Below are positions 1 through 64,000 of a stretch of 64,000 bases of DNA, piece after piece. This DNA is from Escherichia phage HildyBeyeler: the sequence record MZ501074; one strand, written 5' to 3'. Within the stretch, counting starts at the first letter, position 1. Every line of letters starts with the position of its first letter. A model generated the notes under the pieces. The model had not been told where the DNA came from, searched no databases, and saw only the letters and a list, made by a program, of their open reading frames with translations. Made by a program: the position numbers and the translations under genes.

Positions 1-1220
1 TTAGAGTTATTAACAAAGGCTTTTAATGCCTGTTTTCGACCGTTATTAAAATAATCTTGAATATTACGACTATTATCTTTAGTTGCAATATACTCAGATA
101 AAGCTGGGCGGATCTCCTTCTCTAGCCAACCAAAATCTACACCATCCTCTAACGCTCGGTGATATAGCTTTGGAATAATACGTAGATATACACCATCCTC
201 AGCCTCTTCTAACTCGCTAATGGTTTCTTCTACTTTATCAGAAGCAATCTTTTTGCCTTTAATTTGATCGAGTAAAGAGTAGAATTCCTCTTTAAACTCC
301 CCTCTAGTTGTTTCATAGTCAACCAGATTATTAGGTAAATTTACTTTAGAACCCTTAACAAATACCAGACGTGAAGCACCCTCCGCTTTAAACGGATCAA
401 CTATACCATCAGTAAATAAAGGATCTGCAAAGTAATGGAGCTGTACGGAAGAGTAATAAGCTAAGTCGGCAATATCAAAGCCATACTTTTGTCTACTACT
501 TTCATTGATAGATGTAAATAAGAACTTGATCTGACCCTGTGTAACTTTAACATTAGATTCTAGTATTAAGTGCATTCGGATACCTGGTTTTAGTCCAGCC
601 GAAGACGATGCATGAGCAATAAACCCTGCATCAAGAGGAAACATATCCTCACTAATACTATTCAACATTCTAATAATATGACGCGCCATGCCAACAAGAT
701 CAAACTTGTTACAACCTCCTGTATCTACAATACCATCCACGTCCATTGCAATTATATGACTTGGGTTAGATACATTAAAGTTGTCCTTCTTACGCCGCAC
801 ATTATTTTTAGGTGCAAGACATCGACCTCGTACCGCAACGATATGGGGGTCAGACGTTAAACGTCTCATAAGAGGGAGCATTTCTACTAGGGTTTGAGGA
901 TCAACTTCATCAATTACATCAAACTTGAAGGGCATTGAAGCTGGTTTACCTTCAGGATGCTTTGAGGAAAATCTTTTAGCAAAAAGATAATCTTCTGCTT
1001 TAACTTCTCGCCAATTGCCCGTGGCTAAATCGCGATGAAATCCTGCATGACCTTGTAGGATTGAGAACACAACAATACTCCTGTGTTGGAAATGAAATAA
1101 GTTTTCTTTAGGACTATTCAGAAAGAATAGAACAACTGTTACTGTCAATTTCTCAACAATTAATCGCAAATACTGAAGTGGGGTGGCAACTTCCACTTTC
1201 ACGCTGCGCTGCTGCCTCAT
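1..1220 (-). CDS. hypothetical protein, C-terminal part runs off window start; possible primase/polymerase-like protein
   Basis: Hand translation: ATG at 1220-1218 stays open to position 1 (over 400 codons); absent from ORF track (no stop in window); IIAMDVDG and SAGLKPGIRMH motifs. Confidence 0.5.
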   Translation of the reverse strand, partial: MRQQRSVKVEVATPLQYLRLIVEKLTVTVVLFFLNSPKENLFHFQHRSIVVFSILQGHAGFHRDLATGNWREVKAEDYLFAKRFSSKHPEGKPASMPFKFDVIDEVDPQTLVEMLPLMRRLTSDPHIVAVRGRCLAPKNNVRRKKDNFNVSNPSHIIAMDVDGIVDTGGCNKFDLVGMARHIIRMLNSISEDMFPLDAGFIAHASSSAGLKPGIRMHLILESNVKVTQGQIKFLFTSINESSRQKYGFDIADLAYYSSVQLHYFADPLFTDGIVDPFKAEGASRLVFVKGSKVNLPNNLVDYETTRGEFKEEFYSLLDQIKGKKIASDKVEETISELEEAEDGVYLRIIPKLYHRALEDGVDFGWLEKEIRPALSEYIATKDNSRNIQDYFNNGRKQALKAFVNNS

Positions 1221-1771
1221 TATACCGCACAAATCCTTGAGGATGGCCGCTAAGCCGGATTTGCTCACCTAATGCTTCATATACTAGCTCATACTAGATG
1301 CAATATAACTTACAGAATCACGTCTCGGTAGTTTTTCACTCCTCCCATCTCACTTCACAACCACCTCATACTAGGTTGCTTCGAGGCCTTACCAGGGTTC
1401 CTATGGGACGCAGATCGCTAAGTATTCTATTAACTATTTGTTTAAAAACTAACACGTAACAGTTAAAACAACCCTTAATGGGGCAGCCTAACTGTTCCGT
1501 ATCGCGGATTGTAAACAAGAAAAAACTTTTTCGTAAAGCTCTAGCAACGTACCTTATGCAGCTATTTACGGGTCATCGATTCCTCTCGCCGTAAATCCAT
1601 TGTCAGCTTCACTAAGAAAAATTAGCAAAATCAATTTTTACTAATGTCTCTCAATTCAATATAAATATTATAGCAAGATTTTGAGCATCATGCAAGTAAA
1701 TTTTTAAGGAGAATGCTATCAGTGTCTTTGAGCACAGTGAAAACCGAGCCAAAATGACTCGGTTATGTGGA

Positions 1772-1966
1772 TTAGACACTTAAAATACTTCTAATCTCTT
1801 CTATATACTTATCTACTTTTTTAGCATCTATTTTACTTAGTTTTCCTATATCAAAATCAGGATCAGTCAAATATCTTGCCATAAATTTTACTTGTTTAGC
1901 TGAAAGTTGACCCTTATTCCACTTTTTAATTTTACCATAACATACCCAATATTCTTTATTCATCAT
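1772..1966 (-). CDS. hypothetical small protein
   Basis: ORF track; last gene of compact minus-strand array. Confidence 0.4.
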   Translation of the reverse strand: MMNKEYWVCYGKIKKWNKGQLSAKQVKFMARYLTDPDFDIGKLSKIDAKKVDKYIEEIRSILSV

Positions 1967-2348
1967 TTAGTCCCGAAACATAAATCCCAACACGGTTTAA
2001 TTGTTCTTTGGCTTCTTTGAGAATATCTGGAGTGTACTCCCAAATATCATCTTCCACCTGTAAAAGATGGGGCGAACAACCGTCATCGGGCACACGACAT
2101 ATGGCCAAACCACGTGGATGGAACAAAGAGAAATTTAGTGCAACAATTAAACCCATAGCAGACAACTCATTCCAATCCAATTCCCATTCCCTAGCGTAGC
2201 CTGATAGGAAAACACCAATACAGGGATCGTCTATTTGCTGCTCCGGAAAAGTAAAGGAGGCTTGTCTTACCCCCAACCAACGTTGTAGCAGCTTCTCCGC
2301 ACGCTTCACCAAACTAGGATCAATCTGACGCCAATATACTTGTTCCAT
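1956..2348 (-). CDS. hypothetical protein, paralog of 2358-2786
   Basis: ORF track; shares CIG...MGL(I/V)xALN...LF(H/M)P motifs with neighbour. Confidence 0.55.
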   Translation of the reverse strand: MEQVYWRQIDPSLVKRAEKLLQRWLGVRQASFTFPEQQIDDPCIGVFLSGYAREWELDWNELSAMGLIVALNFSLFHPRGLAICRVPDDGCSPHLLQVEDDIWEYTPDILKEAKEQLNRVGIYVSGLNDE

Positions 2349-2357
2349 TGTGCCACC

Positions 2358-2786
2358 TTAGGCAGTTAAACCAGGAATTTGATAACCAAAACGACGAAGT
2401 TTCTGGATACCATCATTTACTTCTTCCGGTGAGTAAGACCAACCGTAATGTTCATCAACTTGAAAGCCAGGAGATTCACTGGTTTTATAGTTAACAACAA
2501 TACGGTGTTTATTGGGCATAAATAGCTTATAGTTTAATGCAAAAACCAACCCCATTTCATCCAGCTCTTTCCAGCCGACAATCTCTTCCAGACCATCCTC
2601 TACCTGCACAACTAGACCAATACACGGGGCCTCATCAATATCATCTTTAAAAGCAAAGGAGATTTCATTATTTTCACACCATATTTTCAAGGAGTTAATA
2701 GTCTCATTATACAGGCTAGCTGGGAGAGTACGCCAGAAGTTAACCAAAATTGGATTAGCTTCTTTAGAGAATACATTATTGAACAT
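2358..2786 (-). CDS. hypothetical protein, paralog of 1956-2348
   Basis: ORF track; tandem duplicate. Confidence 0.55.
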   Translation of the reverse strand: MFNNVFSKEANPILVNFWRTLPASLYNETINSLKIWCENNEISFAFKDDIDEAPCIGLVVQVEDGLEEIVGWKELDEMGLVFALNYKLFMPNKHRIVVNYKTSESPGFQVDEHYGWSYSPEEVNDGIQKLRRFGYQIPGLTA

Positions 2787-2788
2787 AT

Positions 2789-3295
2789 TTACACCTTAAG
2801 TTGTTGTAGGGCTTTACACATTTCAAGATCTGGACTAAATTCTAGCATATAGCTAACAGCCATTAAATCTTGAAGGTTTATTCCAGTTCTACCGTTGACT
2901 ATAACCGTTGGATACTGGTACATCATAGCACCAGCGTCATCCAGCACACACCAATGTTTGAGCTTATGCTTTTCAACGAAGCGAAGAACAGAATTACCCC
3001 TAGATAGCCCACCACCAGTAAAATCCGTTGTACCAAGAAAACGATCAATAAGATCTAATCTGGTCATAATCTGAACGTTCTCCATCTCATTCCTGACAGA
3101 GAACCATGAAGATACCCCAACAATCATTATTGGAGAAGGACGAATAAAGTCCTGAAAAGCCTTGAGAAGCGGCTTAAAAACCCAGTCACTTCCAAAGAAA
3201 ATCTTTTCATCATCAGGTGCATGATGGTGGGAGATGCTCGAATTAAGCACCCCATCGATGTCTAGAAAAATAATTGGAGTATTACTTATTTCCAT
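2789..3295 (-). CDS. HAD-superfamily phosphatase-like protein
   Basis: N-terminal IIFLDIDGVLN (DxDG HAD motif I). Confidence 0.5.
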   Translation of the reverse strand: MEISNTPIIFLDIDGVLNSSISHHHAPDDEKIFFGSDWVFKPLLKAFQDFIRPSPIMIVGVSSWFSVRNEMENVQIMTRLDLIDRFLGTTDFTGGGLSRGNSVLRFVEKHKLKHWCVLDDAGAMMYQYPTVIVNGRTGINLQDLMAVSYMLEFSPDLEMCKALQQLKV

Positions 3296-3464
3296 TTCTG
3301 TTCCTTTCTAAGAACGTATCATACTCAACCGTATCAACATATATGACACCATAGTCATCGGATTTATAGTCCATTTCCCATAGCTCACATCGATAGCACC
3401 AACTACCATCCGCCCATACAAATATATCATCGGGATGTGTATACACAGATTTAACTATGGACAT
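3282..3464 (-). CDS. hypothetical small protein
   Basis: ORF track; overlaps neighbours by a few nt. Confidence 0.4.
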   Translation of the reverse strand: MSIVKSVYTHPDDIFVWADGSWCYRCELWEMDYKSDDYGVIYVDTVEYDTFLERNRNGNK

Positions 3465-4279
3465 ATTTGTTTTCCCGGCATATAAGGTCTACCCTCTAGA
3501 TGAGCTTCTACACGAGCAATAAAACCAGGATCACTGAAAGCATCTACTGCACCTTTACTCCAGTAAGGAATACCACGATCTTCCAGTTGGTACATATCAC
3601 TACGAGTCATACCTTGATAGCCTGGTTTCGACGCTAGGGCACTATCATAGTAGTTAACTACCATAAGTTTCGCAGCAGTCCGATTAAGAACAGGGAATAG
3701 TTCCCAGTAGAAGTTAATTACTTGGTTAGAGCAACCAACTACAACGATCATATCTTGACTGGTAATACCATCAAAAATATTGTACATTTCTGCGTACGCT
3801 GGAGCATGCTCACCAAAAAAGATTACATTAGGTTTAACCCATTTATAATCATCTGGGTCAATAGAGTTATACCCAACATCAATAACCCGTTTATTACTAC
3901 TATTGTAGCTATCAGCTACAACAACCTCTTTTAAATATCCGTGAATGTGCAGAATATCACTATGTGGAACGCCAGCACGCTCAATAAGGTCATCAACGTT
4001 GGTAGTCAAGTTTACTACTTGACCCGGATATTTCTTATACCATTCACCAATACGCAAGTGTGCAAGATTAGGTTCAACAGTTTCTAACTCTTCACGCCGC
4101 TTGTTGTAAAACATATGGGTTTTATGATAAAAGTTACCACGAAAGGCGTGAATATTACATACTTCTTCTAGATCATAATCATCCCACAGTGCTTTACCAC
4201 TAGCAGTATCGGTACGAAAAGCTCGTACACCACTTTCAACGCTCAAACCTGCACCGCTAATAATAATTAATCTACGCAC
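3455..4279 (-). CDS. Sir2-family NAD-dependent protein (sirtuin-like)
   Basis: GAGLSVESG near N-terminus, TTNVD, HG and VVVGCS motifs in sirtuin order. Confidence 0.65.
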   Translation of the reverse strand: MRRLIIISGAGLSVESGVRAFRTDTASGKALWDDYDLEEVCNIHAFRGNFYHKTHMFYNKRREELETVEPNLAHLRIGEWYKKYPGQVVNLTTNVDDLIERAGVPHSDILHIHGYLKEVVVADSYNSSNKRVIDVGYNSIDPDDYKWVKPNVIFFGEHAPAYAEMYNIFDGITSQDMIVVVGCSNQVINFYWELFPVLNRTAAKLMVVNYYDSALASKPGYQGMTRSDMYQLEDRGIPYWSKGAVDAFSDPGFIARVEAHLEGRPYMPGKQICP

Positions 4280-4473
4280 TATACGATTCCTCGCTTAAAT
4301 CCTTCGATAATATTTCGGAGTAAAATTGCTTCCTCCGGGCGTACCTTCTCTTGCTTAATAAGCATATCCAATCCAGCAATACAACTAGTTACACCAGCAT
4401 TATAACCAGAGTTCCATTGCTCAATGAGCATGTTTTCTAGATTACTTTTTAGATTCTGATTCAAGAAGTCCAT
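4279..4473 (-). CDS. hypothetical protein
   Basis: ORF track; AGGAG 7 nt upstream of ATG. Confidence 0.45.
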   Translation of the reverse strand: MDFLNQNLKSNLENMLIEQWNSGYNAGVTSCIAGLDMLIKQEKVRPEEAILLRNIIEGFKRGIV

Positions 4474-4648
4474 AAAGTTTCTCCTCTAGTCCCATAATAC
4501 GATTTTCATAAGAAGCACGCAACTTTTCAATTGCCAGCGCACGCACTGTAACCTCATTAGAATTAATAGCTAACTGGGCCAGATCTTCTGTTTCCATACG
4601 TCCGTTGTAAATTAAGCGATATTTAAGGTGTTTCACATTCTTGGTCAT
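4442..4648 (-). CDS. hypothetical protein
   Basis: ORF track frame; start moved to internal ATG 4648 preceded by GGAG. Confidence 0.4.
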   Translation of the reverse strand: MTKNVKHLKYRLIYNGRMETEDLAQLAINSNEVTVRALAIEKLRASYENRIMGLEEKLYGLLESESKK

Positions 4649-5021
4649 TATTAAACTCCACTGCAACTGTTTCTAGGTCTTCGTCAAAAAAACTAGAGTA
4701 TGTATCTTTAAGATACTGTTTAATACTCCAAGTAATATCTTCGTATCCATCTGGACTACGTTGGTATACTTTTAACACTCTATTATACACAAATTCAAGA
4801 TTACATTTTACTTCATCTCTGTCTTCATCAAACAAGCAATATGGGTTATATGGCGATACATCTAGATTTGTTTCCACCCAATCACCAATAACGGTGGGGT
4901 ATCCAGCACCATCTATATGAGAGTAATCACCTGTGGCAGCAAAGACAGCCTCAGCAATATCATCCACGCCCAGATGGAAATCACCACATGTAGATTCAAC
5001 TATATAGGGCTTTAATTCCAT
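4623..5021 (-). CDS. hypothetical acidic protein
   Basis: ORF track; immediately downstream of nrdD, no radical-SAM CxxxCxxC so not NrdG. Confidence 0.5.
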   Translation of the reverse strand: MELKPYIVESTCGDFHLGVDDIAEAVFAATGDYSHIDGAGYPTVIGDWVETNLDVSPYNPYCLFDEDRDEVKCNLEFVYNRVLKVYQRSPDGYEDITWSIKQYLKDTYSSFFDEDLETVAVEFNNDQECETP

Positions 5022-5120
5022 ATCTTTCTCCTCTCAAATTTATAAATCTATTATACATAAATTTTTAGCTGAAAGCAAATAAAATAAAAGCCAGGTCGAC
5101 TAGCAACCCGGCTGATTAGC

Positions 5121-6947
5121 TTACTTAAGATTTAAGTGTTTTACTCTACCAAGAACTTCTTTTTGTTTCCCAGAATTGAAAGGCCTACTGCTAGGGGATC
5201 CCAAGTACCCGCAAACCCTACGTGTAACCTCTATTTCTTCAGACCCACAACTCGGACATACAAACCCACGTTCAGAGGCAACAGATTCACCCATATACCC
5301 ACAGTTGAAGCACTCATCAATTGGTATATTAACACCAATATAATGGCTACATTCTAGCCCCTTATCCACCACATACTCAAGAGCTTTGTGGAACTTTTTC
5401 ATTTGAGGTAGTTCCACAAATGATATATTACCACCATTAGCTATTTTGGTAAAATGAGCCTCGTACTCAAATTTAGTATCTGGGGCTACCTTCTCTCTTA
5501 CGTCCAAATGGTGACTATTAGTGAGATAGCCTTTATCTGTTAGCCAAGAATACTCTGGGAATCTACGTTCTAGTAATTTATTAAAACGATTACATAGAGA
5601 CTCACTAGGAGTAGCGTATAAGCTAAATCCAAGATTAGTCTCATTAGCTTTAACTTCGCAACGATTTTTTAGGTGAGTAAGAACTTCTTCTGTAAATTCA
5701 ATACAATCCCTATGGGTTTGTGGTAGACCAAACATTATTTGGCACATCTCATAGACCCCAATGTATCCAAGAGATACAGAAGATCTACCCTCAAAAATAG
5801 GCCATACATACTCTTCCCCATCTAAACGCACACCAAAACCACCGTGCATATAAAGAATAGGGGCTTGTTTAGCCTTAACTTTCTTCAGTCTGTTTAAGAA
5901 GAAGTCATGCGCTTCAAAAGCCTCATCCACATATTTGTCTAGAATATCCCAGAAATCTTCAAAAACCCCATCTGCCTCAGCAGCAACCATAGGTAGATTA
6001 ATAGACACTACACCTAAATTATTGCGCCCTGCAATTTCTCCGGAGGGGATAGCAGATAAAAAGCTACGACAACCCATAGGTGCTTTAAAATCACCAGTAA
6101 CAGCTACAACTTTCTCATAGCTTAAATAGTCCGGGTACATACGGGTAGCAGAACACTCAAGTGCTAGCTGTTTTATATCGTAGTTAGGATCGCCTGGATT
6201 TTTATTTAACCCTTCTTTAACTGAGAATACTAGTTTAGGGAAGATAGGGGTTGACTCAGCAGCACCTAAACCTTTAATACGGTTTTGGAGGATGGCTTTC
6301 TGAATCATCCTTTCCTCCCACTCCTGTCCTAGCCCAAAGCCAAGCGTAACAAAAGGAGTCTGTCCATTAGAGTTAAATAATGAATTAGTTTCATACTCTA
6401 GGGCTTGGAATGCGTCATAACACTCTTTTTCAGTGAGTTCAGTAGCATATACAGCAGCTTTCCTTTCATCCTTGAGCCAACGTAGACCACGACCCAGGTG
6501 CTTATCATAAGACTTTCTGACATAAGGGGCTAAAACCTCATCGATACGATCAATAGAAGTGCCACCATACTGAGCACCAGATACTTGGGCAATAATCTGA
6601 GCAGTGATTGCACATGCAGTAGTTATGGATTTAGGAGTTTCAATATTTGCATTACCAATTTTAGTACCATTCTTCAGCATGCCACCAAGGTCTACTAAAC
6701 AACAGTTAGTGTATCCCTGTGCCCTGTAATCCATATCATGGATGTGTATTTTACCTAGATTATGGGAGTCTAATAGATGTTTAGGTAATTCTTGTGCTAC
6801 TAAATACTTGTTGATTTCTCCAGCTAATAAGTCTCTTTGGGTATGGAACATCTCACTAGGCTTATTAGCATTATTATGTTGTAAGTCCTTATCAGCAGTT
6901 AGAGTGAGCAGGCCTTTGCAATTCTCAATTAATTCATTCTCTGTCAT
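5121..6947 (-). CDS. nrdD: anaerobic ribonucleoside-triphosphate reductase (class III RNR)
   Basis: 608 aa; C-terminal CxxC..CxxC zinc ribbon followed by RVCGY glycyl-radical motif. Confidence 0.9.
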   Translation of the reverse strand: MTENELIENCKGLLTLTADKDLQHNNANKPSEMFHTQRDLLAGEINKYLVAQELPKHLLDSHNLGKIHIHDMDYRAQGYTNCCLVDLGGMLKNGTKIGNANIETPKSITTACAITAQIIAQVSGAQYGGTSIDRIDEVLAPYVRKSYDKHLGRGLRWLKDERKAAVYATELTEKECYDAFQALEYETNSLFNSNGQTPFVTLGFGLGQEWEERMIQKAILQNRIKGLGAAESTPIFPKLVFSVKEGLNKNPGDPNYDIKQLALECSATRMYPDYLSYEKVVAVTGDFKAPMGCRSFLSAIPSGEIAGRNNLGVVSINLPMVAAEADGVFEDFWDILDKYVDEAFEAHDFFLNRLKKVKAKQAPILYMHGGFGVRLDGEEYVWPIFEGRSSVSLGYIGVYEMCQIMFGLPQTHRDCIEFTEEVLTHLKNRCEVKANETNLGFSLYATPSESLCNRFNKLLERRFPEYSWLTDKGYLTNSHHLDVREKVAPDTKFEYEAHFTKIANGGNISFVELPQMKKFHKALEYVVDKGLECSHYIGVNIPIDECFNCGYMGESVASERGFVCPSCGSEEIEVTRRVCGYLGSPSSRPFNSGKQKEVLGRVKHLNLK

Positions 6948-7137
6948 TGATTATTTCCTCAATAAACTTTATAGCTACTTTTGGTTCAATATTGAAGAAT
7001 TCCGTAGCGCCGTCAAAATCTTTGTACTGGCAATTCTGCTCTTTAAAGTAGTTATGGGCTAATTTTTCTATTCGAACTGCACTACTATATTCTCCAATTT
7101 CAAATACTTTAATTTTTTCGGCATTACTCTTCTCCAC
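6934..7137 (-). CDS. hypothetical protein
   Basis: ORF track; first gene of leftward operon. Confidence 0.45.
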   Translation of the reverse strand: MEKSNAEKIKVFEIGEYSSAVRIEKLAHNYFKEQNCQYKDFDGATEFFNIEPKVAIKFIEEIINDRE

Positions 7138-7318
7138 AGAATTTTCACACCTATTATACTAAACATTATCCACTATGTCAATTAAAATTTTCTTTCGCCA
7201 CCTAATACTGTAATATTCCGCGTATAAATAAATGATTATCTAATACCATACATTTCCCGTTAAAAGCAAGCAAATTTTTTATTTAAATGCAATATCATAG
7301 GCTTATTTAAAATTGTAG

Positions 7319-7347
7319 TTGCTTTTTACTGCATATACTGGTATAAT
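7319..7347 (+). promoter_or_regulatory. sigma70-type promoter (TTGCTT-17-TATAAT)
   Basis: Hexamers read directly; upstream A/T tract; precedes phoH. Confidence 0.6.
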
Positions 7348-7423
7348 ATATTTGTAAGTTGATAAACAAGATCTCTTTGTTGATCCTCTGTTAGAAGCGA
7401 AGTACACTATAGGAGTGTTATGT

Positions 7424-8176
7424 ATGGGAAAAGCACGTCAAAAAAGAGAGAACCGCAATGGTTCAAGAAAGCGTGGCAACAAATATGAGAATAACGTAAT
7501 TCAGGCTGATTTTTCTAATGATTACGCTAACCCAGTTGCTAAATCCCTAGTAGGTAAAAACCGAGAGCAAAAATCATATATCAATATGATCAAGAACAAC
7601 ACAGTGACTGTGGGTATCGGTGAGCCAGGTACAGGTAAAACCTTTATCCCGTCTGTTCTTGCAGCTCAGGAACTCGTAGACATTCACTCAGATATTGAGC
7701 AAGTGATCCTCGTACGTCCTAATGAACCTCTAGGTAAGTCTCTTGGTATGCTTCCTGGTGATCTAGCAGAAAAGCTAGAGCCTTGGTTGGAGCCAATAGC
7801 TGATGGTATGAAATGGGCCATCGGTGATCATGCCTATAGGGGATACGTCGAACGTCAGAAAATTAAATTTTTGGCTATCGAACATGCTCGTGGCAGAACT
7901 TTCAACAACTCCTATGTAATTGTCGATGAAGCTCAGAATATTTCCGTTGAGGCAATGATTTGTCTCCTAACTCGTGTAGGACAAGACTGCCGTTTAATTA
8001 TCTGCGGAGATATAGCTCAGAAAGACATTAAAGGTGACTCAGGTCTAGCACTCCTTATGGAAGTCTATGAGAAATACGAAAATGCCCCCTTCTCAATGAT
8101 CGAATTGATTGATAACGTTCGTTCTGCTGAGTCTAAAGCATTCTACGATATTTTTAAAGACATGGGGAAGGTGTAA
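7424..8176 (+). CDS. phoH: PhoH-like ATPase
   Basis: Walker A GEPGTGKTF and VDEAQN; ATG 7424 with AGGAG 8 nt upstream (track start 7415 is GTG). Confidence 0.8.
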   Translation: MGKARQKRENRNGSRKRGNKYENNVIQADFSNDYANPVAKSLVGKNREQKSYINMIKNNTVTVGIGEPGTGKTFIPSVLAAQELVDIHSDIEQVILVRPNEPLGKSLGMLPGDLAEKLEPWLEPIADGMKWAIGDHAYRGYVERQKIKFLAIEHARGRTFNNSYVIVDEAQNISVEAMICLLTRVGQDCRLIICGDIAQKDIKGDSGLALLMEVYEKYENAPFSMIELIDNVRSAESKAFYDIFKDMGKV

Positions 8177-8177
8177 T

Positions 8178-8375
8178 ATGGGAGACGTTGTACATCTACA
8201 CCGAAAAACTAAAATACATCGTACTTCACTGAGTGCTGCTAATATGATTACACGTAAGGAAGGGGAAGAAAGTCCTAAGACTACCCTAGCGTGGAAAATT
8301 GTAACCTCAAATCCAAATCGGCCCTTCAATTATAACGAACTAAGTACCTCAATAGATATTCTGCTGAGAACTTAA
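8178..8375 (+). CDS. hypothetical small protein
   Basis: ATG directly after phoH stop; in frame with track ORF 8109-8375. Confidence 0.3.
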   Translation: MGDVVHLHRKTKIHRTSLSAANMITRKEGEESPKTTLAWKIVTSNPNRPFNYNELSTSIDILLRT

Positions 8376-8519
8376 GTGGCCAAAAACTAGACTGACAACA
8401 CAGAAGGCCTGGGTATGAAAGTACTCGGGCCTTTTCTATCAGAAAATTTTATTTGCCAAATGACTGAGAATAAAGTAAACTATTTCCTAAATCCTGATAA
8501 CTATAAAAAGGAAAGCCAA

Positions 8520-10853
8520 ATGAGCCATCGCATTGAAAAGGTAATTAAACGTGACGGTACTGTAGAAGACTTTGCTCCTGAAAAACTCAATGGTTGGGCA
8601 GAGTATGGTTGCAAAACAGTTGATGTAAGTTGGTCTGCCATTACTATGGCTGCTCAAAAAACTCTGCCTAAAGGGGTTGTAGATTCCGACACTCTGATGG
8701 ATGCGTTAATTAAAGCTGCTGAAAGTCTTATCAAAGATAATCCAGCATACGACGTGCCAGCAAAGGAATTACGTCTTGCGCAGATGCGTAAACGCCTTTA
8801 TGATTCCTTTGAACCACCTTCTCTACGCTTCTTCCACGATCATATGGTTAGTGTAGGTGCATGGGAAGACATGAGTGCATGGATTACCGATGAGCAATTT
8901 GAAGCTCTGAATCAGGTTATCGACCATGATCGTGACCGTCTTTTCACTAGTGGAGGACTGAAACAATTCTTTGATAAGTATTCCCGTCGTAACATAGCCA
9001 CCGGTGAAATTTATGAAACCCCGCAGTTTGCCTACATGGGTATGGCAATGGCGATGCTATCTCAACCTAACTGGACAATTCTCGATGCAATCGACCTATA
9101 CAACGCAATGTCACTCCACAAAATCAACGTTCCTACGCCGCCACTGGTTGGTCTGCGCTCTAGTGATCGTGGATTTGCTAGTTGTTGCCTCGTTGATTCC
9201 ACTGACACATTGGATTCAATCGACACAGCCGAGCACATCGTTTTTAAAATGGTCGCAGCCAGAGCGGGAATCGGGTATCATCTTGAAAGCAGATCAATTG
9301 CTGATCCGGTGCGAAATGGGGCATTCCCGCATTCCGGAAAACTGCCATATTATCGACACATTGACCGCTCAGTAAAGGCCAACACTCAGCAAACTCGTGG
9401 TGGTTCTGCTACAGTGTCTTATCCATACTTTGATCCTGAAATCATTCAGTTGATGCAGGTTAAGCAACAACGTGCTACAGACGAGAATAAAATCGATAAG
9501 ATGGATTATTCTCTGAGCTTCAACAATCTTTTGTTAAAACGTTATCTTAAAAATGAAGATATTACGCTAATGTCATACTTCTATGCTCCGGAAGTTCATG
9601 AAGCGTTTTATAGTGATGACGAGGCTAAATTTGAAGAAATCTATGTGGCAGCGGAGAAACGTGTGGCATCTCTTACAAAGATCGACCACGAAGGAAAAAC
9701 AGTTCCAGCAGCTCCTAAAGTCTCTGCAAAAGAAATCCTAGATACTTGGCTGCGTATCCGAATGGAAACAGGACGTATGTATGCCCACCACATTGGGGAA
9801 TCTAATCGTCACGGTAACTTCCTTGATCCGATCCGTATGACAAACCTTTGTGTTGAAATTACTCAGCCTACACGCCCGTTCCATCATATCACGGAACTGT
9901 ATAAAACGAAAGAGCAGCTTGACCAAATGAAGCCGGAGGATATTGGGGAAGTATCTCTATGTAACTTAGGTGGTGTTGTACTAGGACGCATGGAATCTCT
10001 AGCTGAGTGGGAAAAAACTTGCTACATCCTCCTGAAATTCGTTGATACAATTATTGAAATTCAGGATTATCCGTTCCCAACTATGGAATATACGGCTAAG
10101 AAACGTCGTAATGTTGGTATTGGCCTGATGAACGCAGCAGGTGCAATGGCAGCAGAAGGTCTGGCTTATGAAGGTATTGAAGCCCGTAACTGGATTCACC
10201 GTGAGGCTGAAAAACTGTCTTACTTCCTGCATAAAGCCTCTGTACGCCTAGCTAAAGAACAGGGTGCATGTGAGTGGTTTGATCGTACTAAACCATCTAA
10301 AGGAATTCTGGTAATCGACACATACAAGAAAACTGTTGATGAGCTGGTATCCGTAGGTCTAGAAATGGATTGGGAATCTCTGCGTGCAGATATTCTGAAA
10401 TACGGTATGCGTAACTCTGTTCTGACTGCGCAGATGCCTGGAGAAAGTTCCTCTGTACTATTGGGTGTTACCAACTCAATTGAGCCACCTCGTAGGATTG
10501 TATCTATCAAGGGTAGTGCAGTGAATAAAGTAATTGCAATTGCTCCGGGTGCAACTGATTGGGATACTCTCATGAGCTATAAACTGGCCTATGATATTGA
10601 TCGCACTGAGTGGATCAAATGGAACGCCGTTTACCAAAAATTCTTGAGCCAGTCATCAAGTTTCCAGATGTATTATGATTACTCTAAATTCGAGAATGAA
10701 ATCATTCCTGGCCCAGTAGTAGTTCGTGACTTTATGACTGCGGTTAAGTATGGTATAAAGACCTGGTATTATGCTAACTTTAACACTGCGAATGGTGGAG
10801 GAGCTGGTGAAGAGGCGGCAACAGGTTGTGCATCAGGCGGTTGTCAGTTATAA
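8520..10853 (+). CDS. nrdA: ribonucleotide reductase large subunit (class Ia)
   Basis: ATP-cone KRDGTVEDF, NLCVEI active-site loop, C-terminal CASGGC tail; ATG 8520 has AAGGAAA RBS (track start 8415). Confidence 0.9.
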   Translation: MSHRIEKVIKRDGTVEDFAPEKLNGWAEYGCKTVDVSWSAITMAAQKTLPKGVVDSDTLMDALIKAAESLIKDNPAYDVPAKELRLAQMRKRLYDSFEPPSLRFFHDHMVSVGAWEDMSAWITDEQFEALNQVIDHDRDRLFTSGGLKQFFDKYSRRNIATGEIYETPQFAYMGMAMAMLSQPNWTILDAIDLYNAMSLHKINVPTPPLVGLRSSDRGFASCCLVDSTDTLDSIDTAEHIVFKMVAARAGIGYHLESRSIADPVRNGAFPHSGKLPYYRHIDRSVKANTQQTRGGSATVSYPYFDPEIIQLMQVKQQRATDENKIDKMDYSLSFNNLLLKRYLKNEDITLMSYFYAPEVHEAFYSDDEAKFEEIYVAAEKRVASLTKIDHEGKTVPAAPKVSAKEILDTWLRIRMETGRMYAHHIGESNRHGNFLDPIRMTNLCVEITQPTRPFHHITELYKTKEQLDQMKPEDIGEVSLCNLGGVVLGRMESLAEWEKTCYILLKFVDTIIEIQDYPFPTMEYTAKKRRNVGIGLMNAAGAMAAEGLAYEGIEARNWIHREAEKLSYFLHKASVRLAKEQGACEWFDRTKPSKGILVIDTYKKTVDELVSVGLEMDWESLRADILKYGMRNSVLTAQMPGESSSVLLGVTNSIEPPRRIVSIKGSAVNKVIAIAPGATDWDTLMSYKLAYDIDRTEWIKWNAVYQKFLSQSSSFQMYYDYSKFENEIIPGPVVVRDFMTAVKYGIKTWYYANFNTANGGGAGEEAATGCASGGCQL

Positions 10854-10861
10854 TAAAAACA

Positions 10862-10890
10862 AGGAGATCTTCGGGTCTCCTTTTTCTTTG
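10862..10890 (+). terminator. rho-independent terminator
   Basis: GGAGATCTTCGGGTCTCC hairpin followed by TTTTTCTTT. Confidence 0.6.
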
Positions 10891-10899
10891 AAATTTTAC

Positions 10900-10928
10900 T
10901 TGCTAATCGCTACCAGATTTGCTATAAT
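10900..10928 (+). promoter_or_regulatory. sigma70-type promoter (TTGCTA-17-TATAAT)
   Basis: Hexamers read directly. Confidence 0.6.
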
Positions 10929-10954
10929 ATCTCCATTAGTTAAGGAGATTAGTT

Positions 10955-11470
10955 TTGATAACACAAGATGAATTAAAAAGGATTCTGGAGTATAATCCAG
11001 ATGAAGGAACATTTACTTGGTTAAATAACCAGGAAGTACACAATAAAGTAAGGGGACTACCTGCTGGCTGTTTAAAACCCCACTCAGTAGATCCTAACCG
11101 AAAAGACTTAGTAATACAAATCAAGGGTAAGAAGTATCCCGCACAAAATATTGCTTTCCTGTACATGACAGGAAACTTACCTAAAGTTATGGTTGACCAT
11201 ATAGATGGAGATTCACTAAACTATAAGTGGGCTAATCTAAGAGAAGCAGACTGGCAGTTAAATAGTCAAAATAGAAAAACTAGTAAAAACAATATATTGG
11301 GTACTAAGAATATTCGGAAGAAAGGGTCTGGATTTCAAGTTAGAAAATCCATTAACGGAAAAGAATATGTGAAAACTCTCCCAACTCTAGAAGAGGCGAT
11401 AGAGTATCGAGATTCTTTAATCCTCTCTATAACCAAAGATCCAACACTACTTAGAAACACAGATAAATAG
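10955..11470 (+). CDS. HNH homing endonuclease (free-standing, between nrdA and nrdB)
   Basis: VDHIDGD...N..WANLR HNH motif; TTG start with AAGGAG RBS. Confidence 0.75.
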   Translation: MITQDELKRILEYNPDEGTFTWLNNQEVHNKVRGLPAGCLKPHSVDPNRKDLVIQIKGKKYPAQNIAFLYMTGNLPKVMVDHIDGDSLNYKWANLREADWQLNSQNRKTSKNNILGTKNIRKKGSGFQVRKSINGKEYVKTLPTLEEAIEYRDSLILSITKDPTLLRNTDK

Positions 11471-11478
11471 GAGAACTA

Positions 11479-12624
11479 ATGACAACTTTACTTAACTTAA
11501 ACTGGGATCATACCAATAAAGATCTATTTCTCGGTGATTCTCTTGGTATTGCAGATTATGTACGAGTAGCCCATCCAGAGCTGGAAAGGCTGGCGTTATT
11601 AGCTCGCTCTCAATTCTGGACTGAAACTGAAATCAGTCTGGAAGCAGATAAGAAACAATGGCCTAATCTCCCACGAGAAATTCAGGAAATTACCCTCCTG
11701 AATTTAGCATGGCAGACTCAAACTGATTCCTTTATCAGTCGAGCGCCTGAAGCAGCTATTATGCCACTTGTAAGTCGTCCAGAATTGGAAGGTATGCTAA
11801 AGCAGTGGAGCTACTTCGAAGACCTGCATAGTCGCGCCTATAGCAATATTATTCGTAATGTGCTGACTGATCCAGCAGAATTTATTGATTCTGTAACCAA
11901 AAACCAGGAAGCATTCGCACGCATCGCTGATTCTGTTGAACTGTTCGATGAACTGTATCAGTTAGGTCAGTATTTCCTCGCAGTACGCGATCATCGTGGT
12001 GACAATACATATCCAGAAACTGAGTTCCCTGAAGTTAAACGTGAAACTCAGGCTAAACTATTAGACGCTTACTTTGCGATCTATGGTCTGGAAGCAATGC
12101 AGTTTTACGCATCCTTTGCATGTACTTTTGCTCTAGCAGAGAACGATATTCTGCAAGGTATTGCTAAGAACCTGCAATTAATCGCTAAAGATGAGGCTCT
12201 GCACACCCAGATGTCTAAAGCAATCATCCAGATTATGTTCCAGCAGTTTGACAAAGATCTGGTAGATGAAGCAGTGGCTAAAGCACCAGCACAGCTCCTG
12301 AAAACTCTGAAAACTGAAATTGAATGGGGTCATTTCATTTTCAAAGGTCGTAGTCTGATTGGCTTGAATGCAGAACTTCTAGAAGAATATCTGTACTTTG
12401 TGGGGCGTAATGCATTTATGCACATCGGTGTAGAATGGCCTAGTCATTTACCAGTAATCACTAAGAACCCCATTCCGTGGATCATGAACTGGCTGGATAC
12501 CACTTCTTTACAGCCTGCTCCACAAGAAATCCAGATTGGTGCAGCCTACCGTGTAGGTCAGGTAACTGAGACCTCTACTGATACTCTGAAAGATCTGGGT
12601 AATGAATTTGGAGATTTCTTATGA
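11479..12624 (+). CDS. nrdB: ribonucleotide reductase small subunit
   Basis: 381 aa immediately after nrdA/HNH; ferritin-like E/H-rich helices. Confidence 0.8.
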   Translation: MTTLLNLNWDHTNKDLFLGDSLGIADYVRVAHPELERLALLARSQFWTETEISLEADKKQWPNLPREIQEITLLNLAWQTQTDSFISRAPEAAIMPLVSRPELEGMLKQWSYFEDLHSRAYSNIIRNVLTDPAEFIDSVTKNQEAFARIADSVELFDELYQLGQYFLAVRDHRGDNTYPETEFPEVKRETQAKLLDAYFAIYGLEAMQFYASFACTFALAENDILQGIAKNLQLIAKDEALHTQMSKAIIQIMFQQFDKDLVDEAVAKAPAQLLKTLKTEIEWGHFIFKGRSLIGLNAELLEEYLYFVGRNAFMHIGVEWPSHLPVITKNPIPWIMNWLDTTSLQPAPQEIQIGAAYRVGQVTETSTDTLKDLGNEFGDFL

Positions 12625-13151
12625 TTACAGCAATGTATGCAGTTGGGCCGAATGGAGAGTTCGGCCTCCGAGGTAAACTTCCCTGGGGTTCCTTCAAAGA
12701 AGAGTTAGATGCTTTCTATTCTCAACTGGACGTGTTGAATCCAGATAACATCATCATTGGTGCGGGTACTTATTTAGCACTTCCAGAAGTTGTTAGGCAA
12801 CGTATGATTGGAGAATCCGACCTCTTTATTCGTGCTGACCGACCTCTGGCTGATAGCATCAAAGAAACTTACACTGCCATATCAAGGATAGGTGATACAC
12901 TACCTACTTTCCTAAAAGATCAGCAAACAGTAGTTCTAGGCGGAGCTAATCTTCTCCTAGAAATGTATCAGCATGGGCATATAGAAAGTGCTTTTGTATC
13001 TACAATCTTTAGTGAGCAGAAGCTAGAGGCAGATACATACCTAGATAGTATGATACTGGATTATAACTATGAATCCACTCGATTAGTCTATGCAGTTGGC
13101 GCAAACAGTGATAACAGCCTGCGATTTGTACAGGAATTGGTTACTTATTAA
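12621..13151 (+). CDS. frd: dihydrofolate reductase-like protein
   Basis: 176 aa; GLRGKLPW near N-terminus; positioned between nrdB and thyA. Confidence 0.55.
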   Translation: MITAMYAVGPNGEFGLRGKLPWGSFKEELDAFYSQLDVLNPDNIIIGAGTYLALPEVVRQRMIGESDLFIRADRPLADSIKETYTAISRIGDTLPTFLKDQQTVVLGGANLLLEMYQHGHIESAFVSTIFSEQKLEADTYLDSMILDYNYESTRLVYAVGANSDNSLRFVQELVTY

Positions 13152-13990
13152 TGCAACAATACTTAAAAATTTTGACAGATGTAATTTTACTAGGTGAACC
13201 CCGTAATGACCGTACAGGAACAGGCACAGTTTCAATTTTTGATTCCTATGCTAAGTTCGATCTACGTGAGGGATTCCCTGCCGTAACCACTAAACGTCTA
13301 GCCTGGAAATCAGTAGTAGGAGAACTTTTATGGTTCTTGTCTGGTTCCACAAATCTTCATGATCTACGTGTATTCACATTTGGGCGTGACGAAGGACAGT
13401 GGACCATCTGGACTCCAAATTATGAAGACCAAGCTATAAGTATGGGGTATGATAAGGGTAATCTAGGACCGGTATATGGTAAACAGTGGCGTAACTTTGG
13501 TGGGCGAGATCAGATTCTAGAACTTATTGAAGGACTCAAGAATAATCCTCATGGCCGCAGACATCTAGTTTCTGCATGGAACGTAGCTGAACTTGATAAA
13601 ATGGCATTACCGCCCTGCCACTACGGCTTCCAGTGCTATGTAAGTAACGATGGATACCTAGATCTTAAATGGACACAACGTTCTGTAGATTGTTTCCTCG
13701 GTTTACCCTTCAATATTGCTAGTTATGCTTTATTAACGCATATATTAGCAAAACTGACAGGATTAAAACCTCGTTATCTCATCTTTAGTGGTGGAGATAC
13801 TCATATCTATAATGACCACATGGAACAGGTAGAAGAACAGGTAAAACGCAAGCCACGCCCTCTACCAACTCTAGTAATGCCAGAGTTTGTAGATCTTTAC
13901 GATTTATTAGAAAATAATACGGCAGCTTGGTCCTTCCAGCTTGAAGGATATGATCCGCATCCGGCTCTTAAAGCTAAAATGTCTTCCTAA
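13151..13990 (+). CDS. thyA: thymidylate synthase
   Basis: Active-site LPPCHYGFQCYV motif. Confidence 0.9.
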   Translation: MQQYLKILTDVILLGEPRNDRTGTGTVSIFDSYAKFDLREGFPAVTTKRLAWKSVVGELLWFLSGSTNLHDLRVFTFGRDEGQWTIWTPNYEDQAISMGYDKGNLGPVYGKQWRNFGGRDQILELIEGLKNNPHGRRHLVSAWNVAELDKMALPPCHYGFQCYVSNDGYLDLKWTQRSVDCFLGLPFNIASYALLTHILAKLTGLKPRYLIFSGGDTHIYNDHMEQVEEQVKRKPRPLPTLVMPEFVDLYDLLENNTAAWSFQLEGYDPHPALKAKMSS

Positions 13991-13994
13991 CTCA

Positions 13995-14014
13995 AATAGC
14001 CCTTCGGGGCTATT
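13995..14014 (+). terminator. hairpin terminator
   Basis: AATAGCCCTTCGGGGCTATT palindrome after thyA. Confidence 0.5.
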
Positions 14015-14029
14015 ATATTTAAATTTCAT

Positions 14030-14058
14030 TTGCTTATTTAGTGAAATTTAAATATAAT
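14030..14058 (+). promoter_or_regulatory. sigma70-type promoter
   Basis: TTGCTT-17-TATAAT. Confidence 0.55.
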
Positions 14059-14083
14059 ATATTTTATAAATTGGAGGTATATA

Positions 14084-14365
14084 ATGATTTCAGCCAAAGA
14101 AGCTCAAGAACTTGCAGGATTAACAGAAGTACCCGCATTCCTAAAGTTTATAGAAGAAAAGATTGTAGAAGCTGCTAAGTCTGGAAATACAGAAGTAATT
14201 ATTCGAGATAATCCTTACGCTAGGTGGCTATATAATCCTAGAGAAATGCCAGGAGCAGCTAAATCGGTACTAAAAACCTTATCGGATAAGGGGTATCACC
14301 TCTCACAATACTACCGAGAAGCCGCCTTTGTAGACATGGGTCTTAAAATTAGTTGGGAGGTATAA
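14084..14365 (+). CDS. hypothetical protein
   Basis: ORF track; GGAGG RBS. Confidence 0.5.
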   Translation: MISAKEAQELAGLTEVPAFLKFIEEKIVEAAKSGNTEVIIRDNPYARWLYNPREMPGAAKSVLKTLSDKGYHLSQYYREAAFVDMGLKISWEV

Positions 14366-14841
14366 TGTCGGTTTTCCACATTTACACAGATGGTGCTTGT
14401 AAGTCTAACCCAGGTCCAGGTGCTTGGGGTTTTATTGTCTATAATGATAACGACGATCGTTTAGGTTCTAAATCTGGTTATAATCCTAAAACTACAAATA
14501 ATGAGATGGAACTCACAGCTATTGTAGAAGCTCTACGTTGGTCTGTTAAAAAAGATAATAGACCAATTGCTATCTATACTGATTCTGCTTATTGCAAAAA
14601 TGGCATGGAAAGTTGGATGTTTTCTTGGCAAAGGAAAGGCTGGAAGAAAGCAGATGGTGAAGTTCCCCTTAATCTAGAACTTTGGCAGGAAGCATTTAAA
14701 TTAACACAGCAGTATATCAACTTTCATAATATTAACCCTACTTTTATTAAGGTTAAAGGACATTCTGGTATTAGTGGTAATGAAGCTGTAGACGCCTTAT
14801 GTAACACAGTTATTACTGAGCAAGAACTTGCCGAGATGTGA
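14365..14841 (+). CDS. rnhA: ribonuclease H
   Basis: YTDGAC, MELTA, YTDS and GHSG...NE.D motifs; ATG 14365 with GGGAGG RBS. Confidence 0.8.
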   Translation: MSVFHIYTDGACKSNPGPGAWGFIVYNDNDDRLGSKSGYNPKTTNNEMELTAIVEALRWSVKKDNRPIAIYTDSAYCKNGMESWMFSWQRKGWKKADGEVPLNLELWQEAFKLTQQYINFHNINPTFIKVKGHSGISGNEAVDALCNTVITEQELAEM

Positions 14842-14861
14842 TAAGTAAATTAAAAATTCAA

Positions 14862-14890
14862 TTGCTTAAAGCCCTCTAATTTAGTATAAT
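14862..14890 (+). promoter_or_regulatory. sigma70-type promoter
   Basis: TTGCTT-17-TATAAT. Confidence 0.6.
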
Positions 14891-14917
14891 ATTCGTATTG
14901 AAAGTGAGGAGGGCTTT

Positions 14918-15202
14918 ATGAGAATTTATAACTCAAATTCATTAGGATTTAAACCATTGAGAAAACGTGCACAATCACCTCGTCAAATAAGAAAGGCTAA
15001 TATTGGTGAACCAGAAACACGTCTTCCACCTCCTCCAGAACAACGTTTAGTTTATCTGGACGAAGAATTAGCGGAACGCGAAAGAAAAGCTCAAGAAGAG
15101 ATTAAGCATAAGAAAATGTGTACTGCTCCAGCCTACTCCAAAGGGGCTTATCAATATATCTATACAGCCGAGGAGGCTAAAGATGCGGGGCGTAAAAAAT
15201 GA
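14918..15202 (+). CDS. hypothetical protein
   Basis: ORF track; GAGGAGGG RBS. Confidence 0.45.
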   Translation: MRIYNSNSLGFKPLRKRAQSPRQIRKANIGEPETRLPPPPEQRLVYLDEELAERERKAQEEIKHKKMCTAPAYSKGAYQYIYTAEEAKDAGRKK

Positions 15203-15648
15203 AGATTACTGAATTTAAAGGTACTTATAGTTTTTTATCTAACTTTTATTTATCACCAATTACTTTCGAATATCTAAATGAGATATGGCATGCTGATACT
15301 GTAGAACATGCTTTTCAGGCTATGAAATCCGACCAAAAAGATGATGTAGCTCATGTGCTGCGCTCCCTAAATGCAGGAGTTGCCAAACGTAGAGGACGTA
15401 AATTAACTCTGCGCTCTGACTGGGATAAGGTAAAAGATGATGTAATGTTAGAGCTTTTACGGTTAAAGTTTGCAATCCCTGATTTGAGGGACAAACTGTT
15501 AGCAACAAAAAATGCAACTTTGATCGAAGGAAATACCTGGGGAGATACATACTGGGGTGTTTGCCGAGGCATCGGGGATAATACTTTAGGAGTTCTTTTG
15601 ATGCAGGTAAGGTCTGAAATTAAAAGAAGTTTACAGTTAATAAATTAA
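15199..15648 (+). CDS. NADAR-domain (YbiA-like) protein
   Basis: FLSNFY, EHAFQAMK and WGD..WG motifs typical of NADAR/DUF1768. Confidence 0.55.
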   Translation: MKITEFKGTYSFLSNFYLSPITFEYLNEIWHADTVEHAFQAMKSDQKDDVAHVLRSLNAGVAKRRGRKLTLRSDWDKVKDDVMLELLRLKFAIPDLRDKLLATKNATLIEGNTWGDTYWGVCRGIGDNTLGVLLMQVRSEIKRSLQLIN

Positions 15649-15656
15649 AAATTCAT

Positions 15657-15685
15657 TTGCTAAACGCTTCAAATTCTAGTATAAT
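15657..15685 (+). promoter_or_regulatory. sigma70-type promoter
   Basis: TTGCTA-17-TATAAT. Confidence 0.6.
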
Positions 15686-15723
15686 ATACTTCATAAATTG
15701 ATAAACAAAAAGGAAAATAAATA

Positions 15724-16239
15724 ATGGCTAAGCAGAAAAACGCAAAAACTCAAGCAGCAACTACAGTTAAAACTTTCCCTCAGACTGAGGCTAACCGCAA
15801 AGCTCGTCTGGAACGCCACCTGCGCAAGCATCCTACTGATGCTCAAGCTGCACAGGCACTGAATCGTCCGGCTCCGATTCGTCAAAAGCCGAAGGCTAAG
15901 AATGCTACTCGTTCTGTAACCCGCCTTGTGACCTATGTACAGGGTTATGGCCACAAATCTGTTCCAGTAACACTGAGTTTCAATGCTGGAGCTGAATTGT
16001 TCCCTCGTAATGGCATGGCCATGAAAGATTACGAGAAAGCAGTTAACCAGAAACGCAAGCCAACGGCAGATGTGCTTCGTGACACTCATGGACAGTTTGG
16101 CTCTGTTAAGCCAAATATCTTTGGCGTAGAGTATAGTAAAGATAGTGTTCGTGCTCTGTGTTACGGTGTAGGCATTAAGTTCACTGGTGATTCTGCTCGT
16201 AAATCTGCTAAACCAGCTCGTAAACGTAAAGCGAAGTAA
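15724..16239 (+). CDS. hypothetical basic protein
   Basis: ORF track; promoter and RBS upstream; antisense ORF 15691-16266 rejected. Confidence 0.5.
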   Translation: MAKQKNAKTQAATTVKTFPQTEANRKARLERHLRKHPTDAQAAQALNRPAPIRQKPKAKNATRSVTRLVTYVQGYGHKSVPVTLSFNAGAELFPRNGMAMKDYEKAVNQKRKPTADVLRDTHGQFGSVKPNIFGVEYSKDSVRALCYGVGIKFTGDSARKSAKPARKRKAK

Positions 16240-16280
16240 TAGATAGGAGGGGCGAAAGCCCCTCATATTTTGGAGAAACT

Positions 16281-16517
16281 ATGCGTAATTTTGTAGTAAA
16301 GAATGATTTTAACCGTGCTAGCACCCATAAGTCCGCTAGAGATTATACACGACTTTCTAGTCATGAGGTAATGGATACCTGTTATGAAGAGCTGGAAGAT
16401 AACTGGAATGAATGGCCAGACTTTTCTATGGAAGAAAACTGGGATGTTAGTGAAGATATGCTTCCTGGTTTTAAAGACCCCAAGAAGTGGGAGTCTATTA
16501 AAGAGACAGCTCTTTAA
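16281..16517 (+). CDS. hypothetical acidic protein
   Basis: ORF track. Confidence 0.45.
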   Translation: MRNFVVKNDFNRASTHKSARDYTRLSSHEVMDTCYEELEDNWNEWPDFSMEENWDVSEDMLPGFKDPKKWESIKETAL

Positions 16518-16545
16518 TAGTTTTCTACACAATAAAGGATAAGTT

Positions 16546-17247
16546 ATGAAAGTAAAACCATTTGGTATGCTAGATATTGAATCTCTAGGAACTCCGGGGG
16601 ATTGTGGTACTACTCATATCGCAATGCCTTCTTTCGCTTTTGTGGCTATGCATGGGATTGATAAAGACCCTGACTTAGTATTTGCTACTTTGGATGTGCA
16701 GGATCAGCTTAATTCTGGTGCCAAAGTTACAGCATCTACTCTAGCATTCTGGATGGATCAAGCTAAAAATAGCCCGTCTGCTATTCACATTATGGAAGCT
16801 ATGAAGGAACGTAATCCAAAACTGATTGCCTTCCAAAATGGTAAACATCATTGCACTACTAAATTAGGCTCAAACTATGCTGCCTTCTCTATGGCTCAAA
16901 ATATTATGGAGTTGGCTCTAGGCGAAAATGCTTTGTATTATGGCAATGGCCCAGAGTTTGATATGACTATCTACTCTGCAAACACGTTCCATGCTGGAAC
17001 CAATGAAGAGGTAGTTCCGTGGAAATTCTGGAATTTAGGCAATGTTCGATCTCTTCGTAATCTCTGGATGCAAGCGGGTTATAGTTACAAAGATCTAGAG
17101 GCTGAAGGTATTAGCTGGGCAAAAGCTAAAATGGAGAAGATGGACACCATTCGTTATGGGATCTATCCGGTTAAGCACGACCCAGCATTCGATGCCCTAG
17201 TTGAGGGCTATTGTGTTGCAGCTATGATCGAAAAAATGAAAATTTGA
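16546..17247 (+). CDS. DEDDh-type 3-5 exonuclease-like protein
   Basis: LDIESLG (exo I) and KHDPAFDA (exo III) motifs. Confidence 0.5.
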   Translation: MKVKPFGMLDIESLGTPGDCGTTHIAMPSFAFVAMHGIDKDPDLVFATLDVQDQLNSGAKVTASTLAFWMDQAKNSPSAIHIMEAMKERNPKLIAFQNGKHHCTTKLGSNYAAFSMAQNIMELALGENALYYGNGPEFDMTIYSANTFHAGTNEEVVPWKFWNLGNVRSLRNLWMQAGYSYKDLEAEGISWAKAKMEKMDTIRYGIYPVKHDPAFDALVEGYCVAAMIEKMKI

Positions 17248-17248
17248 T

Positions 17249-17277
17249 TTGCTTCCGGCTCCAAAATTCTGTATAAT
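17249..17277 (+). promoter_or_regulatory. sigma70-type promoter
   Basis: TTGCTT-17-TATAAT. Confidence 0.6.
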
Positions 17278-17318
17278 ATATTTATAAATTTGAGAAAACA
17301 ATAAAAGGAAAAACAAAT

Positions 17319-17501
17319 ATGCCAGTATCTAAAAATGTTCGTAAAAATGGTAAGAAAGCTACTCGTAATCTGGGTATCCGTCGTATGGCCGAACGTCAAT
17401 CAGGTGTCCAGAAAATCTTTGATCTGTTAAATCGTGCTAATCCTAAAATTGATAACAGTAATGATACTGTTCTGCGCACTCTGCTGGCAATTGGTCTGTA
17501 A
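17319..17501 (+). CDS. hypothetical small basic protein
   Basis: ORF track; AAGGAAA RBS. Confidence 0.4.
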   Translation: MPVSKNVRKNGKKATRNLGIRRMAERQSGVQKIFDLLNRANPKIDNSNDTVLRTLLAIGL

Positions 17502-17554
17502 TAGATCAAATTTAAACAAATTCAAATCTCAAACTTCATATAAGGAAGCAAATA

Positions 17555-18193
17555 ATGACTACTCGTATTTCTAAAACTCGCGCTCTGGCAACTATCAAAT
17601 CTCTGGAAGCTAAAATCCGTAAAGCTGCTGAACAGCAGGTTCTGATCGCTGTTGGTGAAGGTAAGGATAAAAATAAGGTTGTAGTTGGCGCTGCAATCGA
17701 AGTAGACGATCTGTCCGCCCGTATTAAGGCAGATTTCCAATCTCTCCTGGATATGATGTCCCAGCGTGATCGTATCAAAGCTGCTCTGATTAAGAGCAAT
17801 GCGGAAACAATCGTTGAGATTGGCTCTCGTAAGATGACTGTTGCGGAAGCAATTGAAGCTAAGCGTTCTATGGAACTTAAAGCCCAACTGCTGGCTAACA
17901 TGCGTAAGCAGTTCCAAGCCGCTACGGCTAAGTTTAATACGCAGAAAGCACAGTTTGATGCTAAATATGAGCGTTTGCAGGATAGCATGGCTACCCGCGA
18001 TAAGAAAACTTCCGAAGATGAAGTTAAAATGCAGCTCAACCTGCTGGAACTCAAGAATACTCCATTCTTGATTGATCCGCTGGAACTGGAGAAGCTGATT
18101 AAGCAGCATGACGAGGAATACCAGGACTTTGCAACAAATGTTGACTTTGTTCTGTCCGAGTCTAACGCCTCTACCTTCATTGAAGTAGAGTAA
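17555..18193 (+). CDS. hypothetical coiled-coil protein
   Basis: ORF track; AAGGAAG RBS; overlapping minus ORFs rejected. Confidence 0.5.
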   Translation: MTTRISKTRALATIKSLEAKIRKAAEQQVLIAVGEGKDKNKVVVGAAIEVDDLSARIKADFQSLLDMMSQRDRIKAALIKSNAETIVEIGSRKMTVAEAIEAKRSMELKAQLLANMRKQFQAATAKFNTQKAQFDAKYERLQDSMATRDKKTSEDEVKMQLNLLELKNTPFLIDPLELEKLIKQHDEEYQDFATNVDFVLSESNASTFIEVE

Positions 18194-18576
18194 TAATTTA
18201 AAAGCTAGTAAATCGGTAGACGAAAGCCCAAGCATCTTACCTCGCAGCAGCGGTTGAAATACGAGGTTAAATAAGACCGCTGACCATACTATAAAGTATA
18301 ATCTATTGGAGATTATGTTTATTACATCAGACATTTAATCTGACACGTAAAAACAAAGCGTCGTTGATATTACCGACACAACTTCAAAGATCAACATTTA
18401 AGTATGAAAGCTGAAAAGTTTAAAGAACTCAAACTTCTAAACTTCTAAAGCTAAAAGATGCAAAGTATTCGTTGATGATTCAAACCCTAGATCAAAGGTA
18501 CATGGCTCATAAGATATGGCCTGTGGCGCCTCTAGGCTGTTTATCGGTTTACTAGTTTCACAATTTAAAAATGTAT

Positions 18577-18605
18577 TTGCTAATTTATTAAGTTATCTGT
18601 ATAAT
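18577..18605 (+). promoter_or_regulatory. sigma70-type promoter
   Basis: TTGCTA-17-TATAAT. Confidence 0.6.
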
Positions 18606-18635
18606 ATATTTTTAAATTGATGAAACGAGGCTATT

Positions 18636-19457
18636 ATGGGTAAATTACAAAAACAAATACTACCATATATAGATTATATCCGAGAAATTATAGAGTATAA
18701 TCCCTATACTGGTAAATTATTCTATAAGCCTAATAAATATAAGAATAAAACTTGGCATACTTTATATGCTGGGAGAGAAATATGTAGTAAGAACTCTGAT
18801 GGGTACATCAGAGTTAGTTTGCTCTTAGATAATAAACCCACAATTATTTATGGACACCGAATAGCGTGGCTCCTTCACTATGGGGAGGAACCACCTGCTA
18901 TGATTGATCATATAAATACTATACCGTGGGATAATAGAATTATTAACCTAAGAGAGACAAATTTTAAGTTAAACAGACTTAATACTAACAAAACGGTAGG
19001 TGTAGAGCTGCTGCCAGAAGGATTTGTGTACAGCATTACATTAGGTGAAAAGTTTTTTGTATCCCCCGGCTTCCCCACTTTCGAACAAGCTAAAGTGGAA
19101 AGAGAAAAACTAGTAAATGGTTTATGTAATGCAGAAATTGGGAAGCAGACCAATATTCTAATAGACGATGTTAGAGATTTACCTGAAATGTCCATTATTT
19201 GTCGTACAGTTATAGGTGCGCTGGAACTATCAGATGTGTTTAGTTTCACAGGATCCTATTTATTTATGGACTCAGATTTAGGAGATTCAGAGGTACAAGG
19301 AAAAGATTTATTAGATCATATACTATTATTAGGTCAAAGACCCCTAAAAGTGATTCTAGTAACATCTAATCCTGTTGACGCAGAGTACATGAGAGGTACT
19401 CTTACGTCTTATGGATACCGAGAAAATCCCAATAGATTAGAATATGATCTATTTTAA
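18636..19457 (+). CDS. HNH homing endonuclease
   Basis: GHRIAWLLHYGEEPPAMIDHIN...NLRETN HNH signature. Confidence 0.7.
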   Translation: MGKLQKQILPYIDYIREIIEYNPYTGKLFYKPNKYKNKTWHTLYAGREICSKNSDGYIRVSLLLDNKPTIIYGHRIAWLLHYGEEPPAMIDHINTIPWDNRIINLRETNFKLNRLNTNKTVGVELLPEGFVYSITLGEKFFVSPGFPTFEQAKVEREKLVNGLCNAEIGKQTNILIDDVRDLPEMSIICRTVIGALELSDVFSFTGSYLFMDSDLGDSEVQGKDLLDHILLLGQRPLKVILVTSNPVDAEYMRGTLTSYGYRENPNRLEYDLF

Positions 19458-19469
19458 GGAGTAAAAAGA

Positions 19470-19919
19470 ATGAAGGCAGCTTTGCTTTTAGTAGCTGCCC
19501 TTACCTTCAGCTTCAATAGTCATGCGACCTACGACTCAAAGCAGATTGATTGCATTGCAAAAAATATCTACTTCGAAGCACGAGGTGAGGGCATAAAGGG
19601 AATGACGGCGATTGCACACGTTACTAAAAACCGTGTTAACTCTGGTACTTTTCCTGATTCTTACTGTAAAGTAGTATATCAGTCTAACCAGTTCTCTTGG
19701 GTATCTAAGAGACCAAAAGTTGATAAAACTGATGAGGCTTGGAAAACCGCCAAGAATTTAGCTAGAGTGATATACTACGTTGATTCACCACAAGATCCTA
19801 CACATGGAGCGTTATACTTCCATAGTGGTAAAGATAAACCGCGCTGGACAAAGAAGTTTAAGAAAACAACTAAGATTGAGGGACATACATTTTATAAGCC
19901 TGTTGTCACTAAAACTTAA
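19470..19919 (+). CDS. secreted SleB/CwlJ-like cell-wall hydrolase
   Basis: Signal peptide then NIYFEARGE...AIAHVTKNR...CKVVYQSNQFSW motif. Confidence 0.5.
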   Translation: MKAALLLVAALTFSFNSHATYDSKQIDCIAKNIYFEARGEGIKGMTAIAHVTKNRVNSGTFPDSYCKVVYQSNQFSWVSKRPKVDKTDEAWKTAKNLARVIYYVDSPQDPTHGALYFHSGKDKPRWTKKFKKTTKIEGHTFYKPVVTKT

Positions 19920-19927
19920 AAATTTAT

Positions 19928-19956
19928 TTGCTTAAATACTTAAACTTCTGTATAAT
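19928..19956 (+). promoter_or_regulatory. sigma70-type promoter
   Basis: TTGCTT-17-TATAAT. Confidence 0.6.
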
Positions 19957-19987
19957 ACTTTCATAAATTAATGAGAGGAAGCGAAAT

Positions 19988-20158
19988 ATGAAAAACTTGA
20001 TCGTCATTGGTGTTAACACTCGCGGTATTCGTACTACGAAAACTGTTAAAACTTCTAACGTTGCTGAGATCACTACGAACCCTAAAAAGTTTGATTTCGC
20101 CAAAGTCTCAGCAGTTATGACAGAACAATCTTTTAACCAAGCGTTAGGAATGAAATAA
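19988..20158 (+). CDS. hypothetical small protein (56 aa)
   Basis: Not in ORF track (under 60 aa); GAGAGGAAG RBS; stop overlaps next ATG as TAATG. Confidence 0.45.
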   Translation: MKNLIVIGVNTRGIRTTKTVKTSNVAEITTNPKKFDFAKVSAVMTEQSFNQALGMK

Positions 20159-20601
20159 TGGGAGAGAATATTTTAGATGTTTTGCGTAGAGCTTTGCAGG
20201 ATTCTAAGTTTAATGGTTCTGATAAAGAAGTCGCTAAAAGCTATCAGACCATAATCGGGGATCTTCAGCGTATTGATAAAGATTTCATCACTTCTGAACA
20301 ATTTGTGTCTTATCTCAAAGCTCAACTAAAAAGCATTAACCAGATGAAAGCTAAACTTCATGGTCAAGATCTTGATAGTTATAGCTTGCAGTCCGCTCAG
20401 TATGAATACATTCTAAATAAGTGGTTGCAGGAGTATCTGCCTCCTCAGTTATCTGATACTGAGATTCGTAAATACTTTGCAGAATTAGTTAAGCTAAACC
20501 CTGGAATTACAAAAGGTATGCTGATGAAAGCGATTAAGGAAGAATTTCCTGGGCGTTATGATGGTGGTACTGCTGCTCAGATTGCTGGCGAATTTAATTA
20601 A
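20158..20601 (+). CDS. hypothetical protein
   Basis: ORF track. Confidence 0.5.
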   Translation: MGENILDVLRRALQDSKFNGSDKEVAKSYQTIIGDLQRIDKDFITSEQFVSYLKAQLKSINQMKAKLHGQDLDSYSLQSAQYEYILNKWLQEYLPPQLSDTEIRKYFAELVKLNPGITKGMLMKAIKEEFPGRYDGGTAAQIAGEFN

Positions 20602-20609
20602 AAATTTAT

Positions 20610-20638
20610 TTGCTAAATGCCTATAAATTCTGTATAAT
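20610..20638 (+). promoter_or_regulatory. sigma70-type promoter
   Basis: TTGCTA-17-TATAAT; drives ORF-free region. Confidence 0.55.
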
Positions 20639-20861
20639 ATATTAATAAATTAGAGAACAGCGGGCCGATTACGCTGAGTGCAGAATCCAAACCGGAGTGC
20701 ATTGAATAGAGTCGGTGGGTTAGTTGTAAAACTAGTACACAGTGGGCGGCAATCCCGGTTAGTGGCTAGAACGTGTAAAATGGGGCGTCTGAAACCTCTC
20801 CCCTAAACTCTTCTCTAGTTTATAAATAGTGGGGTGTGGAAATCACTTATGTAGTAACACT

Positions 20862-20933
20862 GCCGATCTAGTATAAACGGTATTATCAAGCCGTAACTGG
20901 TGGAAGATGTAGGTTCGAATCCTACGATCGGTA
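20862..20933 (+). ncRNA. tRNA-like element (acceptor plus canonical T-arm, poor anticodon arm)
   Basis: GCCGATC/GATCGGT acceptor pairing and GTAGG-TTCGAAT-CCTAC T-arm. Confidence 0.3.
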
Positions 20934-21434
20934 AGAACTGGATAACTGGTGCTTTTAACGTAAAAGCTTCCGAGGTTAGTTGCGCACTGCCTAAACCACG
21001 CGGTAGTTGGTTCCAGACTAACCAACCAGTCTGCTGAATAGTTTTATTACGATTTAACTATGTCCAGGCTAAAGAAGAACTTTAGAAGGTATTCTAGGTG
21101 GTGAAGTTTTTCCTCCATATCGGAGTAGTTTTTCAAGCTACCAACAAAGTGGGAAATGCTGACATGAGAGATGTCACTAATGGTGCACAATAGCACAGGT
21201 AATTCGCGATAACTCCTGTTGAGTAGCAGCAAAAGGCGGGAAGTCATGACCCCAAGCCTAACCGAGTCCTCAATATACCGCAGGACATAACCACTAAGTC
21301 ACCCTGACTTAAACTGGAAAATAATAGACGTTACTGTATTTTGTCTTGAAATACTTAATGAGTGAGACTTATGACTCTCCCGGTATCGTCTGTATTTTTA
21401 AGAGTTTTTACGAGAGTTCTTAAAAATACTTAAA

Positions 21435-21509
21435 CGGGGTGTAGTCTAAGGGAGAGGCAGGAGTCTTCTAAATTCCTTTATGCAGGTTCGAATCCTGTCA
21501 CCTCGGCCA
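21435..21509 (+). tRNA. tRNA-Arg (anticodon TCT)
   Basis: Hand-folded cloverleaf; 7-bp acceptor, loop CTTCTAA, T-loop TTCGAAT, encoded CCA. Confidence 0.7.
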
Positions 21510-21543
21510 ATTTTATTAACTGTAACTAAAACAAAGGAAATAT

Positions 21544-22491
21544 ATGTTTAATACTAAAAATATGAAAGAACTGACTTCTGAGCAAAAAGTAATTCGCACT
21601 ATTAAACGTTGGGGTATTGGTTCTGTAGTTGGTTTAGCAGGTTTAATCCTAGCTTTTAATTCATATACTATTGTTTCTGATGGTACAGTTAAAACCCAAA
21701 CATTTCTGGGTAAAGTAGATCCTAACCCAGTATTACCTGGTTTCCATCTTGTAAACCCATTTGCATCTTTCGATACTTTTAGTACAAAAGATATTGCTGT
21801 AAAATTAGATAAACTTCAGGTTCCTAGCCAGGATAAGTTTAAATCCACTGTTGACCTGACTGTTATGTTGCAGTTTGATGGTTCTAAGGCACCGATCAAC
21901 CGTATTAATGCAGGTACTCAGGATCAGGCGTTAGACAAATATGTTACTGAAAAATTACTGTCTACCATCCGTGAGTTTGGTAAGTCTGTACCTAAAGCAC
22001 AAGATTTGTTTGATGCTAAAATTCAAGCACAATTACAAACTGCAATTCAACAGGAAGTTGAAGAGTATGCACGCCCTTATGGTTACACAGTTAAGCAAGT
22101 GTTCCTTCAGGATATTACATTGCCACCGGTAATTATGGAACAGGTACAGAATACCAAAGTTCGTGAAGAACAAGTTAATGCTGCGAAAGCTGAATTGGCT
22201 CGTGTTGAACAAGAAGCACAGCAGAAGGTTAAACAAGCAGAAGCAGATCGTGAAGCTCGTAACAACCAAGCTATTGCAAACGAACGTGATGCAGATGCTA
22301 AACTGTATGCAGCTAAGAAAGAAGCCGAAGCTAACGCCGCTCTGCAACGTACTATTACTCCTGAGATGATTCGCTGGAAACAACTAGAAGTTGAAATGAC
22401 TCGTGCTCAGAAGTATCAAGGTGGTGTGCCTCAGACTGTAGTAGGTACTGGTTACGATGGTCAAATGATCATGGATATGCGTAACAAGTAA
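21544..22491 (+). CDS. SPFH/Band-7 (prohibitin-like) membrane protein
   Basis: N-terminal TM helix, Band-7-like core, long A/E/Q-rich coiled coil. Confidence 0.6.
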   Translation: MFNTKNMKELTSEQKVIRTIKRWGIGSVVGLAGLILAFNSYTIVSDGTVKTQTFLGKVDPNPVLPGFHLVNPFASFDTFSTKDIAVKLDKLQVPSQDKFKSTVDLTVMLQFDGSKAPINRINAGTQDQALDKYVTEKLLSTIREFGKSVPKAQDLFDAKIQAQLQTAIQQEVEEYARPYGYTVKQVFLQDITLPPVIMEQVQNTKVREEQVNAAKAELARVEQEAQQKVKQAEADREARNNQAIANERDADAKLYAAKKEAEANAALQRTITPEMIRWKQLEVEMTRAQKYQGGVPQTVVGTGYDGQMIMDMRNK

Positions 22492-22515
22492 TAGTTACAC
22501 GTAATCTTCGAAGTA

Positions 22516-22556
22516 AGCCCTGTGTTCCCTGGAGAGCGCAGGGCTTTTCTGTTTTA
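22516..22556 (+). terminator. rho-independent terminator
   Basis: AGCCCTG...CAGGGCT stem followed by TTTTCTGTTTT. Confidence 0.65.
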
Positions 22557-22717
22557 AGGTAGAGGATAAGTGTGTCTCTTTGGTCACTCAGCTATGACAA
22601 ATACTTTACACTATATCACATTGAAAATCAAGTGGGGATAACAATTTTGGGGTCTATCCACTTACCTGCTACCCTTAAGCATCCTGTTATTTTCCTCTAA
22701 AAAGTTAAAAAATTCAA

Positions 22718-22746
22718 TTGCTTGAATGCTAAATTCTCTGTATAAT
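22718..22746 (+). promoter_or_regulatory. sigma70-type promoter
   Basis: TTGCTT-17-TATAAT. Confidence 0.6.
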
Positions 22747-22778
22747 ATACTTATAAATTTGAGAGAGAGGAATCTAGT

Positions 22779-23297
22779 ATGACTGTTGATGAACTAACAG
22801 AACATCTCTTATCTAGAGGGTTTGATACAGATAAGTATCATTGCTGGTTAAGTCCGGAAGGATGGCTAACAGTCCCGTTGTATGACTTCTCTGGGATGTT
22901 GAGAGGCTATCAGACTTATAATCCTTCTGCTCCAAAAGGTCATGGTAAGTGCCCCTTTGAAGCTAAATATTTTACTTATTCAACTACACAGTGTGTATGG
23001 GGATTAGAAACTCTCAATGGAGATGAAAAAGTAGTATTGATTGCTGAATCTGTATTTAAGGCAGTTGCGTTACATAACGCTGGTTATCCAGCCCTGGCAA
23101 TGTTGGGTTCTTCCCCCGGAAAAGCATTGTTAAAGCAATTGAAATTATTACCTTTTAAATTGGTAGCTGTCGGAGATAATGATCCTGCGGGTGAAAAATT
23201 TGCTAGAAAATTAAACGGCTTTGTTTCTCCTGTAGATGTAGATGAGATGTCTACCGAAAACTTGAAAAATTTTCTTGCTATGAAGCTAAATTTCTAA
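22779..23297 (+). CDS. Toprim-domain protein
   Basis: VVLIAES (Glu) and VGDNDPAGE (DxD) Toprim motifs. Confidence 0.45.
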   Translation: MTVDELTEHLLSRGFDTDKYHCWLSPEGWLTVPLYDFSGMLRGYQTYNPSAPKGHGKCPFEAKYFTYSTTQCVWGLETLNGDEKVVLIAESVFKAVALHNAGYPALAMLGSSPGKALLKQLKLLPFKLVAVGDNDPAGEKFARKLNGFVSPVDVDEMSTENLKNFLAMKLNF

Positions 23298-23303
23298 TAT
23301 AAT
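23275..23303 (+). promoter_or_regulatory. sigma70-type promoter embedded in 3-prime end of CDS
   Basis: TTGCTA-17-TATAAT directly upstream of tRNA-Ser. Confidence 0.5.
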
Positions 23304-23317
23304 ATATTTATAAATTC

Positions 23318-23406
23318 GGAAGAATAGCATAACGGTATTGCAGCAGATTGCTAATCTGTCGGTTTGAAATATAGCCTTGTGGGTTCGATTCCCACTTCTT
23401 CCGCCA
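23318..23406 (+). tRNA. tRNA-Ser (anticodon GCT), class II
   Basis: GGAAGAA/TTCTTCC acceptor, loop TTGCTAA, long variable arm, T-loop TTCGATT, CCA. Confidence 0.7.
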
Positions 23407-23412
23407 AATTCT

Positions 23413-23490
23413 GGTTCTCAAGCTCATATGGTATGAGCACCCAGCTCATAACTGGAAGGTACGTAGGTTCGAATCCTCGGGGAGCCACCA
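23413..23490 (+). tRNA. tRNA with CAT anticodon (Met or Ile2)
   Basis: Acceptor with two GU pairs, D-arm GCTC/GAGC, loop CTCATAA, CCA. Confidence 0.5.
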
Positions 23491-23509
23491 AATTAAATAA
23501 GGACAACTA

Positions 23510-23698
23510 ATGGAATTATTCATAGTTTCTGTTAAATTTGCACAAGATAGAGAACGTTCGGATGAGTTTAAACAAGGGTACAGACTAGTAAAGGCTACAT
23601 CTGAACTCCATGCTATGGACAAAGTAGTAGACTATATGTATAATGTAGAAGATGTTTACTACGTCAATGCTTTAGAAGCCTCAAAAGTAATTGACTAA
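23510..23698 (+). CDS. hypothetical small protein
   Basis: ORF track; AAGGA RBS. Confidence 0.4.
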   Translation: MELFIVSVKFAQDRERSDEFKQGYRLVKATSELHAMDKVVDYMYNVEDVYYVNALEASKVID

Positions 23699-23707
23699 GG
23701 AGACTAT

Positions 23708-23893
23708 ATGTCTAAGTTTCAAGAACTCAAGCAAGAGCTAGAAGAATGTGCCTGCCCTGAGTGTAGAGGAATTGGTGAAAGTTCTGATGCAGAAGCAGTG
23801 GATACTTTTTGCAATATCTGGGTTTGCCCAAATTGCAAGGGTACAGGTATTAATCCTAACTGTGGTATTTCTCTAGATATTGAAAGAGGATAA
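23708..23893 (+). CDS. small zinc-finger protein with two DnaJ-type CxxCxGxG motifs
   Basis: CPECRGIG and CPNCKGTG in 61 aa. Confidence 0.45.
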   Translation: MSKFQELKQELEECACPECRGIGESSDAEAVDTFCNIWVCPNCKGTGINPNCGISLDIERG

Positions 23894-23993
23894 TACCTGT
23901 GAAACTAAAAGATTATTATATTGGTTGGTTTGTGGGACTAGTAGTAGGATTTTCACTAGGCTATAATATGTATCAACTAATAAACTGATTACA

Positions 23994-24070
23994 TGGGGGT
24001 GTAATCGAATTGGCATAGGTACTGTACTTAAAATTCAGGTTTTGTGGGTTCGAATCCCACCACCCCTACC
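23994..24070 (+). tRNA. tRNA, anticodon read as TAA (Leu-like) but class I architecture
   Basis: Acceptor GGGGGTG/CACCCCT, T-arm GTGGG-TTCGAAT-CCCAC, CCA; loop CTTAAAA. Confidence 0.45.
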
Positions 24071-24246
24071 AAATTAAGGAAATAAGATGTATAGACATCC
24101 ACCTCCGCCAACACGTCGTTCTAGAGAAGTTATTCTCATGGAATTGACGAAAAACTTCAAGGCAACCCTTGAGGATAGAGACTTAGGTACAGATGAAGAC
24201 GTTGATTTTATCTGTAAACTATTAAAAATGAAACTGGAGAAGCAAC

Positions 24247-24453
24247 ATGGCTAATCCTGAAATTACCATGCAACGACTCATGACTAAAGGTATGATATCC
24301 GAGGCAGGCATTGAACAAGAAGTAAAAAGTTATTACGAACAGATTAAGGGTATTATAGACTCTGCTAAAAACACAGGAGAAAAAGAACACGGTGCAGCAA
24401 TTATGGCTATAACTCTTATTAGTCTAGACTTGGCAGAAGAATCTGGAGTTTAG
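24247..24453 (+). CDS. hypothetical protein
   Basis: ORF track. Confidence 0.4.
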   Translation: MANPEITMQRLMTKGMISEAGIEQEVKSYYEQIKGIIDSAKNTGEKEHGAAIMAITLISLDLAEESGV

Positions 24454-24543
24454 CTCCTCCAAACAGAATTTTTAAAAATGTACTTGCCTTTTGCTTTAAA
24501 TTTCTGGTATAATAGTTATATAAATTGATGAAGGAGTTAACGA

Positions 24544-24819
24544 ATGCAAAATCGTGTTATAGCAACTGGTATTGAAAGTGCAATCTGTAAATCCTGGGAA
24601 GGCTGGGAAGGTGAGATTGAATGGCTTTATTTCTACGATGTAGAACTTCTGCCGGAAATTAAAGCTAAATGTGTTGAAGCTGGCATGGCTCCAGATGCAA
24701 AAGCTGATATTGATATTTCAATGTCTGAACTTAAAGGTCGTGTAGTTACCGTTAGTAATGAGGGCGAAGAAGTTTTTGAACTTCCGTTCTCCTTAGCTGT
24801 CACTCCTAAGTTCGACTAA
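24544..24819 (+). CDS. hypothetical protein
   Basis: ORF track; AAGGAG RBS. Confidence 0.45.
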   Translation: MQNRVIATGIESAICKSWEGWEGEIEWLYFYDVELLPEIKAKCVEAGMAPDAKADIDISMSELKGRVVTVSNEGEEVFELPFSLAVTPKFD

Positions 24820-24828
24820 CTAATACAG

Positions 24829-24866
24829 CACTGAGCAAGTCCTTTAAAATTTGACTTGCTCAGTGC
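24829..24866 (+). terminator. perfect 14-bp hairpin overlapping next promoter
   Basis: GCACTGAGCAAGTC...GACTTGCTCAGTGC; downstream TTGCTC-17-TATAAT. Confidence 0.5.
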
Positions 24867-25018
24867 CTTAAAACTTGGTATAATAGTTATCTAATTTGGA
24901 AAGTTCTTTTTAAGGTAGTTCTTACTTTAGCAGAGTAAACTTTCGGCAGATGGTGGCAGCCACTTTACCGATATTCCATAGTCAGTGCCGCAAACACTGG
25001 CTACCTTAAAGAGAATTT

Positions 25019-25106
25019 GGGCGTTTATTCCGTAAGTGGTAGCGGAGGGGATTGTAAATCCCTGGTCATTGCGACTCGAGTGGTTCGACTCCATTAACGC
25101 CCACCA
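25019..25106 (+). tRNA. tRNA-Tyr (anticodon GTA), class II
   Basis: GGGCGTT/AACGCCC acceptor, loop TTGTAAA, long variable arm, CCA. Confidence 0.65.
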
Positions 25107-25114
25107 AATTTAAT

Positions 25115-25189
25115 GCACCTATCGTCTAATGGCTAGGACATCAGGATTTCAATCTGAGAATCGGAGTTCAATTCTCCGTGGGTGTACCA
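25115..25189 (+). tRNA. tRNA-Glu (anticodon TTC)
   Basis: Loop ATTTCAA, T-arm CGGAG-TTCAATT-CTCCG, CCA. Confidence 0.6.
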
Positions 25190-25198
25190 ATTTCTGCA

Positions 25199-25274
25199 TT
25201 CCTAGAGTGTTACTGGACAGCATGTCGGTCTCCAAAACCGTACGGTCTAGGTTCGAGTCCTAGTAGGTTTGCCA
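25199..25274 (+). tRNA. possible tRNA-Trp (CCA anticodon loop CTCCAAA); acceptor pairing unresolved
   Basis: T-arm CTAGG-TTCGAGT-CCTAG and 3-prime GCCA; 5-prime acceptor not found by hand. Confidence 0.3.
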
Positions 25275-25280
25275 AAATTT

Positions 25281-25355
25281 GCACCTTTAGCTGAGATGGA
25301 TTAGCGCTTGCCTGAAGAGCTTGAGAGGTTGGATCGTTACCAACGGGGTGCACCA
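25281..25355 (+). tRNA. tRNA, anticodon uncertain (GAA or CTG)
   Basis: GCACCTT/GGGGTGC acceptor, unusual T-loop ATCGTTA, CCA. Confidence 0.45.
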
Positions 25356-25372
25356 AATTGAAGGAGCTGCTG

Positions 25373-25645
25373 ATGCATCCTGAAAACTTCTTTATTTACT
25401 GCGCGGATAAGTCGCTGAAACGTAGAATTAACAAAGTCTATCATTATCGTGCTAGTCAACAGCCTTATGTATACGCTTTTGACGGTGATCACATTCCACT
25501 AGAACAATTATCTTGTGATTACATGATATTGAAGAACTTTGACGAGACGAAGATCTCAAGCGTTTATAATCGACAGAATCCATTAACGTGGAAATATAAG
25601 AAGAAAAAGAAAGGCATCAAATTCTTAAAAAATATAGTTGCTTAG
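25373..25645 (+). CDS. hypothetical protein
   Basis: ATG 25373 with AAGGAG RBS (track start 25358 is TTG). Confidence 0.4.
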   Translation: MHPENFFIYCADKSLKRRINKVYHYRASQQPYVYAFDGDHIPLEQLSCDYMILKNFDETKISSVYNRQNPLTWKYKKKKKGIKFLKNIVA

Positions 25646-25666
25646 TTTCCAAAAGTTCTGTATAAT
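25638..25666 (+). promoter_or_regulatory. sigma70-type promoter
   Basis: TTGCTT-17-TATAAT. Confidence 0.6.
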
Positions 25667-25714
25667 AATTACATAAATTGAACTGGAGAAGCAACATGAT
25701 AGAACAAGATAAAT

Positions 25715-25790
25715 CGACCGTTGGCTGAATGGCTTAGGCGAAGGATTGCAAATCCTTTTTATGTGAGTTCAAATCTCATGCGGTCGTCCA
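25715..25790 (+). tRNA. tRNA-Cys (anticodon GCA)
   Basis: CGACCGT/GCGGTCG acceptor, anticodon stem AAGGA/TCCTT, loop TTGCAAA, CCA. Confidence 0.7.
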
Positions 25791-25792
25791 AT

Positions 25793-25933
25793 TTGCTGAA
25801 AGAATTGTTAAATCAATTCAGGCACGCGTAGGAACACTGTCTCCGTAATTGAAAGATGAGGCACGGTTTGGAGAGGTATGCCGCTACACGCTACGGTGCT
25901 AACTCCGTCTAGGTGAAAATCCTAGTCAGCAAT
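25793..25933 (+). ncRNA. 141-nt tRNA-like structured RNA candidate
   Basis: Perfect 7-bp terminal pairing TTGCTGA/TCAGCAA, 6-bp hairpin GAATTG/CAATTC, T-arm-like CTAGG-TGAAAAT-CCTAG. Confidence 0.35.
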
Positions 25934-25942
25934 GTAAATTTA

Positions 25943-26028
25943 GGGTCGTTGGCTGAACGGTTTAAGCGCCGGACTGTTAATCCGTATCCGCAAGGATAAA
26001 GTAGGTTCAACTCCTACACGGCCCGCCA
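25943..26028 (+). tRNA. class II tRNA, anticodon loop reads GTT (identity uncertain)
   Basis: GGGTCGT/ACGGCCC acceptor, variable-arm hairpin TATCC-GCAA-GGATA, T-loop TTCAACT, CCA. Confidence 0.5.
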
Positions 26029-26130
26029 AATTCTGTGTAGAGTTAAGTAAACCGGTAGCCAACCAGCTATCATTGCTGACATCGAATTCAGCCACAGATA
26101 CCATTTTCATTAATAACTAAGGAAACAAGC

Positions 26131-26316
26131 ATGTCCAAGAATGTGATTGCGCAGCTAGAAGTTCATCGTGATAGCACTATCAACAATATTAAGTGCCGAC
26201 AAAAAGATATTGAAGCTCAAAAGGCTGATCTTTTAATGAGTATTCGAGAGCTTAATGTACGAAAAGAGTTTCTTAAAGAACTTAATGCAGCTATTGAAAA
26301 ACTCAAAGCTGAGTAA
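26131..26316 (+). CDS. hypothetical small protein
   Basis: ORF track; AAGGAAA RBS. Confidence 0.4.
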   Translation: MSKNVIAQLEVHRDSTINNIKCRQKDIEAQKADLLMSIRELNVRKEFLKELNAAIEKLKAE

Positions 26317-26325
26317 ATGAATTAT

Positions 26326-26402
26326 GCGACCGGGGCTGGCTTGGTAATGGTACTCCCCTGTCACGGGAGGGAATGTGGGTTCAAATCCCATCGGTCGCGC
26401 CA
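26326..26402 (+). tRNA. tRNA-Asp (anticodon GTC)
   Basis: GCGACCG/CGGTCGC acceptor, stem CTCCC/GGGAG, loop CTGTCAC, CCA. Confidence 0.7.
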
Positions 26403-26419
26403 GATAAGGTAGGTTAGCT

Positions 26420-26578
26420 ATGGAACGTAGGGAGTTTACTCCAGAAGAGATAGAGCAGATAAAAGAATCTGCTATGAAAAATGCTAGAATATCTCTGTCA
26501 CTGGAAGGTATCATTATTAGTGATGTAAACTTTGAAAAAATCAAAGCCATAGCTGATGAACTGGAAAAAGTAATTTAA
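26420..26578 (+). CDS. hypothetical small protein (52 aa)
   Basis: Not in ORF track; AAGGTAGG RBS; fills gap between two tRNAs. Confidence 0.35.
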   Translation: MERREFTPEEIEQIKESAMKNARISLSLEGIIISDVNFEKIKAIADELEKVI

Positions 26579-26579
26579 T

Positions 26580-26655
26580 ACATCCATAGCTCAATGGTTA
26601 GAGCTACCGCCTCTTAAGCGGAGGGTTCTAGGTTCAAGTCCTAGTGGGTGTACCA
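26580..26655 (+). tRNA. tRNA-Lys (anticodon CTT)
   Basis: D-arm GCTC-AATGGTTA-GAGC, loop CTCTTAA, T-loop TTCAAGT, CCA. Confidence 0.6.
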
Positions 26656-26685
26656 AACAAACTAAACTAGCACGAGAAATATGCT

Positions 26686-27033
26686 ATGATTAATGCTAAA
26701 GAAGAATTGTTACTTGCCCTAAAGAATACTAATTCTGAAGTTAAGTGTATTAAGATAGAATTCGGTTATTATGGGGACAAAGAAGTTTTGGTATTACCCA
26801 TAGGTTACACAGAAAAAGATATTGAAGATTTTCTAAATAATCTAGACTTTAAATATGATTCTGGTTTCGGTGGACAATTGCTTTATGGTAACGTATGGTT
26901 TACTGATGGAACTTGGTTAGAACGTGGTGAATATGATGGTTCTGAATGGTGGGAATATAAGACTACACCAGCAATTCCAGAGGAATGCCGAACAATTAAT
27001 GGTGAAGTAGATCGTACTTTACTATTAAATTAA
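26686..27033 (+). CDS. hypothetical protein
   Basis: ORF track. Confidence 0.45.
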   Translation: MINAKEELLLALKNTNSEVKCIKIEFGYYGDKEVLVLPIGYTEKDIEDFLNNLDFKYDSGFGGQLLYGNVWFTDGTWLERGEYDGSEWWEYKTTPAIPEECRTINGEVDRTLLLN

Positions 27034-27155
27034 CAAAATCTCAGTGCAGAACACGGAGCTAGCAATTCGGAAATGCTGACTCATGATAAGCTGCCTATGT
27101 ACTTGCGAAGCGGTCGTGTCCAAGACTCGGACTCTTGCACTGAAAACAATCAAAC

Positions 27156-27276
27156 ATTCTAGCGTGGTTGATGGGGAAACCAGCTTGGCTAGGGCAGAAG
27201 CTCGTTCGATTCGAGTGAAAGAATGGTTCTCGTAAGTCCGCACAAGTGATAACAGGTTCGAGTCCTGTCTAGAATG
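27156..27276 (+). ncRNA. 121-nt tRNA-like structured RNA candidate
   Basis: Perfect 7-bp terminal pairing ATTCTAG/CTAGAAT, T-arm ACAGG-TTCGAGT-CCTGT, internal TTCGATT loop. Confidence 0.35.
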
Positions 27277-27425
27277 ACACTATAAAGTTTACTTATTATG
27301 TAGGTTCCGATAGACCGGCGGGTCTATTCTGGCATTTAAGAGAGGTCTCGCAAACTTCTTTGTCAGCCGTGGGGTTGATAGCCCCCAGGTGGCCTACACA
27401 ATAAGTAAATTTATGAAAAATGTAG

Positions 27426-27454
27426 TTGCTATTTAGCTTAATTCTCTGTATAAT
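27426..27454 (+). promoter_or_regulatory. sigma70-type promoter
   Basis: TTGCTA-17-TATAAT. Confidence 0.6.
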
Positions 27455-27486
27455 ATATTCTATAAAGTGAAGAGAAGGAAAGCAAA

Positions 27487-28062
27487 ATGGAAGGATTTAA
27501 ACCAATACCCGAGTATCCAGAATACTTAGTATCTGAGAAGGGAGAAATATACTCCACTATCAGTAATAAATATTTAAAACCTACCATAAACGGGAGCGGC
27601 TATTACCACTTTGCAGTACGTGAAGATACTAATGAGTATAGATGGCTTCTGCTGCACAGAGTTATATGCAGGGTTTATGGTAATCTCCCCTCTTTAGATA
27701 GTGAAATGGAAGTAGATCATAATGATTGTAATAGGCTTAATATACTCCCTAGTAATTTAGTTGCCAGAGAGAAGAAAGATCATTACGATAAAACTACACT
27801 GGAGAGAGGAAAAACTATAGGGGGCACTAGATGTATAGTCTGTAATAAGAGGATACACTCTGGTCGAGAATACTGCATAAATTGCAGTCCAGTTAAACAG
27901 ACTAAATCCCCAGAGATTACCGCAGAACAGATAGAATATTGGGTATCAAAGTATTCCTGGACTAGAGCTGCAAAAGAGTTAAATTTATCTGATAATGGTC
28001 TACGAAAACGGTATACTAAATTAACAGGTAAATCCCCAAAAGAAATTAAAAAATCAGGGTAA
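27487..28062 (+). CDS. HNH endonuclease inside tRNA cluster
   Basis: EVDHNDCNRLN...N HNH motif plus C-terminal Cys cluster; 3-prime end overlaps tRNA-Pro. Confidence 0.6.
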   Translation: MEGFKPIPEYPEYLVSEKGEIYSTISNKYLKPTINGSGYYHFAVREDTNEYRWLLLHRVICRVYGNLPSLDSEMEVDHNDCNRLNILPSNLVAREKKDHYDKTTLERGKTIGGTRCIVCNKRIHSGREYCINCSPVKQTKSPEITAEQIEYWVSKYSWTRAAKELNLSDNGLRKRYTKLTGKSPKEIKKSG

Positions 28063-28132
28063 GGGCGATAAGGTACGCCACCTCGTTTGGGGCGAGGAAA
28101 TCTTTAGAGTTCGAATCTCTATACCCTGACCA
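28055..28132 (+). tRNA. tRNA-Pro (anticodon TGG)
   Basis: D-stem GGCG/CGCC, stem CCTCG/CGAGG, loop TTTGGGG, CCA. Confidence 0.65.
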
Positions 28133-28138
28133 AACAAT

Positions 28139-28214
28139 TGCGGGTGGGAGGCATAGAGTTCTTCTTAGTCTCATAAGCTAAGTAAGTCCAGGGCAGTACT
28201 GGAACCCGCTACCA
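28139..28214 (+). tRNA. tRNA with CAT anticodon, atypical (1-72 mismatch, non-standard T-loop)
   Basis: Loop CTCATAA; T-arm TCCAG-GGCAGTA-CTGGA; CCA encoded. Confidence 0.4.
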
Positions 28215-28232
28215 ATTTCAAGAAAAACGCAG

Positions 28233-28261
28233 TTGCTTAATGCTTAATTTCTTGTTATAAT
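28233..28261 (+). promoter_or_regulatory. sigma70-type promoter
   Basis: TTGCTT-17-TATAAT; no ORF for 330 bp downstream. Confidence 0.6.
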
Positions 28262-28264
28262 ATT

Positions 28265-28597
28265 TATATAAATTGATGCGAAAATAGCTGCCTAGATACC
28301 AGGTGTATGACGTCTACACTAGCAGAGCTACCGAAAAAGAGATCCCCAGGATAAACGTCGTAGCAAAATTAGTCTGGTATCCATCAATTTAGTTCACTAA
28401 GGTATTAGCTCGACCTAGGACTGGCTGCCAAAAAGCACGATCCCTACGATTCGGGAGAAGTTCTAGATTAGTCCACTAGATTCAGCGGCAACTGAATAGT
28501 GTATTGGGTTTGCGAGATGACGCAGTTCCTTCCGCTCGAAGCGAAGGTGCTGTAGTTACGCCGAGCTAATAGCCTTAGTAAACTAGAAGGAATATCT
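28265..28597 (+). ncRNA. candidate promoter-driven non-coding RNA region
   Basis: ORF-free (longest ORF 15 codons), several imperfect hairpins, no tRNA T-loop. Confidence 0.35.
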
Positions 28598-28861
28598 ATG
28601 TTTGATCTGAAAGATATGGCTAAAAAGTTAATGTCGCAACGCTATCAACAAAGAACACTCCATAAACGAGTTTCCGATATGAAAAAACGTTGCAATAATG
28701 CTAAATATTATAATAGTCTTAATAAACTATCTGATGCAGATCTTGTTAAAACTGAAGCAATATATAATCACTTAGCAGTAGAGTATGATATAGTGAATAA
28801 AGATATTGCTAGGCTAGAAGCTCAGATTGTAGCAACTGTACTTGACATGTACAGGGAATAA
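28598..28861 (+). CDS. hypothetical protein
   Basis: ORF track; GAAGGAA RBS. Confidence 0.45.
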   Translation: MFDLKDMAKKLMSQRYQQRTLHKRVSDMKKRCNNAKYYNSLNKLSDADLVKTEAIYNHLAVEYDIVNKDIARLEAQIVATVLDMYRE

Positions 28862-28872
28862 ATAAAGAATTT

Positions 28873-28951
28873 GGGGGATGGGTCTGCTGGGAGTGGACAC
28901 CTCGCTTGCACCGAGGACATCAGAACGATTCGAATTCGTTATCCTCCACCA
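28873..28951 (+). tRNA. tRNA-Ala (anticodon TGC)
   Basis: GGGGGAT/ATCCTCC acceptor, stem CCTCG/CGAGG, loop CTTGCAC, CCA. Confidence 0.65.
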
Positions 28952-28956
28952 AATAC

Positions 28957-29033
28957 GCGTGATTGATGGAATTGGCATACATACCGTCCTTAGAAGTCGG
29001 GTTTTGAGGGTTCGAATCCCTTGTCACGCACCA
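28957..29033 (+). tRNA. tRNA, anticodon read as TAG (Leu-like) but class I architecture
   Basis: GCGTGAT/GTCACGC acceptor, loop CTTAGAA, T-arm GAGGG-TTCGAAT-CCCTT, CCA. Confidence 0.45.
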
Positions 29034-29157
29034 AATTTGATGGTCAGAGTAAATTAAACCTACTATCTCGGTTGAGCTGTTTTAATGGGTTCGAATCCCA
29101 GCGAGGCGTAACTGCCTGGTGTGATAGAGGCATCATTCCACTAATATTGGAAAACTA

Positions 29158-29388
29158 ATGAAACGAAAATTAAAAAAATCTTATATAATTAAGATAAATA
29201 AGCTAAGAAGTAGGGCAAAAGGATGGCCACTTCGGATATTAATTGCGGATAACCATATTAGATACCATGCGGAACAACGTCATTATAAACAGTGGGAGTC
29301 ATACTGCCGCTCAAAAGCAGGTCGTTTAGATGGATCTTATGAGTTTCTATTTGGTAAGAAGCCTACTAGAGTAGCTTTAGGTAATTAA
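29158..29388 (+). CDS. hypothetical basic protein
   Basis: ORF track. Confidence 0.4.
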   Translation: MKRKLKKSYIIKINKLRSRAKGWPLRILIADNHIRYHAEQRHYKQWESYCRSKAGRLDGSYEFLFGKKPTRVALGN

Positions 29389-29393
29389 TACTT

Positions 29394-29484
29394 GGAAGAG
29401 CAAATCGAATTGGCGACGAAAACCGCTTGGAAAGTGGCTGACCGGTAAAACGGCTTGAGAGTTCAAATCTCTCCTCTTCCGCCA
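29394..29484 (+). tRNA. tRNA-Ser (anticodon GGA), class II
   Basis: Perfect GGAAGAG/CTCTTCC acceptor, loop TTGGAAA, long variable arm, CCA. Confidence 0.65.
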
Positions 29485-29496
29485 AACAATTTATAT

Positions 29497-29591
29497 GGTA
29501 GGTCAATCCAACGGCTGGCGCTGGACTCCGACTTGAAATCGGTTGATCGTAGTGATACGGTGTAAGGGTTCGATCCCCTTACCTACCTCCA
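29497..29591 (+). tRNA. tRNA-Ser (anticodon TGA), class II
   Basis: Perfect GGTAGGT/ACCTACC acceptor, loop CTTGAAA, long variable arm, CCA. Confidence 0.65.
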
Positions 29592-29957
29592 AATCTTGAA
29601 GTATGCCGGAATCGGTAGACGGGGCTGCCTAAAAGGTTTATAGGGAACATCCACTCCCTGCAACATACCTCATAAAGCGGCTGAGATAAATGGTCTATCT
29701 CGTGAAGGTTCAAGTCCTTCTGCTTCTTGATACATCTATGGCTCAAAGTGTAACGGTGCTATTTGATGCTCTTGGTAAGACTTCCCCGACATGCGTTCGG
29801 GAGTAAGCTGCTAAGACTAGAGTAGAAGAGTTTCTGAGAGCCGCCACAATTGAAAATTCGTACTCGTCTTGAGCTGCGTGCAATAGGAGATAACTTGATT
29901 AGTATTCTAGAACATGCTAATTGAGGATGGTTTCGCTAACCCTGCGAGTTTTCAATT

Positions 29958-30034
29958 GTGGCTATATCATAATTGGTTAATGATCCTGATTGTGAATCAG
30001 GCCTATGTGGATTCGAATTCCACTAGCCACCCCA
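29958..30034 (+). tRNA. tRNA-His (anticodon GTG)
   Basis: Perfect GTGGCTA/TAGCCAC acceptor, stem CCTGA/TCAGG, loop TTGTGAA, CCA. Confidence 0.7.
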
Positions 30035-30059
30035 AATTAACTTAAATAGGAAATAAAAT

Positions 30060-30257
30060 ATGGCTGATTTCTGCAAACAATGCTCCATTGATATGTGGGG
30101 CAGAGATACTGGTGATCTTTCTGGTTTGATTACAGAAGCCGAAGTCAAAGAAGGTTATGGTGCAGTTGTGGTTTGCGAAGGATGCGGAGTTATTCGAGTA
30201 GATCATGAAGGCAAACGTTTAGAAGAACCGGAAAATTTAGGAGAAACAAATGAGTAA
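30060..30257 (+). CDS. hypothetical small zinc-ribbon protein
   Basis: CxxC...CxxC spacing; GGAAA RBS. Confidence 0.4.
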   Translation: MADFCKQCSIDMWGRDTGDLSGLITEAEVKEGYGAVVVCEGCGVIRVDHEGKRLEEPENLGETNE

Positions 30258-30486
30258 TGCTTTAATTAGTGAAATTATGTTAACACGTCTTGCAGAACTG
30301 CAAACTCTTCGAGATGAATCTCAGAATAACTTATCCTACCATAAACAGATGGTAGATACTCTTACTACTCGTATTGAAACTTACGAGCGTGATATTGCAG
30401 CATTACAAGCTCTTTTCTCCGTATCAGCACCAGATACGTTAGAACAGCCTGCTGTATCTCAGCCAGTAGAGACAGCATCTAGTTAA
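30250..30486 (+). CDS. hypothetical protein
   Basis: ORF track; translationally coupled to upstream ORF. Confidence 0.4.
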   Translation: MSNALISEIMLTRLAELQTLRDESQNNLSYHKQMVDTLTTRIETYERDIAALQALFSVSAPDTLEQPAVSQPVETASS

Positions 30487-30495
30487 TAGCATTTT

Positions 30496-30571
30496 TGGAG
30501 TGTAGATCAATTGGCAGATCGTCGGCCTCTGACTCCGAAGGTTCCTGGTTCGATCCCAGGCACTCCAGCCA
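30496..30571 (+). tRNA. tRNA-Gln (anticodon CTG)
   Basis: TGGAGTG/CACTCCA acceptor, D-stem GATC/GATC, loop CTCTGAC, CCA. Confidence 0.6.
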
Positions 30572-30577
30572 AATAAT

Positions 30578-30653
30578 TGGAGAGTAGTGTAACGGTTAGC
30601 ACAACGGCCTTTGACTCCGTTAATGGTAGGTTCGATTCCTCCTTCTCCAGCCA
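30578..30653 (+). tRNA. tRNA-Gln (anticodon TTG)
   Basis: TGGAGAG/TTCTCCA acceptor, loop CTTTGAC, T-loop TTCGATT, CCA. Confidence 0.6.
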
Positions 30654-30660
30654 AAATAAT

Positions 30661-30735
30661 GCGTGATTAGTTCAGTGGCTAGAACAACTGGCTTCCAACC
30701 AGTAGACACGAGTTCGACTCTCGTATCCCGCACCA
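30661..30735 (+). tRNA. tRNA-Gly (anticodon TCC)
   Basis: D-arm GTTC-AGTGGCTA-GAAC, stem ACTGG/CCAGT, loop CTTCCAA, CCA. Confidence 0.7.
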
Positions 30736-30749
30736 AATAAGGAATCTCT

Positions 30750-31001
30750 ATGCACGTTTTTGAGTTTCGTAATAAAAGTACCAATAAACGAGTTATTGTT
30801 ATTGGGGAAACATATCGAGCATATGAACAAACTGACGGCTCTGTTATCTTGAATGATGAGAAAGGGGGTTTTAGCTTTTATCCAGAAGAACCTTATGAAG
30901 AGTTTCGAAAACAATTTAACCTAGACTGGAGAAAGCATTTAAACACTGTTGCTTCATCTGTAGTACTGCCAACTACCAGTACTGTACTATCTAATGGCTG
31001 A
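30750..31001 (+). CDS. hypothetical protein
   Basis: ORF track; AAGGAA RBS. Confidence 0.4.
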   Translation: MHVFEFRNKSTNKRVIVIGETYRAYEQTDGSVILNDEKGGFSFYPEEPYEEFRKQFNLDWRKHLNTVASSVVLPTTSTVLSNG

Positions 31002-31158
31002 TAACCTAAAAGTCAAGATCGACAAACAAAAGAAACGTGTAGAAGTAGAGATTGGTGAAGAACGTGTAGCCTTCACCTTTGAATTTCTACAACAAATGGC
31101 AATGACAGTTATGACTGATAAGTCTCCTGTTATTGAAAAAGAAATCCCGTTGAAATAA
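30994..31158 (+). CDS. hypothetical small protein (54 aa)
   Basis: Not in ORF track; ATG overlaps upstream stop (ATGGCTGA); followed by hairpin. Confidence 0.3.
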   Translation: MADNLKVKIDKQKKRVEVEIGEERVAFTFEFLQQMAMTVMTDKSPVIEKEIPLK

Positions 31159-31166
31159 CGGGTTCT

Positions 31167-31253
31167 GCTGGGTTGGCAGAATGGTTGAATGCACCTGATT
31201 TGTAATCAGGAGGAGTAATCCCGTTGCAGGTTCGAATCCTGTGCCCAGCACCA
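31167..31253 (+). tRNA. tRNA with 15-nt variable region, anticodon loop reads TGT (identity uncertain)
   Basis: GCTGGGT/GCCCAGC acceptor, perfect stem CCTGA/TCAGG, loop TTTGTAA, CCA. Confidence 0.5.
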
Positions 31254-31267
31254 ATTTAAGGACTATT

Positions 31268-31435
31268 ATGTTTAAACTGTTAGTAGTTATCTGGTATAGT
31301 CAATCAAATAGAGCGAATACCTCCCACGTTATAGACTTTACTACTAAAAATGAAGCTGAAAAAGCATATGCTAATTTAATAGAACGCAATAAAGAATCTC
31401 GTAGTATAGTTTATGAAGTGACTAAACTTTATTAA
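31268..31435 (+). CDS. hypothetical small protein
   Basis: ATG 31268 after tRNA; AAGGAC RBS. Confidence 0.35.
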   Translation: MFKLLVVIWYSQSNRANTSHVIDFTTKNEAEKAYANLIERNKESRSIVYEVTKLY

Positions 31436-31443
31436 AAATTCAT

Positions 31444-31472
31444 TTGCTTTCCCTCTTATTTATTGTTATAAT
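31444..31472 (+). promoter_or_regulatory. sigma70-type promoter
   Basis: TTGCTT-17-TATAAT. Confidence 0.6.
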
Positions 31473-31502
31473 ATTTATATAAATTAATGAGAGGGAAACC
31501 AA

Positions 31503-31793
31503 ATGAAACGTTATCTTTCTGTTATGTTCCAAACCGGCGGCCAAAGATACACCTATGAATTTCCACCTTCCTGGAAAATCAGGGAAGGTGATCAAATAGT
31601 TGTGTTGACACCGCGTGAAGAATATAAAGTAGTGACGGTTAAACAAGTATTTCCAAAAGATCATGAACCAGCTATAGGCATCCGATATAAGATGATTCAT
31701 GGCGTGGTTCGTCAAGTACCACGAACTGAGGTAGAAGTAGATAATACTGGAGAAACTAAATTCCATTATACTTCTTACTTAGACAGTGTGTGA
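31503..31793 (+). CDS. hypothetical protein
   Basis: ORF track; GAGAGGGAAA RBS. Confidence 0.45.
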   Translation: MKRYLSVMFQTGGQRYTYEFPPSWKIREGDQIVVLTPREEYKVVTVKQVFPKDHEPAIGIRYKMIHGVVRQVPRTEVEVDNTGETKFHYTSYLDSV

Positions 31794-31807
31794 TGTAAAT
31801 ATTTTAA

Positions 31808-31884
31808 TGCTTCGGTAGCTTAGCGATCTAAAGCACTCGGCTGATAACCGAGAGATCAGGGGTTTAAATCCCTCCCGGAGTACC
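31808..31884 (+). tRNA. tRNA-Ile (anticodon GAT)
   Basis: D-stem GCTT/AAGC, perfect stem CTCGG/CCGAG, loop CTGATAA, CCA. Confidence 0.65.
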
Positions 31885-31981
31885 AAATCTAGGAATTAAG
31901 ACTATGCGTCCAGGAAAGTTTAAAAAAGCTAGTTGGTCTAAAGAGTACAAAGAATACTTACTTAGCCTAGTAAAACGTAAT

Positions 31982-32057
31982 AGTTAGTTGGCAGAGTGGT
32001 TATGCGCCTCCTTCATACGGAGCGACTACAGTGGTTCAAATCCACTACTAACTACCA
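31982..32057 (+). tRNA. tRNA with CAT anticodon (Met or Ile2)
   Basis: Perfect AGTTAGT/ACTAACT acceptor, loop TTCATAC, T-arm AGTGG-TTCAAAT-CCACT, CCA. Confidence 0.6.
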
Positions 32058-32070
32058 AACAGGAGATCTA

Positions 32071-32439
32071 ATGAAAGCGTATCAAAATCTTAAATCTGGC
32101 GTAATTAATATTGTTCATAATAATCAGATTATTCAACTGTACTCTAAAGATGGTGAACTTAAACAAAAGGTTCTAGTTGAAGATCTAGATGGTATCACAC
32201 CTCATTTTGACCCAGAATCCTTTCGTGAAGTCAAAGTGGAAGTCGCCCCTCAAATTGAAGGTGGTCAACACCTAAATGTCAATGTGTTAAGTCGTGATCA
32301 GCTTTTGGATGCGCAGAAACATCCTGAAAAATACCCTCAATTAACTATCCGTGTTTCAGGGTACGCTGTGCGTTTTAACGCACTGACGCGTGAACAGCAG
32401 AACGACGTTATTAGTCGTACATTTACTCAGGCGATGTAA
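32071..32439 (+). CDS. grcA: autonomous glycyl-radical cofactor (GrcA/YfiD-like)
   Basis: C-terminus [11 protein letters not shown]...[20 protein letters not shown] matches the PFL/YfiD glycyl-radical signature; ATG 32071 after AGGAG. Confidence 0.8.
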
Positions 32440-32520
32440 TGGGGCTTGGATACGGTTTCTACGAACTACGTAAGGTAGTCGAGCAAACTCCATTTATCTC
32501 CCAAGTTTTAGGAGAAATGT

Positions 32521-32835
32521 GTGGATCGAGCATTAAGACGTCATCACCGGCAACGTGTAAAGAACAACCGCAAGAAGTATTGGACAGTCTTCCCACATGA
32601 AGAAAGCCCTAAACGGTTAGGTATTATCACTACTACTCCTTGTATCTGTTCTTGTTGGATGTGCGGGAACCCTCGCAAACACTTTAAGAATAGTAAAGCA
32701 GGGATGAAAACCTCGGAGATTAGGAAAATGGAAGCAATGATTACGGATATTTCAAATGATGAATTTGATGGCTTCGTAGGATTCGGGGAAGATATTAGCT
32801 CGGACTGTTTCGAAGATGAGCTCCCAGGTCTATGA
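32521..32835 (+). CDS. hypothetical protein
   Basis: ORF track (GTG start after AGGAG). Confidence 0.4.
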   Translation: MDRALRRHHRQRVKNNRKKYWTVFPHEESPKRLGIITTTPCICSCWMCGNPRKHFKNSKAGMKTSEIRKMEAMITDISNDEFDGFVGFGEDISSDCFEDELPGL

Positions 32836-32843
32836 TTAATAAC

Positions 32844-32881
32844 AAACCCCAGCTATTGAATAAGTAGTCTGGGGTTTTTCT
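32844..32881 (+). terminator. rho-independent terminator
   Basis: AAACCCCAG...CTGGGGTTT stem followed by TTCTG. Confidence 0.6.
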
Positions 32882-32956
32882 GTATACAGGTAGATAATTT
32901 ATGTATAATAAAATTCATCCACATTAGGTTAATTCAAAAGACTTAATGGAGGTAAT

Positions 32957-33304
32957 ATGAGCCGTACTTATCGTAGACAAACTGGTGATCAGTGGTGGAA
33001 GTCTAAAGCTAATTACACCCAGGGATATACTTTCCTCAAAGCAAGTGACTACTACATTCGTGTTACTTATGCTAAATCCTGGGATGAGGTAGAACAGGAA
33101 ATGGAAGAAGCAACCATTCGTAATGAGAAAAAGGATGGTTATAGCTGGAATTCTGTTAGTAAGAATGTTAAGTGGCATTCTAATAAAATGGTTCGTCAAG
33201 GAAATCGTCAAGAACTCCACCGCGTGATGAAAGACCCAGAAAATTACGACTATAATCGCGATCATGACATGCGTAAGCGTGGGTTACGGTGGTGCTATGA
33301 CTAA
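32957..33304 (+). CDS. hypothetical protein
   Basis: ORF track; GGAGG RBS. Confidence 0.45.
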   Translation: MSRTYRRQTGDQWWKSKANYTQGYTFLKASDYYIRVTYAKSWDEVEQEMEEATIRNEKKDGYSWNSVSKNVKWHSNKMVRQGNRQELHRVMKDPENYDYNRDHDMRKRGLRWCYD

Positions 33305-33321
33305 ATTCTGAAATAATTCAT

Positions 33322-33350
33322 TTGCTAAACCTCTCTTTTCTTGCTATAAT
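33322..33350 (+). promoter_or_regulatory. sigma70-type promoter
   Basis: TTGCTA-17-TATAAT. Confidence 0.6.
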
Positions 33351-33380
33351 ATATTTATAAATTGATGAGAGAGGTTTGAA

Positions 33381-33662
33381 ATGAAAACTCGTCTAGACTG
33401 TGCTGTTCATGTTCTTGAACATGATGTTGTGGGAACCTGTATGTCTTATCACGAAGCAGGTCGTTTAATTAAAGAACGTGTGGCAGATGTATGTGGGTTG
33501 AAGATTACTGCTGAGGAAGCTGATGATCTTCTAGACCAGGCACTGGGGAAAACAGAAATATTCCTCTGCGATTCCTGCTCCTGGTGGTGTGAAGCTCACG
33601 AACATTCCTTCAACGATTATGATGTATGCCGTGACTGTAATGAGGGGGACCATGATGAATAA
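33381..33662 (+). CDS. hypothetical Cys-rich protein
   Basis: ORF track; C-terminal CDSCSWWC...CRDC cluster. Confidence 0.45.
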   Translation: MKTRLDCAVHVLEHDVVGTCMSYHEAGRLIKERVADVCGLKITAEEADDLLDQALGKTEIFLCDSCSWWCEAHEHSFNDYDVCRDCNEGDHDE

Positions 33663-33954
33663 GTTTATTGTTGCACTGATGGTTTCAGCAGTTAGTTTCG
33701 GTTCTCTAGCATCTACCAAAGTTTTTATGAAAAACGGTAATGTTAGGGTACAACAGAATGGTATTATTACCGAGTATGGTAAAGTGCGTGATATTAAAGA
33801 ACGTAATGGCAAAGTAGAAATATATACTAATAAAAACTTCTCTACTCCAGCCGTTACTGTTAGCAAACGCGGTGAAATAACCACTCAACGTACTAATAGC
33901 TCTAGTTCTTTTACTTGTCGTTATGATTGCGACTTTGAAGGTGAAGATGAATAA
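33652..33954 (+). CDS. hypothetical secreted protein
   Basis: Start moved to ATG 33652 (MMNKFIVALMVSAVSFGSLAS signal peptide). Confidence 0.45.
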   Translation: MMNKFIVALMVSAVSFGSLASTKVFMKNGNVRVQQNGIITEYGKVRDIKERNGKVEIYTNKNFSTPAVTVSKRGEITTQRTNSSSSFTCRYDCDFEGEDE

Positions 33955-34297
33955 TTTAGATCCTAGAATTAAATTTGCAATTACAGAAATCCAAGATCAA
34001 ATTGATGAAGACTTCACTGTTTGGTCAAGGTCCGGTAACGGGGAATACTGCCAGCTTTATAGCATGAAAATGGGTATCTCAATTGAGCTTAATATCAACT
34101 CTGAAGGTAGAGTAGAAGCCCAACCCATGTTCAGTGTTCCAGGCTTCTCTGGATTTGTTGCAGGTATGAAATTGTGTCTACCAAATAACCATCTTCATCG
34201 AGTTATTTGTCAACTAGAGACTATTAAACACTTCTTGCCAGAAGGTAATATTAATGACTACTACCATGAAGTTGTAGCAGCTCATATGATGAAATAA
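33947..34297 (+). CDS. hypothetical protein
   Basis: In-frame ATG 33947 after GGTGA RBS; track ORF 33923-34297. Confidence 0.4.
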   Translation: MNNLDPRIKFAITEIQDQIDEDFTVWSRSGNGEYCQLYSMKMGISIELNINSEGRVEAQPMFSVPGFSGFVAGMKLCLPNNHLHRVICQLETIKHFLPEGNINDYYHEVVAAHMMK

Positions 34298-34319
34298 TGC
34301 AAACGTCGGAGAGAAGAAC

Positions 34320-34616
34320 GTGAAAAGACTAAACATCAACAGCACAGTGCAGATTCCAGCAACTAAGGATATTTTAACCTTCCTACGGAGTGAAAACGCT
34401 CAGTTTTGGCATGATCATGTTGTAAAGAACGGTAGTACTCCAGATGTAGTTGCCTTTGCTAAAAAACGTATCGAGGAGTACAAAGATCCAGAGATTAAAG
34501 ATGGTATGATTACTATGCAGTTGTGGGTAGCTATGCAAACCTTTGGCCCCACCATGTGTTTAGGAAATACTCCATTATTTACAAATATTTTAATTAATGA
34601 AAAGGATTTGAAATGA
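34320..34616 (+). CDS. hypothetical protein
   Basis: ORF track. Confidence 0.45.
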   Translation: MKRLNINSTVQIPATKDILTFLRSENAQFWHDHVVKNGSTPDVVAFAKKRIEEYKDPEIKDGMITMQLWVAMQTFGPTMCLGNTPLFTNILINEKDLK

Positions 34617-34897
34617 TTGTTTCTCCATTTGCTCTTTGGTTCGTCATTGGGTCTATAGTTGCTATTTATAGTCTAATAGATGATTTATTCATCTCCAAGA
34701 ATAAAGATGTGTTCTTATATGTTGCACACAAAACACGCCCATCAGACCTAGCACCTCTTGATGATAAAACGCTACTAAGATGTGCTAGAGCTGCAATATT
34801 TATTATGGATATTCTGCTAGGACCAGCATCTGTATTTTTCTATTACCGAAAAACTCGTAATATGAAAAAATTTAAAGCAGAAATGCAGAATAACTAA
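34613..34897 (+). CDS. hypothetical membrane protein
   Basis: ORF track; two hydrophobic segments; ATGA overlap. Confidence 0.45.
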   Translation: MIVSPFALWFVIGSIVAIYSLIDDLFISKNKDVFLYVAHKTRPSDLAPLDDKTLLRCARAAIFIMDILLGPASVFFYYRKTRNMKKFKAEMQNN

Positions 34898-35007
34898 AGA
34901 ACTCGCGTAGGACCGAGTTGCGTCACCTGCAACTGTTACGGATAAGGGAGTCGTGCCCCTTAGTGCGGTAAGTGGTGAGTTGGTCGCTGACCCTAACTGG
35001 AGATGAT

Positions 35008-35352
35008 ATGACTATATTACTAATTCTTGTTACTACCTGGTTTTTAATCGGTGCTGGATATGCAATAGCTATTATTAGACATTTGGATGAACATTCTGCT
35101 GAATGGTTTGTTAAATATCTACGTATAGACAACAAGGATCACGAGTTTAAAGATGAAAAGCAGAAAAAAGCAGTTGAAGAAATGACAGGCGAAGAATGTT
35201 TATTCTATATGCGTGCAATAGGATTCTTAGGATTATTTAGTGCTGGCCCACTAGGTTTTACCATAGCTCCTTATAAAGAAACAGTAGACGATATTAAGTT
35301 ATGGAGAAATGCAGGGGTACTACGCAAAGCTAGAGAAACTAATATTACATAA
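35008..35352 (+). CDS. hypothetical membrane protein
   Basis: ATG 35008 after GGAG; N-terminal TM helix. Confidence 0.45.
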   Translation: MTILLILVTTWFLIGAGYAIAIIRHLDEHSAEWFVKYLRIDNKDHEFKDEKQKKAVEEMTGEECLFYMRAIGFLGLFSAGPLGFTIAPYKETVDDIKLWRNAGVLRKARETNIT

Positions 35353-35446
35353 GATTGACACTAAGTCAGCTTACTAGCAAAAGCAAATAATGACAAAGCC
35401 CAGCCTGCACTTTTGCAACTGGGCTATTTTTATAATAAAATTTTAG

Positions 35447-35475
35447 TTGCTTAGATGCCCAAACTTTTGTATAAT
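35447..35475 (+). promoter_or_regulatory. sigma70-type promoter
   Basis: TTGCTT-17-TATAAT. Confidence 0.6.
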
Positions 35476-35506
35476 ATGTTTATAGATTGAGGCAAGAGGA
35501 TTAAAT

Positions 35507-36187
35507 ATGAGGATTATTTCTAAGTTCGCCGATGTGTATGATCTGCAGAACAGTTTGTTTGACCCAGATCGTGTGTGGGAACGTAAAACTGAAGAGCTAA
35601 CAATAAAAGCCCCAGATGATGACAACTATACGATCATGCAAGAACGTAGGATTGCTCGTATTGAGGGAAAGATTGGTTACTTTAAAATTTTGCCTTTCTT
35701 CCTAGCTGGGGAGATTTACTGGTTATACCACATTGATGTACTGGATACCCAAGTAAAAACCTTCAGTTTGGACGAGGCGTTAGAAATTTTGGAGGAGAAG
35801 GGATGGTCAACAGGGTTTTCTTTGCTAGACATAAATAGGGGGAAGCCAAAAGAGTCTATCTTAGCATGGCAAGAAGAAGTTACCCCCAAAGCTAAAGAAG
35901 CCTTAACTGAGTTAAGAGTACCCTTAGCAATTCTAGACTCAGTAGTTCCAAATGATAAAGATAACAATAAATACTTCAAGGTTATAACTAATCCACGCCT
36001 ACACCTATCAGGAATACCGTGGCAGAGTGTGGAACCTAACTTATATCGACTGCACCAAAGAATCGAGCAGTATATTTGGGGTGTACTAGGAACTGGTGAG
36101 CCTGATATGATTACTGTGTCAGATAAAGACCGCCTAGCAGCACATGGATTTGATACGGTTACGTCATTCAGGAATATGAAAAGATGA
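35507..36187 (+). CDS. hypothetical protein
   Basis: ORF track; AAGAGGA RBS. Confidence 0.5.
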   Translation: MRIISKFADVYDLQNSLFDPDRVWERKTEELTIKAPDDDNYTIMQERRIARIEGKIGYFKILPFFLAGEIYWLYHIDVLDTQVKTFSLDEALEILEEKGWSTGFSLLDINRGKPKESILAWQEEVTPKAKEALTELRVPLAILDSVVPNDKDNNKYFKVITNPRLHLSGIPWQSVEPNLYRLHQRIEQYIWGVLGTGEPDMITVSDKDRLAAHGFDTVTSFRNMKR

Positions 36188-36627
36188 TAAAAAACTTTAT
36201 TAGTTCTCTATGGCAAGGTAAATGGTATATCCTGGGAGCAGGTCTAGCGATAGGCATCGGATTCGGTGCTTATCACTTAGTAGATAAAGTGGAGACTTTA
36301 GCAGGAGATCTTGCGGTAGCTACTAAAAAGATTTCTTCCCTAGAAACTTCCCTCAATAAGGTGAAAGCTGAAAGCGAACTTCGTGAGACTAGAATGAATC
36401 AGTATTTCACAATGAATAATATTTCGCAAGCAGATCTAGACAAAAAGATTAAGCAGTTAGATAAAGCTCTTAGTCGCCAAGATATTATAGCTGCAAAGCC
36501 TGGATTGGTAACATTAATTGCTAAAAAGCAGAGTAAAGAATTTGAGGAGAGATTAGCATGTCTTTCTGGAAGTGTGGAATACTGCTCGCAGCCGCAATCA
36601 CAATCACAGGCTGTGCACAAGAAATAA
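36184..36627 (+). CDS. i-spanin-like protein (N-terminal TM plus coiled coil)
   Basis: ILGAGLAIGIGFGAY TM helix then coiled coil; overlaps downstream lipoprotein gene. Confidence 0.4.
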   Translation: MIKNFISSLWQGKWYILGAGLAIGIGFGAYHLVDKVETLAGDLAVATKKISSLETSLNKVKAESELRETRMNQYFTMNNISQADLDKKIKQLDKALSRQDIIAAKPGLVTLIAKKQSKEFEERLACLSGSVEYCSQPQSQSQAVHKK

Positions 36628-36911
36628 AGCCAGAGCCCTCTCATGAGCTACCAACAGCTCACGTAGATTGGCCTAAAGGACTTCAACCTTGTAGCTTTGA
36701 CTTTAAGTTTGAAAAGAAAGTAGCTACAAATGGAGAAGAGGGCGTAGTAGTTGTTGTACCATATAAAGATTGGAATATGTTGGCAAAATGCCGTGAGGCA
36801 GAATATTCCTTTATTTCACGACTGACTAGTATGGTTTGCTTCTATCGCCAAGATTTACAAGAAAAACGTTGCTTAATTTACTATCCACCCATTAACAGTA
36901 GGAAAGATTAA
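36558..36911 (+). CDS. o-spanin-like lipoprotein
   Basis: Signal peptide with lipobox ITGC; start embedded in 3-prime end of 36184-36627. Confidence 0.4.
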   Translation: MSFWKCGILLAAAITITGCAQEIKPEPSHELPTAHVDWPKGLQPCSFDFKFEKKVATNGEEGVVVVVPYKDWNMLAKCREAEYSFISRLTSMVCFYRQDLQEKRCLIYYPPINSRKD

Positions 36912-37663
36912 TGTCAGTATTAGTAGGTTTACATGGCGAGGCAGGTGCAGGAAAAGATACCGTTGCAAAATTAATTATCGATTGGTGTAATGACACGTAT
37001 CCAACGTGTTTACCACGTCGTTACAGTTTTGCTAAACCAGTTTATGAGCTTGCATCCGTAATCCTCGGGGTAACTCCAGAGTTTCTAGGAGAGCGCAGGG
37101 GAAAAGAAATTGACCAATGGTTTACGGTCACACAATCTCAATTGGAGCGAGCTAGAGACGTATGGTTTAAATATGGTATCGATAAGTTTGAAGACTTCTC
37201 GTACGTTTGGCCGATTTTTGAGGAAAAATATCTTAATCCTCAACAACTTATCTCAGAGAATAAAGAAGACGGACTTTATAGTTTATTTATTTCTCCGAGA
37301 AAAATGTTACAGCTCGTAGGAACAGAGCTAGGAAGGCAGCTGGTACATGAACGCATTTGGCTCATAATTCTGGAGCAATCCATCGCTAAAGACGACCCAG
37401 ATGTCGCCGTAATAACAGATGTGAGATTCCCCAATGAAGGAGAGTTACTCAGAGAAACGAACCATTTAGATATGGATTCTTTACTAATAAATGTAGTGCC
37501 CGCTGAGCAGAAGTTCACTATTAAATCAGATCATCCATCTGAAAGTGGTATTCCTACAAAATATATCACTCACGAATTAGTTAATAAATTCGATGGTATC
37601 AATAACCTTAAACTAGAAGTGTATAACTTCTGTGACTTAGAGCTAGAACCACTAGTTGGATAA
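36911..37663 (+). CDS. deoxynucleoside monophosphate kinase-like P-loop kinase
   Basis: GLHGEAGAGKDT P-loop at N-terminus; 250 aa. Confidence 0.5.
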   Translation: MSVLVGLHGEAGAGKDTVAKLIIDWCNDTYPTCLPRRYSFAKPVYELASVILGVTPEFLGERRGKEIDQWFTVTQSQLERARDVWFKYGIDKFEDFSYVWPIFEEKYLNPQQLISENKEDGLYSLFISPRKMLQLVGTELGRQLVHERIWLIILEQSIAKDDPDVAVITDVRFPNEGELLRETNHLDMDSLLINVVPAEQKFTIKSDHPSESGIPTKYITHELVNKFDGINNLKLEVYNFCDLELEPLVG

Positions 37664-37675
37664 TCAAGGATTGCT

Positions 37676-38269
37676 ATGGCTAATAAAAAAGAAGAAAAGA
37701 CTAACCTGTTTCACTCCATTCGCCAATCTAACGAGTATACCTTTTTCTTTGATGAAGAACTTGGTCCGCCTGATGAATACCGTGATTTATCAATGGTACT
37801 TATGCAGGCAAATGAGGACGACGAAATTAATCTGATGATTAATGGCCCTGGTGGCTATGTTGATACCGCTGCACAGTTATCTAACTTAATTGCCAATTGC
37901 CGTGGAACAGTTATAGGACATCTGATTGGTCCTAGTGCTTCTGCTTATTGCACAATTTTCCTATCCTGTCATAGATGGGTAGTACATCCACATGCTACGC
38001 TAATGGGACACACGTTCTCTGGCGGATTCTGTGAGAAAGGTCAAGAAATCAAGAAAGCCTATGAATCTTACAACAAGTTTGTAGAAGATATGATGCTAGA
38101 TGTCTACTATCCGTTCTTCTCAATAGATGAAATCGACGAGATGGTAAAAGACAACAAAAATATCTATCTAGATAGCAAGGAAATTCATAAGCGTATTGAA
38201 ATCTTGGCAAAATATCGATCTGAGCAATATAATAAAGCCCAGTTACCTCAATCCTGGGGGCACAACTAA
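37676..38269 (+). CDS. ClpP-family serine peptidase-like protein
   Basis: INGPGGYV, GPSASAY (Ser) and HPHATLMGH (His) in ClpP order. Confidence 0.45.
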   Translation: MANKKEEKTNLFHSIRQSNEYTFFFDEELGPPDEYRDLSMVLMQANEDDEINLMINGPGGYVDTAAQLSNLIANCRGTVIGHLIGPSASAYCTIFLSCHRWVVHPHATLMGHTFSGGFCEKGQEIKKAYESYNKFVEDMMLDVYYPFFSIDEIDEMVKDNKNIYLDSKEIHKRIEILAKYRSEQYNKAQLPQSWGHN

Positions 38270-38285
38270 GAGTAAGTAGTTTTAA

Positions 38286-38316
38286 GCCAGGGTTTAACGA
38301 CCCTGGCCTTTCTTTT
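38286..38316 (+). terminator. rho-independent terminator
   Basis: GCCAGGGT...ACCCTGGC stem followed by CTTTCTTTT. Confidence 0.65.
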
Positions 38317-38378
38317 ATCTAAAATTCTTCTTGACAACGACATAATTTTGTGCTCCAAGTGTAACGTTTAAAAACCAA

Positions 38379-38407
38379 TTGAAATTTTCCTCCAAAATTA
38401 GTATAAT
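38379..38407 (+). promoter_or_regulatory. sigma70-type promoter
   Basis: TTGAAA-17-TATAAT; also TTGACA at 38329. Confidence 0.55.
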
Positions 38408-38432
38408 GGTACTGGTTAGAGGAGGTTACAAA

Positions 38433-39089
38433 TTGGAAAAGTTCTTACAATTATTAACAGTACTGCTCCAAGAAGCGAAAGACCCAGCATCGCTTCTTAA
38501 ACGTCTGCTAACTATCTTAGTTGCTGTCATTATTTTCTTATTTGTTAGTAATACTAGTGAGGTGATGTCATTCTTAAAGACTTTCTCCACGTCTGCGGTT
38601 CTACAGGATGTTCAAACTCAAAGGATAAGTAATTTTCCTAACGTAGCTAGAGAAAAGAGCATGGTGCTTTTTTCCCAAACGGGTGCGGATGCTGTTTTTG
38701 TAGTCAAGTATAAACCCGATGCCATTAATGATTATTCTAACATTATTGCATGGGAAAGCAATGCGCAATTAGATAGGGCTGACTTGGCTGATAAAGCGGT
38801 AAATAAGACGTCTGAGCTATATAGACGTCACTTAGACGGCTTTAACTACGCATCGGATTTAAGTGTAAAAGTAAATAAATACATGGGGTTAAATATACCT
38901 GCGTTTAAGAACGTTACTTTTAATTACATATACACTTGTCCGTATTTCAATCTAAACAATATCTATGCTGGATATATTGGTATTGCTTGGAAAGATAATC
39001 CTGTAGATACAGCTGATTCTGAACAGTTCAAGGAATATTTAGCAAAGCTCTGTTCCCCACAACAGAGATCTTTAGGTAGGTCAATATGA
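38433..39089 (+). CDS. holin-like membrane protein
   Basis: TTG 38433 after GAGGAGG (218 codons); TM segment; immediately upstream of endolysin with ATGA overlap. Confidence 0.5.
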   Translation: MEKFLQLLTVLLQEAKDPASLLKRLLTILVAVIIFLFVSNTSEVMSFLKTFSTSAVLQDVQTQRISNFPNVAREKSMVLFSQTGADAVFVVKYKPDAINDYSNIIAWESNAQLDRADLADKAVNKTSELYRRHLDGFNYASDLSVKVNKYMGLNIPAFKNVTFNYIYTCPYFNLNNIYAGYIGIAWKDNPVDTADSEQFKEYLAKLCSPQQRSLGRSI

Positions 39090-39499
39090 GTTTTAAATTT
39101 AGTAAAAGAAGTTTAGATAGATTAAAGGGTGTTCATCCAGATTTAGTAAAAGTAACTCATAGAGCTTTAGAATTAAGCCCATATGATTTTACTATTACAG
39201 AAGGATTACGTTCCTTAGAACAAAGCGCCCAAAATATTAAGAATGGAACCTCGTTTTTAAAAGACCCGAGCAAGTCAAAACACGTACAAGGGCTGGCTGT
39301 TGACTTTGCTCCTCTTAAAAATGGGGAGATTGATTGGAATGATTTAGAATCATTCAAATTAGTGGCAGATGCCTTCTTTAAGGCAGCAGAAGAGCTAGGA
39401 GTAAAGATTAGATGGGGTGGTGATTGGAACCAGAACGGAAGTTATAAGGATGAAATCCAACGTGGTACTTTTGATGGCCCACATATAGAATTGATTTAA
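39086..39499 (+). CDS. lys: endolysin, L-alanyl-D-glutamate peptidase (M15-type)
   Basis: 137 aa; SKSKHVQGLAVDFAP...GGDWN...DGPHIEL zinc-peptidase motifs. Confidence 0.85.
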   Translation: MSFKFSKRSLDRLKGVHPDLVKVTHRALELSPYDFTITEGLRSLEQSAQNIKNGTSFLKDPSKSKHVQGLAVDFAPLKNGEIDWNDLESFKLVADAFFKAAEELGVKIRWGGDWNQNGSYKDEIQRGTFDGPHIELI

Positions 39500-39508
39500 G
39501 TAAAATAC

Positions 39509-39531
39509 GGCGGGAATACTCCCGCCTTTTT
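39509..39531 (+). terminator. rho-independent terminator
   Basis: GGCGGGA-ATAC-TCCCGCC followed by TTTTT. Confidence 0.7.
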
Positions 39532-39574
39532 AGGCAAAGGGGGCTTTAATAACTTTTGAAGATAGGAGAAAGCC

Positions 39575-39991
39575 ATGTTTGCAGAACTATTCACTACGAT
39601 GCTGCTAGGTATCTGGAAAATAAGTCTAGTAGTATTCGTTTTAATAATAGTCTTTACTATCCTTGCACTAACTACCAGAAATATCTTATTAATAAAGATT
39701 ACTCATGGACTAGAGTATATAATTATGGGTTCATTCGGCGTTTGTAAATGCAATTGCCATAGAGATACGAAATATTGTTGGTTATGGATGGAACTAGAGA
39801 ATCCTATATCCATAGCTTTGGCTGTTTCATTCGGTATGATTCTTATGGCCCTTACTCTAGCATTAATACCTTTGATGTTAGCTGGGGGAGTTACAGCGTA
39901 TTTCACCCTTTTATCCCCGATACTTATGTACTCAATTTACCCAATAACTATGTATCTAGTTAGGAAAAGATTTATACATGCAGTAGATTAA
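39575..39991 (+). CDS. hypothetical multi-pass membrane protein
   Basis: ORF track; AGGAGAAAG RBS; several hydrophobic helices. Confidence 0.45.
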   Translation: MFAELFTTMLLGIWKISLVVFVLIIVFTILALTTRNILLIKITHGLEYIIMGSFGVCKCNCHRDTKYCWLWMELENPISIALAVSFGMILMALTLALIPLMLAGGVTAYFTLLSPILMYSIYPITMYLVRKRFIHAVD

Positions 39992-40004
39992 GATAAAAAA
40001 GTAG

Positions 40005-40033
40005 TTGACTTTTAGCCCTAGTTATTATATAAT
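40005..40033 (+). promoter_or_regulatory. sigma70-type promoter
   Basis: TTGACT-17-TATAAT. Confidence 0.6.
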
Positions 40034-40066
40034 ATATACATAAATTAGTTAAGAGAGGTATATATT

Positions 40067-40474
40067 ATGTCTGATCGTTTCTATACTCAAATGGCGGAAC
40101 ATTATAACATGGCTCCATATGAGTTGAACATCGCATTACGTGACCTCGATTCACCAGAGCGTAAAAAACTTGAGAAGAAGGCAGGAACTACTATGTCTAA
40201 AGGCAAAAAGTTAACTCGTCTTGATCTTAATAAAATTTTAACTGAACTTTTGGGTACTGATATTGAAGGTGCTAAATTACCGCTTCTTGTACTAGAGACT
40301 ATGATTAAAAAGGTCAAAAATAAAGAATATAAGAAGGTAGAAGTCCCAGAAGGCAGATTAAAGGCTCCTTATCAGGAAGCATTAACCGAGTGTTTGGGTG
40401 TAAATCTTGATCTGAGCACCGCAACCGTAAAAACTATGAAAAACTTCTTAGAGGCCATTAATAACTATGAGTAA
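40067..40474 (+). CDS. hypothetical protein
   Basis: ORF track; GAGAGG RBS. Confidence 0.45.
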   Translation: MSDRFYTQMAEHYNMAPYELNIALRDLDSPERKKLEKKAGTTMSKGKKLTRLDLNKILTELLGTDIEGAKLPLLVLETMIKKVKNKEYKKVEVPEGRLKAPYQEALTECLGVNLDLSTATVKTMKNFLEAINNYE

Positions 40475-40757
40475 ATTAGTATATCTATTAAAAGGTTCCA
40501 CGTGTCGTCCTTGTGCTCTTTTCGAGCCAGTATTTGATAAAGTAGTCAATGAGTATAATTTGGAAGTCCATAAAGAGACTGATAATACAGAATTAATGCA
40601 GAAATTTGGCGTACGCCAAGTTCCTGTAGTAGTTCTGGCGGATCGCTTACCTAATGGTCGAGTAGAAGCTAATCATATTTTGATTGGACGTCAGCTTCGT
40701 AAAGAAACTATGCACGAAGCTATTAAAAATTTCCTGGATGATAATCCAGAAGGTTAA
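40467..40757 (+). CDS. thioredoxin/glutaredoxin-like protein
   Basis: CRPC CxxC motif in thioredoxin-fold context (VPVVVL). Confidence 0.5.
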   Translation: MSKLVYLLKGSTCRPCALFEPVFDKVVNEYNLEVHKETDNTELMQKFGVRQVPVVVLADRLPNGRVEANHILIGRQLRKETMHEAIKNFLDDNPEG

Positions 40758-40763
40758 TAAACC

Positions 40764-40796
40764 AAGCCTGATCTTAGCGGATCAGGCTTTTATTTT
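40764..40796 (+). terminator. rho-independent terminator
   Basis: AGCCTGAT...ATCAGGCT stem followed by TTTTATTTT. Confidence 0.65.
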
Positions 40797-40798
40797 AC

Positions 40799-40827
40799 TT
40801 GCTTTTTGCTAAAAATTTTGGTATAAT
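40799..40827 (+). promoter_or_regulatory. sigma70-type promoter
   Basis: TTGCTT-17-TATAAT. Confidence 0.55.
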
Positions 40828-40884
40828 ACTTATATAAATTGATAAGAAGGCTATCTACGCACTACAAAAAATAGGAGTATTCCA

Positions 40885-41262
40885 ATGAACTATGCATATC
40901 TAATTATTAATAATAACGTAGTTTGTGGTACTCGCGCTGTTGAGATGGGTATTACAGAAGAAGAGTATAAGTCACTTCCAGAAAAGGAACAACAATATTA
41001 TGTTGAAGAAGCTGCTTGGGAGTATGCTGAGGTTTATCCCGAACAACGTGAAGATCGCGTTACTATTGTTGTTTCTTTGGGGCTGGTTGGCTGTGATACC
41101 GAAGTTGATACAGACCTAGAGACTTTAGAGGAGTGGGAAGAGTTAGATATTTCAGCTAAAAACTCCTTAATCCGTGAAGCCTTTTGGGAAGCTGTAGATT
41201 GCCACGTAGTATTTGAGCCTAATGATGAAGAGGCTGAAAAACATACTAACCATTGGAGATAA
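40885..41262 (+). CDS. hypothetical acidic protein
   Basis: ORF track; GGAG RBS. Confidence 0.45.
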   Translation: MNYAYLIINNNVVCGTRAVEMGITEEEYKSLPEKEQQYYVEEAAWEYAEVYPEQREDRVTIVVSLGLVGCDTEVDTDLETLEEWEELDISAKNSLIREAFWEAVDCHVVFEPNDEEAEKHTNHWR

Positions 41263-41266
41263 TTAA

Positions 41267-41512
41267 ATGTTAGCAGAGCGAGCAAAACGTTTAGCTAGGG
41301 TTAATAGAGCTGCTCTTCTCAAGAGCAGGAAGAAATCATATAAGTATGTTAAAAGACGGATTATAGCTTCTGTAGAGGCTGGAGGTTCTTATGTGCAGTT
41401 TAACCGTGACGAAATTAGTTATGAAGCTATAAAAGCCCTCAATAAAGATGGTTATACTCTCAAACTATCTAATGAGTATGGCACAACTATTTTAACTGTT
41501 ATTTGGGAATAA
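41267..41512 (+). CDS. hypothetical protein
   Basis: ORF track. Confidence 0.4.
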   Translation: MLAERAKRLARVNRAALLKSRKKSYKYVKRRIIASVEAGGSYVQFNRDEISYEAIKALNKDGYTLKLSNEYGTTILTVIWE

Positions 41513-42366
41513 TTATGAAAAAAGAATTTAATGTACATAAAACTCTAGTAGTGCCAGATGATGCCAACTTGTTTTTCGTTGGTGATATTCATGGGTGCAA
41601 CGATTTGCTAGAAGATGCACTACAATTAGCTGGCTATAACGGCAAGAAAGATTGCGTTGTATGCGTAGGGGATTTAATTGACCGAGGCACGCAGAACCTA
41701 CAAGTTTTAGCCAAATTCCTGTATAATCCACGCTTTATCAGTGTCCGTGGTAATCATGACCAATTTATGATTGTGGGAGATTGGGCTAACTGGATGTATA
41801 ACGGTGGTATGTGGGCTATGAATGAACTAGATGCAGATACCATTAAAAATATTGCCGAAGACATGGCTGAAAAAATGCCAGTATTCCTAACTGTTAAACA
41901 TCGTGGCAAGAAGTATGGTGTTGTTCACGGTGCGGTTCCCTACAGGCATAAAGGGGATAATAACATATCTAAAATCCCAAATTGGGACACTCTTATTCTG
42001 GAGGCAGAGCAGGCCAAAGGGCTTGATTTAGCAGATATTATAGACGATGCTCTATGGGATAGGGATGTGATCCAAGATGTATTTTCCCATATGTCTGAGG
42101 ATGCTGACCACCCGTATTTTCAAAGATATGCTGGACTTCCAGAAAACTTAATTAATCACATTCCTAAGGTAGAAGGAGTAGAATTCGTATTTCACGGGCA
42201 TACTGGAGTTCCTTACCCAATATTATATAAGAACCGTGTCTATCTTGATACTGGCGGTGTTTTCAACGGGCAGTTGACGGTTGCGCAGGTTAATGATGAA
42301 ACTGGCAAAATCACCACATTTACCACAGACAAAAATGATAGCTGCGGTGTACAGAGGGTTCTTTAA
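41503..42366 (+). CDS. Ser/Thr protein phosphatase (calcineurin-like metallophosphoesterase)
   Basis: GDIHG, GDLIDRG and GNHD motifs in order. Confidence 0.7.
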   Translation: MGIIMKKEFNVHKTLVVPDDANLFFVGDIHGCNDLLEDALQLAGYNGKKDCVVCVGDLIDRGTQNLQVLAKFLYNPRFISVRGNHDQFMIVGDWANWMYNGGMWAMNELDADTIKNIAEDMAEKMPVFLTVKHRGKKYGVVHGAVPYRHKGDNNISKIPNWDTLILEAEQAKGLDLADIIDDALWDRDVIQDVFSHMSEDADHPYFQRYAGLPENLINHIPKVEGVEFVFHGHTGVPYPILYKNRVYLDTGGVFNGQLTVAQVNDETGKITTFTTDKNDSCGVQRVL

Positions 42367-42653
42367 TGAATGATAGAATGAAAGAAGTACAAGAAGAGTT
42401 ACGAGCAATGCGTATTGATGCCCTTCGTTGGAGGGCATTAGTTAATGCTTTCGTAAAAGGAGATACCGGAGTAATATATTCTGGAATAGCAGTCAATTTT
42501 TGTTTTAATTCTCCTGCTGAAATAGAGATAGAAACAAGGCTTACTACCTTCCTTAATGAGGTAGACCTTAAGGAAGGAGAGACTCCCGAGGAGTTTAAAA
42601 CTAGAGTATTAACTACCTGGGTTGATAATTTAATACAAAAAAGGAGTAAGTGA
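42366..42653 (+). CDS. hypothetical protein
   Basis: ORF track; ATGA overlap. Confidence 0.4.
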   Translation: MNDRMKEVQEELRAMRIDALRWRALVNAFVKGDTGVIYSGIAVNFCFNSPAEIEIETRLTTFLNEVDLKEGETPEEFKTRVLTTWVDNLIQKRSK

Positions 42654-43243
42654 TGAGGGTTAAATTCTGGTCAGACTTGCACTTAGACCACCCTGGAGCA
42701 CTACGTTTCCGTCCGTGGTTTAAGAACATGAAAGAGCACGATGAGTATATTCTAGATACTTTGTCCAAGCATATTGGTAAACGAACAAAACTTATTTTGC
42801 TAGGAGATATTGCAGTAGGTCGTGAAGGTCTGGCCAAATTAAAGTCGGTTATCCACAATGTCCCTAATCAACTCATTATGGGTAATCATGATGCGGAGCG
42901 TCAAGGACTGAGTATTAGGGACTTAGCGGAAGTTTATGACGATATTCAAGCTCTAGGCAAACAGACTGGAGGTGGCAAAAAGTTTTGGCTATCTCATTGC
43001 CCTTTGCACCCCAATGAGCTTCGGGGCAAATTAAATATTCACGGACACGTACATGCTACTTCTATACGTGACCCTCGTTACATCAATGTCTCATTTGAAA
43101 TGAGCAAAACTCCTATTCCTCTAGAAGATATTGTATCAGGTAAGTTTACTAGCTATGATAGAGTAGTTAATTGTACTACTGGCGAAGTATTACAAATAGG
43201 GGAAGATGTAGCTGCTGTATTACGTGGCGATATAAATGTCTAA
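42650..43243 (+). CDS. metallophosphoesterase
   Basis: SDLHLD, GD, GNHD and HGHVH motifs. Confidence 0.6.
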   Translation: MMRVKFWSDLHLDHPGALRFRPWFKNMKEHDEYILDTLSKHIGKRTKLILLGDIAVGREGLAKLKSVIHNVPNQLIMGNHDAERQGLSIRDLAEVYDDIQALGKQTGGGKKFWLSHCPLHPNELRGKLNIHGHVHATSIRDPRYINVSFEMSKTPIPLEDIVSGKFTSYDRVVNCTTGEVLQIGEDVAAVLRGDINV

Positions 43244-43351
43244 GTATATAGCTGGGGCTATAATTAAACGAGTCATACAAGCAGTAGCAATACTTATAAT
43301 CATTTGTATTGCTATTGGTACAGGACTAGGCATTTTAATTAAAAGTTTTAT

Positions 43352-43380
43352 TTGCTAAAATGCCTAAGTTTCTGTATAAT
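43352..43380 (+). promoter_or_regulatory. sigma70-type promoter
   Basis: TTGCTA-17-TATAAT. Confidence 0.6.
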
Positions 43381-43410
43381 TACTTTATAAATTGATGAGA
43401 GGGAAACAAA

Positions 43411-43842
43411 ATGAACAAAGTAGATAAAGCTCTAGTTTTTGCAGCAGCAGATAAGTTTGAACAAGTTAAAGCTACTTTCCGAACCCTGTTCCAGTCTTAC
43501 GTTCAGGATAAGTCTAATCCTATTTCTGAACGCTTGATGGTTTGGGAGTGTCATGCTTGCAATGCCTTGCTAATTGCTGATTACCGTAGTGATATAGATA
43601 AAGATCTTTGTGAAATCCTTATCCCCGAGGAAGCAGAACGTTATCAGTTAATCTCTTTTCAAGATTTAGCAGAACAGATCATCCCTGATGATCTTTGGGA
43701 CAAGTATTATGGTGATCCTGAAGACGAAGGAATGACTCCAGAAGCATGTATTGAACTGATCTGCAAAGATCATCCTGAAATTGCAGAAAAATTTGAGAAA
43801 GTTTTTGTTTCTGAGTTCTCCGGTGTTGTTAACGATTGGTAA
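43411..43842 (+). CDS. hypothetical protein
   Basis: ORF track; GAGAGGGAAA RBS. Confidence 0.45.
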   Translation: MNKVDKALVFAAADKFEQVKATFRTLFQSYVQDKSNPISERLMVWECHACNALLIADYRSDIDKDLCEILIPEEAERYQLISFQDLAEQIIPDDLWDKYYGDPEDEGMTPEACIELICKDHPEIAEKFEKVFVSEFSGVVNDW

Positions 43843-43859
43843 GTAATTAAAAAATTCAG

Positions 43860-43888
43860 TTGCTTCAAGCCTTAAAATTCTGTATAAT
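43860..43888 (+). promoter_or_regulatory. sigma70-type promoter
   Basis: TTGCTT-17-TATAAT. Confidence 0.6.
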
Positions 43889-43920
43889 AAGTTCATAAAT
43901 TAATGAGAGAGGAAATTCTA

Positions 43921-44199
43921 ATGGAAAACATGACTAAAGACTTCGACGCCTCTAACCTTACCAAGACTGAAATGGCCAATGTATTAGCAATTCTCCTCGA
44001 CATGCAAGGATTTGAGGGGCAACTGATGAAAATGTCTATTCCGGCGATGAAGAAGATGTATGATTCTCTTAACAAGAACGCCATGGCCTTTAACTTAGCA
44101 AAACAAGAGGCACGCTTTGCTAAGGAGCACCAAGCAGTGGCAGAACGCCGAGCAGCTAGCTTTGAGCGTGAAGTTAAGCAATTAAAGAAAAAATGCTAA
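43921..44199 (+). CDS. hypothetical protein
   Basis: ATG 43921 after GAGAGAGG (track start 43903 lies in promoter-proximal sequence). Confidence 0.45.
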   Translation: MENMTKDFDASNLTKTEMANVLAILLDMQGFEGQLMKMSIPAMKKMYDSLNKNAMAFNLAKQEARFAKEHQAVAERRAASFEREVKQLKKKC

Positions 44200-44729
44200 C
44201 ACAAGAAAGATTAAAAGAGCTATTTGAATACCGCCCGGAAACGGGCGAGTTTATTAGATTAGTAAGTATAGGTAATCAAAAAGCTGGTAGTACTGCTGGC
44301 TGTCTAAGAAAGACTGGGTATATAGAAATAAGAGTAGATAAAGTAGGCTACAAAGCACATCGACTAGCCTTCCTCTATATGGAAGGTTATATTCCCGAAG
44401 TAATAGACCACGTAAATCGTATACGGAGTGATAATAGGTGGGCTAACCTTAGAGAATCTAATAACCAAGAAAATTCTAGAAATAGAACAGCAAGGAGCAA
44501 ATCATGGTATTTGGGAATCTTTTGGCATAAACAAAAGCAAAAATGGGAAGTAAGGGTTGTAGATTCGTACAAAAAGTTAGTGCATGGTGGGTATTTTGAT
44601 TTTCTAGATCTAGAATTAGCGGTTCAAAGAGCTAATGAACTACGTTTAGAACTACATGGGCCTAACGCTGTTATAGAAACTTTTGATCATACAAAACCCT
44701 TACCTACTTTAGAGGAATTAAATAAATGA
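44193..44729 (+). CDS. HNH homing endonuclease
   Basis: HRLAFLYMEGYIPEVIDHVN...NRWANLRESN HNH signature. Confidence 0.65.
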   Translation: MLTQERLKELFEYRPETGEFIRLVSIGNQKAGSTAGCLRKTGYIEIRVDKVGYKAHRLAFLYMEGYIPEVIDHVNRIRSDNRWANLRESNNQENSRNRTARSKSWYLGIFWHKQKQKWEVRVVDSYKKLVHGGYFDFLDLELAVQRANELRLELHGPNAVIETFDHTKPLPTLEELNK

Positions 44730-45007
44730 TTACAGAAATTCTTATTGGGTTACTAGTTCTTACTACACTAGTAGCGATTGGCGGAGTTATTGGGATTGTG
44801 AATGCACGAAAAAACATGGAAAATATGCTCATTACTAATGATGGGCTACACCACCGCTTGCTAGAGCAAGAGCAGGATATTGAACTAGCACAGAGACGCT
44901 CAGATATTCTTAAAGAAAAATTAAATAATATAGAAGCAATAGTTGGGAATAATAAATTACCTGCTAAAGTAATGCGTACACAGATAATTACGGAGATTAA
45001 AAAATGA
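44726..45007 (+). CDS. hypothetical membrane protein
   Basis: ORF track; N-terminal TM helix. Confidence 0.4.
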   Translation: MITEILIGLLVLTTLVAIGGVIGIVNARKNMENMLITNDGLHHRLLEQEQDIELAQRRSDILKEKLNNIEAIVGNNKLPAKVMRTQIITEIKK

Positions 45008-45246
45008 TGTTTATTCTAGCGTTTTATTTGATTGTGGTAGGAGTTCTGGTTACTAAGTACCATACATGGGCACCAAAGAATGTAGCTAAGGTAGCACTAT
45101 TTGTTATCCCAGTTCCACTTATTATACTTTCTATGTTACTGGTGATGTTAATCGGTAAAGTGACGAAGACCGATATTAAGCGCATTGCTGACGAATTGCA
45201 ACAGTCCTGTGATATGATTGAGGATATTATTAAAGATGAAACTTAA
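45004..45246 (+). CDS. hypothetical membrane protein
   Basis: ORF track; two TM helices. Confidence 0.4.
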   Translation: MMFILAFYLIVVGVLVTKYHTWAPKNVAKVALFVIPVPLIILSMLLVMLIGKVTKTDIKRIADELQQSCDMIEDIIKDET

Positions 45247-45562
45247 TTTCAATGAGTTAAATACCTTGCATGAGCTGTTACAGTTTGTAAATAATAATAT
45301 TAGTATTCCAGCTGACACACTAGAAGTTCTCACGGTAATCGAGAAAAAGGTAGGAATTGAAATTGAGGACTCTTGGAAACCACTTTCTGTATTAACGCCA
45401 CTCAATATGAAAGTGATTGTTAAAAATATCAATACCGGAGAAGAACGTGAGATGGTTCGTACAGAACTGGCTGATAGTTACTCTCCAACGTCTGTAGTGA
45501 TGCAACATGATGGTGTTTCTGAAGTTCTACAGACAGCTAATTACGTATGGCGTCTCCCATGA
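45236..45562 (+). CDS. hypothetical protein
   Basis: In-frame ATG 45236; track ORF 45218-45562. Confidence 0.4.
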   Translation: MKLNFNELNTLHELLQFVNNNISIPADTLEVLTVIEKKVGIEIEDSWKPLSVLTPLNMKVIVKNINTGEEREMVRTELADSYSPTSVVMQHDGVSEVLQTANYVWRLP

Positions 45563-45661
45563 TTGATCTAGTACCAATTACTGCGGGACTAATAGCACTA
45601 TTAGTGCTCGCAGTTTTCATTATTGTGGAGCAGGCCAAAGTAATAAGGAGACTTAAAAACA

Positions 45662-45862
45662 ATGATAAAACGTCTTGTTTATCAGACACCAAAGATTGTA
45701 ACTGAGTATTTTGTATTACTGCCTCAAATTGTATTTCTAACAGCATTATTTAATATACTTTTTCGACATCTAGGAATAACAGAAAATATATTCTATACTT
45801 CTGGGTTACTTCCTTTTATGTACGAAGGCATCATTATGGCGATTAACGGGGTTCGTAAATGA
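45662..45862 (+). CDS. hypothetical membrane protein
   Basis: ORF track; AAGGAG RBS. Confidence 0.4.
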   Translation: MIKRLVYQTPKIVTEYFVLLPQIVFLTALFNILFRHLGITENIFYTSGLLPFMYEGIIMAINGVRK

Positions 45863-46326
45863 CAGCGCTACAACAACTACAGAATTACTGGTTTGATAAC
45901 CAATTTAACGATCTTTTCATCCAGTTGTTTGTCGAAACGAACGGACGCTTCAACTACCGATTCTTTAATAAGTTTCATGAAACAAAATTCTCACATACAG
46001 AAATTAATGCAGCGATCCAAGACCTAACTGGTTCTAAAGTAATTCAATATCGCGAAGTAGACTTTACACCAGATTGTTTTGGGTTTGAATTGTTTAAGAA
46101 AGCATATAAGTTTGGTAAGTTTGAAGATGCTCGTCAATGGGTTCACGATTTTTGGTATAACACCGATATTGTTCCTAGTCGCGTGCTGATTCTTAACTGG
46201 ATTGCTAAGCAACATCCACCTAAAATGCAATCATCCTTCTTACCGACTGCCACAGGAAACCTCTACCATGACAGAAAAGAAGAATCCATTATTGGAGCAG
46301 ATGAAGGAGTGGGAGAGCAATATTGA
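45859..46326 (+). CDS. hypothetical protein
   Basis: ORF track; ATGA overlap. Confidence 0.45.
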   Translation: MTALQQLQNYWFDNQFNDLFIQLFVETNGRFNYRFFNKFHETKFSHTEINAAIQDLTGSKVIQYREVDFTPDCFGFELFKKAYKFGKFEDARQWVHDFWYNTDIVPSRVLILNWIAKQHPPKMQSSFLPTATGNLYHDRKEESIIGADEGVGEQY

Positions 46327-46639
46327 ATCTGGTCTAATAGACGGTGAAGATATTGTTAATTCCATGTTAGAAGTAACAGTAGATAATATTAATCCTATTT
46401 TGGAGGGAGAAACCTCAGATCTTATAGGACTCTCTAGCACATTTGATTCTTTGGCTAAATTAGCTTTAGACGATGAAGAGATAACCAAAGAAGATCTCGC
46501 TACAGCTATGAATATGGCTATTAATGCTTACATCGGTAAACGTACTGATGAACTTGGTAAACAGATCAAAAAGCGTGATGCTACGCTAGGTCTTATGGAA
46601 ACGGCCACTATGTTACGAAGTGGTAAACAACTTCATTAA
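46268..46639 (+). CDS. hypothetical acidic protein
   Basis: In-frame ATG 46268 after AGGAAA; track ORF 46202-46639. Confidence 0.4.
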   Translation: MTEKKNPLLEQMKEWESNIESGLIDGEDIVNSMLEVTVDNINPILEGETSDLIGLSSTFDSLAKLALDDEEITKEDLATAMNMAINAYIGKRTDELGKQIKKRDATLGLMETATMLRSGKQLH

Positions 46640-46695
46640 TTTTAGGGGGCCAGGGCTTAACTGTTCTGGCCTTTTATGTTTTCAAGGAAATTCAA

Positions 46696-46899
46696 ATGCA
46701 AGTATATGTCCTTACTAGAGATATAAATGAGTATAATCAGGATGGTGAGTATTTTGTAAAAGTATTCGCTGAAAAGCCAAGTAAACAACAATTATTAGAT
46801 GTTGGAGTACCGGAAGACCAGGCTAAGTGTTTATTACAGGATAAAGAGTTTACTGGAGATGCTTACGAATGTTTCCACCTTAGCTGTGAGACTATTTAG
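46696..46899 (+). CDS. hypothetical small protein
   Basis: ORF track. Confidence 0.4.
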   Translation: MQVYVLTRDINEYNQDGEYFVKVFAEKPSKQQLLDVGVPEDQAKCLLQDKEFTGDAYECFHLSCETI

Positions 46900-46900
46900 T

Positions 46901-47347
46901 ATGAGAGAAAAAGTAAATGAATTATTAATCGAGGAAGCTAACAACTTTCCAATAAATAGGTTCGTCAAATCAGATGGGTCTATTAATAGAACTAAGATTA
47001 AGCAGCTACACCCCGACTTCCAGCAAGAAGCGCTAAACCTTATCTTTATCAAGAAAGCCATTGCAGCTCACGGGGCTTTCTTTGGGTATGAGCGTGTAAA
47101 TTATAAAACAATGCAGCAGCAAGTCGAGATCTATTGTCCAGACCATGATGGTTATTACTGGCAAACTGCTAGATCTCATTTAGAAGGGCATGGATGTCGA
47201 CTGTGCGCACACAAGGTTGTGCAGCGTGTCACGGATTATGGAACTTATACCGTACCAGCATGTTACCATAAATTTGTAATTGACGATAATCACATAGTTT
47301 GGTATAATAAGTTTTCAAAGTTAAGAATGGAGATAAGTAGTGAGTAG
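46901..47347 (+). CDS. hypothetical protein with CxxH...CxxC zinc-binding-like motif
   Basis: ATG 46901 directly after upstream stop; CPDHDGYYW...HGCRLCAH. Confidence 0.45.
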   Translation: MREKVNELLIEEANNFPINRFVKSDGSINRTKIKQLHPDFQQEALNLIFIKKAIAAHGAFFGYERVNYKTMQQQVEIYCPDHDGYYWQTARSHLEGHGCRLCAHKVVQRVTDYGTYTVPACYHKFVIDDNHIVWYNKFSKLRMEISSE

Positions 47348-47630
47348 CTATATTGTATGGTCAAACCCACTAGCAGCACTTAGTAACAAACTATTTAAAA
47401 CAACGTGGGGGTATAATGAAATAGACTTAGGTAGTCACCCAATACCAAACAAACATCCCTTAGTTCCAGAGCTGTATAGGGTAGTGATAAATGGCGCGGA
47501 GTATTTGGTTGATAAATTTGACAGAAAACGTTTACTAGAGGGTATCTACGATAATTCTACATCAATAAATGAATTAGTAGAACATGCCCAAATATATGAT
47601 AAAAGCTGGATGTTAATATGGAGATCATAG
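47340..47630 (+). CDS. hypothetical protein
   Basis: ORF track. Confidence 0.4.
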   Translation: MSSYIVWSNPLAALSNKLFKTTWGYNEIDLGSHPIPNKHPLVPELYRVVINGAEYLVDKFDRKRLLEGIYDNSTSINELVEHAQIYDKSWMLIWRS

Positions 47631-47842
47631 TAATTATTTTAGCAGTTATGTTGTTTATTGTAACATTTGTATCATTTGCTATTATGCGCAGAGCTAGAGA
47701 ACTAGCGGAAGATATAACAAAATTACGTGGTGAGTTGGCTGCCCTTAAACTACAGCGCGAGGCTTTAAAGTTATTTGTGGTTCAAGTAGCGTGGAGCATA
47801 CAACAGAAGACTTCATCACGTATCTCAAACATTACATGGTAA
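47618..47842 (+). CDS. hypothetical membrane protein
   Basis: ORF track; TM helix. Confidence 0.35.
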   Translation: MEIIVIILAVMLFIVTFVSFAIMRRARELAEDITKLRGELAALKLQREALKLFVVQVAWSIQQKTSSRISNITW

Positions 47843-47849
47843 TTAAATA

Positions 47850-48035
47850 ATGGAAACTCTTTTTCTTTTAATGCTTGTAGGTTCCCTGCTAGTCATATTA
47901 GCACTTCTACTAATCTGCAATATTCTTAATAATAAGAATTTAGAGTTAAAGTGTGAGAACCAAATCCTTAATCGTGAACTTAAACAATATAATCTAGCAG
48001 CTCATAAACTGCTAGACAAACTGGAGAATAAATAA
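47850..48035 (+). CDS. hypothetical membrane protein
   Basis: ORF track; TM helix. Confidence 0.35.
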   Translation: METLFLLMLVGSLLVILALLLICNILNNKNLELKCENQILNRELKQYNLAAHKLLDKLENK

Positions 48036-48643
48036 TGTTTACACAACAACCTATTCAAGTAGTACCAGATCATGAACTGAATACATGGGATTATAGCTTT
48101 AAAGATTTAACTGCTACTGTACAATTCAAATCTATGAAGCTAACCTTTGCACACACTAATATTAAAGCATGTAAAGATTTTGAAGGTAGGCTCAACAACG
48201 CTCGTAAGATTTTTGGTACGGCTCGGATTCCAGCTGATAACCTTATTAACGCATTAATAGATGCGGGCTATAAACTCGTGAAGGCTGAGGTGAACCGCCC
48301 TAGTACTCCAGTAACTGTTAGTGATCCGTGGCAGTCAGGGCCAATTATAAGGTGGAACAGTCCTAAAATAACGTCGGATTTGCACAATGTTCCATGCGGT
48401 GGTGCGCTGTCGTCTAATCAGTCCTATCGAGTTGGGGAAGATTATGGGCCTTCTGCACAGTTGAAACATACTCAAGAAGCTTTTGAATCTGACATGAAAA
48501 GCGTAGCACCTGCAGATGCTGGAGTTTCTAGGAGTTCTGTTTGTACTATTCATTTTAATAATCCTAGTAAACATGGAAGTCTAGAAGATGCTATTATGGG
48601 GGCGTTGGGAGCTGCTCTTAATGAAGATAAGAGAGGTAATTAA
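48035..48643 (+). CDS. hypothetical protein
   Basis: ORF track; ATGA overlaps. Confidence 0.45.
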   Translation: MFTQQPIQVVPDHELNTWDYSFKDLTATVQFKSMKLTFAHTNIKACKDFEGRLNNARKIFGTARIPADNLINALIDAGYKLVKAEVNRPSTPVTVSDPWQSGPIIRWNSPKITSDLHNVPCGGALSSNQSYRVGEDYGPSAQLKHTQEAFESDMKSVAPADAGVSRSSVCTIHFNNPSKHGSLEDAIMGALGAALNEDKRGN

Positions 48644-49368
48644 TGAGTATTAAAAAGAATTTAGCAGAGATTATTAAATTAGCTAGAGCTTGTAATGGAA
48701 AATGTGTTTCTCAACTTAATGAACTAGAGGCACATGCAGTAGCGTTTTGTGCAGAGTTTTATCCTGCATATATTAACGCTAGTGGACAGCCGAAATATAA
48801 TAAAGATGCAGAAGAAGTTACGTTAGCTCCTTCGTATATTAGTATACGTCGTCTGATTCAAACTGTTGACCCTAATATTAAAGGATTTTCAGCAGATTCA
48901 TTCCATGTTTTTGCGGATAAAGAACTCCCACATTTTAAAGAAGGAAGTGCAAAGACAGCCCTAGAATGTTATCCTAATATTTTGATGATTCCACCTAAGC
49001 AATGTAAGTATGATCATCTTCCTAGACTTACAAAGAAAGTAGAACCACCTTATTCTTCTCTATCTGAATTAAAGCTAGGAATTGTATCTACACTTGCGCA
49101 GGTTCATCTAAGTATAGTTGACGACTCAACAACATCTAATCCAGTCTTAGATGCTGCACATTATGAAATTTTACGTGACCCTGAACAGGCTAGAAAAGTT
49201 GCGAAGTCTGTTAAGTTTGACATCTCAACAATTCTTGATACGATGCAAGATACGAGACCTAGAGGAAGTGTAGATTATTCTGCGCTAAATTCCGAGTCAT
49301 CTTACCTAGCAACATTCCTTTTCATGGCATCGAAGGGAATCATACTCAAAGTCAATCACGATGTATAA
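48643..49368 (+). CDS. hypothetical protein
   Basis: ORF track; last gene before repeat region. Confidence 0.45.
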   Translation: MSIKKNLAEIIKLARACNGKCVSQLNELEAHAVAFCAEFYPAYINASGQPKYNKDAEEVTLAPSYISIRRLIQTVDPNIKGFSADSFHVFADKELPHFKEGSAKTALECYPNILMIPPKQCKYDHLPRLTKKVEPPYSSLSELKLGIVSTLAQVHLSIVDDSTTSNPVLDAAHYEILRDPEQARKVAKSVKFDISTILDTMQDTRPRGSVDYSALNSESSYLATFLFMASKGIILKVNHDV

Positions 49369-49385
49369 ACGTTAACAAAATCTTC

Positions 49386-49414
49386 TTGACATTATTTGAG
49401 CTGTATGTTATAAT
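49386..49414 (+). promoter_or_regulatory. consensus sigma70 promoter TTGACA-17-TATAAT
   Basis: Both hexamers perfect, 17-bp spacer; no ORF downstream. Confidence 0.7.
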
Positions 49415-49767
49415 AATCTCATAGATTAAAAACATCAACTTGTTTTTACCTCTAGGCCGTAGATTTACATCATTCCTCGTAGGAAAACACTTGATGACGG
49501 TTCTGTTCGCAGGTTCTCGTCAATTGTTCTTCCTCCCCGAGACTCAGGAGGATGTATCAAATCGCACGCGCCTAGAGGGGCTAACTCTCATGAAATGGGG
49601 GTATATTAACTTTTAAATAACTGATAAATATTTAAAGGCAATATCTGTGTTCAAGATGATACACCTGTTGCCGCTCATCTGCTAGGATGGCACAACACTT
49701 TCTTCTAGACTCCTAAGTTTCTAGGAAATTGATAAGCACAAATTCTAGAGATCGCACAAAAATATTC

Positions 49768-50546
49768 ATCGGATTTGCACATATTCTAGGAAATTGATAA
49801 GTACAAAAATATTCATCGGATTTGCACATATTCTAGGGCAGTTTCTCTCAAACGTTACACATACTAGGCGGTTAATATAGGGCGGTTATAGGGAGGGCGG
49901 TTATTTCTAGGAGACATTTTTTGAAAACACATTTCTGGATTTTACTGTCGGATTTGCACACTGCATTTCTAGAAATTTATGGTCGGATTTGCACAAACGC
50001 CTAAGTTTTTAGGAACATATAATCTCTTGAAAATGGCAGCATTATTTCGGGCCGAAGGCCCATGATTGCCTGAGTTTTTAGAGCCACAGGAATTTTCACT
50101 TGTCAAGCTATTTTGCCCCATTTTGCTAATAAAATTTTACTTTTTCTGCACCTATCTCAAATTTCCCCAAATTATCTCAACTCTTCCCCAAAACCCCGCA
50201 AATCAGGTGCTCCGCACCAATCCTGCGCCCACACCATTCTAGCCTCCCAAATTTCTCTCGCTCTCTCATCTTCTCCTCAAACCTATACAATCACACACCC
50301 TCTCATCGAAGTCACAAAAATTTCATCGGATTCGCACAAATAAACCCATGTCGGATTTGCACATATTCTAGCTAATTCCACAGGATTGATGCGCAGCATC
50401 GGATTGCTGGAGTTTTTGGGAAAATTCGTCGTCGGATTCGCACATCACAAAAGTTTTTAGGGTCGGATTTGCACACTACCAAAAATTGTCGGATTCGCAC
50501 ATACACGCCCGCACGTAACACCCGTGGAGCAATGTCGGATTTGCAC
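49768..50546 (+). repeat. ten direct copies of 13-bp iteron TCGGATT(T/C)GCACA
   Basis: Copies start at 49768, 49815, 49947, 49982, 50325, 50350, 50431, 50462, 50488, 50534, all same orientation. Confidence 0.85.
49866..49902 (+). repeat. three direct copies of GGCGGTTA at 14-15 bp spacing
   Basis: Copies at 49866, 49880, 49895. Confidence 0.7.
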
Positions 50547-50575
50547 AAAAGCGCAGGGCAATTGCCCTGCGACTT

Positions 50576-50800
50576 TGAATGAGAATCATTATCATTTAAG
50601 AAGTGGAATGCAAATGATAATTATTCTCATTTAAGAAGTGGAATGATTCTCATTTAATAAGTGGAATGCAAATGATAATTATTCTCATTTAAGAAGTGGA
50701 ATGAGAACTATTCAAGAAGTGAAACGATTCTCATTAAAGAAGCGAAACGATTCTCATCCTAGAAAGGGAATGCAAATGATAATGATTCTCATTTAAAAAC
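50576..50800 (+). repeat. tandem array of about 24-bp units (GATTCTCATTTAAGAAGTGGAATG and variants)
   Basis: About eight degenerate contiguous units read directly. Confidence 0.8.
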
Positions 50801-50822
50801 GGAAGTGAGAAACACTGTTATT

Positions 50823-50936
50823 TAAGTTATCCACAGACTTATTAACAGCACGATTTGACTTGACAGAATCCTAGCCATTTTGAGGCGTTATCCACAGACT
50901 TATCCACAGCTTATTCTACTGTATAAATATACAGTA
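50823..50936 (+). promoter_or_regulatory. left inverted repeat with three perfect DnaA boxes and 20-bp palindrome
   Basis: TTATCCACA at 50827, 50888, 50900; TACTGTATAAATATACAGTA at 50917-50936. Confidence 0.8.
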
Positions 50937-51191
50937 TTCCTACGCAGTGAATAATTCTAATATAGGCCTAAAACGTCCTGAATCGCATTCTAGCGCGTTT
51001 TATTTTGGCGGGGATACTAAAACAAGGGCAAAACTGGAGGAGGCTTAGAAATTAGTTAGCTCGCTAACGATCACACAAGGCGACACGTAACACCCTAATC
51101 ATTAGCAGGCTAACCATCGCGGGCGCGGTCAAATGAGAATCATTCTCATTTGAGGATTGGGGGCACTTCCTGATAATTGCCCCCGTGATTA

Positions 51192-51386
51192 TTAGTCCGG
51201 TAATTGATGCGTGATCTTCTCCTCTTCCCCGTAGGAATCGACTAAATGCTGATAATAACCATCATGATCATAAATGACTTTATCATATTCGCCCAGCTCG
51301 ACCGCTTGCCGGTTTTCCGGAGTATCGGGCACATAAAAAACGTCAACCATTGTGGTAGTTTTGGTCACAATAATTTTATCGCTCAT
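51192..51386 (-). CDS. hypothetical protein
   Basis: ORF track; last gene of leftward operon. Confidence 0.4.
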   Translation of the reverse strand: MSDKIIVTKTTTMVDVFYVPDTPENRQAVELGEYDKVIYDHDGYYQHLVDSYGEEEKITHQLPD

Positions 51387-51401
51387 AATAACGCCCCGTT
51401 A

Positions 51402-51683
51402 TTAGTTGACTATCTCAAAGATAGCGTTCTCAAGTGTCGCCCTTAGGATCCCATCGCGCCCTACTACGGAATACTTGAGATCAGGTATTTTGTAACGCTC
51501 AATTGCTTTGAGTAATTGATCTTTTTGGGCTTTATATTTTTGCCCTTCTCGCGCTATCGTGTCGCCTTCGGCTTTAATGCAAATCAGTGTAACCATAATA
51601 ATCCCCCTAGTAAATATATTTTTGCCAATAGCGGCGAACGTTATCGCCACCAGCGGAATCATTAGCTGCCTTACTATTACCAA
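51402..51683 (-). CDS. hypothetical protein (start uncertain)
   Basis: ORF track; possible internal start at MVTLICIK. Confidence 0.4.
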   Translation of the reverse strand: MVIVRQLMIPLVAITFAAIGKNIFTRGIIMVTLICIKAEGDTIAREGQKYKAQKDQLLKAIERYKIPDLKYSVVGRDGILRATLENAIFEIVN

Positions 51684-51707
51684 CGAAAATATATAATCTC
51701 ATTAGTA

Positions 51708-51869
51708 TTATTTTCCCCGCATTAATTTATACATAACTAACATCCCGCAAAACTGACCTAAGATAGTGCAGACAACAAGGGATAACACAATATTGCCTAT
51801 GGTGTTATAAGTAACCACACCAACAATAAGGGATAATGCATACCCTAGCAGGGCAATATAAACAGCCAT
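51708..51869 (-). CDS. hypothetical mini membrane protein (53 aa)
   Basis: Hand translation MAVYIALLGYALSLIVGVV...; not in ORF track. Confidence 0.35.
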   Translation of the reverse strand: MAVYIALLGYALSLIVGVVTYNTIGNIVLSLVVCTILGQFCGMLVMYKLMRGK

Positions 51870-51878
51870 ATTATTTAC

Positions 51879-52214
51879 CTATTTTCGAAACGCTGTTTCA
51901 ATACTATCAGCCGTGGATTGAATATACGCGCCTTTCATTATCAGGCGCTCGGTGCATACTTTGCGAAAAATATTAATAAAATCATCTTCATTTTCTGCGA
52001 TTAACGCCTCCCCCATGACCTGAATATCACACGATGCAAAGGTCAAAAATTGAAACGCTAGTTCACGGGCGACGACCGCATTAATTTTATAATGCGCCTT
52101 TCCATCGTAAATATTAACAACGCCCTTATATTCAGGCGAAAGCTGATTTAAGTAGTTTGCTAATAATCCCGGGCGGCAATTAGTAACAAAGCGATTCCCT
52201 TCATAAATTACCAT
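51879..52214 (-). CDS. hypothetical protein
   Basis: ATG 52214 (MVIYEGNRF) preceded by GGGAGG; track ORF 51879-52229. Confidence 0.45.
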   Translation of the reverse strand: MVIYEGNRFVTNCRPGLLANYLNQLSPEYKGVVNIYDGKAHYKINAVVARELAFQFLTFASCDIQVMGEALIAENEDDFINIFRKVCTERLIMKGAYIQSTADSIETAFRK

Positions 52215-52215
52215 T

Positions 52216-52341
52216 TTATAACCTCCCAATCAGATAGCCAGATAAAAGCATAAAAATCCCCAGCGAACTAGGGTCATTCTTAAACAAGGTGGCGGTAAAA
52301 CCGCCAACCATTGCAAGGATAACAACAATAACGCTTTTCAT
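52216..52341 (-). CDS. hypothetical mini membrane protein (41 aa)
   Basis: Hand translation MKSVIVVILAMVGGFTATLF...; ATGA-coupled to upstream gene; not in ORF track. Confidence 0.35.
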   Translation of the reverse strand: MKSVIVVILAMVGGFTATLFKNDPSSLGIFMLLSGYLIGRL

Positions 52342-52550
52342 AGTACCCCACGAAACGCAGCGTAAAAGGTGGCAAAGTGTCTAACCGTTTCAGCTATCAC
52401 GTTGCCGCGCTTATCGAATTTTTTCTCGGTAACACGAAAGGCGTTTTTATTCCGTGCTACATATTCGATTTTACAATCTTCCCGCTCGAACGTGTTAACG
52501 TCCACCAGCTTAAAGCCTTTGGAACGAGCAAGGGAAACATTACGAATCAT
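52338..52550 (-). CDS. hypothetical protein
   Basis: ORF track. Confidence 0.4.
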   Translation of the reverse strand: MIRNVSLARSKGFKLVDVNTFEREDCKIEYVARNKNAFRVTEKKFDKRGNVIAETVRHFATFYAAFRGVL

Positions 52551-52552
52551 TT

Positions 52553-52741
52553 TTATTCTCCTTTACTATTCATGCAGCCCAGCAGATAAGAAAATACAGC
52601 GACACCCGCGCCAATAATAACCATAGGTTTAGTATTTGCTAAACTGCAATAAGAATCCTGAATACCATAAGCGGTGGCGAAAAGAGTCAAAATAGCGCCC
52701 AAGATACCTGCTAAAAAAGCCCGAAAAATAACCATTTTCAT
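52553..52741 (-). CDS. hypothetical two-helix membrane protein
   Basis: ORF track; two hydrophobic stretches. Confidence 0.4.
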   Translation of the reverse strand: MKMVIFRAFLAGILGAILTLFATAYGIQDSYCSLANTKPMVIIGAGVAVFSYLLGCMNSKGE

Positions 52742-52781
52742 TCTCCTAGTTAGTGGGGCGAAAGTAGCGCCCCGTTATTAC

Positions 52782-53012
52782 TTACATTAAAACGATTTTG
52801 GCGGCTTGTTTTTTGGTGCAATGTTCTGCTTTCAGGGTATCCAGCAAAAAGCCCGCCGTTTGCTGATCGATTTGATCATTATCATAAAGCGCCTGAATGG
52901 TAGTGTAAGTTTTAGCAATGCCGTATTCTTGCACCATTTCTTGAATGATCCAGCGATTTGATACCCAGCCTTTTCCAGTGAAAAGATGACTAGCAGAAGA
53001 ATAAGCAACCAT
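52782..53012 (-). CDS. hypothetical protein
   Basis: ORF track. Confidence 0.4.
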   Translation of the reverse strand: MVAYSSASHLFTGKGWVSNRWIIQEMVQEYGIAKTYTTIQALYDNDQIDQQTAGFLLDTLKAEHCTKKQAAKIVLM

Positions 53013-53130
53013 TATAAGCCTCCAAAATTTTTTGGGAAATTTTCAACCGTCCTCAAACGGTGTAAGGGCATTATAACAAAAAGGCCGCCATAATCGGCGA
53101 CCTTTACAAAACTTTACATTAGATTATTTA

Positions 53131-54123
53131 TTACTCGTTTTCGGTGTTAGTGGTAAAAGTAGAAATATCGATACCTTTTACCATTTCATCAATCATCTCA
53201 GCGATGTTAAAACTTTGCACCATTTCCAACATTGCCGCTTCCATAGCCGCTCCTGCTACCGCTTTCGCTTTCTGGTTATTCGGGGCGTACTGGTCAACCG
53301 CTACACTCAGCAGGTTAGCGATCACTACTCGACCGATCGGCGTATCAATATAGCCTTTAATCATAAATGGCGCTTTTTTAGCCGCTACTTTCGTGATTTG
53401 AGTTAGTGCAATTTTACCCGCTTCCAGTTTTGCAGCATTTACAACAGCGGATTTATTAGCGGCAACGATGTTAGCGATCTTAGTCATGGTATTTTTTCCT
53501 TTGTTTTCAGTGGTTTGAGTGTTAACGCTTTGAGTGTTAGAATTTACAGCATGTTTTTCTATATTGTCAATAGGCTGATCTTCATCTTTCCAGAAAGAAA
53601 AGCCCGCGCTTTCTATATCCCCATCGTATACGTATGGGTATACTTCCGACGGTAGCAAAAAATTGCCATCATCATCAAAGGCCATTACAGCCGCCAGACG
53701 ATACCCGTCACCGATTGACCGATTCCAGCCAACTGATAAATAACGCCAAAATGAATCAAGAAAGTTTTCAACGTCATAAAGATCCTTATCATAAGGCTCA
53801 TAATTTTCTATTGAAAAAACTTCTAAGCCCGCCCCAGCATCATAGGCTTTTACTGTGCTACCTTTTACGATTATGAAATCAGTGTCCGGCCCCCTACTAG
53901 TAAGCAGGTGATTATCCCTATTATATAAGATAATAGTTGCCCCTTGCTTATATAATGGTAGAAAACTACTCATATCATAGGCGTCGAAATCATCAAAAAA
54001 ATTCTGGTGAATATCTTCGGCCTTGTTAACAAAGTGCTTAATGCTGGTTGTTCTGCTACCGTCCAGCAGGTTGCGCAGCGCACCTTTTAAGACGGTTGCG
54101 TTATCTGGTTTATATAGCCTCAT
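53131..54123 (-). CDS. hypothetical two-domain protein (330 aa)
   Basis: ORF track; acidic N-terminal domain, N/T/Q-rich linker, A/K-rich C-terminal domain; no motif recognised. Confidence 0.55.
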   Translation of the reverse strand: MRLYKPDNATVLKGALRNLLDGSRTTSIKHFVNKAEDIHQNFFDDFDAYDMSSFLPLYKQGATIILYNRDNHLLTSRGPDTDFIIVKGSTVKAYDAGAGLEVFSIENYEPYDKDLYDVENFLDSFWRYLSVGWNRSIGDGYRLAAVMAFDDDGNFLLPSEVYPYVYDGDIESAGFSFWKDEDQPIDNIEKHAVNSNTQSVNTQTTENKGKNTMTKIANIVAANKSAVVNAAKLEAGKIALTQITKVAAKKAPFMIKGYIDTPIGRVVIANLLSVAVDQYAPNNQKAKAVAGAAMEAAMLEMVQSFNIAEMIDEMVKGIDISTFTTNTENE

Positions 54124-54389
54124 TTGTTGGCCTCCCTCGTTAATCGGTGAGTGAATGATAAAGGCAATTTTCTAGCATAGGCAAATATTATTTTACCTTT
54201 TTATTTTCCTTGCCTAGCGCCTAGTTTTATGCTAACCGCGCAGCGGTACAGTAAAGAGCAAAACACGGTGAAGCCACCAGGCCGACGCGTTGAGGCTTTA
54301 CTTTAATATTACCCCACTGCGTTTAGCTCGTTAGAAAGCGATTTAGGCCGCTTAAAATTGATTGCAGTTGTTAACACTACCTTTTTACC

Positions 54390-54497
54390 CTGTATATTTA
54401 TACAGTAGGATAACCTGTGGATAAGTCTGTGGATAAGCCCTTATATCGCCGCCTATTGTGTCAAATCATTTTGTGCTGTGATTAAGTCTGTGGATAA
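54390..54497 (-). promoter_or_regulatory. right inverted repeat with three DnaA boxes (reverse orientation) and palindrome
   Basis: TGTGGATAA at 54416, 54428, 54489; CTGTATATTTATACAG at 54390-54405; mirrors 50823-50936. Confidence 0.8.
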
Positions 54498-54538
54498 CTT
54501 AAATGATAGTTTTTCTCACTTAGGCCGATAGTTTCTTA

Positions 54539-54580
54539 TAGTGATTATTTTTATAGTGATTATTTTTATAGTTATTATTT
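54539..54580 (+). repeat. tandem 15-bp AT-rich repeats (ATAGTGATTATTTTT)
   Basis: Two perfect units plus one degenerate, read directly. Confidence 0.6.
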
Positions 54581-55247
54581 CTCATTAATTTATATGTATA
54601 TTATATAATATGAAATAGTTAGTTGGCTAATGAGATTTTACGGGATTAGTAGTCTGCTAATGGTTCAGGCTGTTACAATCCACCAGCACGATTATCATTC
54701 TAGTAATTATTAGTCTGCTATCTTTCTAATACACAACAACAAATAAAAGTCAATTAATTAATTTTATAAAATAACTCATTTAGTCTTGATTTTTAAAAGT
54801 CAATACCTTTTACAACTATTTTTCAATTTTGCTTTTATTAAATATTTGTTAAGTCGAAAATAAGCCGCCTAAAACGCCCTAGAAAGCGGTAAAATTTTCA
54901 GGTATCCCATCATAAGGGGATAGCCCGTTTATCGTCACCTGATGGATTCTAGAAAAATCAAGTAGGGCAAGGCAAATATAAGTGAAAAAATTACTTGCCT
55001 ATCTGCTATGTTTTGTGGTATCCGCGCGCCCGTTTCCTTTAAACTTGGGCAATCGCCGGACACCTTGCTTTCTTTACATTTCTTTACAAAAATAAGGTTG
55101 CGCCATTTTTGGTATTTGCTATTATTTACCTCGTAGGGCGGCAATGACGAACTACACGGCGGGAAGTTTACCGCCGCGCTCTTTAAAAATTGGGTATATC
55201 TTAAAGTCTATCGGCGGCAAACTTATACATTATAAGGAATCGCAGAT

Positions 55248-55451
55248 ATGAAACAAACTTTATTGATCACTGGCAAGCCAGCTAAAAAACTGGATGGCAA
55301 TACTAGAAAGCTGTTGACAGTAGCGCAAAGATCAGTAAAATATCGATTTAAGCAGTACAAGAAAGGCCGCCAGCAAGGTCTAGAAATGATCTGGCGAAAT
55401 ATTATGATCGACCTAAAGGAAAATCATAAAAAACTGCAAAAAATTGTTTGA
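55248..55451 (+). CDS. hypothetical basic protein
   Basis: ORF track; AAGGAA RBS. Confidence 0.4.
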   Translation: MKQTLLITGKPAKKLDGNTRKLLTVAQRSVKYRFKQYKKGRQQGLEMIWRNIMIDLKENHKKLQKIV

Positions 55452-55679
55452 CAACCTAGCCGATAGGCTTTAAGATGTACCCAGTTCGATAAGAGCGATA
55501 ACTTGATACAATTTGACGGCCGGTACTTGCCATAATGTGCCCCGCCCCCTAACTGGGATATAGCGGCCCGCGTGGAGTTCTTTAAATTGATTATATTGGC
55601 AAGCGGATTTTTTCTTATTACCTGCTAGAAAGTAGCAGGTAATGCGGAACAATCCACTAAATAAACTGGAGTTTATACT

Positions 55680-55931
55680 ATGCAAAACATTACTAATGCG
55701 CCGAAAGTTGGTCAATCCGTTTTTATCCCTTTCGTTACTAAAACGGACGAGGCAACCGGAAAGGCCGAACGCATCAAAGGCGCGGCGCTTATGCCGTTTG
55801 ATGTGATTGATGCGGTATACGCTGAAACGGAACAGAGTAACAACGGGAAAACCGTTTTTAGCGTTCGCGTTAAATCCGGCGACGTTGTAAAGGTTGCCCA
55901 GCGTAACGAAAAATGGGAAGCTGTAGCGTAA
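55680..55931 (+). CDS. hypothetical protein
   Basis: ORF track; followed by CCCCCAG...CGGGGGG hairpin. Confidence 0.45.
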   Translation: MQNITNAPKVGQSVFIPFVTKTDEATGKAERIKGAALMPFDVIDAVYAETEQSNNGKTVFSVRVKSGDVVKVAQRNEKWEAVA

Positions 55932-56034
55932 TATAGTGTTAACTTTATATTCCCCCAGTAGTTCGGGGGGAATATAACGATTAACATTATGTTAATCATT
56001 TAATCCCTTAAATTAAATCGATAGGAGCTATATC

Positions 56035-56451
56035 ATGACTAACGTTAAAGCCGAAAAATCCGCAAAATTTGCTTGGAATGAAGAAAACACCCAGCAGGCG
56101 GTTACTATGTATCAGCAGTTAATTAATGAAAACGGATTAGATTTTGCAAATAGCGACGGTTTAAAAGAGATTGCGAAAGCAGTTGGCGCGGCTTCTCCCG
56201 TGTCCGTTCGGTCAAAATTGACCAGCGCGAAAGCCTATCAAAAAAGCGATAAGCCGCGCAAAGTTGGCGGCGGCAGTTCAATCCGCAAAGCGCATTACGT
56301 GCGCGTTATTGCAAAACATGCCATCGATTCCGGCATTATCAAGGACGCCGATGATCTGGCATCACTGGAAAGCGCAAAATTAGAAACGTTGGACGTCGTG
56401 GCGCAGATGTTAGGCGTTGCCGATGAAGTAAAACAAGCCGCAGGCGAATAA
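56035..56451 (+). CDS. hypothetical protein
   Basis: ORF track; GGAG RBS. Confidence 0.45.
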   Translation: MTNVKAEKSAKFAWNEENTQQAVTMYQQLINENGLDFANSDGLKEIAKAVGAASPVSVRSKLTSAKAYQKSDKPRKVGGGSSIRKAHYVRVIAKHAIDSGIIKDADDLASLESAKLETLDVVAQMLGVADEVKQAAGE

Positions 56452-56540
56452 TAGTTATATCTTGCCCCTTCTAGCGAGGGGGCAATAATATAACTGTTTA
56501 GCGATAGTTATTTTCTTCCCCTAAATCAGGAGTTTTAAAA

Positions 56541-56738
56541 ATGATCTTTTACCCTACTGAATCGCTCATTCTAGGATTATTTATTATGGCGGCCTCATTA
56601 TTGTTTGCTTATTTCCAAAATGATCTGGATTCGTATTATTTTAAGCGCAAAGCTAAATTAGCAAAGCGGTTGGGCTTACTTTGCTTAATTGCCGCCGTTG
56701 CTTGTGGTGTTAGTTCTAGCCTGATGCCGATTAGTTAA
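56541..56738 (+). CDS. hypothetical membrane protein
   Basis: ORF track; two TM helices; hairpin ATAACGCC...GGCGTTAT downstream. Confidence 0.4.
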   Translation: MIFYPTESLILGLFIMAASLLFAYFQNDLDSYYFKRKAKLAKRLGLLCLIAAVACGVSSSLMPIS

Positions 56739-56835
56739 ATATCGCAAGTTATAACGCCTATTATTTAAGGCGTTATATCTGGCAATATTGCCAATAACAA
56801 ACGTTTTTTAATCCCTTTAATGGAGTTTTATTATT

Positions 56836-58506
56836 ATGGTTATTTCCGCAGAAAAACAAACCCAGATCCTCAACCTTGCCGCTGATTTCAATTTCTATGG
56901 TAAACGTCTGCGCGCTACTAAGCTGGAAGTTTGTGACGATATTTCAAAAGCTGTTTATGATACGCCGAAACATTCCACCGCTATTTGTGACTGGTTGGAA
57001 GCAAATAAACCAGCGAAACCGAAAGCGGCGAAAGTAGCAAAAGCCATAAAAAACGATGACCGCCCTGAAGCCGCTGGAGTTATTTCTAGCACGGTGGAGC
57101 AATGGGAAGTAAAACAAGGCAAACGCTTTATCATTACATCGATTCAGAATAATACTTTCCCGCATAAAAACTTTTTGGCCGCGCTTGAACAATATGCCCA
57201 ATTTATTGGAGCTGATTTGCTGGTTAGCAAGTATATTTATAATAAAAACGGTTTTCAAAATGGGGAAGGGGCAGACGGAATCAAATATGATTCTGCATTT
57301 GACAAATATATTTGCAGCAAAAACGTGTTTTTAAATAACCGCCGCTTTGCTTTCATGGCTGAAATTAATGTTTTGCCAACCGCAGATTATCCGCTATCTG
57401 GATTTGCTGAAACTGCAACCGCGCTTAATCTGGAAGGTCTGGCAATTGGTCACGCTAAAATCACCGCCGAAAGCGTGCCAGCTTTAAAAGGTGAAGTAGT
57501 GCGCCGCATGTATTCAACCGGAACGGCAACGCTAAAAAATTACATTCAGCAGAAGGCAGGGCAAAAAGCGGAAGCGTTACATAATTTTGGTGCGCTGATT
57601 GTCGAGTTCGACGAGGACGGAGAATTTTTTGTTCGCCAGCTTGAAACGATGGACGAAAGCGGCGTTTTTTACGATTTGAATATTTGCGCCACTCCCACCG
57701 GATGCTATGAAACAACGGGGCACGTTTTAGGTTTACAGTATGGTGACATCCACGCTGAAAAATTAGATGAAGAGTGCGCCGCTGCATCATGGGGGCATGG
57801 TGATACCTATGGGCTTGTGGATATTCTCAAACCAAAATATCAATTCGTCCATGACGTGCATGATTTTACATCACGCAACCATCACAACCGCGCCTCCGGT
57901 GTATTCCTAGCAAAACAGTACGCCGCCGGACGTGATAAGGTTCTGGATGATCTTATCGATACGGGGCGCGTACTGGAAGCAATGGAGCGTGATTTCTCTC
58001 AAACAATCATTGTTGAATCGAATCACGATCTGGCGTTATCCCGCTGGCTTGATGATCGTAATGCTAACATTAAAGACGACCCAGCAAACGCGGAACTATA
58101 TCACCGCCTGAATGCCGCGATTTACGGAGCTATCGCAGAAAAAGACGAAACCTTCAACGTGCTTGATTATGCGTTGCGCAAGGTTGCAGGTTGCGAGTTT
58201 AACGCCATTTTCCTAACGACTGACCAATCTTTCAAGATTGCAGGCATTGAATGCGGCGTACACGGTCACAATGGCATTAACGGGAGTCGTGGCAATCCTA
58301 AACAGTTTAAGAAATTGGGCAAATTAAACACGGGGCATACTCATACGGCAAGCATTTACGGCGGTGTATATACCGCTGGCGTTGCTGGTAGTCTGGACAT
58401 GGGTTACAACGTTGGCGCGTCAAGCTGGACGCAAACGCATATTATTACCTATGTAAACGGTCAGCGCACTTTGATTGACTTTAAGAATGGTAAATTTTTC
58501 GCATAA
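56836..58506 (+). CDS. A1: A1-like pre-early protein, metallophosphoesterase-type nuclease
   Basis: 556 aa; GDIH, ESNHD and GVHGHNG phosphoesterase motifs; size and context recalled to match T5 A1. Confidence 0.5.
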   Translation: MVISAEKQTQILNLAADFNFYGKRLRATKLEVCDDISKAVYDTPKHSTAICDWLEANKPAKPKAAKVAKAIKNDDRPEAAGVISSTVEQWEVKQGKRFIITSIQNNTFPHKNFLAALEQYAQFIGADLLVSKYIYNKNGFQNGEGADGIKYDSAFDKYICSKNVFLNNRRFAFMAEINVLPTADYPLSGFAETATALNLEGLAIGHAKITAESVPALKGEVVRRMYSTGTATLKNYIQQKAGQKAEALHNFGALIVEFDEDGEFFVRQLETMDESGVFYDLNICATPTGCYETTGHVLGLQYGDIHAEKLDEECAAASWGHGDTYGLVDILKPKYQFVHDVHDFTSRNHHNRASGVFLAKQYAAGRDKVLDDLIDTGRVLEAMERDFSQTIIVESNHDLALSRWLDDRNANIKDDPANAELYHRLNAAIYGAIAEKDETFNVLDYALRKVAGCEFNAIFLTTDQSFKIAGIECGVHGHNGINGSRGNPKQFKKLGKLNTGHTHTASIYGGVYTAGVAGSLDMGYNVGASSWTQTHIITYVNGQRTLIDFKNGKFFA

Positions 58507-58561
58507 TTAAATTATTCCCTAGCGGCTTGAAATATAGCCGCTATTACAGGAGCCACAAAAA

Positions 58562-58852
58562 ATGAAAATTAATTTACCTAGCAATGAATTTTCCCCTAAA
58601 ACTTCTTTACTAGATGATATTTCTTATCAAGATGCTTATATAAATGAGGAAGTATATCGCGCTTGTTCTGACCTCCTAGAATATCCCGATTATCCAATCT
58701 ATAAAGGTGATTTCATTATACCCGTTTATAATGGTGTGCTAGTAGTAGGCAAAGCTGGGGTTATTGTTATAGATAGTTGTACATTGTCACAAGAAACGTT
58801 TAAAGTGCCACTAGAGTTAACTAATTATTCTCCTAGTATTACAGTACAATAA
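58562..58852 (+). CDS. hypothetical protein
   Basis: ORF track. Confidence 0.4.
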   Translation: MKINLPSNEFSPKTSLLDDISYQDAYINEEVYRACSDLLEYPDYPIYKGDFIIPVYNGVLVVGKAGVIVIDSCTLSQETFKVPLELTNYSPSITVQ

Positions 58853-58889
58853 ATTAAGTCCCTTATTAAACTAATTGGAGTTTATAAAT

Positions 58890-59282
58890 ATGAAAAAGCA
58901 AAATATCCCATTCGATCGCGCTCAGTCTTCTATCGTTCTGGTTTATTCTAATGGTGCGCGGTATCACGTCGAGGCCGGTCACGTTGTCGATGACTTAATC
59001 GAGTTTAATGACGTTTTGCAGGTTACTACTTTCGCCTATACCACGGGCAAGCTATCCAGCCGCATCAAGGCGAAAGGCGTTCACATTGACACGATGAAAC
59101 AAGAAACCATCATTATTGACGCGGTAAAATCCGGCCTAGCCTTTGCAGTTGTCGCGCCTTGCCCCGCTTGCCTTGATGATCAGCTAATGAGCGCAAAAGT
59201 ATTTACTTGTGCGGGGATTCGTTCCGATGTATCAGGTGAAGATATTAGTTTTATCGCTGATGCGCTGGCTTATGGTCTTTGA
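58890..59282 (+). CDS. A2-like pre-early protein (about 15 kDa)
   Basis: ATG 58890 after GGAG; position between A1-like and dmp-like genes. Confidence 0.35.
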   Translation: MKKQNIPFDRAQSSIVLVYSNGARYHVEAGHVVDDLIEFNDVLQVTTFAYTTGKLSSRIKAKGVHIDTMKQETIIIDAVKSGLAFAVVAPCPACLDDQLMSAKVFTCAGIRSDVSGEDISFIADALAYGL

Positions 59283-59320
59283 TAGTTGATTTATTATTGC
59301 CCGCTGATAAATAGCGGGCA

Positions 59321-60097
59321 ATGCTGGATAAACTAAATCCCTTTAATGGAGAACGTAACAAAATGAATCAAGTTAAAACGAATATTACCCGTAATTTCCC
59401 GCATGTTTCCCGCGTCATGATCTGGGATCTGGATGGCACTATCGTTAACTCATTCCATCGCGTAGCGCCTTGCTTTGATAGTGATGGTAATCTAGATCTG
59501 AATAAGTATAAAAATGAAGCGTGCAAACATGATTTAATAATGCAAGATACTTTATTGCCGCTTGTTACATATATGCGCCAATGCATGAATGACGCAAATA
59601 CTTTAAACATTATTTGTACCGCTCGACTGATGAGCAAGTCGGACTATTATTATTTGCGCAAACAAGGCTTGCGAGGGCGTGGGAATAGCAATATCCGTGT
59701 ATTTTCCCGCGATACACTGCATAAGTATTTTGAAGCTGATAAAGTTAGCGAAATATACCACAGTAAGGACGCAGTTTATAAAAGCCACTACTTTGAGTTA
59801 TTTAAGCAGTTATATCCGAACGCTGATTTCACGATGATAGACGATCATAAAGGTGTGCTAGCAGCGGCGGCATCATACGGATTTAAAACGTTGGACGCGC
59901 AAGCCGTTAACGATATTCTATCAATCGGTGTTACATTGATAGGCGAAACCTTTATCGACGAATCTCTTGAGGATGATAATGATTATCAGTTCCTAGTCGA
60001 TCGCTTGCAATTATGTTGGGAAAGTATGACCGAGGAAGAACGCGCAGAATATAGTTGCAGCCCGCAACAATATATCGAGAAACTAAAAGTTGCATAG
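59321..60097 (+). CDS. dmp: HAD-superfamily 5-prime deoxyribonucleotidase-like protein
   Basis: MIWDLDGTIVNS HAD motif I; 258 aa; pre-early context. Confidence 0.55.
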   Translation: MLDKLNPFNGERNKMNQVKTNITRNFPHVSRVMIWDLDGTIVNSFHRVAPCFDSDGNLDLNKYKNEACKHDLIMQDTLLPLVTYMRQCMNDANTLNIICTARLMSKSDYYYLRKQGLRGRGNSNIRVFSRDTLHKYFEADKVSEIYHSKDAVYKSHYFELFKQLYPNADFTMIDDHKGVLAAAASYGFKTLDAQAVNDILSIGVTLIGETFIDESLEDDNDYQFLVDRLQLCWESMTEEERAEYSCSPQQYIEKLKVA

Positions 60098-60103
60098 TAA
60101 TTA

Positions 60104-60140
60104 AAGTTGATATTGTTTCACCTTGCAATTAAAATGGTTG
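60104..60140. terminator. bidirectional terminator, perfect 14-bp hairpin
   Basis: GTTTCACCTTGCAA-TTAAAATGG-TTGCAAGGTGAAAC between convergent genes. Confidence 0.7.
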
Positions 60141-60272
60141 CAAGGTGAAACAGTTAGCATGATAATAGTAACGGGGGTGGCGGTTAGCAGACTAAGTATT
60201 TTCGCCCAGCCCACTGCACCCACCCACGCGTACGTAATCCAAAGAATTTGGCAAAAGTCATTTTAGCGCTAA

Positions 60273-60812
60273 TTACCTGTTTAATTGGGCAACGTCTGGT
60301 ATACTTCCTTTGAACATCTCCTGTATTGCAAAGTCACCATGAAATGTCCTTCTTAGTAAATTTGCATAATTTACGGCATCTTCTAATTCGCTATAGGGAA
60401 AGTACTTAGTAGTGCCCCTTATCAGCCCCTGTTTATCGTGTAATCTTACCATCCACTTCTGAAGTTCTTTATGCCATGTAACATTTAGATAGCCTGATGA
60501 TGCTCTTGAGATTCTGCCATTATGATTATTCTCTGTAATTGAAGCCTCTCTTAAATTTGACCATCTATTATTTAGTTTATTCCTATCTATGTGGTCTACA
60601 CATTCCTCTGGCCATCTATTCTCCATAATAACAAAAGCTACTTGATGTGCATAAGCTTTAAACCCTCGATACTTGAGCTGCCTATATCCCCTATTTAAAG
60701 TACCTGCTTCTTTACCCTTACGATTGCCGCTTTTCCAGGTAAAAACTCCAGTTTCGGGGTCATAAGCAAATACTTCTTGTATTTCCTGTATATTTAGATT
60801 ATTCTTCACCAT
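60273..60812 (-). CDS. HNH homing endonuclease
   Basis: HQVAFVIMENRWPEECVDHIDRN...NRWSNLREAS HNH signature. Confidence 0.65.
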   Translation of the reverse strand: MVKNNLNIQEIQEVFAYDPETGVFTWKSGNRKGKEAGTLNRGYRQLKYRGFKAYAHQVAFVIMENRWPEECVDHIDRNKLNNRWSNLREASITENNHNGRISRASSGYLNVTWHKELQKWMVRLHDKQGLIRGTTKYFPYSELEDAVNYANLLRRTFHGDFAIQEMFKGSIPDVAQLNR

Positions 60813-60854
60813 GAACCTCCATGTGTAATCTTATGAAATTTGGCAAAAGTCAAA

Positions 60855-61100
60855 TTAGTGCATAGAAGGGTCATCAAACCTGTGTTCTGGTCTAAACTCA
60901 CGGAATCTCTTCCGCGACGCCCGAGAACCATCATTCCACTCCCGTTCAAACTCCGCACGTTTCTCATCGAACTTCCGCTCCCTTTCCGCAATCTCCCGCG
61001 ATACTTCCGCAATATATTTACGATGCCTGTCGATAGCCGCAGTCATCCCGAAAACTCCCGCAAGTACCCCGATAATAAAAGCAATTATAATACTAAACAT
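60855..61100 (-). CDS. mini membrane protein (array member a)
   Basis: ORF track; N-terminal TM IIIAFIIGVLAGVFG then charged tail. Confidence 0.45.
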   Translation of the reverse strand: MFSIIIAFIIGVLAGVFGMTAAIDRHRKYIAEVSREIAERERKFDEKRAEFEREWNDGSRASRKRFREFRPEHRFDDPSMH

Positions 61101-61287
61101 CTAATTCCCTCTCAATTTGCAGAATACGGGTGCTACCACAACGTTGCAGTAGTACTAGCTTTTCTAGAGCAACTTGTTGTTGTTTTACTTGAGCTTCTAG
61201 AGTTTTTAGGCGAACATACGCGTTATAAGAAACAATGAAAGTTGCCCAGACTAGTATTACTATTAGTGTAGCTACTATTTCCATCAT
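61093..61287 (-). CDS. mini membrane protein (array member b)
   Basis: ORF track; TM helix then coiled coil. Confidence 0.45.
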   Translation of the reverse strand: MMEIVATLIVILVWATFIVSYNAYVRLKTLEAQVKQQQVALEKLVLLQRCGSTRILQIERELDV

Positions 61288-61391
61288 TTACGCTTCTCCG
61301 TTAATAAGGTTTCAATTCTAGCTAAGTGATTATCTAAAATACATTGCCCGATAATCACAATCCCTAGTAGTGCAATAATTACCCATTCCAT
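61284..61391 (-). CDS. mini membrane protein (array member c, 35 aa)
   Basis: Hand translation MEWVIIALLGIVIIG...RIETLLTEKRK; ATGA/TAATG coupling; not in ORF track. Confidence 0.4.
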   Translation of the reverse strand: MEWVIIALLGIVIIGQCILDNHLARIETLLTEKRK

Positions 61392-61546
61392 TATTTACGC
61401 TCCTCTAATAAAGTTTCAATTCTAGATAATCTATTGCTCAACTGCATTAATTTAACCTCTACTTGGGTTACAGAGGTATCTATTACACGTAAGCCTACAA
61501 AGAGAAGTATTAGTAAGACGAATATGCCAATAATTACCCATTCCAT
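61391..61546 (-). CDS. mini membrane protein (array member d, paralog of c)
   Basis: Start MEWVIIGIFVLL at internal ATG of track ORF; C-terminus RIETLLEERK. Confidence 0.45.
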   Translation of the reverse strand: MEWVIIGIFVLLILLFVGLRVIDTSVTQVEVKLMQLSNRLSRIETLLEERK

Positions 61547-61683
61547 TAAATCCACCCCGCCATAGCTGCTAACCAAAAACCTACGAAAATAAAGAATAGA
61601 ATAGTTCCGAATCCAAAGCTATTAATCCAGCTATCGTACACTTCCCCACGTCTACTTTTTCTTCTGTTTGACATATCTTTCAT
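61546..61683 (-). CDS. mini membrane protein (array member e, C-terminal TM)
   Basis: Hand translation MKDMSNRRKSRRGEV...TILFFIFVGFWLAAMAGWI; TAATG coupling to d; not in ORF track. Confidence 0.4.
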   Translation of the reverse strand: MKDMSNRRKSRRGEVYDSWINSFGFGTILFFIFVGFWLAAMAGWI

Positions 61684-61850
61684 GCTCCTATAAGTGCGGT
61701 ATTTGAAATATTCTATAACTTGTGCACAACCAACCGTGCCTATGAACTCCTAGAAGGACTTCTACTTTTCCTACCTAGTGGTTTCTGCCAGTACACCATC
61801 CGAGAAATAAAAAATTTAGTTTACTTGGATGTCTTTTTGCTTTATACTAA

Positions 61851-62117
61851 TTACAGGTAGTTAGATTGCTCTAGTTTAAATTTACAATCACCGTATTTAA
61901 GATCAAACTGACTGAGATCCCACCACCCAAACTTAGTACGGAGCTGTACTACTGGAAAGCGATCTCCCTTAATACGAACTTTTTGAACCTTGAGGCCGTA
62001 ATGCTCCTCCCCAGCACCGCCAAAAGATTTTACAAATCCCGTACAAAATGGTTTGGGAGCAGGTGCACAACCAGATAACATAGCTGCGGCAACTAGTGCA
62101 ATTACAAACTTTTTCAT
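61851..62117 (-). CDS. llp: Llp-like lipoprotein (candidate receptor-blocking superinfection exclusion protein)
   Basis: Signal peptide with lipobox LSGC; divergent from receptor-binding-protein gene as in T5. Confidence 0.5.
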   Translation of the reverse strand: MKKFVIALVAAAMLSGCAPAPKPFCTGFVKSFGGAGEEHYGLKVQKVRIKGDRFPVVQLRTKFGWWDLSQFDLKYGDCKFKLEQSNYL

Positions 62118-62202
62118 ATTTATCTCTCCATTTCTAATTTATGAATCTATTATAGCAAAATAGAGGGATGAAAGCAAATACATTTTTATAATAGGAGATT
62201 AT

Positions 62203-63990
62203 ATGGGTTTTTTCGCTGGAAAATATAGTGATGGTAAAACTGTATTATCACTAAACAAGGTGAATGGGGGGGATATTAATGCTCACAAAACTCCTAACGC
62301 CAATACTATATTTCATTCTGACATGCCATTTGTTCTAGTTGAGAGTACGTATGAGAGTGCGTTAAGTAGTGCTGGTAATGGGTTCTTTGTATGTCAAATG
62401 CCTTCTGATATAGCTAATTTAAAGAGCAACGACCCTGGTAGAGTTATACTAACCGCTGTTGAGATAAACGGTACACATAGAGCTTTTCTTAATGGTACTC
62501 AATCCCAGGTTGGGCAGTTCTCAGCATTTTTCGAGGATTTTGCTAGTGGTAGGGCTGGTGCTGAATTATCTGTAACATCTGCTTTTGCGATCGGTGATAG
62601 TTTAGCACACGGTACTTATACTTATAACTCTGGTTTAGGCCATGAGGAATCTATTGCTCGACAAGGTTCTGGGGGCAGTTTACTACAGGCCTCTGGGTTC
62701 CTGATCTATAGACCTGGTGGTGTTTCTGCTGGTGAAGCCATTTCCAGAGCCTGGAATCTTATGGGTTTTCCAGCGGGTGTCTCTACTGTTCCTTTAGATA
62801 GTAATCACGCAGATTATTGGGAGCCTAACTGGCAGGCACCTATTGGGTCTGCTGGTAGAGGTCACAATTGGTTTTATGTTTGTAACTCCAATATTCGTGG
62901 CTTTGCAGGTAAGAAAGGTGTATTACCAAATAACGTAAACGTTATTTATAAATCCCCCGCATACCCAGAAAAAATCTATGTTTGTAGAGGTTCTACCTCT
63001 AACTTAGCGAATCAAAGTGCTAAAAAAATGATTGTACAAGATAATTTTAATGTAACTCCAACTAAGGTTATTTGGTACGTATTGAATCTTAAGTACTCTA
63101 ATGGGGGTATGAGTGTTGCTAGTAATCCCTTTACTGGATCCGATATTCATATAAGTCCATCTAACTTTACTATAAAAGGTGTTAGTCTTCCAAACACTAG
63201 CTACAAATTCATTAATCAGAATGCTTTTGGTAATTTAGCGTCTAGACCTGATATGGAGTATGTTGGTAATAACGCTGCGTATACCGGAGTTTTTGGTGAT
63301 AATACTGCAAGATGTGAAATTGTAGGTTCTAATAAAGGCTCTTTATGGTCTCCAGTAGATTATGGTGGTTCTAAGTCTCAGATAAGTATTTACAAATTCT
63401 CTGCTGGTAAGCAATGGTATGTTAATTCCAACAATAATACTATAGGTAATGAGCATGGAGTTGTTTGGGGACCCTCTTCAGTACCTTTACGATTACTACC
63501 AAATAACGTAGCCAGTACTTATATAGGTGATGACATAAACCCTTCTTACCCGGGTACAGGTAACAAGTATGTAGCCTTATCCACAGTAAGTCTTGGACTA
63601 CCAAATGCAAACTCTACAGTAATCCTAACTACTGAAGTAGTTGCTGGAAATCTTAATACTGCTGGAATGCCTGTGCGTACTTACAGTGGTAGCGCTTGGC
63701 AGGTACAAGGTAGACGTAAACAAAGTTACACAGCTGGTGATGGCATATTCCATCAAATATTAACTTTACCACCCAACCATCTAGTACCATTCCATACTAC
63801 AGCTTCCTATAGCTATGCACAAACTCAGGCTAGTAGGCCTGATGATTTAACATTTACTAGAAATGGGTTTATTTATACTATTAAAAATTTGGGTAACGGT
63901 AACGTTGAGTTGGGTGTAGTTATACATGCTGCGGAAGCGGCAGCTGTTTTCTTACCAAGACTACGTGTAACAGTTCAACGCCTTACCTAA
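62203..63990 (+). CDS. receptor-binding tail protein candidate (pb5/Oad-like)
   Basis: 595 aa Gly/Asn/Ser-rich protein adjacent and divergent to llp-like gene; AGGAG RBS; no sequence motif recognised. Confidence 0.4.
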   Translation: MGFFAGKYSDGKTVLSLNKVNGGDINAHKTPNANTIFHSDMPFVLVESTYESALSSAGNGFFVCQMPSDIANLKSNDPGRVILTAVEINGTHRAFLNGTQSQVGQFSAFFEDFASGRAGAELSVTSAFAIGDSLAHGTYTYNSGLGHEESIARQGSGGSLLQASGFLIYRPGGVSAGEAISRAWNLMGFPAGVSTVPLDSNHADYWEPNWQAPIGSAGRGHNWFYVCNSNIRGFAGKKGVLPNNVNVIYKSPAYPEKIYVCRGSTSNLANQSAKKMIVQDNFNVTPTKVIWYVLNLKYSNGGMSVASNPFTGSDIHISPSNFTIKGVSLPNTSYKFINQNAFGNLASRPDMEYVGNNAAYTGVFGDNTARCEIVGSNKGSLWSPVDYGGSKSQISIYKFSAGKQWYVNSNNNTIGNEHGVVWGPSSVPLRLLPNNVASTYIGDDINPSYPGTGNKYVALSTVSLGLPNANSTVILTTEVVAGNLNTAGMPVRTYSGSAWQVQGRRKQSYTAGDGIFHQILTLPPNHLVPFHTTASYSYAQTQASRPDDLTFTRNGFIYTIKNLGNGNVELGVVIHAAEAAAVFLPRLRVTVQRLT

Positions 63991-64000
63991 AGGAGGAAAT

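What the first reader, a model, noticed from the sequence alone, without database searches (positions are those of the whole stretch)
19470..19919. Secreted SleB/CwlJ-like hydrolase distinct from the endolysin
The phage encodes an M15-type endolysin (39086-39499) and also a signal-peptide-bearing SleB-family cell-wall hydrolase. A second exported peptidoglycan hydrolase is unusual for a Gram-negative phage and may act from the periplasm.
Basis: partly seen in the sequence, partly recalled or inferred. Interest (0 to 1): 0.4.

Follow-up and report, generated by a model that had tools for sequence, protein, structure and literature searches.

The report
T5-type exported SleB-like wall hydrolase
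This is the well-conserved, already annotated "cell wall hydrolase" gene of T5-like phages (the T5.083 ortholog): a small SleB-fold wall-cutting enzyme with a secretion signal, encoded far from the normal lysis genes, and its role has never been tested directly.

Summary
Window 19470-19919 (+) is a real 149-aa gene with a strong ribosome-binding site. It matches Pfam Hydrolase_2 (E 5.7e-25). Its AlphaFold model (pLDDT 92.7) matches only the Bacillus SleB catalytic domain in the PDB, and the catalytic-motif glutamate (E36) is invariant. Residues 1-19 look like a classical cleavable Sec signal peptide, and this feature is kept in divergent homologs.

The window is a T5-like phage. The protein is 89% identical to T5.083, which has been annotated as "cell wall hydrolase homolog" since the first T5 genome records. 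A complete separate lysis set is present: T-type holin, L-Ala-D-Glu M15 endolysin and a spanin pair.

The claim that this is unusual does not hold. The gene is found in about 517 T5-like records, matching the 518 that carry the M15 endolysin. Homologs occur in 1,367 phage records, mostly from Gram-negative hosts. The two-"endolysin" arrangement and the signal peptides have been published.

The function is untested. The best reading is an accessory periplasmic glycan-strand cleaver that acts without the holin. A T5 knock-down screen found no fitness effect, but the screen was insensitive. Ordinary, already known, low interest.

The parts
18577..18605 (+). Sigma-70-type promoter-like site (TTGCTA-17-TATAAT) ahead of the two-gene unit that ends with the hydrolase gene
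   Evidence: Consensus scan, 10 of 12 matches. T5 has an annotated promoter at the equivalent place upstream of T5.084-T5.083. This is a consensus match only.
18636..19457 (+). Upstream cistron: a 273-aa in-frame fusion of an HNH_3 homing endonuclease (N-terminal half) with a cREC_REC domain (C-terminal half, the T5.084 homolog)
   Evidence: Pfam HNH_3 E 5e-11 and cREC_REC E 1e-12. Residues 173-271 are 49% identical to T5.084. The endonuclease part is variably present in relatives.
19456..19461 (+). Shine-Dalgarno sequence AAGGAG, 8 nt before the ATG; it overlaps the stop codon of the upstream ORF
   Evidence: Read directly from the sequence.
19470..19526 (+). Predicted Sec signal peptide (residues 1-19, MKAALLLVAALTFSFNSHA), with cleavage expected after A19
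   Evidence: Fits the n/h/c-region layout and the -3/-1 rule. A hydrophobic N-terminus with an AXA-like site at the same position is kept in homologs down to about 35% identity even though its sequence changes. It lies outside the region aligned to SleB, which starts at residue 20.
19527..19919 (+). Mature single-domain SleB/CwlJ-family (Hydrolase_2) enzyme: 130 aa, 15.0 kDa, pI 9.7, with a lysine-rich C-terminus; the range includes the stop codon
   Evidence: Pfam and PHROG matches. Sequence matches to PDB 4F55 and 4FET. AF2 model pLDDT 92.7. Foldseek hits in PDB and BFVD. Physicochemical values.
19575..19577 (+). Codon of E36, the putative catalytic glutamate in the motif Y-F-E-A-R-G-E
   Evidence: Aligns with the first E of YGESRGE in SleB 4F55/4FET. 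Invariant in 34 homologs of 33-91% identity. That this glutamate is the catalytic residue in SleB comes from my knowledge of the SleB structure papers, not from a tool result.
19551..19553 (+). Codon of C28, half of an invariant cysteine pair (with C66, codon 19665-19667)
   Evidence: C28 and C66 are the only cysteines and are invariant in alignment A1. The matching positions in Bacillus SleB are Leu and Ser. A periplasmic disulfide is an inference; the Cys-Cys distance in the model could not be read out.
19928..19956 (+). Promoter-like TTGCTT-17-TATAAT just after the stop codon, serving the next genes (DUF7616, YqeY-like)
   Evidence: Read from the sequence. It matches the position of the annotated T5 promoter P-D/E 33 between T5.083 and T5.082. 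It marks the 3' end of the unit.
36184..36911 (+). Context: overlapping spanin pair (36184-36627 and 36558-36911; the second has a lipobox)
   Evidence: PHROG 739 and 812, Rz-like spanins. Lipobox ITGC flagged.
38379..39499 (+). Context: the canonical lysis pair, T-type holin (38379-39089) overlapping the M15 L-Ala-D-Glu peptidase endolysin (39086-39499)
   Evidence: Pfam Phage_holin_T E 4e-113 and Peptidase_M15_4 E 2e-9. PHROG 860 and 465. PDB 2MXZ, T5 L-alanyl-D-glutamate peptidase, E 4e-57.

Best explanation
The gene is the ortholog of phage T5 gene T5.083. It is transcribed from an early sigma-70-type promoter as the second cistron after a cREC_REC-domain gene. Its product is made as a 149-aa precursor. 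The Sec pathway exports it and signal peptidase I cleaves it after Ala19. In the periplasm it folds into a 15-kDa, strongly basic, single-domain SleB/CwlJ-type enzyme, probably stabilised by a C28-C66 disulfide. Using Glu36, it cleaves the glycan strands of host peptidoglycan; by analogy with SleB it would act as a lytic transglycosylase. Because it reaches the wall on its own, it does not depend on the holin. I propose it is an accessory muralytic enzyme. It nicks or loosens the sacculus during infection and complements the holin-released M15 peptidase, which cuts the peptide stems, so that wall breakdown at lysis is faster or more robust. Shown here: the ORF, family, fold, conserved catalytic motif, conserved export signal, core-gene status and separation from the lysis cassette. 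Inferred: signal-peptide cleavage, the disulfide, the bond cleaved, the timing of expression and the role in lysis. Confidence is about 0.85 that it is an exported peptidoglycan-cleaving enzyme and about 0.55 for the whole statement including the accessory lysis role.
For: - **Family and fold:**
- **Catalytic motif:** E36, R38 and G39 are invariant in 34 homologs of 33-91% identity.
- **Selection:** dN/dS is 0.20 against T5.083.
- **Export signal:** it is conserved as a feature while its sequence drifts, and some homologs carry a lipobox or a longer membrane anchor instead, so the family as a whole is extracytoplasmic.
- **Cysteine pair:** invariant in this clade and absent from Bacillus SleB.
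- **Context:** a promoter-like site lies upstream, and T5 annotation places promoters at the same positions.
- **Separate lysis genes:** holin, M15 peptidase and spanins sit 16-19 kb away.
- **Core-gene status:** about 517 T5-like records carry it, against 518 for the M15 endolysin.
- **Related proteins:** the SleB-like protein of Pectobacterium phage CB7 has a signal peptide and was reported toxic when expressed in E. coli, as data not shown (PMC7344957).
- **Charge:** the mature protein is strongly basic with a lysine-rich C-terminus, as reported for Hydrolase_2 lysins of Gram-negative phages (PMC8223927).
Against: - No activity, localisation or phenotype has been measured for this protein or for T5.083, and no paper on T5.083 was found.
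- In the CRISPRi-ART screen of T5, knock-down of T5.083 scored 'Not Fit', meaning no detectable fitness cost (PMC11879866, supplementary file 16). The same screen also scored lys, the spanins and several known essential genes as 'Not Fit', so it is insensitive.
- Bacillus SleB needs muramic-delta-lactam in spore cortex, which E. coli peptidoglycan lacks (my knowledge). Substrate and bond specificity may therefore differ.
- An exported muralytic enzyme made from an early promoter should risk premature lysis, and how this is avoided is unexplained.
- SignalP could not be run.
Confidence: 0.55

Rival explanations
1. It is a signal-anchor-release (SAR) type endolysin. The N-terminal segment is not cleaved and tethers the enzyme to the inner membrane in an inactive state. 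The enzyme is released and activated when the holin collapses the membrane potential.
For: The N-terminal segment is rich in Ala, Ser and Thr: 8 of the 17 residues between K2 and T20. Some homologs have longer Gly/Ala-rich anchors, for example P0062, P0072 and JG004 gp029. This would explain why early expression does not lyse the cell.
Against: The hydrophobic core is only about 13 residues (A3-F15), too short to span a membrane. A small-X-small site is kept at the same position in divergent homologs: SHA, SQA, AYA, SYA, VQA, TFA, AIA. The SleB-fold alignment starts at residue 20, so the segment is not part of the catalytic domain. The partner holin is a T-type large-hole holin rather than a pinholin; the link between SAR endolysins and pinholins is from my own knowledge.
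Confidence: 0.12
2. It is an exported peptidoglycan-remodelling enzyme whose role is not lysis. Acting early in the periplasm, it might alter the wall to hinder superinfecting phages, allow cell enlargement, release muropeptides or support some envelope process. Lysis would be left to holin, M15 endolysin and spanins.
For: It is placed in the early tRNA/auxiliary-gene region, co-transcribed with a cREC_REC gene and 19 kb from the lysis cassette. A full canonical lysis set already exists. Knock-down shows no fitness cost in the laboratory. Distant relatives sit among nucleotide-metabolism or rII genes rather than lysis genes.
Against: No positive evidence exists for any specific alternative role. 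T5 holin and endolysin also lie in the early region, so position says little. [quoted passage not shown]
Confidence: 0.2
3. It is a virion-associated lysin used to pierce the wall during DNA injection.
For: Hydrolase_2 domains occur inside very large phage proteins of more than 1,000 aa, which are probably tail or tape-measure proteins, for example Agrobacterium phage Atu_ph03 and Rhizobium phage Palo.
Against: A Sec signal peptide removes the protein from the cytoplasm where virions assemble. It is a free 15-kDa protein in the early region. Gel-band mass spectrometry of the T5-like phage AKFV33 identified four major structural proteins, none of them this one, but that analysis covered major bands only. 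From my knowledge, T5 entry muralytic activity is attributed to the tape-measure protein pb2.
Confidence: 0.03
4. It is a degenerate or non-catalytic relic kept by linkage.
For: No phenotype was seen on knock-down.
Against: dN/dS is 0.20. The catalytic motif and 13 invariant columns are kept across 34 divergent homologs. The gene is present in essentially all T5-like genomes and was retained in the T5 st0 deletion strain, whose deletion ends two genes away.
Confidence: 0.03

Closest known systems
Phage T5 gene T5.083 / T5p081 ('cell wall hydrolase homolog', relabelled 'endolysin' in RefSeq) and its orthologs across T5-like phages
   Same: 89% amino-acid identity over all 149 residues, with the same signal peptide, catalytic motif and cysteine pair. 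Same neighbours: a cREC_REC gene upstream, DUF7616 and YqeY-like genes downstream, then the tRNA cluster. The best database match is 96.6% identical, in Salmonella phage Tennessee.
   Different: Here the upstream T5.084-like gene is fused to an HNH homing endonuclease. There are 16 substitutions, mostly conservative.
Bacillus SleB catalytic domain (PDB 4F55, 4FET), a germination-specific lytic transglycosylase
   Same: Same fold (Foldseek probability 1.00, TM 0.73-0.80, rmsd 2.3-2.9 A). 28-30% identity. The E-x-R-G-E motif is aligned.
   Different: It is not a SleB ortholog: the TIGR02869 score is 52 against a cut-off of 236.5. It has no N-terminal peptidoglycan-binding domain. It has a cysteine pair that SleB lacks. 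The host has no spore cortex or muramic-delta-lactam. The single-domain architecture is closer to CwlJ (my knowledge).
SleB-like proteins of Vequintavirinae and Certrevirus phages (CB7_83, CR3_087, rV5-like phages)
   Same: They are small Hydrolase_2 proteins with an N-terminal signal peptide in large virulent Gram-negative phages that also carry other wall-degrading enzymes. CB7_83 is reported toxic in E. coli (PMC7344957). The PMBT16 homolog has the signal peptide KIKIFAIILSALLSLPVVA.
   Different: Only about 35-40% identity. Both cysteines of the T5-type pair are replaced. The context differs: CB7_83 overlaps a putative holin, and the PMBT16 gene lies next to rIIA/rIIB.
Secreted and SAR endolysins (Oenococcus phage fOg44 Lys44; P1 Lyz, phage 21 R21)
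   Same: The concept is the same: a phage muralytic enzyme reaches the wall through the host Sec system without needing holin holes (my knowledge).
   Different: The folds are unrelated (lysozyme families). Those enzymes are the phage's sole endolysin and sit in the lysis cassette. SAR domains are uncleaved membrane anchors, whereas this protein has a short, cleavable-looking signal peptide.
T5 Lys (EndoT5), an M15 L-alanyl-D-glutamate peptidase
   Same: It is encoded in the same genome and targets the same sacculus.
   Different: It has an unrelated zinc-peptidase fold, no signal peptide, overlaps the holin gene and cuts peptide stems rather than glycan strands.

Membership tests
Pfam Hydrolase_2 (PF07486), SleB/CwlJ cell-wall hydrolase domain | Profile match above the curated gathering score | tested here: met
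   88.3 bits against a cut-off of 27, E 5.7e-25, covering profile positions 1-100 of 100.
Pfam Hydrolase_2 (PF07486), SleB/CwlJ cell-wall hydrolase domain | Three-dimensional fold of the SleB catalytic domain | tested here: met
   The AF2 model has pLDDT 92.7. The only significant PDB hits are 4F55 and 4FET, with probability 1.00 and TM 0.73-0.80.
Pfam Hydrolase_2 (PF07486), SleB/CwlJ cell-wall hydrolase domain | Conserved catalytic glutamate in the E-[AS]-R-G-E motif | tested here: met
   E36 aligns with the SleB motif and is invariant in 34 homologs.
Pfam Hydrolase_2 (PF07486), SleB/CwlJ cell-wall hydrolase domain | Lytic transglycosylase chemistry (1,6-anhydro-muramyl products) | not testable with these tools
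   This needs muropeptide analysis of digested sacculi.
SleB proper (NCBIfam TIGR02869 equivalog, spore cortex-lytic enzyme) | Equivalog-level score and two-domain architecture with an N-terminal peptidoglycan-binding domain | tested here: not met
   52 bits against a cut-off of 236.5. Only the C-terminal positions 79-201 of the model are matched. There is no PG_binding domain in Pfam.
Canonical holin-dependent endolysin | Cytoplasmic protein without an export signal, encoded in or next to the holin/spanin cassette | tested here: not met
   It has a signal-peptide-like N-terminus. It lies about 19 kb from the holin and endolysin and about 16 kb from the spanins.
Secreted (signal-peptide) muralytic enzyme | Cleavable type I signal peptide: basic n-region, 7-15 residue h-region and small residues at -3 and -1 | tested here: met
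   K2, then A3-F15, then S17-H18-A19|T20. The site position is conserved in divergent homologs. This rests on rule-based and comparative evidence only; SignalP and experiments were not available.
SAR endolysin | Uncleaved, weakly hydrophobic N-terminal transmembrane segment of about 18 or more residues that forms part of, or regulates, the catalytic domain | tested here: inconclusive
   The hydrophobic core is about 13 residues with a conserved cleavage-type site, and it lies outside the SleB-aligned region. This argues against SAR but cannot exclude it without localisation data.
T5-like phage core gene set (T5.083 orthologs) | High identity to T5.083, conserved synteny and presence across the group | tested here: met
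   89% identity, shared synteny, and 517 records against 518 for the endolysin marker.

The most novel reading that the evidence does not exclude
The exported SleB-type enzyme and the holin-released M15 peptidase may be functionally redundant routes to wall destruction, so that T5-like phages can lyse even when one is lost or inhibited. Alternatively, the exported enzyme may have an early periplasmic job unrelated to lysis, such as wall remodelling that blocks superinfection or prepares the envelope. The weak hint is that in the T5 knock-down screen the holin scored as important, while lys and T5.083 each scored as dispensable. That screen also missed several known essential genes.
Probability: 0.2. 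Interest if true: 0.5.

Novelty: already known. Interest (0 to 1): 0.18.

Why it matters
It matters little as a discovery. The gene, its domain and its coexistence with the M15 endolysin are in public annotations and papers. The residual value is practical. About 500 sequenced T5-like phages, and many rV5-like and PAK_P1-like phages, carry a conserved, exported wall-cleaving enzyme whose function has not been tested directly. RefSeq and PHROG label it "endolysin", which may well be wrong for the T5 group because the real lysis cassette is elsewhere. A clean knock-out and a muropeptide assay would settle whether these phages use two independent routes to the cell wall. They would also show whether this small basic enzyme could be useful as an antibacterial.

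Tried and rejected
- **Literature on T5.083:** a full-text search for 'T5.083' found nothing. Searches on T5 transcriptomics and 'T5st0' gave no relevant paper.
- **T5 st0 deletion:** I checked whether this classical deletion removes the gene, which would show it is dispensable. It does not. The deletion ends in T5p079 and T5p081 is retained.
- **Lysis cassette in distant relatives:** I looked for the family inside an obvious lysis cassette. The JG004 gene lies among ligase and phosphohydrolase genes, the 7-11 gene among hypothetical genes with no membrane-protein neighbours, and the PMBT16 gene next to rIIA/rIIB. None was informative.
- **AlphaFold database search:** the afdb50 library was unavailable.
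- **Disulfide check:** the C28-C66 distance could not be measured because model coordinates are not exposed.
- **Ladybird-beetle PF07486 proteins:** the paper shows activity against B. subtilis but not intact E. coli. This says nothing about action from inside the outer membrane.
- **Other readings:** a lipoprotein reading is rejected because the signal peptide has no cysteine. A Tat signal is rejected because there is no twin-arginine motif.

Full report
**1. The observation**

An ORF of 149 codons lies exactly at 19470-19919 on the + strand. An AAGGAG ribosome-binding site sits 8 nt upstream and overlaps the stop codon of the preceding ORF. The product matches Pfam Hydrolase_2 (PF07486, 'Cell Wall Hydrolase') end to end, at E 5.7e-25 and 88 bits against a cut-off of 27. 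It also matches PHROG 938. In the PDB its only sequence relatives are the catalytic domains of Bacillus cereus and B. anthracis SleB, 4F55 and 4FET, at E about 1e-8.

An AlphaFold2 model built on a 34-sequence alignment is confident, with mean pLDDT 92.7.

**2. What the window is**

The 2.1 kb around the gene matches 439 phage records at 80-99% nucleotide identity, almost all Salmonella and Escherichia T5-like phages. The window also carries the T5-type tRNA cluster, with 21 tRNAs. The protein is 89% identical over its full length to T5.083 of phage T5. It is 96.6% identical to a protein of Salmonella phage Tennessee.

In the T5 st0 genome record the same gene, T5p081, is annotated 'cell wall hydrolase homolog; contains PF07486 and COG3773'. 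RefSeq now labels T5.083 'endolysin'.

**3. The enzyme**

The motif Y-F-E36-A-R-G-E aligns with Y-G-E-S-R-G-E of SleB. In an alignment of 34 homologs sharing 33-91% identity with the query, thirteen positions are invariant: C28, A30, E36, R38, G39, G44, V51, R55, C66, V68, V69, Q74 and H139. Against T5.083 the gene shows dN/dS of 0.20. This is a functional enzyme under purifying selection.

It is not a SleB ortholog. The SleB equivalog model scores 52 bits against a cut-off of 236.5 and matches only its C-terminal half. There is no peptidoglycan-binding domain. The protein is a single-domain member of the family, CwlJ-like in architecture (my knowledge).

SleB is described as a lytic transglycosylase, as in the title of 4FET. 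Several phage papers call the domain an amidase. The bond cut by the phage enzyme is untested.

**4. The export signal**

Residues 1-19, MKAALLLVAALTFSFNSHA, have one basic residue, a 13-residue hydrophobic core and Ser/Ala at positions -3 and -1. The SleB-homologous region begins at residue 20.

Nearly all of the 80 database homologs have an N-terminal hydrophobic segment. Its sequence drifts freely, yet in the closer relatives a small-X-small site stays at the same position: SHA, SQA, AYA, SYA, VQA, TFA, AIA. A few homologs carry a lipobox or a longer anchor instead. The homologs in an rV5-like coliphage and in Pseudomonas phage JG004 also start with a signal peptide or a membrane anchor.

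A crude rule-based scan of all 186 window ORFs of 60 aa or more picked seven. These were this ORF, the o-spanin lipoprotein, a lipobox-bearing ORF at 61851-62117 (likely the T5 llp-type lipoprotein), and four others.

C28 and C66 are the only cysteines and are invariant in this clade. Bacillus SleB has Leu and Ser at those positions. This fits a disulfide formed in the periplasm, but it is an inference. SignalP was not available, and cleavage is predicted, not shown. The mature protein would be 130 aa, 15.0 kDa and pI 9.7, with 10 Lys/Arg in its last 30 residues.

**5. Context**

A TTGCTA-17-TATAAT promoter-like site at 18577-18605 precedes a two-gene unit. The first gene, 18636-19457, is an HNH homing endonuclease fused in frame to a cREC_REC domain that is 49% identical to free-standing T5.084. 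The hydrolase is the second gene. A further promoter-like element, TTGCTT-17-TATAAT at 19928-19956, follows its stop codon. T5 annotation places promoters at both equivalent positions.

The canonical lysis genes are elsewhere and complete:
- a spanin pair at 36184-36911;
- a T-type holin at 38379-39089;
- an overlapping M15 endolysin at 39086-39499.

The M15 endolysin matches the solved T5 L-alanyl-D-glutamate peptidase 2MXZ at E 4e-57. The phage therefore has a peptide-stem cutter released by a holin and a probable glycan-strand cutter that exports itself.

**6. Is it unusual?**

No. tblastn finds homologs in 1,367 of 50,697 phage records. The main groups are Escherichia 391, Salmonella 293, Pseudomonas 192 and Klebsiella 122.

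Records with a homolog at 60% identity or more number 517. The M15 endolysin gives 518 at the same threshold. The gene is therefore effectively a core gene of T5-like phages. BFVD holds 45 viral structure clusters with this fold, mostly from phages of Gram-negative hosts.

Published work agrees:
- Hydrolase_2 is listed among the catalytic domains that dominate in lysins of Gram-negative phages (PMC8223927).
- The T5-like phage AKFV33 paper lists 'lysozyme, holin and cell wall hydrolase SleB' in the early region (PMC3326045).
- A 2024 paper discusses exactly the pair 'M15C next to holin, SleB domain far from holin' in T5-like Salmonella phages (PMC11180984).
- The Vequintavirinae/Certrevirus homolog CB7_83 is reported to have a signal peptide and to be toxic in E. 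coli (PMC7344957).

**7. Functional data**

No paper on T5.083 itself was found. In the genome-wide dCas13d knock-down screen of T5, T5.083 scored 'Not Fit', with mean guide fitness -3.97 and p 0.73 (PMC11879866, supplementary file 16). In that screen the label means knock-down had no measurable fitness cost for the phage. In the same table the holin C1 is 'Fit', while lys and both spanins are 'Not Fit'.

This is compatible with redundancy between the two wall enzymes. However, several known replication and virion genes (D10, D13, D16, D17) also scored 'Not Fit'. The screen is insensitive for T5, so the hint is weak. The classical st0 deletion stops two genes short of the hydrolase and says nothing about whether it is dispensable.

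**8. Mechanism and rivals**

| Reading | Confidence |
|---|---|
| Exported peptidoglycan-cleaving enzyme (biochemical identity) | about 0.85 |
| Whole main statement, including the accessory lysis role | about 0.55 |
| Non-lysis periplasmic role | 0.2 |
| SAR-type tethered endolysin | 0.12 |
| Virion-associated lysin | 0.03 |
| Inactive relic | 0.03 |

My best reading is a Sec-exported, SPase-I-processed periplasmic SleB-type glycan-strand cleaver. It acts independently of the holin and assists wall breakdown, complementing the M15 peptidase.

The SAR reading is disfavoured by the short hydrophobic core and the conserved cleavage-type site. The non-lysis reading is supported only by gene position and the lack of a knock-down phenotype. 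The virion-lysin reading is unlikely for a signal-peptide protein encoded in the early region. The relic reading is excluded in practice by the conservation.

One point remains unexplained. An active muralytic enzyme exported from early in infection should risk premature lysis, yet it evidently does not cause it. The reason could be low activity balanced by ongoing wall synthesis until the holin fires, or some form of regulation.

**9. Verdict**

This is a known, widely annotated core gene of T5-like phages belonging to a known enzyme family. What is missing is experimental function, not recognition. Novelty: already known. Interest: low.

Noticed in passing
window 18636-19457 (+): A single 273-aa ORF fuses an HNH_3 homing endonuclease (residues ~1-165) in frame to a cREC_REC 'cyclic-phosphate processing receiver' domain. 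That domain is 49% identical to the free-standing 105-aa T5.084. No internal start codon is evident at the junction. Only 19 of 439 related records cover 80% or more of the 18600-20700 segment, so the endonuclease half is a variable insertion. One relative (SelmaRatti) annotates an intein here.
   Followed up: partly
window 39086-39499 (+): The M15 endolysin is a minority allele. It is 90-99% identical to only about two dozen phage records (for example Shigella phage SHSML-45, 97.8%) but about 65% identical to the ~494 other T5-like records. The SleB-like gene is about 91% identical to the bulk. This suggests the lysis cassette has been exchanged between lineages.
   Followed up: partly
L003 (Escherichia phage PMBT16, PP554575) 2402-2902: The SleB-like gene of this rV5-like phage is annotated as two short overlapping 'hypothetical' CDS. 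A continuous 166-aa ORF with a clear signal peptide starts at a GTG, immediately upstream of rIIA/rIIB. This looks like a mis-annotation in the public record.
   Followed up: partly
T5 genes T5.040, T5.041, T5.044/045, T5.083 (orthologs at window 39086-39499, 38379-39089, 36184-36911, 19470-19919): In the published CRISPRi-ART T5 screen the holin scores as important, but the endolysin, both spanins and the SleB-like gene all score as dispensable. This could reflect redundancy of the wall-degrading enzymes, or simply the low sensitivity of that screen for T5.
   Followed up: partly
window 20861-20934 (+): ARAGORN calls a tRNA-Ser with the unusual anticodon ACT. It lies in the stretch that corresponds, by position between the YqeY-like gene and tRNA-Arg, to the 719-nt 'RNAX' stable RNA of unknown function annotated in T5.
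   Followed up: no
window 19988-20158 (+) and 20158-20601 (+): The genes immediately downstream are a 56-aa DUF7616 protein (PHROG 5077, function unknown) and a YqeY/GatB-like 'tRNA amidotransferase' homolog. Both are conserved with T5.082 and T5.081 and sit at the edge of the tRNA cluster. The T5 st0 deletion ends inside the T5.081 ortholog.
   Followed up: no

What the first reader, a model, noticed from the sequence alone, without database searches (positions are those of the whole stretch)
20602..21434. 830-bp ORF-poor interval with an atypical tRNA-like element ahead of tRNA-Arg
Downstream of a strong promoter (20610-20638) only short antisense-like ORFs occur. The element at 20862-20933 has a good acceptor and T-arm but no foldable anticodon arm. 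The rest may encode additional small RNAs.
Basis: partly seen in the sequence, partly recalled or inferred. Interest (0 to 1): 0.4.

Follow-up and report, generated by a model that had tools for sequence, protein, structure and literature searches.

The report
Known T5 stable RNA "RNAX" homologue
The ORF-poor interval is the counterpart of phage T5's annotated "RNAX", a roughly 790-base non-coding stable RNA of unknown function that folds into several conserved domains, one carrying a tRNA look-alike, so it is a real but already catalogued feature whose job is still open.

Summary
The window comes from a T5-like phage (Demerecviridae). The interval 20602-21434 matches the T5 reference feature misc_RNA rnaX (T5s08, "stable RNA with unknown functions"). 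That feature starts at promoter P16-17 and abuts tRNA-Arg. Identity is 93.7% over 632 shared bases.

- The promoter is consensus-like.
- No ORF is conserved.
- The element at 20862-20933 has tRNA-like acceptor, D and T arms. Its "anticodon arm" is only 3-4 bp with a 6-nt loop.

The tRNA-like is not a stray pseudo-tRNA. It sits at the tip of a covariation-supported helix formed by its own two flanks, inside a closed three-way-junction domain.

The RNA as a whole is a string of closed, covarying domains:
- A: includes a pseudoknot and is absent from T5 itself.
- B: the tRNA-like domain.
- C: variable.
- D: has two palindromic loops.
- E: Y-shaped, followed by a 17-bp terminal hairpin.

The locus is conserved across Demerecviridae. 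It has no Rfam family and is absent from bacterial genomes. It lies inside the deletion of the T5 st0 mutant record.

Function remains unknown. Its context resembles ROOL and GOLLD, which are large phage RNAs found beside tRNA islands. Self-association through the palindromic loops is only a hypothesis.

The parts
20610..20638 (+). Sigma-70-type promoter, TTGCTA (-35) / 17 nt / TATAAT (-10).
   Evidence: The consensus scan scores it 10/12. It is conserved in relatives out to Klebsiella, Pectobacterium and Proteus phages. It aligns with T5 'promoter P 16-17'.
20652..21434 (+). RNAX homologue, one long non-coding RNA. Its 5' end is taken from the T5 annotation; a transcription start near 20645 is expected from the -10 box.
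   Evidence: T5 NC_005859 annotates misc_RNA rnaX/T5s08 as 'stable RNA with unknown functions'. Identity is 93.7% over 632 aligned bases. GC is 0.425 against 0.36-0.39 in the flanking ORFs. The plus-strand fold has z = -1.8 against 0.1 for the minus strand.
20651..20817 (+). Domain A, a closed domain. Helices: P0 20651-57/20811-17; P1 20658-62/20672-76; pseudoknot GCCGA 20664-68 / UCGGU 20712-16; V1 stem 20677-82/20698-703; P0' 20717-21/20806-10.
   Evidence: Across 17 sequences, 95.6% of cells are paired against 36-49% for slid controls, 11 of 27 pairs have changes on both sides, and 0/500 shuffles reach the observed value. The variable pseudoknot pair shows C-G, A-U and U-A. The domain is absent from T5 itself and is replaced by an HNH ORF in L004, L006 and L012.
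20829..20999 (+). Domain B, a three-way junction. Closing helix GUGG 20829-32 / CCAC 20996-99. Helix PB1 20842-55 / 20937-50 carries the tRNA-like arm. Hairpins at 20951-67 and 20974-91.
   Evidence: Across 22 sequences, 88.8% of cells are paired against 33-44% slid, 24 of 47 pairs have changes on both sides, and 0/500 shuffles reach the observed value.
20862..20933 (+). Embedded tRNA-like arm. Acceptor 20862-68/20926-32. D arm 20871-86 with G18G19 at 20879-80. Short arm 20890-92/20899-901 with 6-nt loop 20893-98. T arm 20909-25 with loop UUCGAAU.
   Evidence: Rfam tRNA scores 39 bits with the anticodon arm skipped. ARAGORN calls tRNA-Ser(ACU). The T stem and acceptor covary. The body is replaced by other inserts in Sepoy/1-29 and in Proteus phage 1.
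21003..21146 (+). Domain C, the variable central region. In this window it has a possible hairpin/pseudoknot, GUUGGUU/AACCAAC plus CAGACU/AGUCUG.
   Evidence: Only the single-sequence fold and inspection of the alignment support it. The region differs or is missing in many relatives. It was not tested by covariation.
21148..21295 (+). Domain D, closed by AGUGG 21148-52 / CCACU 21291-95. Hairpins: D1 21160-76; D2 21196-218 (loop palindrome UCGCGA 21204-09); D3 21234-59 (loop palindrome GUCAUGAC 21243-50); D4 21266-86.
   Evidence: Across 14 sequences, 86.0% of cells are paired against 31-46% slid, and 15 of 27 pairs have changes on both sides. The D2 loop keeps a GC-rich palindrome of differing sequence in each lineage.
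21295..21311 (+). Conserved mini-hairpin UAAGUCA-CCC-UGACUUA.
   Evidence: It is predicted independently in nearly all variants. The island GTCACCYTGAC...AACTGGAA is conserved. It is duplicated in T5 and L019.
21326..21391 (+). Domain E, a Y-shaped domain closed by AGACG 21326-30 / CGUCU 21387-91, with two inner hairpins separated by CUUAAU.
   Evidence: Four sequence-divergent versions fold on their own into the same architecture.
21392..21429 (+). Terminal 17-bp AU-rich hairpin, 5 nt before tRNA-Arg.
   Evidence: It appears in the folds. It is conserved out to Pectobacterium phages and also occurs in Felix-O1-like phages beside an HNH gene. No U-run follows it.
21435..21509 (+). tRNA-Arg(UCU) with encoded CCA. 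Its 5' processing site defines the RNAX 3' end.
   Evidence: Called by ARAGORN and by Rfam at 49.3 bits. In T5, rnaX ends at the base before tRNA-Arg.

Best explanation
The interval encodes the orthologue of phage T5 rnaX, a single long non-coding stable RNA of about 783-790 nt.

Shown or annotated:
- It is transcribed from a strong sigma-70-type promoter as one unit with the downstream tRNA-Arg.
- It folds into consecutive, independently closed domains kept by compensatory evolution across Demerecviridae.
- The tRNA-like element is one arm of domain B, mounted on a helix made by its own flanks.

Inferred:
- RNase P cutting at the 5' end of tRNA-Arg creates the RNAX 3' end.
- The 17-bp terminal hairpin protects that end and so makes the RNA stable.
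- The paired flanks and the missing CCA keep the tRNA-like arm unprocessed.

Proposed function: the RNA acts as a folded scaffold, not as a message or a decoder. It would bind partners through conserved loops. My estimates are about 0.3 for self-association through the two palindromic loops (as in ROOL/GOLLD cages), about 0.2 for a decoy or platform for tRNA-binding proteins through the tRNA-like elbow, and the remainder unknown. It lies inside the deletion of the T5 st0 mutant record, so it appears dispensable under laboratory conditions.
For: - Identity with T5 rnaX: the annotation is, the alignment, and the 93.7% identity.
- Synteny: the order YqeY-like ORF, promoter, 700-1300 nt ORF-free interval, tRNA-Arg holds in Tequintavirus, Epseptimavirus, Pantoea AAS21, Pectobacterium My1 and Proteus phage 1. 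Sugarlandvirus has the RNA after the endolysin gene.
- Spread: 527 phage records match, with identity running down to 60-80%.
- Structure: covariation supports domains A, B and D, and domain E keeps the same architecture in four divergent versions.
- Non-coding.
- Single transcription unit: one promoter and no terminator.
- tRNA core features are kept in alignment A1: U8, A14, G18G19 and the UUCGAAU loop.
- Palindromic loops.
- Dispensability: the st0 deletion removes the locus.
- ROOL and GOLLD context: PMC12286853.
Against: - No RNA-end or abundance data were available here. 'Stable RNA' rests only on the T5 GenBank annotation.
- The annotated 5' end lies 14 nt after the -10 box, which suggests either processing or an approximate annotation.
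- The modules come and go independently: domain A is missing in T5, domain C is variable, and extra inserts of about 300 nt occur in Klebsiella phages. This also fits a string of separate RNAs.
- The tRNA-like body is lost in Sepoy/1-29 and in Proteus phage 1, so tRNA mimicry cannot be the universal function.
- Palindromes of 6 nt or more are not enriched overall (9 against 12.7 in shuffles), and the per-loop tests are weak (P 0.004-0.58).
- The Rfam covariance models (CMs) give no ROOL or GOLLD match.
Confidence: 0.82

Rival explanations
1. The transcript is only a precursor. The tRNA-like element acts as a processing signal (tRNA punctuation): RNase P and 3' nucleases cut it out, releasing several independent small stable RNAs (domain A, the tRNA-like, domains D and E), each with its own role.
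For: The architecture is a string of self-closed domains. Modules are gained, lost or swapped independently between phages. T5 also carries separately annotated small tRNA-like stable RNAs of 73-144 nt, namely RNA1, RNA2 and RNA3. The base before the tRNA-like is a conserved U, and the acceptor, T and D arms are intact in this window.
Against: T5 annotates one 719-nt RNA that spans the tRNA-like. The flanks of the tRNA-like are base-paired with strong covariation, and no CCA is encoded. Most relatives carry G.A at pair 1:72 and U.U at pair 5:68 in the acceptor stem. The closing helix of domain B joins sequences on both sides of the tRNA-like, so the pieces would stay together even if nicked.
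Confidence: 0.2
2. The interval is decaying DNA: a dead tRNA gene plus a spacer left over from tRNA-cluster shuffling, with no function of its own.
For: The region lies in a mosaic tRNA cluster full of homing endonucleases. The tRNA-like scores lower than true tRNAs, at 29-39 bits against 49-71. The locus is deletable.
Against: Compensatory changes are seen in 50 of the 101 tested pairs. Islands are invariant across subfamilies whose flanking protein is only 30-40% identical. The promoter is conserved. T5 annotates a stable RNA here.
Confidence: 0.03
3. The interval encodes one or more small proteins. GenBank records annotate 30-66 aa 'hypothetical proteins' here.
For: ORFs of 31-66 aa exist on both strands. 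Several records annotate hypothetical proteins in the interval.
Against: No ORF stays open across lineages. Translated similarity appears in several frames and on both strands at the same place. There is no third-position bias, unlike the ORF used as control. Indels are not multiples of three.
Confidence: 0.02
4. The conservation acts at the DNA level, or acts only in cis. The interval could be a landing pad or target region for homing endonucleases, a protein-binding site (the palindromes), or a leader that controls tRNA-Arg expression.
For: HNH genes insert exactly at module borders. The terminal hairpin recurs beside an HNH gene in Felix-O1-like phages. The conserved palindromes TCGCGA and GTCATGAC could be protein sites.
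Against: G.U-tolerant, strand-specific compensatory pairing indicates selection on the RNA. The plus strand folds better than the minus strand. The palindromes sit in the loops of covarying hairpins.
Confidence: 0.05

Closest known systems
Phage T5 RNAX (gene rnaX, locus_tag T5s08, NC_005859.1 40848-41566)
   Same: Same genomic slot (promoter P16-17, RNA, tRNA-Arg, SPFH lipoprotein gene) and same strand logic. Identity is 93.7% over 632 aligned bases, and the tRNA-like, domain D, domain E and the terminal hairpin are shared.
   Different: The window's RNA carries an extra 5' domain of about 150 nt (domain A, with a pseudoknot) that T5 lacks. It lacks T5's 87-nt duplication around GTCACCTTGAC. 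The T5 record gives no structure or function.
ROOL and GOLLD large ornate RNAs (Rfam families; cryo-EM nanocages, PMC12286853)
   Same: All are large (over 500 nt), multi-domain, pseudoknotted non-coding RNAs encoded by phages next to tRNA islands, of unknown function and not essential. ROOL and GOLLD assemble through kissing loops. RNAX has two conserved hairpin loops with self-complementary sequences.
   Different: There is no match to any Rfam model even at E up to 10. The hosts differ, since RNAX occurs in virulent enterobacterial siphophages. Multimerisation of RNAX is untested, and the palindrome statistics are weak.
tRNA mimics embedded in larger RNAs (bacterial Y RNA YrlA, the tmRNA tRNA-like domain, plant-virus TLS, MALAT1 mascRNA); comparison from general knowledge
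   Same: Acceptor, T-arm and D-arm mimicry with a non-decoding 'anticodon' region, carried on a longer RNA whose flanking strands pair.
   Different: ARAGORN makes no tmRNA call and Rfam gives no Y RNA/YrlA or tmRNA hit. The element has no free 3' CCA end. It is internal rather than terminal and is dispensable in some lineages.
The other T5 'stable RNAs of unknown function' (RNAI, RNAIII, RNAIV, RNA1, RNA2, RNA2H, RNA3), and from memory the T4 species 1/2 RNAs
   Same: They are non-tRNA stable RNAs encoded inside a phage tRNA cluster, and some are annotated as tRNA-like. Homologues are present in this window.
   Different: They are 73-172 nt, whereas RNAX is 4-10 times larger and multi-domain.

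Membership tests
T5 RNAX (rnaX) orthologues | Lies between the promoter after the YqeY-like gene and tRNA-Arg(UCU), on the same strand. | tested here: met
   Window layout; T5 layout; the same layout holds across the family.
T5 RNAX (rnaX) orthologues | Nucleotide homology to T5 rnaX over most of its length. | tested here: met
   93.7% identity over 632 aligned bases, with two large indels: 151 nt present only in the window and 87 nt present only in T5.
T5 RNAX (rnaX) orthologues | Accumulates as a stable RNA in infected cells. | not testable with these tools
   Only the GenBank note 'stable RNA with unknown functions' is available. No open-access paper on RNAX was found.
Canonical tRNA (Rfam RF00005) | 7-bp acceptor stem, D arm with G18G19, T arm with a T-psi-C-type loop. 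| tested here: met
   In the window the acceptor is 7/7 paired including G1.U72, the D stem has 3 bp plus U.U, GG is at 20879-80, and the T stem of 5 bp has loop UUCGAAU. In most relatives acceptor pairs 1:72 and 5:68 are mismatched, in 14/22 and 19/22 sequences.
Canonical tRNA (Rfam RF00005) | 5-bp anticodon stem with a 7-nt loop (U33, anticodon, R37). | tested here: not met
   The stem is 3-4 bp with a 6-nt loop. Relatives have 3-nt loops or a roughly 30-nt arm. The covariance model (CM) skips the arm.
Canonical tRNA (Rfam RF00005) | Free single-stranded 5' leader and a 3' end with discriminator plus CCA (encoded or addable). | tested here: not met
   No CCA is encoded (the sequence is ...GGU-AAGA). 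The 5' and 3' flanks form helix PB1, with 98.9% of cells paired and 7 of 12 pairs compensatory.
Canonical tRNA (Rfam RF00005) | Score above the Rfam gathering threshold. | tested here: met
   39 bits against 29, but through a local alignment. True tRNAs of the window score 46-68 bits.
ROOL / GOLLD RNAs | Match to the family covariance model. | tested here: not met
   No hit at E up to 10 on the interval, nor at E up to 0.05 on seven relatives.
ROOL / GOLLD RNAs | Large phage-encoded RNA next to a tRNA island. | tested here: met
   The RNA is about 790 nt and heads a cluster of 20 tRNA genes. The family description comes from PMC12286853.
ROOL / GOLLD RNAs | Forms RNA-only homo-oligomeric cages. 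| not testable with these tools
   Only indirect evidence exists: palindromic loops in D2 and D3.
tmRNA | tRNA-like domain formed by the 5' and 3' ends, plus a tag reading frame. | tested here: not met
   ARAGORN finds no tmRNA and Rfam gives no hit.
Bacterial Y RNA / YrlA | Match to the Y RNA/YrlA models, and a Ro/Rsr-binding stem. | tested here: not met
   No Rfam hit. Whether the PB1 helix resembles the Ro-binding stem was not examined in detail.

The most novel reading that the evidence does not exclude
RNAX would be the founding member of an uncurated class of large, ornate, self-assembling phage RNAs in enterobacterial T5-like phages, a functional analogue of ROOL/GOLLD. Two hairpin loops would drive RNA-only multimers. 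One is an invariant GUCAUGAC. The other is a GC-rich palindrome, like the HIV-1 dimerisation initiation site (DIS), that changes sequence between lineages but stays self-complementary. The assembly would display an optional tRNA-like arm that recruits tRNA-binding factors.
Probability: 0.2. Interest if true: 0.8.

Novelty: already known. Interest (0 to 1): 0.5.

Why it matters
The entity itself is already catalogued. The T5 reference genome lists it as RNAX, a stable RNA of unknown function.

Several things do not appear to be on record, in Rfam or in the open-access literature searched:
- It is a family-wide, covariation-supported, multi-domain structured RNA of 700-1300 nt.
- It has an embedded tRNA mimic, a pseudoknotted accessory domain, and conserved self-complementary loops.

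Large phage RNAs beside tRNA islands, such as ROOL and GOLLD, are a current puzzle: their structures are solved but their function is unknown. T5 is a genetically tractable model phage with a ready-made deletion strain (st0) that lacks the locus. RNAX could therefore make that question testable.

For annotation, the result explains why tRNA finders give erratic calls here and why the 'hypothetical proteins' annotated in this interval should be removed.

Tried and rejected
- Rfam scans at permissive thresholds, on the interval and on seven relatives, found nothing but tRNA.
- Looking for wider distribution:
  - IMG/VR pattern scans returned mostly contigs of about 104-123 kb, the size of T5-like genomes, plus two short fragments.
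  - The metagenome scan returned 6 loci, those examined being T5- or Sugarlandvirus-like.
  - E. coli genomes gave no match.
  - The scan of 185k species genomes gave 42 hits. That is about the number expected by chance for a 33-bit pattern, and none has the other domain-A islands.
- Literature searches for RNAX/rnaX, T5 stable RNAs and T5 transcriptomes found nothing that discusses this RNA.
- RNAalifold proposed pairing CGCGAU...UCCU with GGGAGUCAUG in domain D. I rejected it because it conflicts with two hairpins that covary and because its own pairs never vary.
- Palindrome enrichment as proof of dimerisation was rejected as proof. The overall count is not above shuffles and the single-loop P values are weak. 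It is kept only as a hypothesis.
- The ARAGORN call tRNA-Ser(ACU) was rejected.
- A functional link to the upstream YqeY-like protein was not pursued. The Pfam score is below the cutoff, at 25.2 against 27 bits, and Sugarlandviruses have the RNA without that neighbour.
- No covariance model was built, because only sequences already fetched could have been searched with it.

Full report
**What the window is.** The interval and its flanks are 97-98% identical to T5-like phages such as Escherichia phage OSYSP and T5_ev219. The window carries 21 tRNA genes called by ARAGORN. The finding lies between a YqeY-like ORF (20158-20601; Pfam YqeY 25.2 bits, just under the cutoff) and tRNA-Arg(UCU) at 21435-21509. 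An SPFH/Band_7 gene follows.

**Checking the observation.**
- The 833-bp interval holds only ORFs of 66 aa or less, on both strands.
- A consensus-like promoter, TTGCTA-17-TATAAT, sits at 20610-20638. It is the only plus-strand promoter-like site in the interval, and no plus-strand terminator was found.
- The element at 20862-20933 passes the Rfam tRNA threshold (39 bits against 29) only because the model skips the anticodon arm with an 18-nt local gap.
- ARAGORN forces an implausible tRNA-Ser(ACU) call.
- GenBank records label the same element tRNA-OTHER, Ser, Sec, Leu, Gln or pseudo.
The 'anticodon arm' is a 3-bp stem with a 6-nt loop.

**The decisive result.** In the T5 reference record NC_005859.1 the homologous stretch is annotated as misc_RNA, gene rnaX, locus_tag T5s08, product RNAX, 'stable RNA with unknown functions'. 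It is 719 nt long, begins within 'promoter P 16-17', and ends at the base before tRNA-Arg.
- The window aligns to it with 93.7% identity over 632 bases.
- There are two large differences. The window has about 150 extra nucleotides near the 5' end (domain A), and T5 has an 87-nt duplication.
- T5 annotates seven further small 'stable RNAs of unknown function' in the tRNA cluster. All have homologues in this window.
- The feature is therefore already catalogued. No open-access paper discussing RNAX was found, and Rfam has no family for it.

**Conservation.** 527 phage records match the interval, with identities running from 99% down to 60-80%. The order YqeY-like gene, promoter, a 700-1300 nt ORF-free interval, then tRNA-Arg holds in Tequintavirus, Epseptimavirus, Pantoea phage AAS21, Pectobacterium phage My1 and Proteus phage 1. 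In My1 and Proteus phage 1 the neighbouring protein is only 30-40% identical. Klebsiella Sugarlandviruses carry the RNA after the endolysin gene. Outside these phages nothing was found:
- E. coli genomes gave no match.
- The 42 pattern matches in 185k species genomes are about what chance predicts, and none has the other islands.
- IMG/VR hits are mostly contigs of T5-like genome size, plus two short fragments.

**It is RNA, not protein or junk.**
- No ORF stays open across lineages. Translated similarity shows up in several frames and on both strands at once.
- Substitutions lack codon periodicity, unlike the adjacent ORF, which gives 50:13:135.
- Alignments show invariant single-stranded islands separated by hairpins of variable length and sequence.
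- GC content is raised (0.425 against 0.36-0.39).
- Only the plus strand folds better than shuffled sequence (z = -1.8 against 0.1).

**Structure of domain A (20651-20817).** This domain is closed by helix P0/P0'. It holds hairpin P1, whose loop pairs downstream to form a pseudoknot (GCCGA with UCGGU). That pairing becomes GCAGA/UCUGU in My1 and Proteus phage 1 and GCUGA/UCAGU in Pantoea. Across 17 sequences 95.6% of cells are paired against 36-49% for slid controls, 11 of 27 pairs show changes on both sides, and 0 of 500 shuffles reach this value.

**Structure of domain B (20829-20999).** This is a three-way junction closed by GUGG/CCAC. Its main arm is helix PB1, formed by the sequences immediately 5' and 3' of the tRNA-like (20842-55 with 20937-50). 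Then come a conserved internal loop (AACACU/AAGA) and the tRNA-like cloverleaf. Across 22 sequences 88.8% of cells are paired against 33-44% slid, and 24 of 47 pairs are compensatory.

The tRNA-like keeps U8, A14, G18G19 and a UUCGAAU T-loop. However:
- Most relatives have G.A at pair 1:72 and U.U at pair 5:68.
- No CCA is encoded.
- The 'anticodon' arm varies from a 3-nt loop to a 30-nt arm.
- In Sepoy/1-29 and Proteus phage 1 the whole tRNA-like body is replaced by another insert, while PB1 and the junction persist.

The tRNA-like is thus an optional elaboration of a conserved helix.

**Structure of domains C, D and E.**
- Domain C (21003-21146) is variable and was not tested.
- Domain D (21148-21295) has a closing helix and four hairpins. 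86.0% of cells are paired against 31-46% slid, and 15 of 27 pairs are compensatory.
- Domain E (21326-21391) is a Y-shaped domain. Four sequence-divergent versions fold independently into the same shape.
- A 17-bp hairpin follows (21392-21429), 5 nt before tRNA-Arg.

**Palindromic loops.** The D3 loop contains GUCAUGAC, which is invariant from Tequintavirus to Novosibvirus; My1 has GUCAUGCC. The D2 loop always contains a GC-rich palindrome, but of different sequence in each lineage: UCGCGA, CGCGCG, CGCG, CUCGAG, GUGCGCAC, UCCGCGGA and GUGCAC. This resembles the kissing-loop dimerisation initiation site (DIS) of HIV-1. The statistics are weak: single-loop P values run from 0.004 to 0.58, the lineages are not independent, and palindromes overall are not enriched. 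I treat self-association as a hypothesis.

**How it most likely works.**
- Shown or annotated: it is one promoter-driven unit with tRNA-Arg, it has a conserved multi-domain fold, it is non-coding, and it is confined to Demerecviridae.
- The record of the T5 st0 mutant marks a recombination site for its deletion. That record has only about 190 nt between tRNA-Asp and the 171-nt ORF upstream of the YqeY-like gene, and no rnaX. RNAX therefore appears dispensable.
- Inferred: RNase P cleavage at tRNA-Arg sets the 3' end, the terminal hairpin stabilises the RNA, and the paired flanks keep the tRNA-like arm unprocessed.
- Function is unknown. My committed ranking is a folded scaffold that self-associates through the palindromic loops (about 0.3), a platform or decoy for tRNA-binding proteins (about 0.2), and a precursor of several small RNAs (about 0.2, listed as a rival).

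**Comparison with known systems.** The closest known entity is T5 RNAX itself, and this RNA is a member of that family. By context and style it resembles ROOL and GOLLD, which are phage RNAs near tRNA islands, of unknown function, forming cages held by kissing loops (PMC12286853). It is not a member of either family, because there is no covariance-model match. It fails the defining tests for a canonical tRNA (anticodon arm, free ends) and for tmRNA and Y RNA.

**Mosaicism.** An HNH_3 homing-endonuclease ORF replaces domain A in some Epseptimaviruses. A 510-nt ORF is inserted between RNAX and tRNA-Arg in others. Klebsiella phages and some Epseptimaviruses carry an extra insert of about 300 nt between domains A and B.

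**Verdict.** The feature is already known as T5 RNAX, but its structure and function are uncharacterised. Interest is moderate. The finding itself is ordinary annotation recovery, yet the RNA is a good, tractable candidate for the open question of what large phage RNAs next to tRNA clusters do.

Noticed in passing
window 26031-26103, 27155-27279, 27298-27400, 28403-28574, 29595-29739, 29740-29846, 29851-29956 (+): These are homologues of the seven other T5 'stable RNAs of unknown function': RNA3, RNA2, RNAIV, RNA2H, RNA1, RNAI and RNAIII, at 85-100% identity. None has an Rfam hit at E up to 1.
   Followed up: partly
window 23413-23487, 25281-25352, 29497-29587 (+): Rfam finds tRNA-like matches that ARAGORN did not call, at 38.2 bits, 33.4 bits, and 38.3 bits for a tRNA-Sec-like match. 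By position they are probably counterparts of T5 tRNA-Ile2(CAU), tRNA-Phe and a tRNA-Ser.
   Followed up: no
L004 728-1207, L006 717-1199, L012 1017-1499: In some Epseptimaviruses an HNH_3 homing-endonuclease ORF (36.7 bits) sits exactly where this window has RNAX domain A, and the promoter is kept upstream.
   Followed up: partly
L002 2207-2716, L004 1794-2303, L007 2366-2875 and others: A 510-nt ORF with no Pfam hit is inserted between the RNAX terminal hairpin and tRNA-Arg in many relatives. Its ribosome-binding site follows the hairpin directly.
   Followed up: no
window 21392-21429; L035 1201-1249: The 17-bp AU-rich terminal hairpin of RNAX also occurs, at about 85% identity over 49 nt, in the tRNA clusters of Felix-O1-like phages, 40 nt upstream of an HNH endonuclease gene. 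It may travel with homing-endonuclease cassettes.
   Followed up: partly
window 20158-20601: The ORF upstream of RNAX is annotated variously as tRNA amidotransferase, recombination-related exonuclease, GatB-domain protein or YqeY-like protein. Here only a sub-threshold Pfam YqeY match was found (25.2 against 27 bits, residues 90-142). Its adjacency to RNAX is conserved out to My1 and Proteus phage 1.
   Followed up: partly
L036 (AY692264) 7658-7847: The record for the T5 st0 deletion mutant marks a 'recombination site for st0 deletion mutant'. It carries truncated remnants of T5.068 and the YqeY-like gene, and only about 190 nt lie between tRNA-Asp and the 171-nt ORF. By comparison with the wild-type gene order, the roughly 8-kb deletion removes rnaX, tRNA-Arg, the SPFH gene and several tRNAs.
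   Followed up: yes
L032 about 3215-3290: Proteus phage 1 has a plain hairpin where other phages have the tRNA-like. It carries a separate acceptor/T-arm-like minihelix (UUAUCUG...CUGGGUUCAACUCCCAG...CAGAUAA) earlier in its RNAX-equivalent interval. Rfam does not call it a tRNA at E up to 0.05.
   Followed up: no
phage records MG065692 (Campylobacter phage C13) and the 'Listeria' records: Records named for Campylobacter and Listeria phages carry this T5-like interval, C13 at 95% identity. Mislabelling or contamination is likely.
   Followed up: no

What the first reader, a model, noticed from the sequence alone, without database searches (positions are those of the whole stretch)
21544..22491. 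SPFH/prohibitin-like membrane protein in the early region
The 315-aa protein has an N-terminal TM helix, a Band-7-like core and a long Ala/Glu/Gln-rich coiled coil. SPFH proteins scaffold membrane microdomains and regulate membrane proteases. A phage copy could remodel the inner membrane for DNA entry or lysis timing.
Basis: partly seen in the sequence, partly recalled or inferred. Interest (0 to 1): 0.4.

Follow-up and report, generated by a model that had tools for sequence, protein, structure and literature searches.

The report
Phage T5 SPFH membrane-scaffold protein
The gene is real and encodes a membrane-anchored SPFH (stomatin/prohibitin-type) scaffold protein, the counterpart of phage T5 gene T5.080; databases already recognise this, the phage can lose the gene in the laboratory, and its actual job is still unknown.

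Summary
Window 21544-22491 (+) is an intact 315-codon gene, 98.7% identical in protein to phage T5 T5.080. The window is a T5-like Tequintavirus.

**What is confirmed**
- Pfam Band_7 scores 69 bits against a cut-off of 23.6.

**What is wrong or unsupported**
- The common database label 'lipoprotein' is wrong, because the protein has no cysteine.
- It is not an HflK, HflC or flotillin orthologue. QmcA and prohibitin are the nearest relatives, and they are distant.

**Inferred**
- Flanking charges predict the SPFH domain faces the periplasm.

**Biology**
- The gene is dispensable: it scores 'Not Fit' in a published T5 knock-down screen, it is absent from the viable T5 st0 deletion strain, and it is deleted in phage NG_S8.
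- Even so, about 440 of 441 T5-like records keep it, with dN/dS of 0.03-0.14.
- It has spread horizontally to T4-like and Grimontviridae phages and to Morganella and Providencia chromosomes.
- It sits beside the anti-retron gene rad, in T5's deletable tRNA-rich region.

No functional study exists. The finding is correct but already known, and of modest interest.

The parts
20610..20638 (+). Sigma-70-type promoter-like site (TTGCTA-17-TATAAT, 10 of 12 matches). It probably starts the transcription unit tRNA-like, tRNA-Arg, SPFH.
   Evidence: Its position corresponds to promoter 'P 16-17' annotated in T5. It is a consensus match only, and the number of such sites in the region is no higher than in shuffled sequence.
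20861..20934 (+). tRNA-like element (ARAGORN calls it tRNA-Ser with anticodon ACT) inside the 940-nt non-coding leader. T5 annotates the equivalent leader as stable 'RNAX'.
   Evidence: (Rfam tRNA, 39 bits).
21435..21509 (+). tRNA-Arg (UCU), 34 nt upstream of the SPFH start codon. It is probably co-transcribed with the SPFH gene.
   Evidence: 49.3 bits. The order tRNA-Arg then SPFH is the same in T5, SP15 and NG_S8.
21534..21538 (+). Shine-Dalgarno-like AAGGA, 5 nt before the ATG.
   Evidence: Read directly from the sequence.
21544..22491 (+). SPFH/Band 7 protein gene, 315 codons plus stop. It is the orthologue of T5.080 (YP_006908.1).
21544..21609 (+). Residues 1-22: Lys/Arg-rich N-terminal tail (6 K/R, 2 D/E), predicted to be cytoplasmic.
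   Evidence: The positive-inside rule is established knowledge. The E. coli controls of known orientation behave as expected, although HflC is ambiguous.
21610..21675 (+). Residues 23-44: single hydrophobic transmembrane/signal-anchor segment. There is no cysteine and no lipobox.
   Evidence: (helix 12-39).
21676..22125 (+). Residues 45-194: alpha/beta SPFH core, including the invariant VPSQDK motif at residues 93-98.
22126..22353 (+). Residues 195-270: one continuous 76-residue helix, 50% Ala+Glu+Gln. It is equivalent to the CC1 wall helix of SPFH cages.
   Evidence: full-length alignments to erlin, PHB and HflK/C.
22360..22413 (+). Residues 273-290: second helix (CC2-like). It contains the invariant W278.
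22414..22488 (+). Residues 291-315: C-terminal segment that is highly conserved but modelled with low confidence (Y291 is invariant; G293, V295, P296, T298, G301, Y304, G306, D311 and R313 are at least 90% conserved). It is inferred to form the inter-subunit cap of an oligomer.
   Evidence: conservation; pLDDT 38-48, two short strands. The cap role is an inference from solved SPFH cages.
22515..22546 (+). Intrinsic terminator hairpin (13-bp stem followed by a T run) that closes the transcription unit. Its loop carries GAGCGCA, which matches the T5 nick consensus Pu-GCGC.
   Evidence: T5 annotates a nick site 44 nt beyond the T5.080 stop.

Best explanation
This is the T5.080 orthologue. It is an early-expressed, non-essential accessory protein of the SPFH (stomatin/prohibitin/flotillin/HflK-C) superfamily.

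**Shown**
- The gene is intact, under strong purifying selection, and nearly universal in T5-like phages.
- The fold is a full-length SPFH architecture: N-terminal membrane anchor, alpha/beta core, long Ala-rich helix, second helix, and a conserved C-terminal segment.
- It belongs to a small, discrete SPFH subfamily. That subfamily is shared with several unrelated virulent phages and with a clade of gammaproteobacterial chromosomal genes.
- It is dispensable in laboratory E. coli.

**Inferred**
- The positively charged N-terminal tail stays in the cytoplasm and the SPFH domain is exported. The protein would then sit on the periplasmic face of the inner membrane. That is the orientation of HflK/C and the topological equivalent of prohibitin, and the opposite of QmcA.
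- Like every SPFH protein solved so far, it probably self-assembles into a large ring or cage. In that cage the Ala-rich helices form the wall, the conserved C-terminus forms the cap, and a patch of inner membrane is fenced off.

**Most likely role (inference)**
T5 destroys the host chromosome early, so the host can no longer renew its own membrane-homeostasis proteins. The most likely job of this protein is to keep inner-membrane function or membrane-protein quality control going in that cell. It would do so by corralling host inner-membrane proteins. An FtsH-type protease or respiratory enzymes are candidate clients, but they are unproven. The benefit would be conditional, depending on host strain, stress or competition, and would not be needed for plaque formation.
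For: **Gene and fold**
- The ORF, ribosome-binding site and terminator are in place.
- Pfam Band_7 scores 69.2 bits against a cut-off of 23.6.
- The AF2 model has mean pLDDT 76.
- Foldseek gives probability 1.00 with 270-310 aligned columns to erlin1/2, PHB1/2, HflK/C, stomatin, QmcA and flotillin.

**Discrete subfamily**
- Only 82 clusters at E <= 1e-30 and 334 at E <= 1e-10 are found among 1.84 billion representative proteins.

**Topology**
- The N-flank carries net +3 and the C-flank 0 in the window protein. Nearly all phage members show +1 to +4 against -1 to +1. The E. coli controls fall in the right direction.

**Oligomer cap**
- The last 25 residues are among the most conserved yet are modelled at pLDDT 38-48 in the monomer. 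This is what is expected of a segment that folds only between subunits.

**Selection and spread**
- dN/dS is 0.03-0.14 among T5-like orthologues.
- SPFH at >= 80% identity occurs in 440 records, against 441 for the pre-early gene A1.
- SPFH is 75% identical between the T5-like phage and Grimontviridae phage vB_CsaP_009, where NrdA, NrdB and Hydrolase_2 are only 31-35% identical.
- In a distant T5-like contig SPFH is 60% identical, against ThyA at 30% and RNase H at 43%, with conserved synteny.

**Dispensability**
- The CRISPRi-ART screen scores it 'Not Fit' (PMC11879866).
- It is absent from T5 st0, accession AY692264.
- It is internally deleted in phage NG_S8.

**Cellular relatives**
- These are stand-alone genes in housekeeping contexts. 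In two lineages they are directly followed by NDH-2-like or Mqo-like membrane flavoproteins.
Against: - No experiment addresses the oligomeric state, topology or partners of this protein, and no multimer prediction could be run.
- The charge-based topology call is only moderately discriminating. The control HflC scores +2/+2.
- By sequence the nearest solved relative is QmcA, which faces the cytoplasm.
- There is no detectable orthology to HflK or HflC, and no protease, NfeD or second SPFH gene lies beside it. The FtsH link is therefore analogy only.
- T5 lacking the whole region grows well. On a library of cloned defence systems it lost infectivity only on two retrons, and those losses were traced to tRNA-Tyr and ORF75, not to this gene (PMC11555353).
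- The neighbouring flavoprotein genes in cellular relatives are lineage-specific. There is no conserved operon.
Confidence: 0.45

Rival explanations
1. Counter-defence factor. The SPFH cage would protect the infected cell's inner membrane from host abortive-infection effectors that depolarise or perforate the membrane, or would neutralise some other defence system. On this view it is one more cargo gene of T5's deletable anti-defence region.
For: - The gene lies 288 nt from rad (T5.076, window 22779-23297), which counteracts retrons. It also lies among tRNA genes that counteract tRNA-cleaving effectors.
- It is inside the ~8-kb region missing from T5n, which is AY692264.
- The preprint version reported that T5n also plated less well on AVAST 2, with the determinant not mapped.
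- The profile of dispensable in the laboratory, strongly conserved and horizontally mobile is typical of counter-defence genes.
Against: - Only fragments F6 to F8 of the region rescued phages from retrons. The determinants were tRNA-Tyr, ORF71-73 and ORF75.
- The published version dropped both the AVAST statement and the 'anti-defence island' name, and reports few known anti-defence genes in the region.
- Loss of the whole region did not sensitise T5 to the other cloned systems tested.
- PADLOC gives no match.
- rad is not within 20 kb of the SPFH gene in the Grimontviridae phage.
Confidence: 0.2
2. Lysis-timing or envelope-remodelling helper. The cage would act on the periplasmic face together with holin/antiholin or cell-wall hydrolases, to delay or coordinate lysis.
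For: - In T4-like phages the gene sits in the tk-rI region, next to the lysis-inhibition gene rI and to rI.-1.
- A Hydrolase_2 (SleB-type) cell-wall hydrolase lies within about 1-2 kb of it in T5-likes, in a distant T5-like contig and in Grimontviridae. The T5-like version has a signal peptide.
Against: - The tk-rI interval is a known hyperplastic region full of unrelated accessory genes.
- The hydrolases are only 31% identical where the SPFH proteins are 75% identical, so they did not travel together.
- T5 st0 lacks the gene and is a standard, normally lysing laboratory strain (established use of the strain).
- The screen gave 'Not Fit'.
Confidence: 0.1
3. Superinfection exclusion. An early-made periplasm-facing cage would block inner-membrane passage of DNA from later-arriving phages, or protect against lysis from without.
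For: - It is expressed early, is membrane-anchored, is predicted to be periplasmic, is dispensable for single infections, and is conserved in nature.
- The chromosomal copies in Morganella and Providencia nest within the phage clade in the tree, as expected if a host profits from keeping such a gene.
Against: - No SPFH protein is known to act this way.
- T5 already has a dedicated exclusion lipoprotein, Llp (established knowledge).
- There is no direct evidence.
Confidence: 0.08
4. Cytoplasm-facing QmcA-like scaffold. It would have the same fold and cage but the opposite orientation, acting on the cytoplasmic face of the inner membrane.
For: QmcA is the best sequence match among solved structures (E = 2e-6 for the single sequence; 2.4e-7 for the profile; hhalign probability 96% over 204 columns).
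Against: - QmcA has no N-terminal tail and no N-terminal charge. This family has a 5-24 residue tail that is net positive in nearly all members.
- No NfeD partner gene lies beside it, unlike qmcA-ybbJ.
Confidence: 0.15
5. It is a lipoprotein, as PHROG 200 and many RefSeq records call it.
For: - PHROG 200 is labelled 'lipoprotein' and matches at E = 1.3e-85.
- T5, SP15 and many other records use the same label.
Against: - The protein contains no cysteine at all, so there is no lipobox and no acylation site.
- 25 of the 30 aligned family members also lack cysteine.
- The CRISPRi-ART re-annotation itself flags the name as 'Ambiguous'.
Confidence: 0.01

Closest known systems
E. coli QmcA (stomatin/PHB-type SPFH protein; PDB 8z5g, complex with the NfeD protein YbbJ)
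   Same: - It is the best sequence relative with a solved structure.
- It is about the same length (305 aa).
- It has the same order of elements: TM anchor, SPFH core, Ala/Glu-rich helix.
   Different: - Identity is only about 24%.
- QmcA has no charged N-terminal tail and faces the cytoplasm (established knowledge), whereas this protein is predicted to face the periplasm.
- qmcA is paired with the NfeD gene ybbJ. The phage gene has no such partner.
E. coli HflK/HflC (periplasm-facing SPFH cage around the FtsH protease; PDB 7vhp, 7wi3, 9cz2)
   Same: - Same predicted membrane orientation, N-in with the bulk in the periplasm.
   Different: - There is no sequence-level orthology: no PDB sequence hit, no NCBIfam hit, and hhalign probability of 12% for HflK and 68% over only 42 columns for HflC.
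- It is a single gene rather than an hflK-hflC pair.
- FtsH binding is untested.
Mitochondrial prohibitins PHB1/PHB2 and ER erlins 1/2
   Same: - PHB2 is the second-best sequence hit (E = 9e-5).
- Prohibitin faces the intermembrane space, the topological equivalent of the periplasm (established knowledge).
   Different: - They are eukaryotic and hetero-oligomeric.
- Identity is 14-19%.
Orthologues already annotated in phages: T5.080, 44RR ORF098c, Aeh1 ORF064c, RB43 ORF139c, and GenBank 'SPFH domain-containing protein' or 'prohibitin family protein' in many Salmonella, Cronobacter and Pantoea phages
   Same: They are the same protein family (PHROG 200), 59-99% identical. Their Pfam SPFH hit was published in 2006 (PMC1524935).
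   Different: Nothing of substance. None has been studied functionally. A 2026 paper still states that the reason an SPFH gene is found in a phage 'remains unclear' (PMC13239085).

Membership tests
SPFH / Band 7 superfamily (Pfam PF01145) | Sequence matches the Band_7 profile above Pfam's gathering score | tested here: met
   69.2 bits against a cut-off of 23.6, E = 5.8e-19, residues 52-225 covering profile positions 13-176 of 176.
SPFH / Band 7 superfamily (Pfam PF01145) | Alpha/beta SPFH core fold | tested here: met
   [not shown]
SPFH / Band 7 superfamily (Pfam PF01145) | N-terminal membrane anchor followed by the core, a long C-terminal helical region and a C-terminal cap segment | tested here: met
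   Hydrophobic segment at residues 23-44, helices at 195-270 and 273-290, and short strands at 300-310. Alignments to erlin, PHB and HflK/C are full-length, 270-310 columns.
SPFH / Band 7 superfamily (Pfam PF01145) | Assembly into a large homo- or hetero-oligomeric ring or cage | not testable with these tools
   No multimer prediction was available. The only indirect sign is a conserved C-terminus that the monomer model cannot place.
HflK/HflC modulators of FtsH | Sequence orthology to HflK or HflC | tested here: not met
   No NCBIfam family is matched. HflK/C do not appear among the PDB sequence hits. hhalign gives 12% probability for HflK and 68% over 42 columns for HflC.
HflK/HflC modulators of FtsH | Two adjacent paralogous genes (hflK-hflC) encoding a hetero-oligomer | tested here: not met
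   There is a single copy in the 64-kb window. The neighbours are tRNA-Arg and the Toprim gene rad. E. coli has hflK-hflC in tandem.
HflK/HflC modulators of FtsH | N-in topology with the SPFH domain in the periplasm | tested here: inconclusive
   The charge bias predicts it (+3 against 0; the family behaves likewise). This is a prediction, and the control HflC is ambiguous by the same measure.
HflK/HflC modulators of FtsH | Binds FtsH and modulates its proteolysis | not testable with these tools
   This needs pull-down or substrate-stability assays.
QmcA / stomatin-type SPFH with NfeD partner | Adjacent NfeD-family gene | tested here: not met
   Pfam on the flanking genes gives HNH_3+cREC_REC, Hydrolase_2, DUF7616, YqeY and Toprim_2, with no NfeD. 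The bacterial relatives also lack one.
QmcA / stomatin-type SPFH with NfeD partner | Significant sequence similarity to QmcA | tested here: met
   phmmer E = 2e-6, profile E = 2.4e-7, hhalign probability 96% over 204 columns. Identity is only about 24%, so this is superfamily-level similarity, not orthology.
Flotillin / YqiK | Sequence similarity to YqiK, with a long flotillin-type C-terminal region | tested here: not met
   hhalign probability 6%. Length is 315 aa against 553 aa.
Bacterial lipoprotein (the label in PHROG 200 and RefSeq) | Lipobox with an invariant cysteine at the signal-peptidase II site | tested here: not met
   The protein contains no cysteine.
Known anti-phage defence or anti-defence proteins | Match to a PADLOC model | tested here: not met
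   No PADLOC family at E <= 1.

The most novel reading that the evidence does not exclude
The most novel reading not excluded is a viral membrane-guard. A phage-built SPFH cage on the periplasmic face of the inner membrane would shield the infected cell from membrane-targeting abortive-infection effectors or from attack by competing phages. It would then be a new mechanistic class of counter-defence, carried in T5's deletable tRNA/rad region and traded between T5-like, T4-like and Grimontviridae phages. It could be the unmapped determinant behind the AVAST 2 phenotype reported only in the preprint.
Probability: 0.15. Interest if true: 0.7.

Novelty: already known. Interest (0 to 1): 0.3.

Why it matters
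As a finding it adds little. The SPFH nature of this phage protein family has been in the literature since 2006 and appears in many GenBank records.

What makes it worth a note is the contrast documented here:
- The gene can be deleted from the best-studied T5 laboratory strain.
- Yet essentially every natural T5-like phage keeps it under strong purifying selection.
- It is more conserved than neighbouring enzymes.
- It has moved between unrelated virulent phage families and into Morganellaceae chromosomes.

That pattern points to an important function that shows only under certain conditions at the cell envelope. Because T5 is genetically tractable and SPFH cage structures are now routinely solved, the question is directly testable.

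A practical point: the widespread 'lipoprotein' annotation is wrong and should read 'SPFH domain-containing membrane protein'.

Tried and rejected
1. **NCBIfam and PADLOC scans.** Neither gave a useful match.
2. **Conserved operon partner in 52 bacterial loci.** The one widely shared 'neighbour' cluster was an artefact of the generic ABC ATPase domain, with members of 257-704 aa. The real neighbours are lineage-specific housekeeping genes.
3. **En-bloc transfer of an SPFH + Hydrolase_2 + cREC_REC module.** Rejected for a T5-like/Grimontviridae transfer. The hydrolases are 31% identical and the cREC_REC proteins are not detectably similar by BLASTP, whereas the SPFH proteins are 75% identical.
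4. **Linkage of SPFH with rad outside T5-likes.** Not found within 20 kb in vB_CsaP_009.
5. **Literature.** No paper in the held library combines SPFH with phage T5. Two recent phage essentiality preprints do not mention the gene or T5-like phages. A broad search on SPFH with defence, exclusion or lysis terms returned nothing relevant.
6. **Weak Rfam hits.** The hsp17 thermometer hit inside the CDS and the SpF41 hit over the tRNA-like element (E = 0.18-0.42, far below gathering scores) were treated as chance.
7. **AlphaFold-database fold library.** Not available on the machine.
8. **'Lipoprotein' and 'HflK/C orthologue'.** Both were considered and rejected; see the membership tests.
Full report
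**1. The observation**

- An ATG-initiated ORF of 315 codons occupies exactly 21544-22491 on the + strand.
- An AAGGA Shine-Dalgarno-like motif ends 5 nt before the ATG.
- A 13-bp-stem hairpin followed by a T run lies at 22515-22546, straight after the stop.
- tRNA-Arg lies 34 nt upstream (21435-21509). A tRNA-like element lies at 20861-20934. A TTGCTA-17-TATAAT promoter-like site lies at 20610-20638.
- The gene therefore looks like the last cistron of a promoter, tRNA(s), SPFH, terminator unit.
- Gene G+C (0.390) equals that of the window (0.391).

**2. Where the window comes from**

- The region is 95-97% identical in DNA to T5-like phages. The best match is Escherichia phage vB_EcoS_HZ_ZJUN2.
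- The window runs in reverse orientation relative to the T5 reference.
- The protein is 98.7% identical to T5.080 (YP_006908.1, T5 39791-40738), which RefSeq calls 'lipoprotein'.
- T5 and SP15 carry two or three + strand genes (T5.077-079) between T5.080 and T5.076. The window and ZJUN2 lack them.

**3. What the protein is**

- Pfam Band_7 (PF01145) matches at E = 5.8e-19, 69.2 bits against a gathering score of 23.6, over residues 52-225.
- PHROG 200 matches at 1.3e-85.
- An AlphaFold2 model was built on a 30-sequence alignment (mean pLDDT 76). It shows a helix at 12-39, an alpha/beta core at 41-192, one continuous helix at 195-270, a second helix at 273-290, and two short low-confidence strands at the C-terminus.
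- Foldseek against the PDB gives probability 1.00, with 270-310 aligned columns. E-values are 6e-15 for erlin1/2, 1e-12 for PHB1/2, 4e-12 for HflK/C and 2e-10 for QmcA. Stomatin and flotillin also match.
They lack a heptad pattern. This fits the Ala-rich wall helix of SPFH cages better than a classical coiled coil.

**4. What it is not**

- It is not a lipoprotein. It has no cysteine, and neither do 25 of the 30 aligned relatives.
- It is not an orthologue of an E. coli SPFH protein. NCBIfam gives nothing. Among solved structures only QmcA (2e-6), PHB2 (9e-5), PHB1 and an archaeal stomatin are found by sequence.
- Profile comparison with the four K-12 paralogues gives QmcA 96% over 204 columns, HflC 68% over 42 columns, HflK 12% and YqiK 6%.
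- There is one copy in the window. No NfeD or second SPFH gene lies beside it.
- An exhaustive profile search of 1.84 billion representative proteins finds only 82 clusters at E <= 1e-30 and 334 at E <= 1e-10. This is a small, discrete SPFH subfamily.

**5. Topology (inferred)**

- The 22 residues before the hydrophobic segment carry 6 Lys/Arg and 2 Asp/Glu.
- The 15-residue flanks score +3 on the N side and 0 on the C side.
- Nearly all phage members show +1 to +4 against -1 to +1.
- The E. coli controls of known orientation behave as expected: HflK +2/+1, QmcA 0/+1 and YqiK -2/+3. HflC is ambiguous at +2/+2.
- By the positive-inside rule the tail stays in the cytoplasm and the SPFH domain is exported. 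This is the HflK/C and prohibitin orientation, not the QmcA one.
- I put this at about 70%.

**6. Distribution and evolution**

- tblastn finds the protein in 724 phage records. The groups are:
  - T5-like phages at 88-99% identity;
  - T4-like Straboviridae of Klebsiella, Cronobacter, Enterobacter and Citrobacter at 74-79%;
  - Aeromonas T4-likes at about 60%;
  - Grimontviridae at 75%;
  - Vibrio phages at 31-43%.
- Records with SPFH at >= 80% identity number 440. Records with A1 at >= 80% number 441. The gene is thus essentially universal in Markadamsvirinae. Phage NG_S8, which keeps only the last 42 codons, is a natural exception.
- dN/dS is 0.031 (window against T5), 0.138 (window against ZJUN2) and 0.101 (ZJUN2 against T5). 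Across lineages synonymous sites are saturated.
- Between the window and vB_CsaP_009, SPFH is 75% identical while NrdA, NrdB and Hydrolase_2 are 31-35% identical. That indicates horizontal transfer.
- In a distant T5-like contig the order Hydrolase_2, YqeY, gap, SPFH is conserved. There SPFH is 60% identical, more conserved than ThyA (30%) or RNase H (43%).
- GTDB genomes carry chromosomal homologues in Morganella and Providencia at 56-59% identity. These are stand-alone genes among housekeeping genes, with different neighbours in the two genera. A 31-41% clade occurs in methylotrophs and other gammaproteobacterial MAGs.
- In a neighbour-joining tree without bootstrap, the Morganellaceae copies nest inside the phage clade, next to that distant T5-like phage. 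The MAG clade is sister.
- Cellular relatives have no conserved partner. In two lineages the next gene is an NDH-2-like or Mqo-like flavoprotein.
- SPFH folds are common in viral proteomes generally, in many phages and in giant viruses.

**7. Dispensability and genomic setting**

- In the published CRISPRi-ART screen of T5, T5.080 scored -4.28, 'Not Fit' (PMC11879866, supplementary file 16).
- The T5 st0 genome (AY692264, 113,238 bp) has its deletion junction between T5.068 and T5.081. tblastn confirms that SPFH and the Toprim gene are absent there and present in wild type.
- AY692264 is also the 'T5n' strain of Azam et al. (PMC11555353).
- The missing ~8-kb 'tRNA-rich region' contains tRNA-Tyr, which counters retron-Eco7, and ORF75. 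The preprint called this region the 'anti-defence island', and named ORF75 Rad, corresponding to T5.076.
- In the window rad is 22779-23297, 288 nt downstream of the SPFH stop.
- Only fragments F6 to F8 rescued the deletion phages from retrons. By gene order SPFH would lie beyond F8. I could not verify this, because the figures are not held.
- The preprint also reported lower plating of T5n on AVAST 2, with no determinant mapped. The published version omits this and finds few known anti-defence genes in the region.
- In T4-like phages the gene lies in the tk-rI hyperplastic region.

**8. Mechanism**

- *Shown:* fold, family, membrane anchor, conservation, mobility and dispensability.
- *Inferred:* periplasmic orientation and self-assembly into a cage. 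The C-terminal 25 residues are conserved but cannot be placed in the monomer model. I read this as an inter-subunit cap, as in solved SPFH cages.
- *Best guess at the role:* a phage-supplied membrane scaffold. It would keep inner-membrane function or membrane-protein quality control working after T5 has destroyed the host chromosome, with FtsH or respiratory enzymes as unproven candidate clients.
- *Rivals:* counter-defence, lysis timing, superinfection exclusion, or the opposite (cytoplasmic) orientation.
- No functional study of any phage SPFH protein was found. A 2026 paper says the reason for its presence in a phage 'remains unclear'.

**9. Verdict**

- The structural interpretation is supported.
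- The functional speculation is not supported.
- The SPFH identity of this family was published in 2006 (PMC1524935) and appears in many GenBank records, so the finding is already known.
- It keeps modest interest as an unexplained, strongly conserved, horizontally mobile accessory gene of a model phage.

Noticed in passing
window 22779-23297 (+): The 172-aa Toprim_2 protein next to the SPFH gene is the orthologue of T5.076 (98% identical). This is SP15 ORF75, 'Rad', reported to counteract retrons. Many records mis-annotate it as 'DNA primase'.
   Followed up: partly
window 22491-22779, compared with T5 37954-39720 (L002) and SP15 (L076): T5 and SP15 carry a 1.7-kb block of opposite-strand genes (T5.077-079, with their own promoter) between SPFH and rad. 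The window and phage ZJUN2 lack it. This is a local mosaic difference.
   Followed up: partly
window 22515-22546: The loop of the terminator hairpin after the SPFH gene contains GAGCGCA, which matches the T5 single-strand nick consensus. T5 annotates a major nick at the equivalent position. The terminator and the nick site therefore coincide.
   Followed up: no
window 20602-21434: A roughly 830-nt stretch without a convincing ORF lies between the YqeY-like gene and tRNA-Arg. It contains a tRNA-like element with an odd ACT anticodon (20861-20934). T5 annotates the equivalent stretch as a 719-nt stable 'RNAX' of unknown function.
   Followed up: no
window 19470-19919 (+); L070 3640-4068; L066 5887-6309: A SleB-type cell-wall hydrolase (Pfam Hydrolase_2) lies within 1-2 kb of the SPFH gene in T5-likes, in a distant T5-like contig and in a Grimontviridae phage. 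The T5-like version has a signal peptide. The hydrolases are only 31-40% identical. The gene is labelled 'endolysin', and it scored 'Not Fit' in the T5 screen.
   Followed up: partly
window 18636-19457 (+); L066 5162-5533; L070 11468-11806: A cREC_REC (cyclic-phosphate-processing receiver) domain protein recurs near the SPFH gene in the same three lineages. In the window it is fused to an HNH_3 endonuclease domain. In vB_CsaP_009 it sits near RtcB and RNA ligase genes.
   Followed up: no
window 20158-20601 (+): The YqeY-like protein is only 51% identical to T5.081 but 93% identical to that of phage NG_S8. The SPFH gene 1 kb away is 98.7% identical to T5. This marks a sharp mosaic boundary.
   Followed up: no
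L003 (NZ_JBHSCL010000010.1, 'Flagellimonas marina', 178,077-bp contig); also proteins P0026, P0056 and P0060: Contigs of about 174-178 kb filed under bacterial genomes or as a Klebsiella 'plasmid' carry a 73-78% identical SPFH gene. They have the size of T4-like Pseudotevenvirus-type phage genomes. They are probably phage DNA mis-assigned to bacterial assemblies.
   Followed up: no
L004-L016 (Morganella and Providencia chromosomes): Stand-alone chromosomal homologues (56-59% identical to the window protein; 90% identical between the two genera, with saturated synonymous sites) lie outside prophages. In the tree they group with a distant T5-like phage, which suggests gene exchange between phage and host.
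   Followed up: partly
L018 6815-8149; L029 6917-8245: In Methylococcaceae and Methylophagaceae the chromosomal SPFH homologue is directly followed by an NDH-2-like (Pyr_redox_2) or Mqo/DAO-like membrane flavoprotein gene. This may hint at a link to respiration.
   Followed up: no
L073 (LC788711.1, E. coli phage NG_S8) 2750-3129: This is a natural T5-like phage in which the SPFH gene is replaced by two small ORFs. Only the last 42 codons of SPFH remain.
   Followed up: partly
L065 4891-5722 (Aeromonas phage 31): Directly downstream of the SPFH gene lie a 72-aa protein with a type IV pilin-like N-terminal methylation motif and a DUF1190 membrane protein. This is a run of envelope-directed genes.
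   Followed up: no
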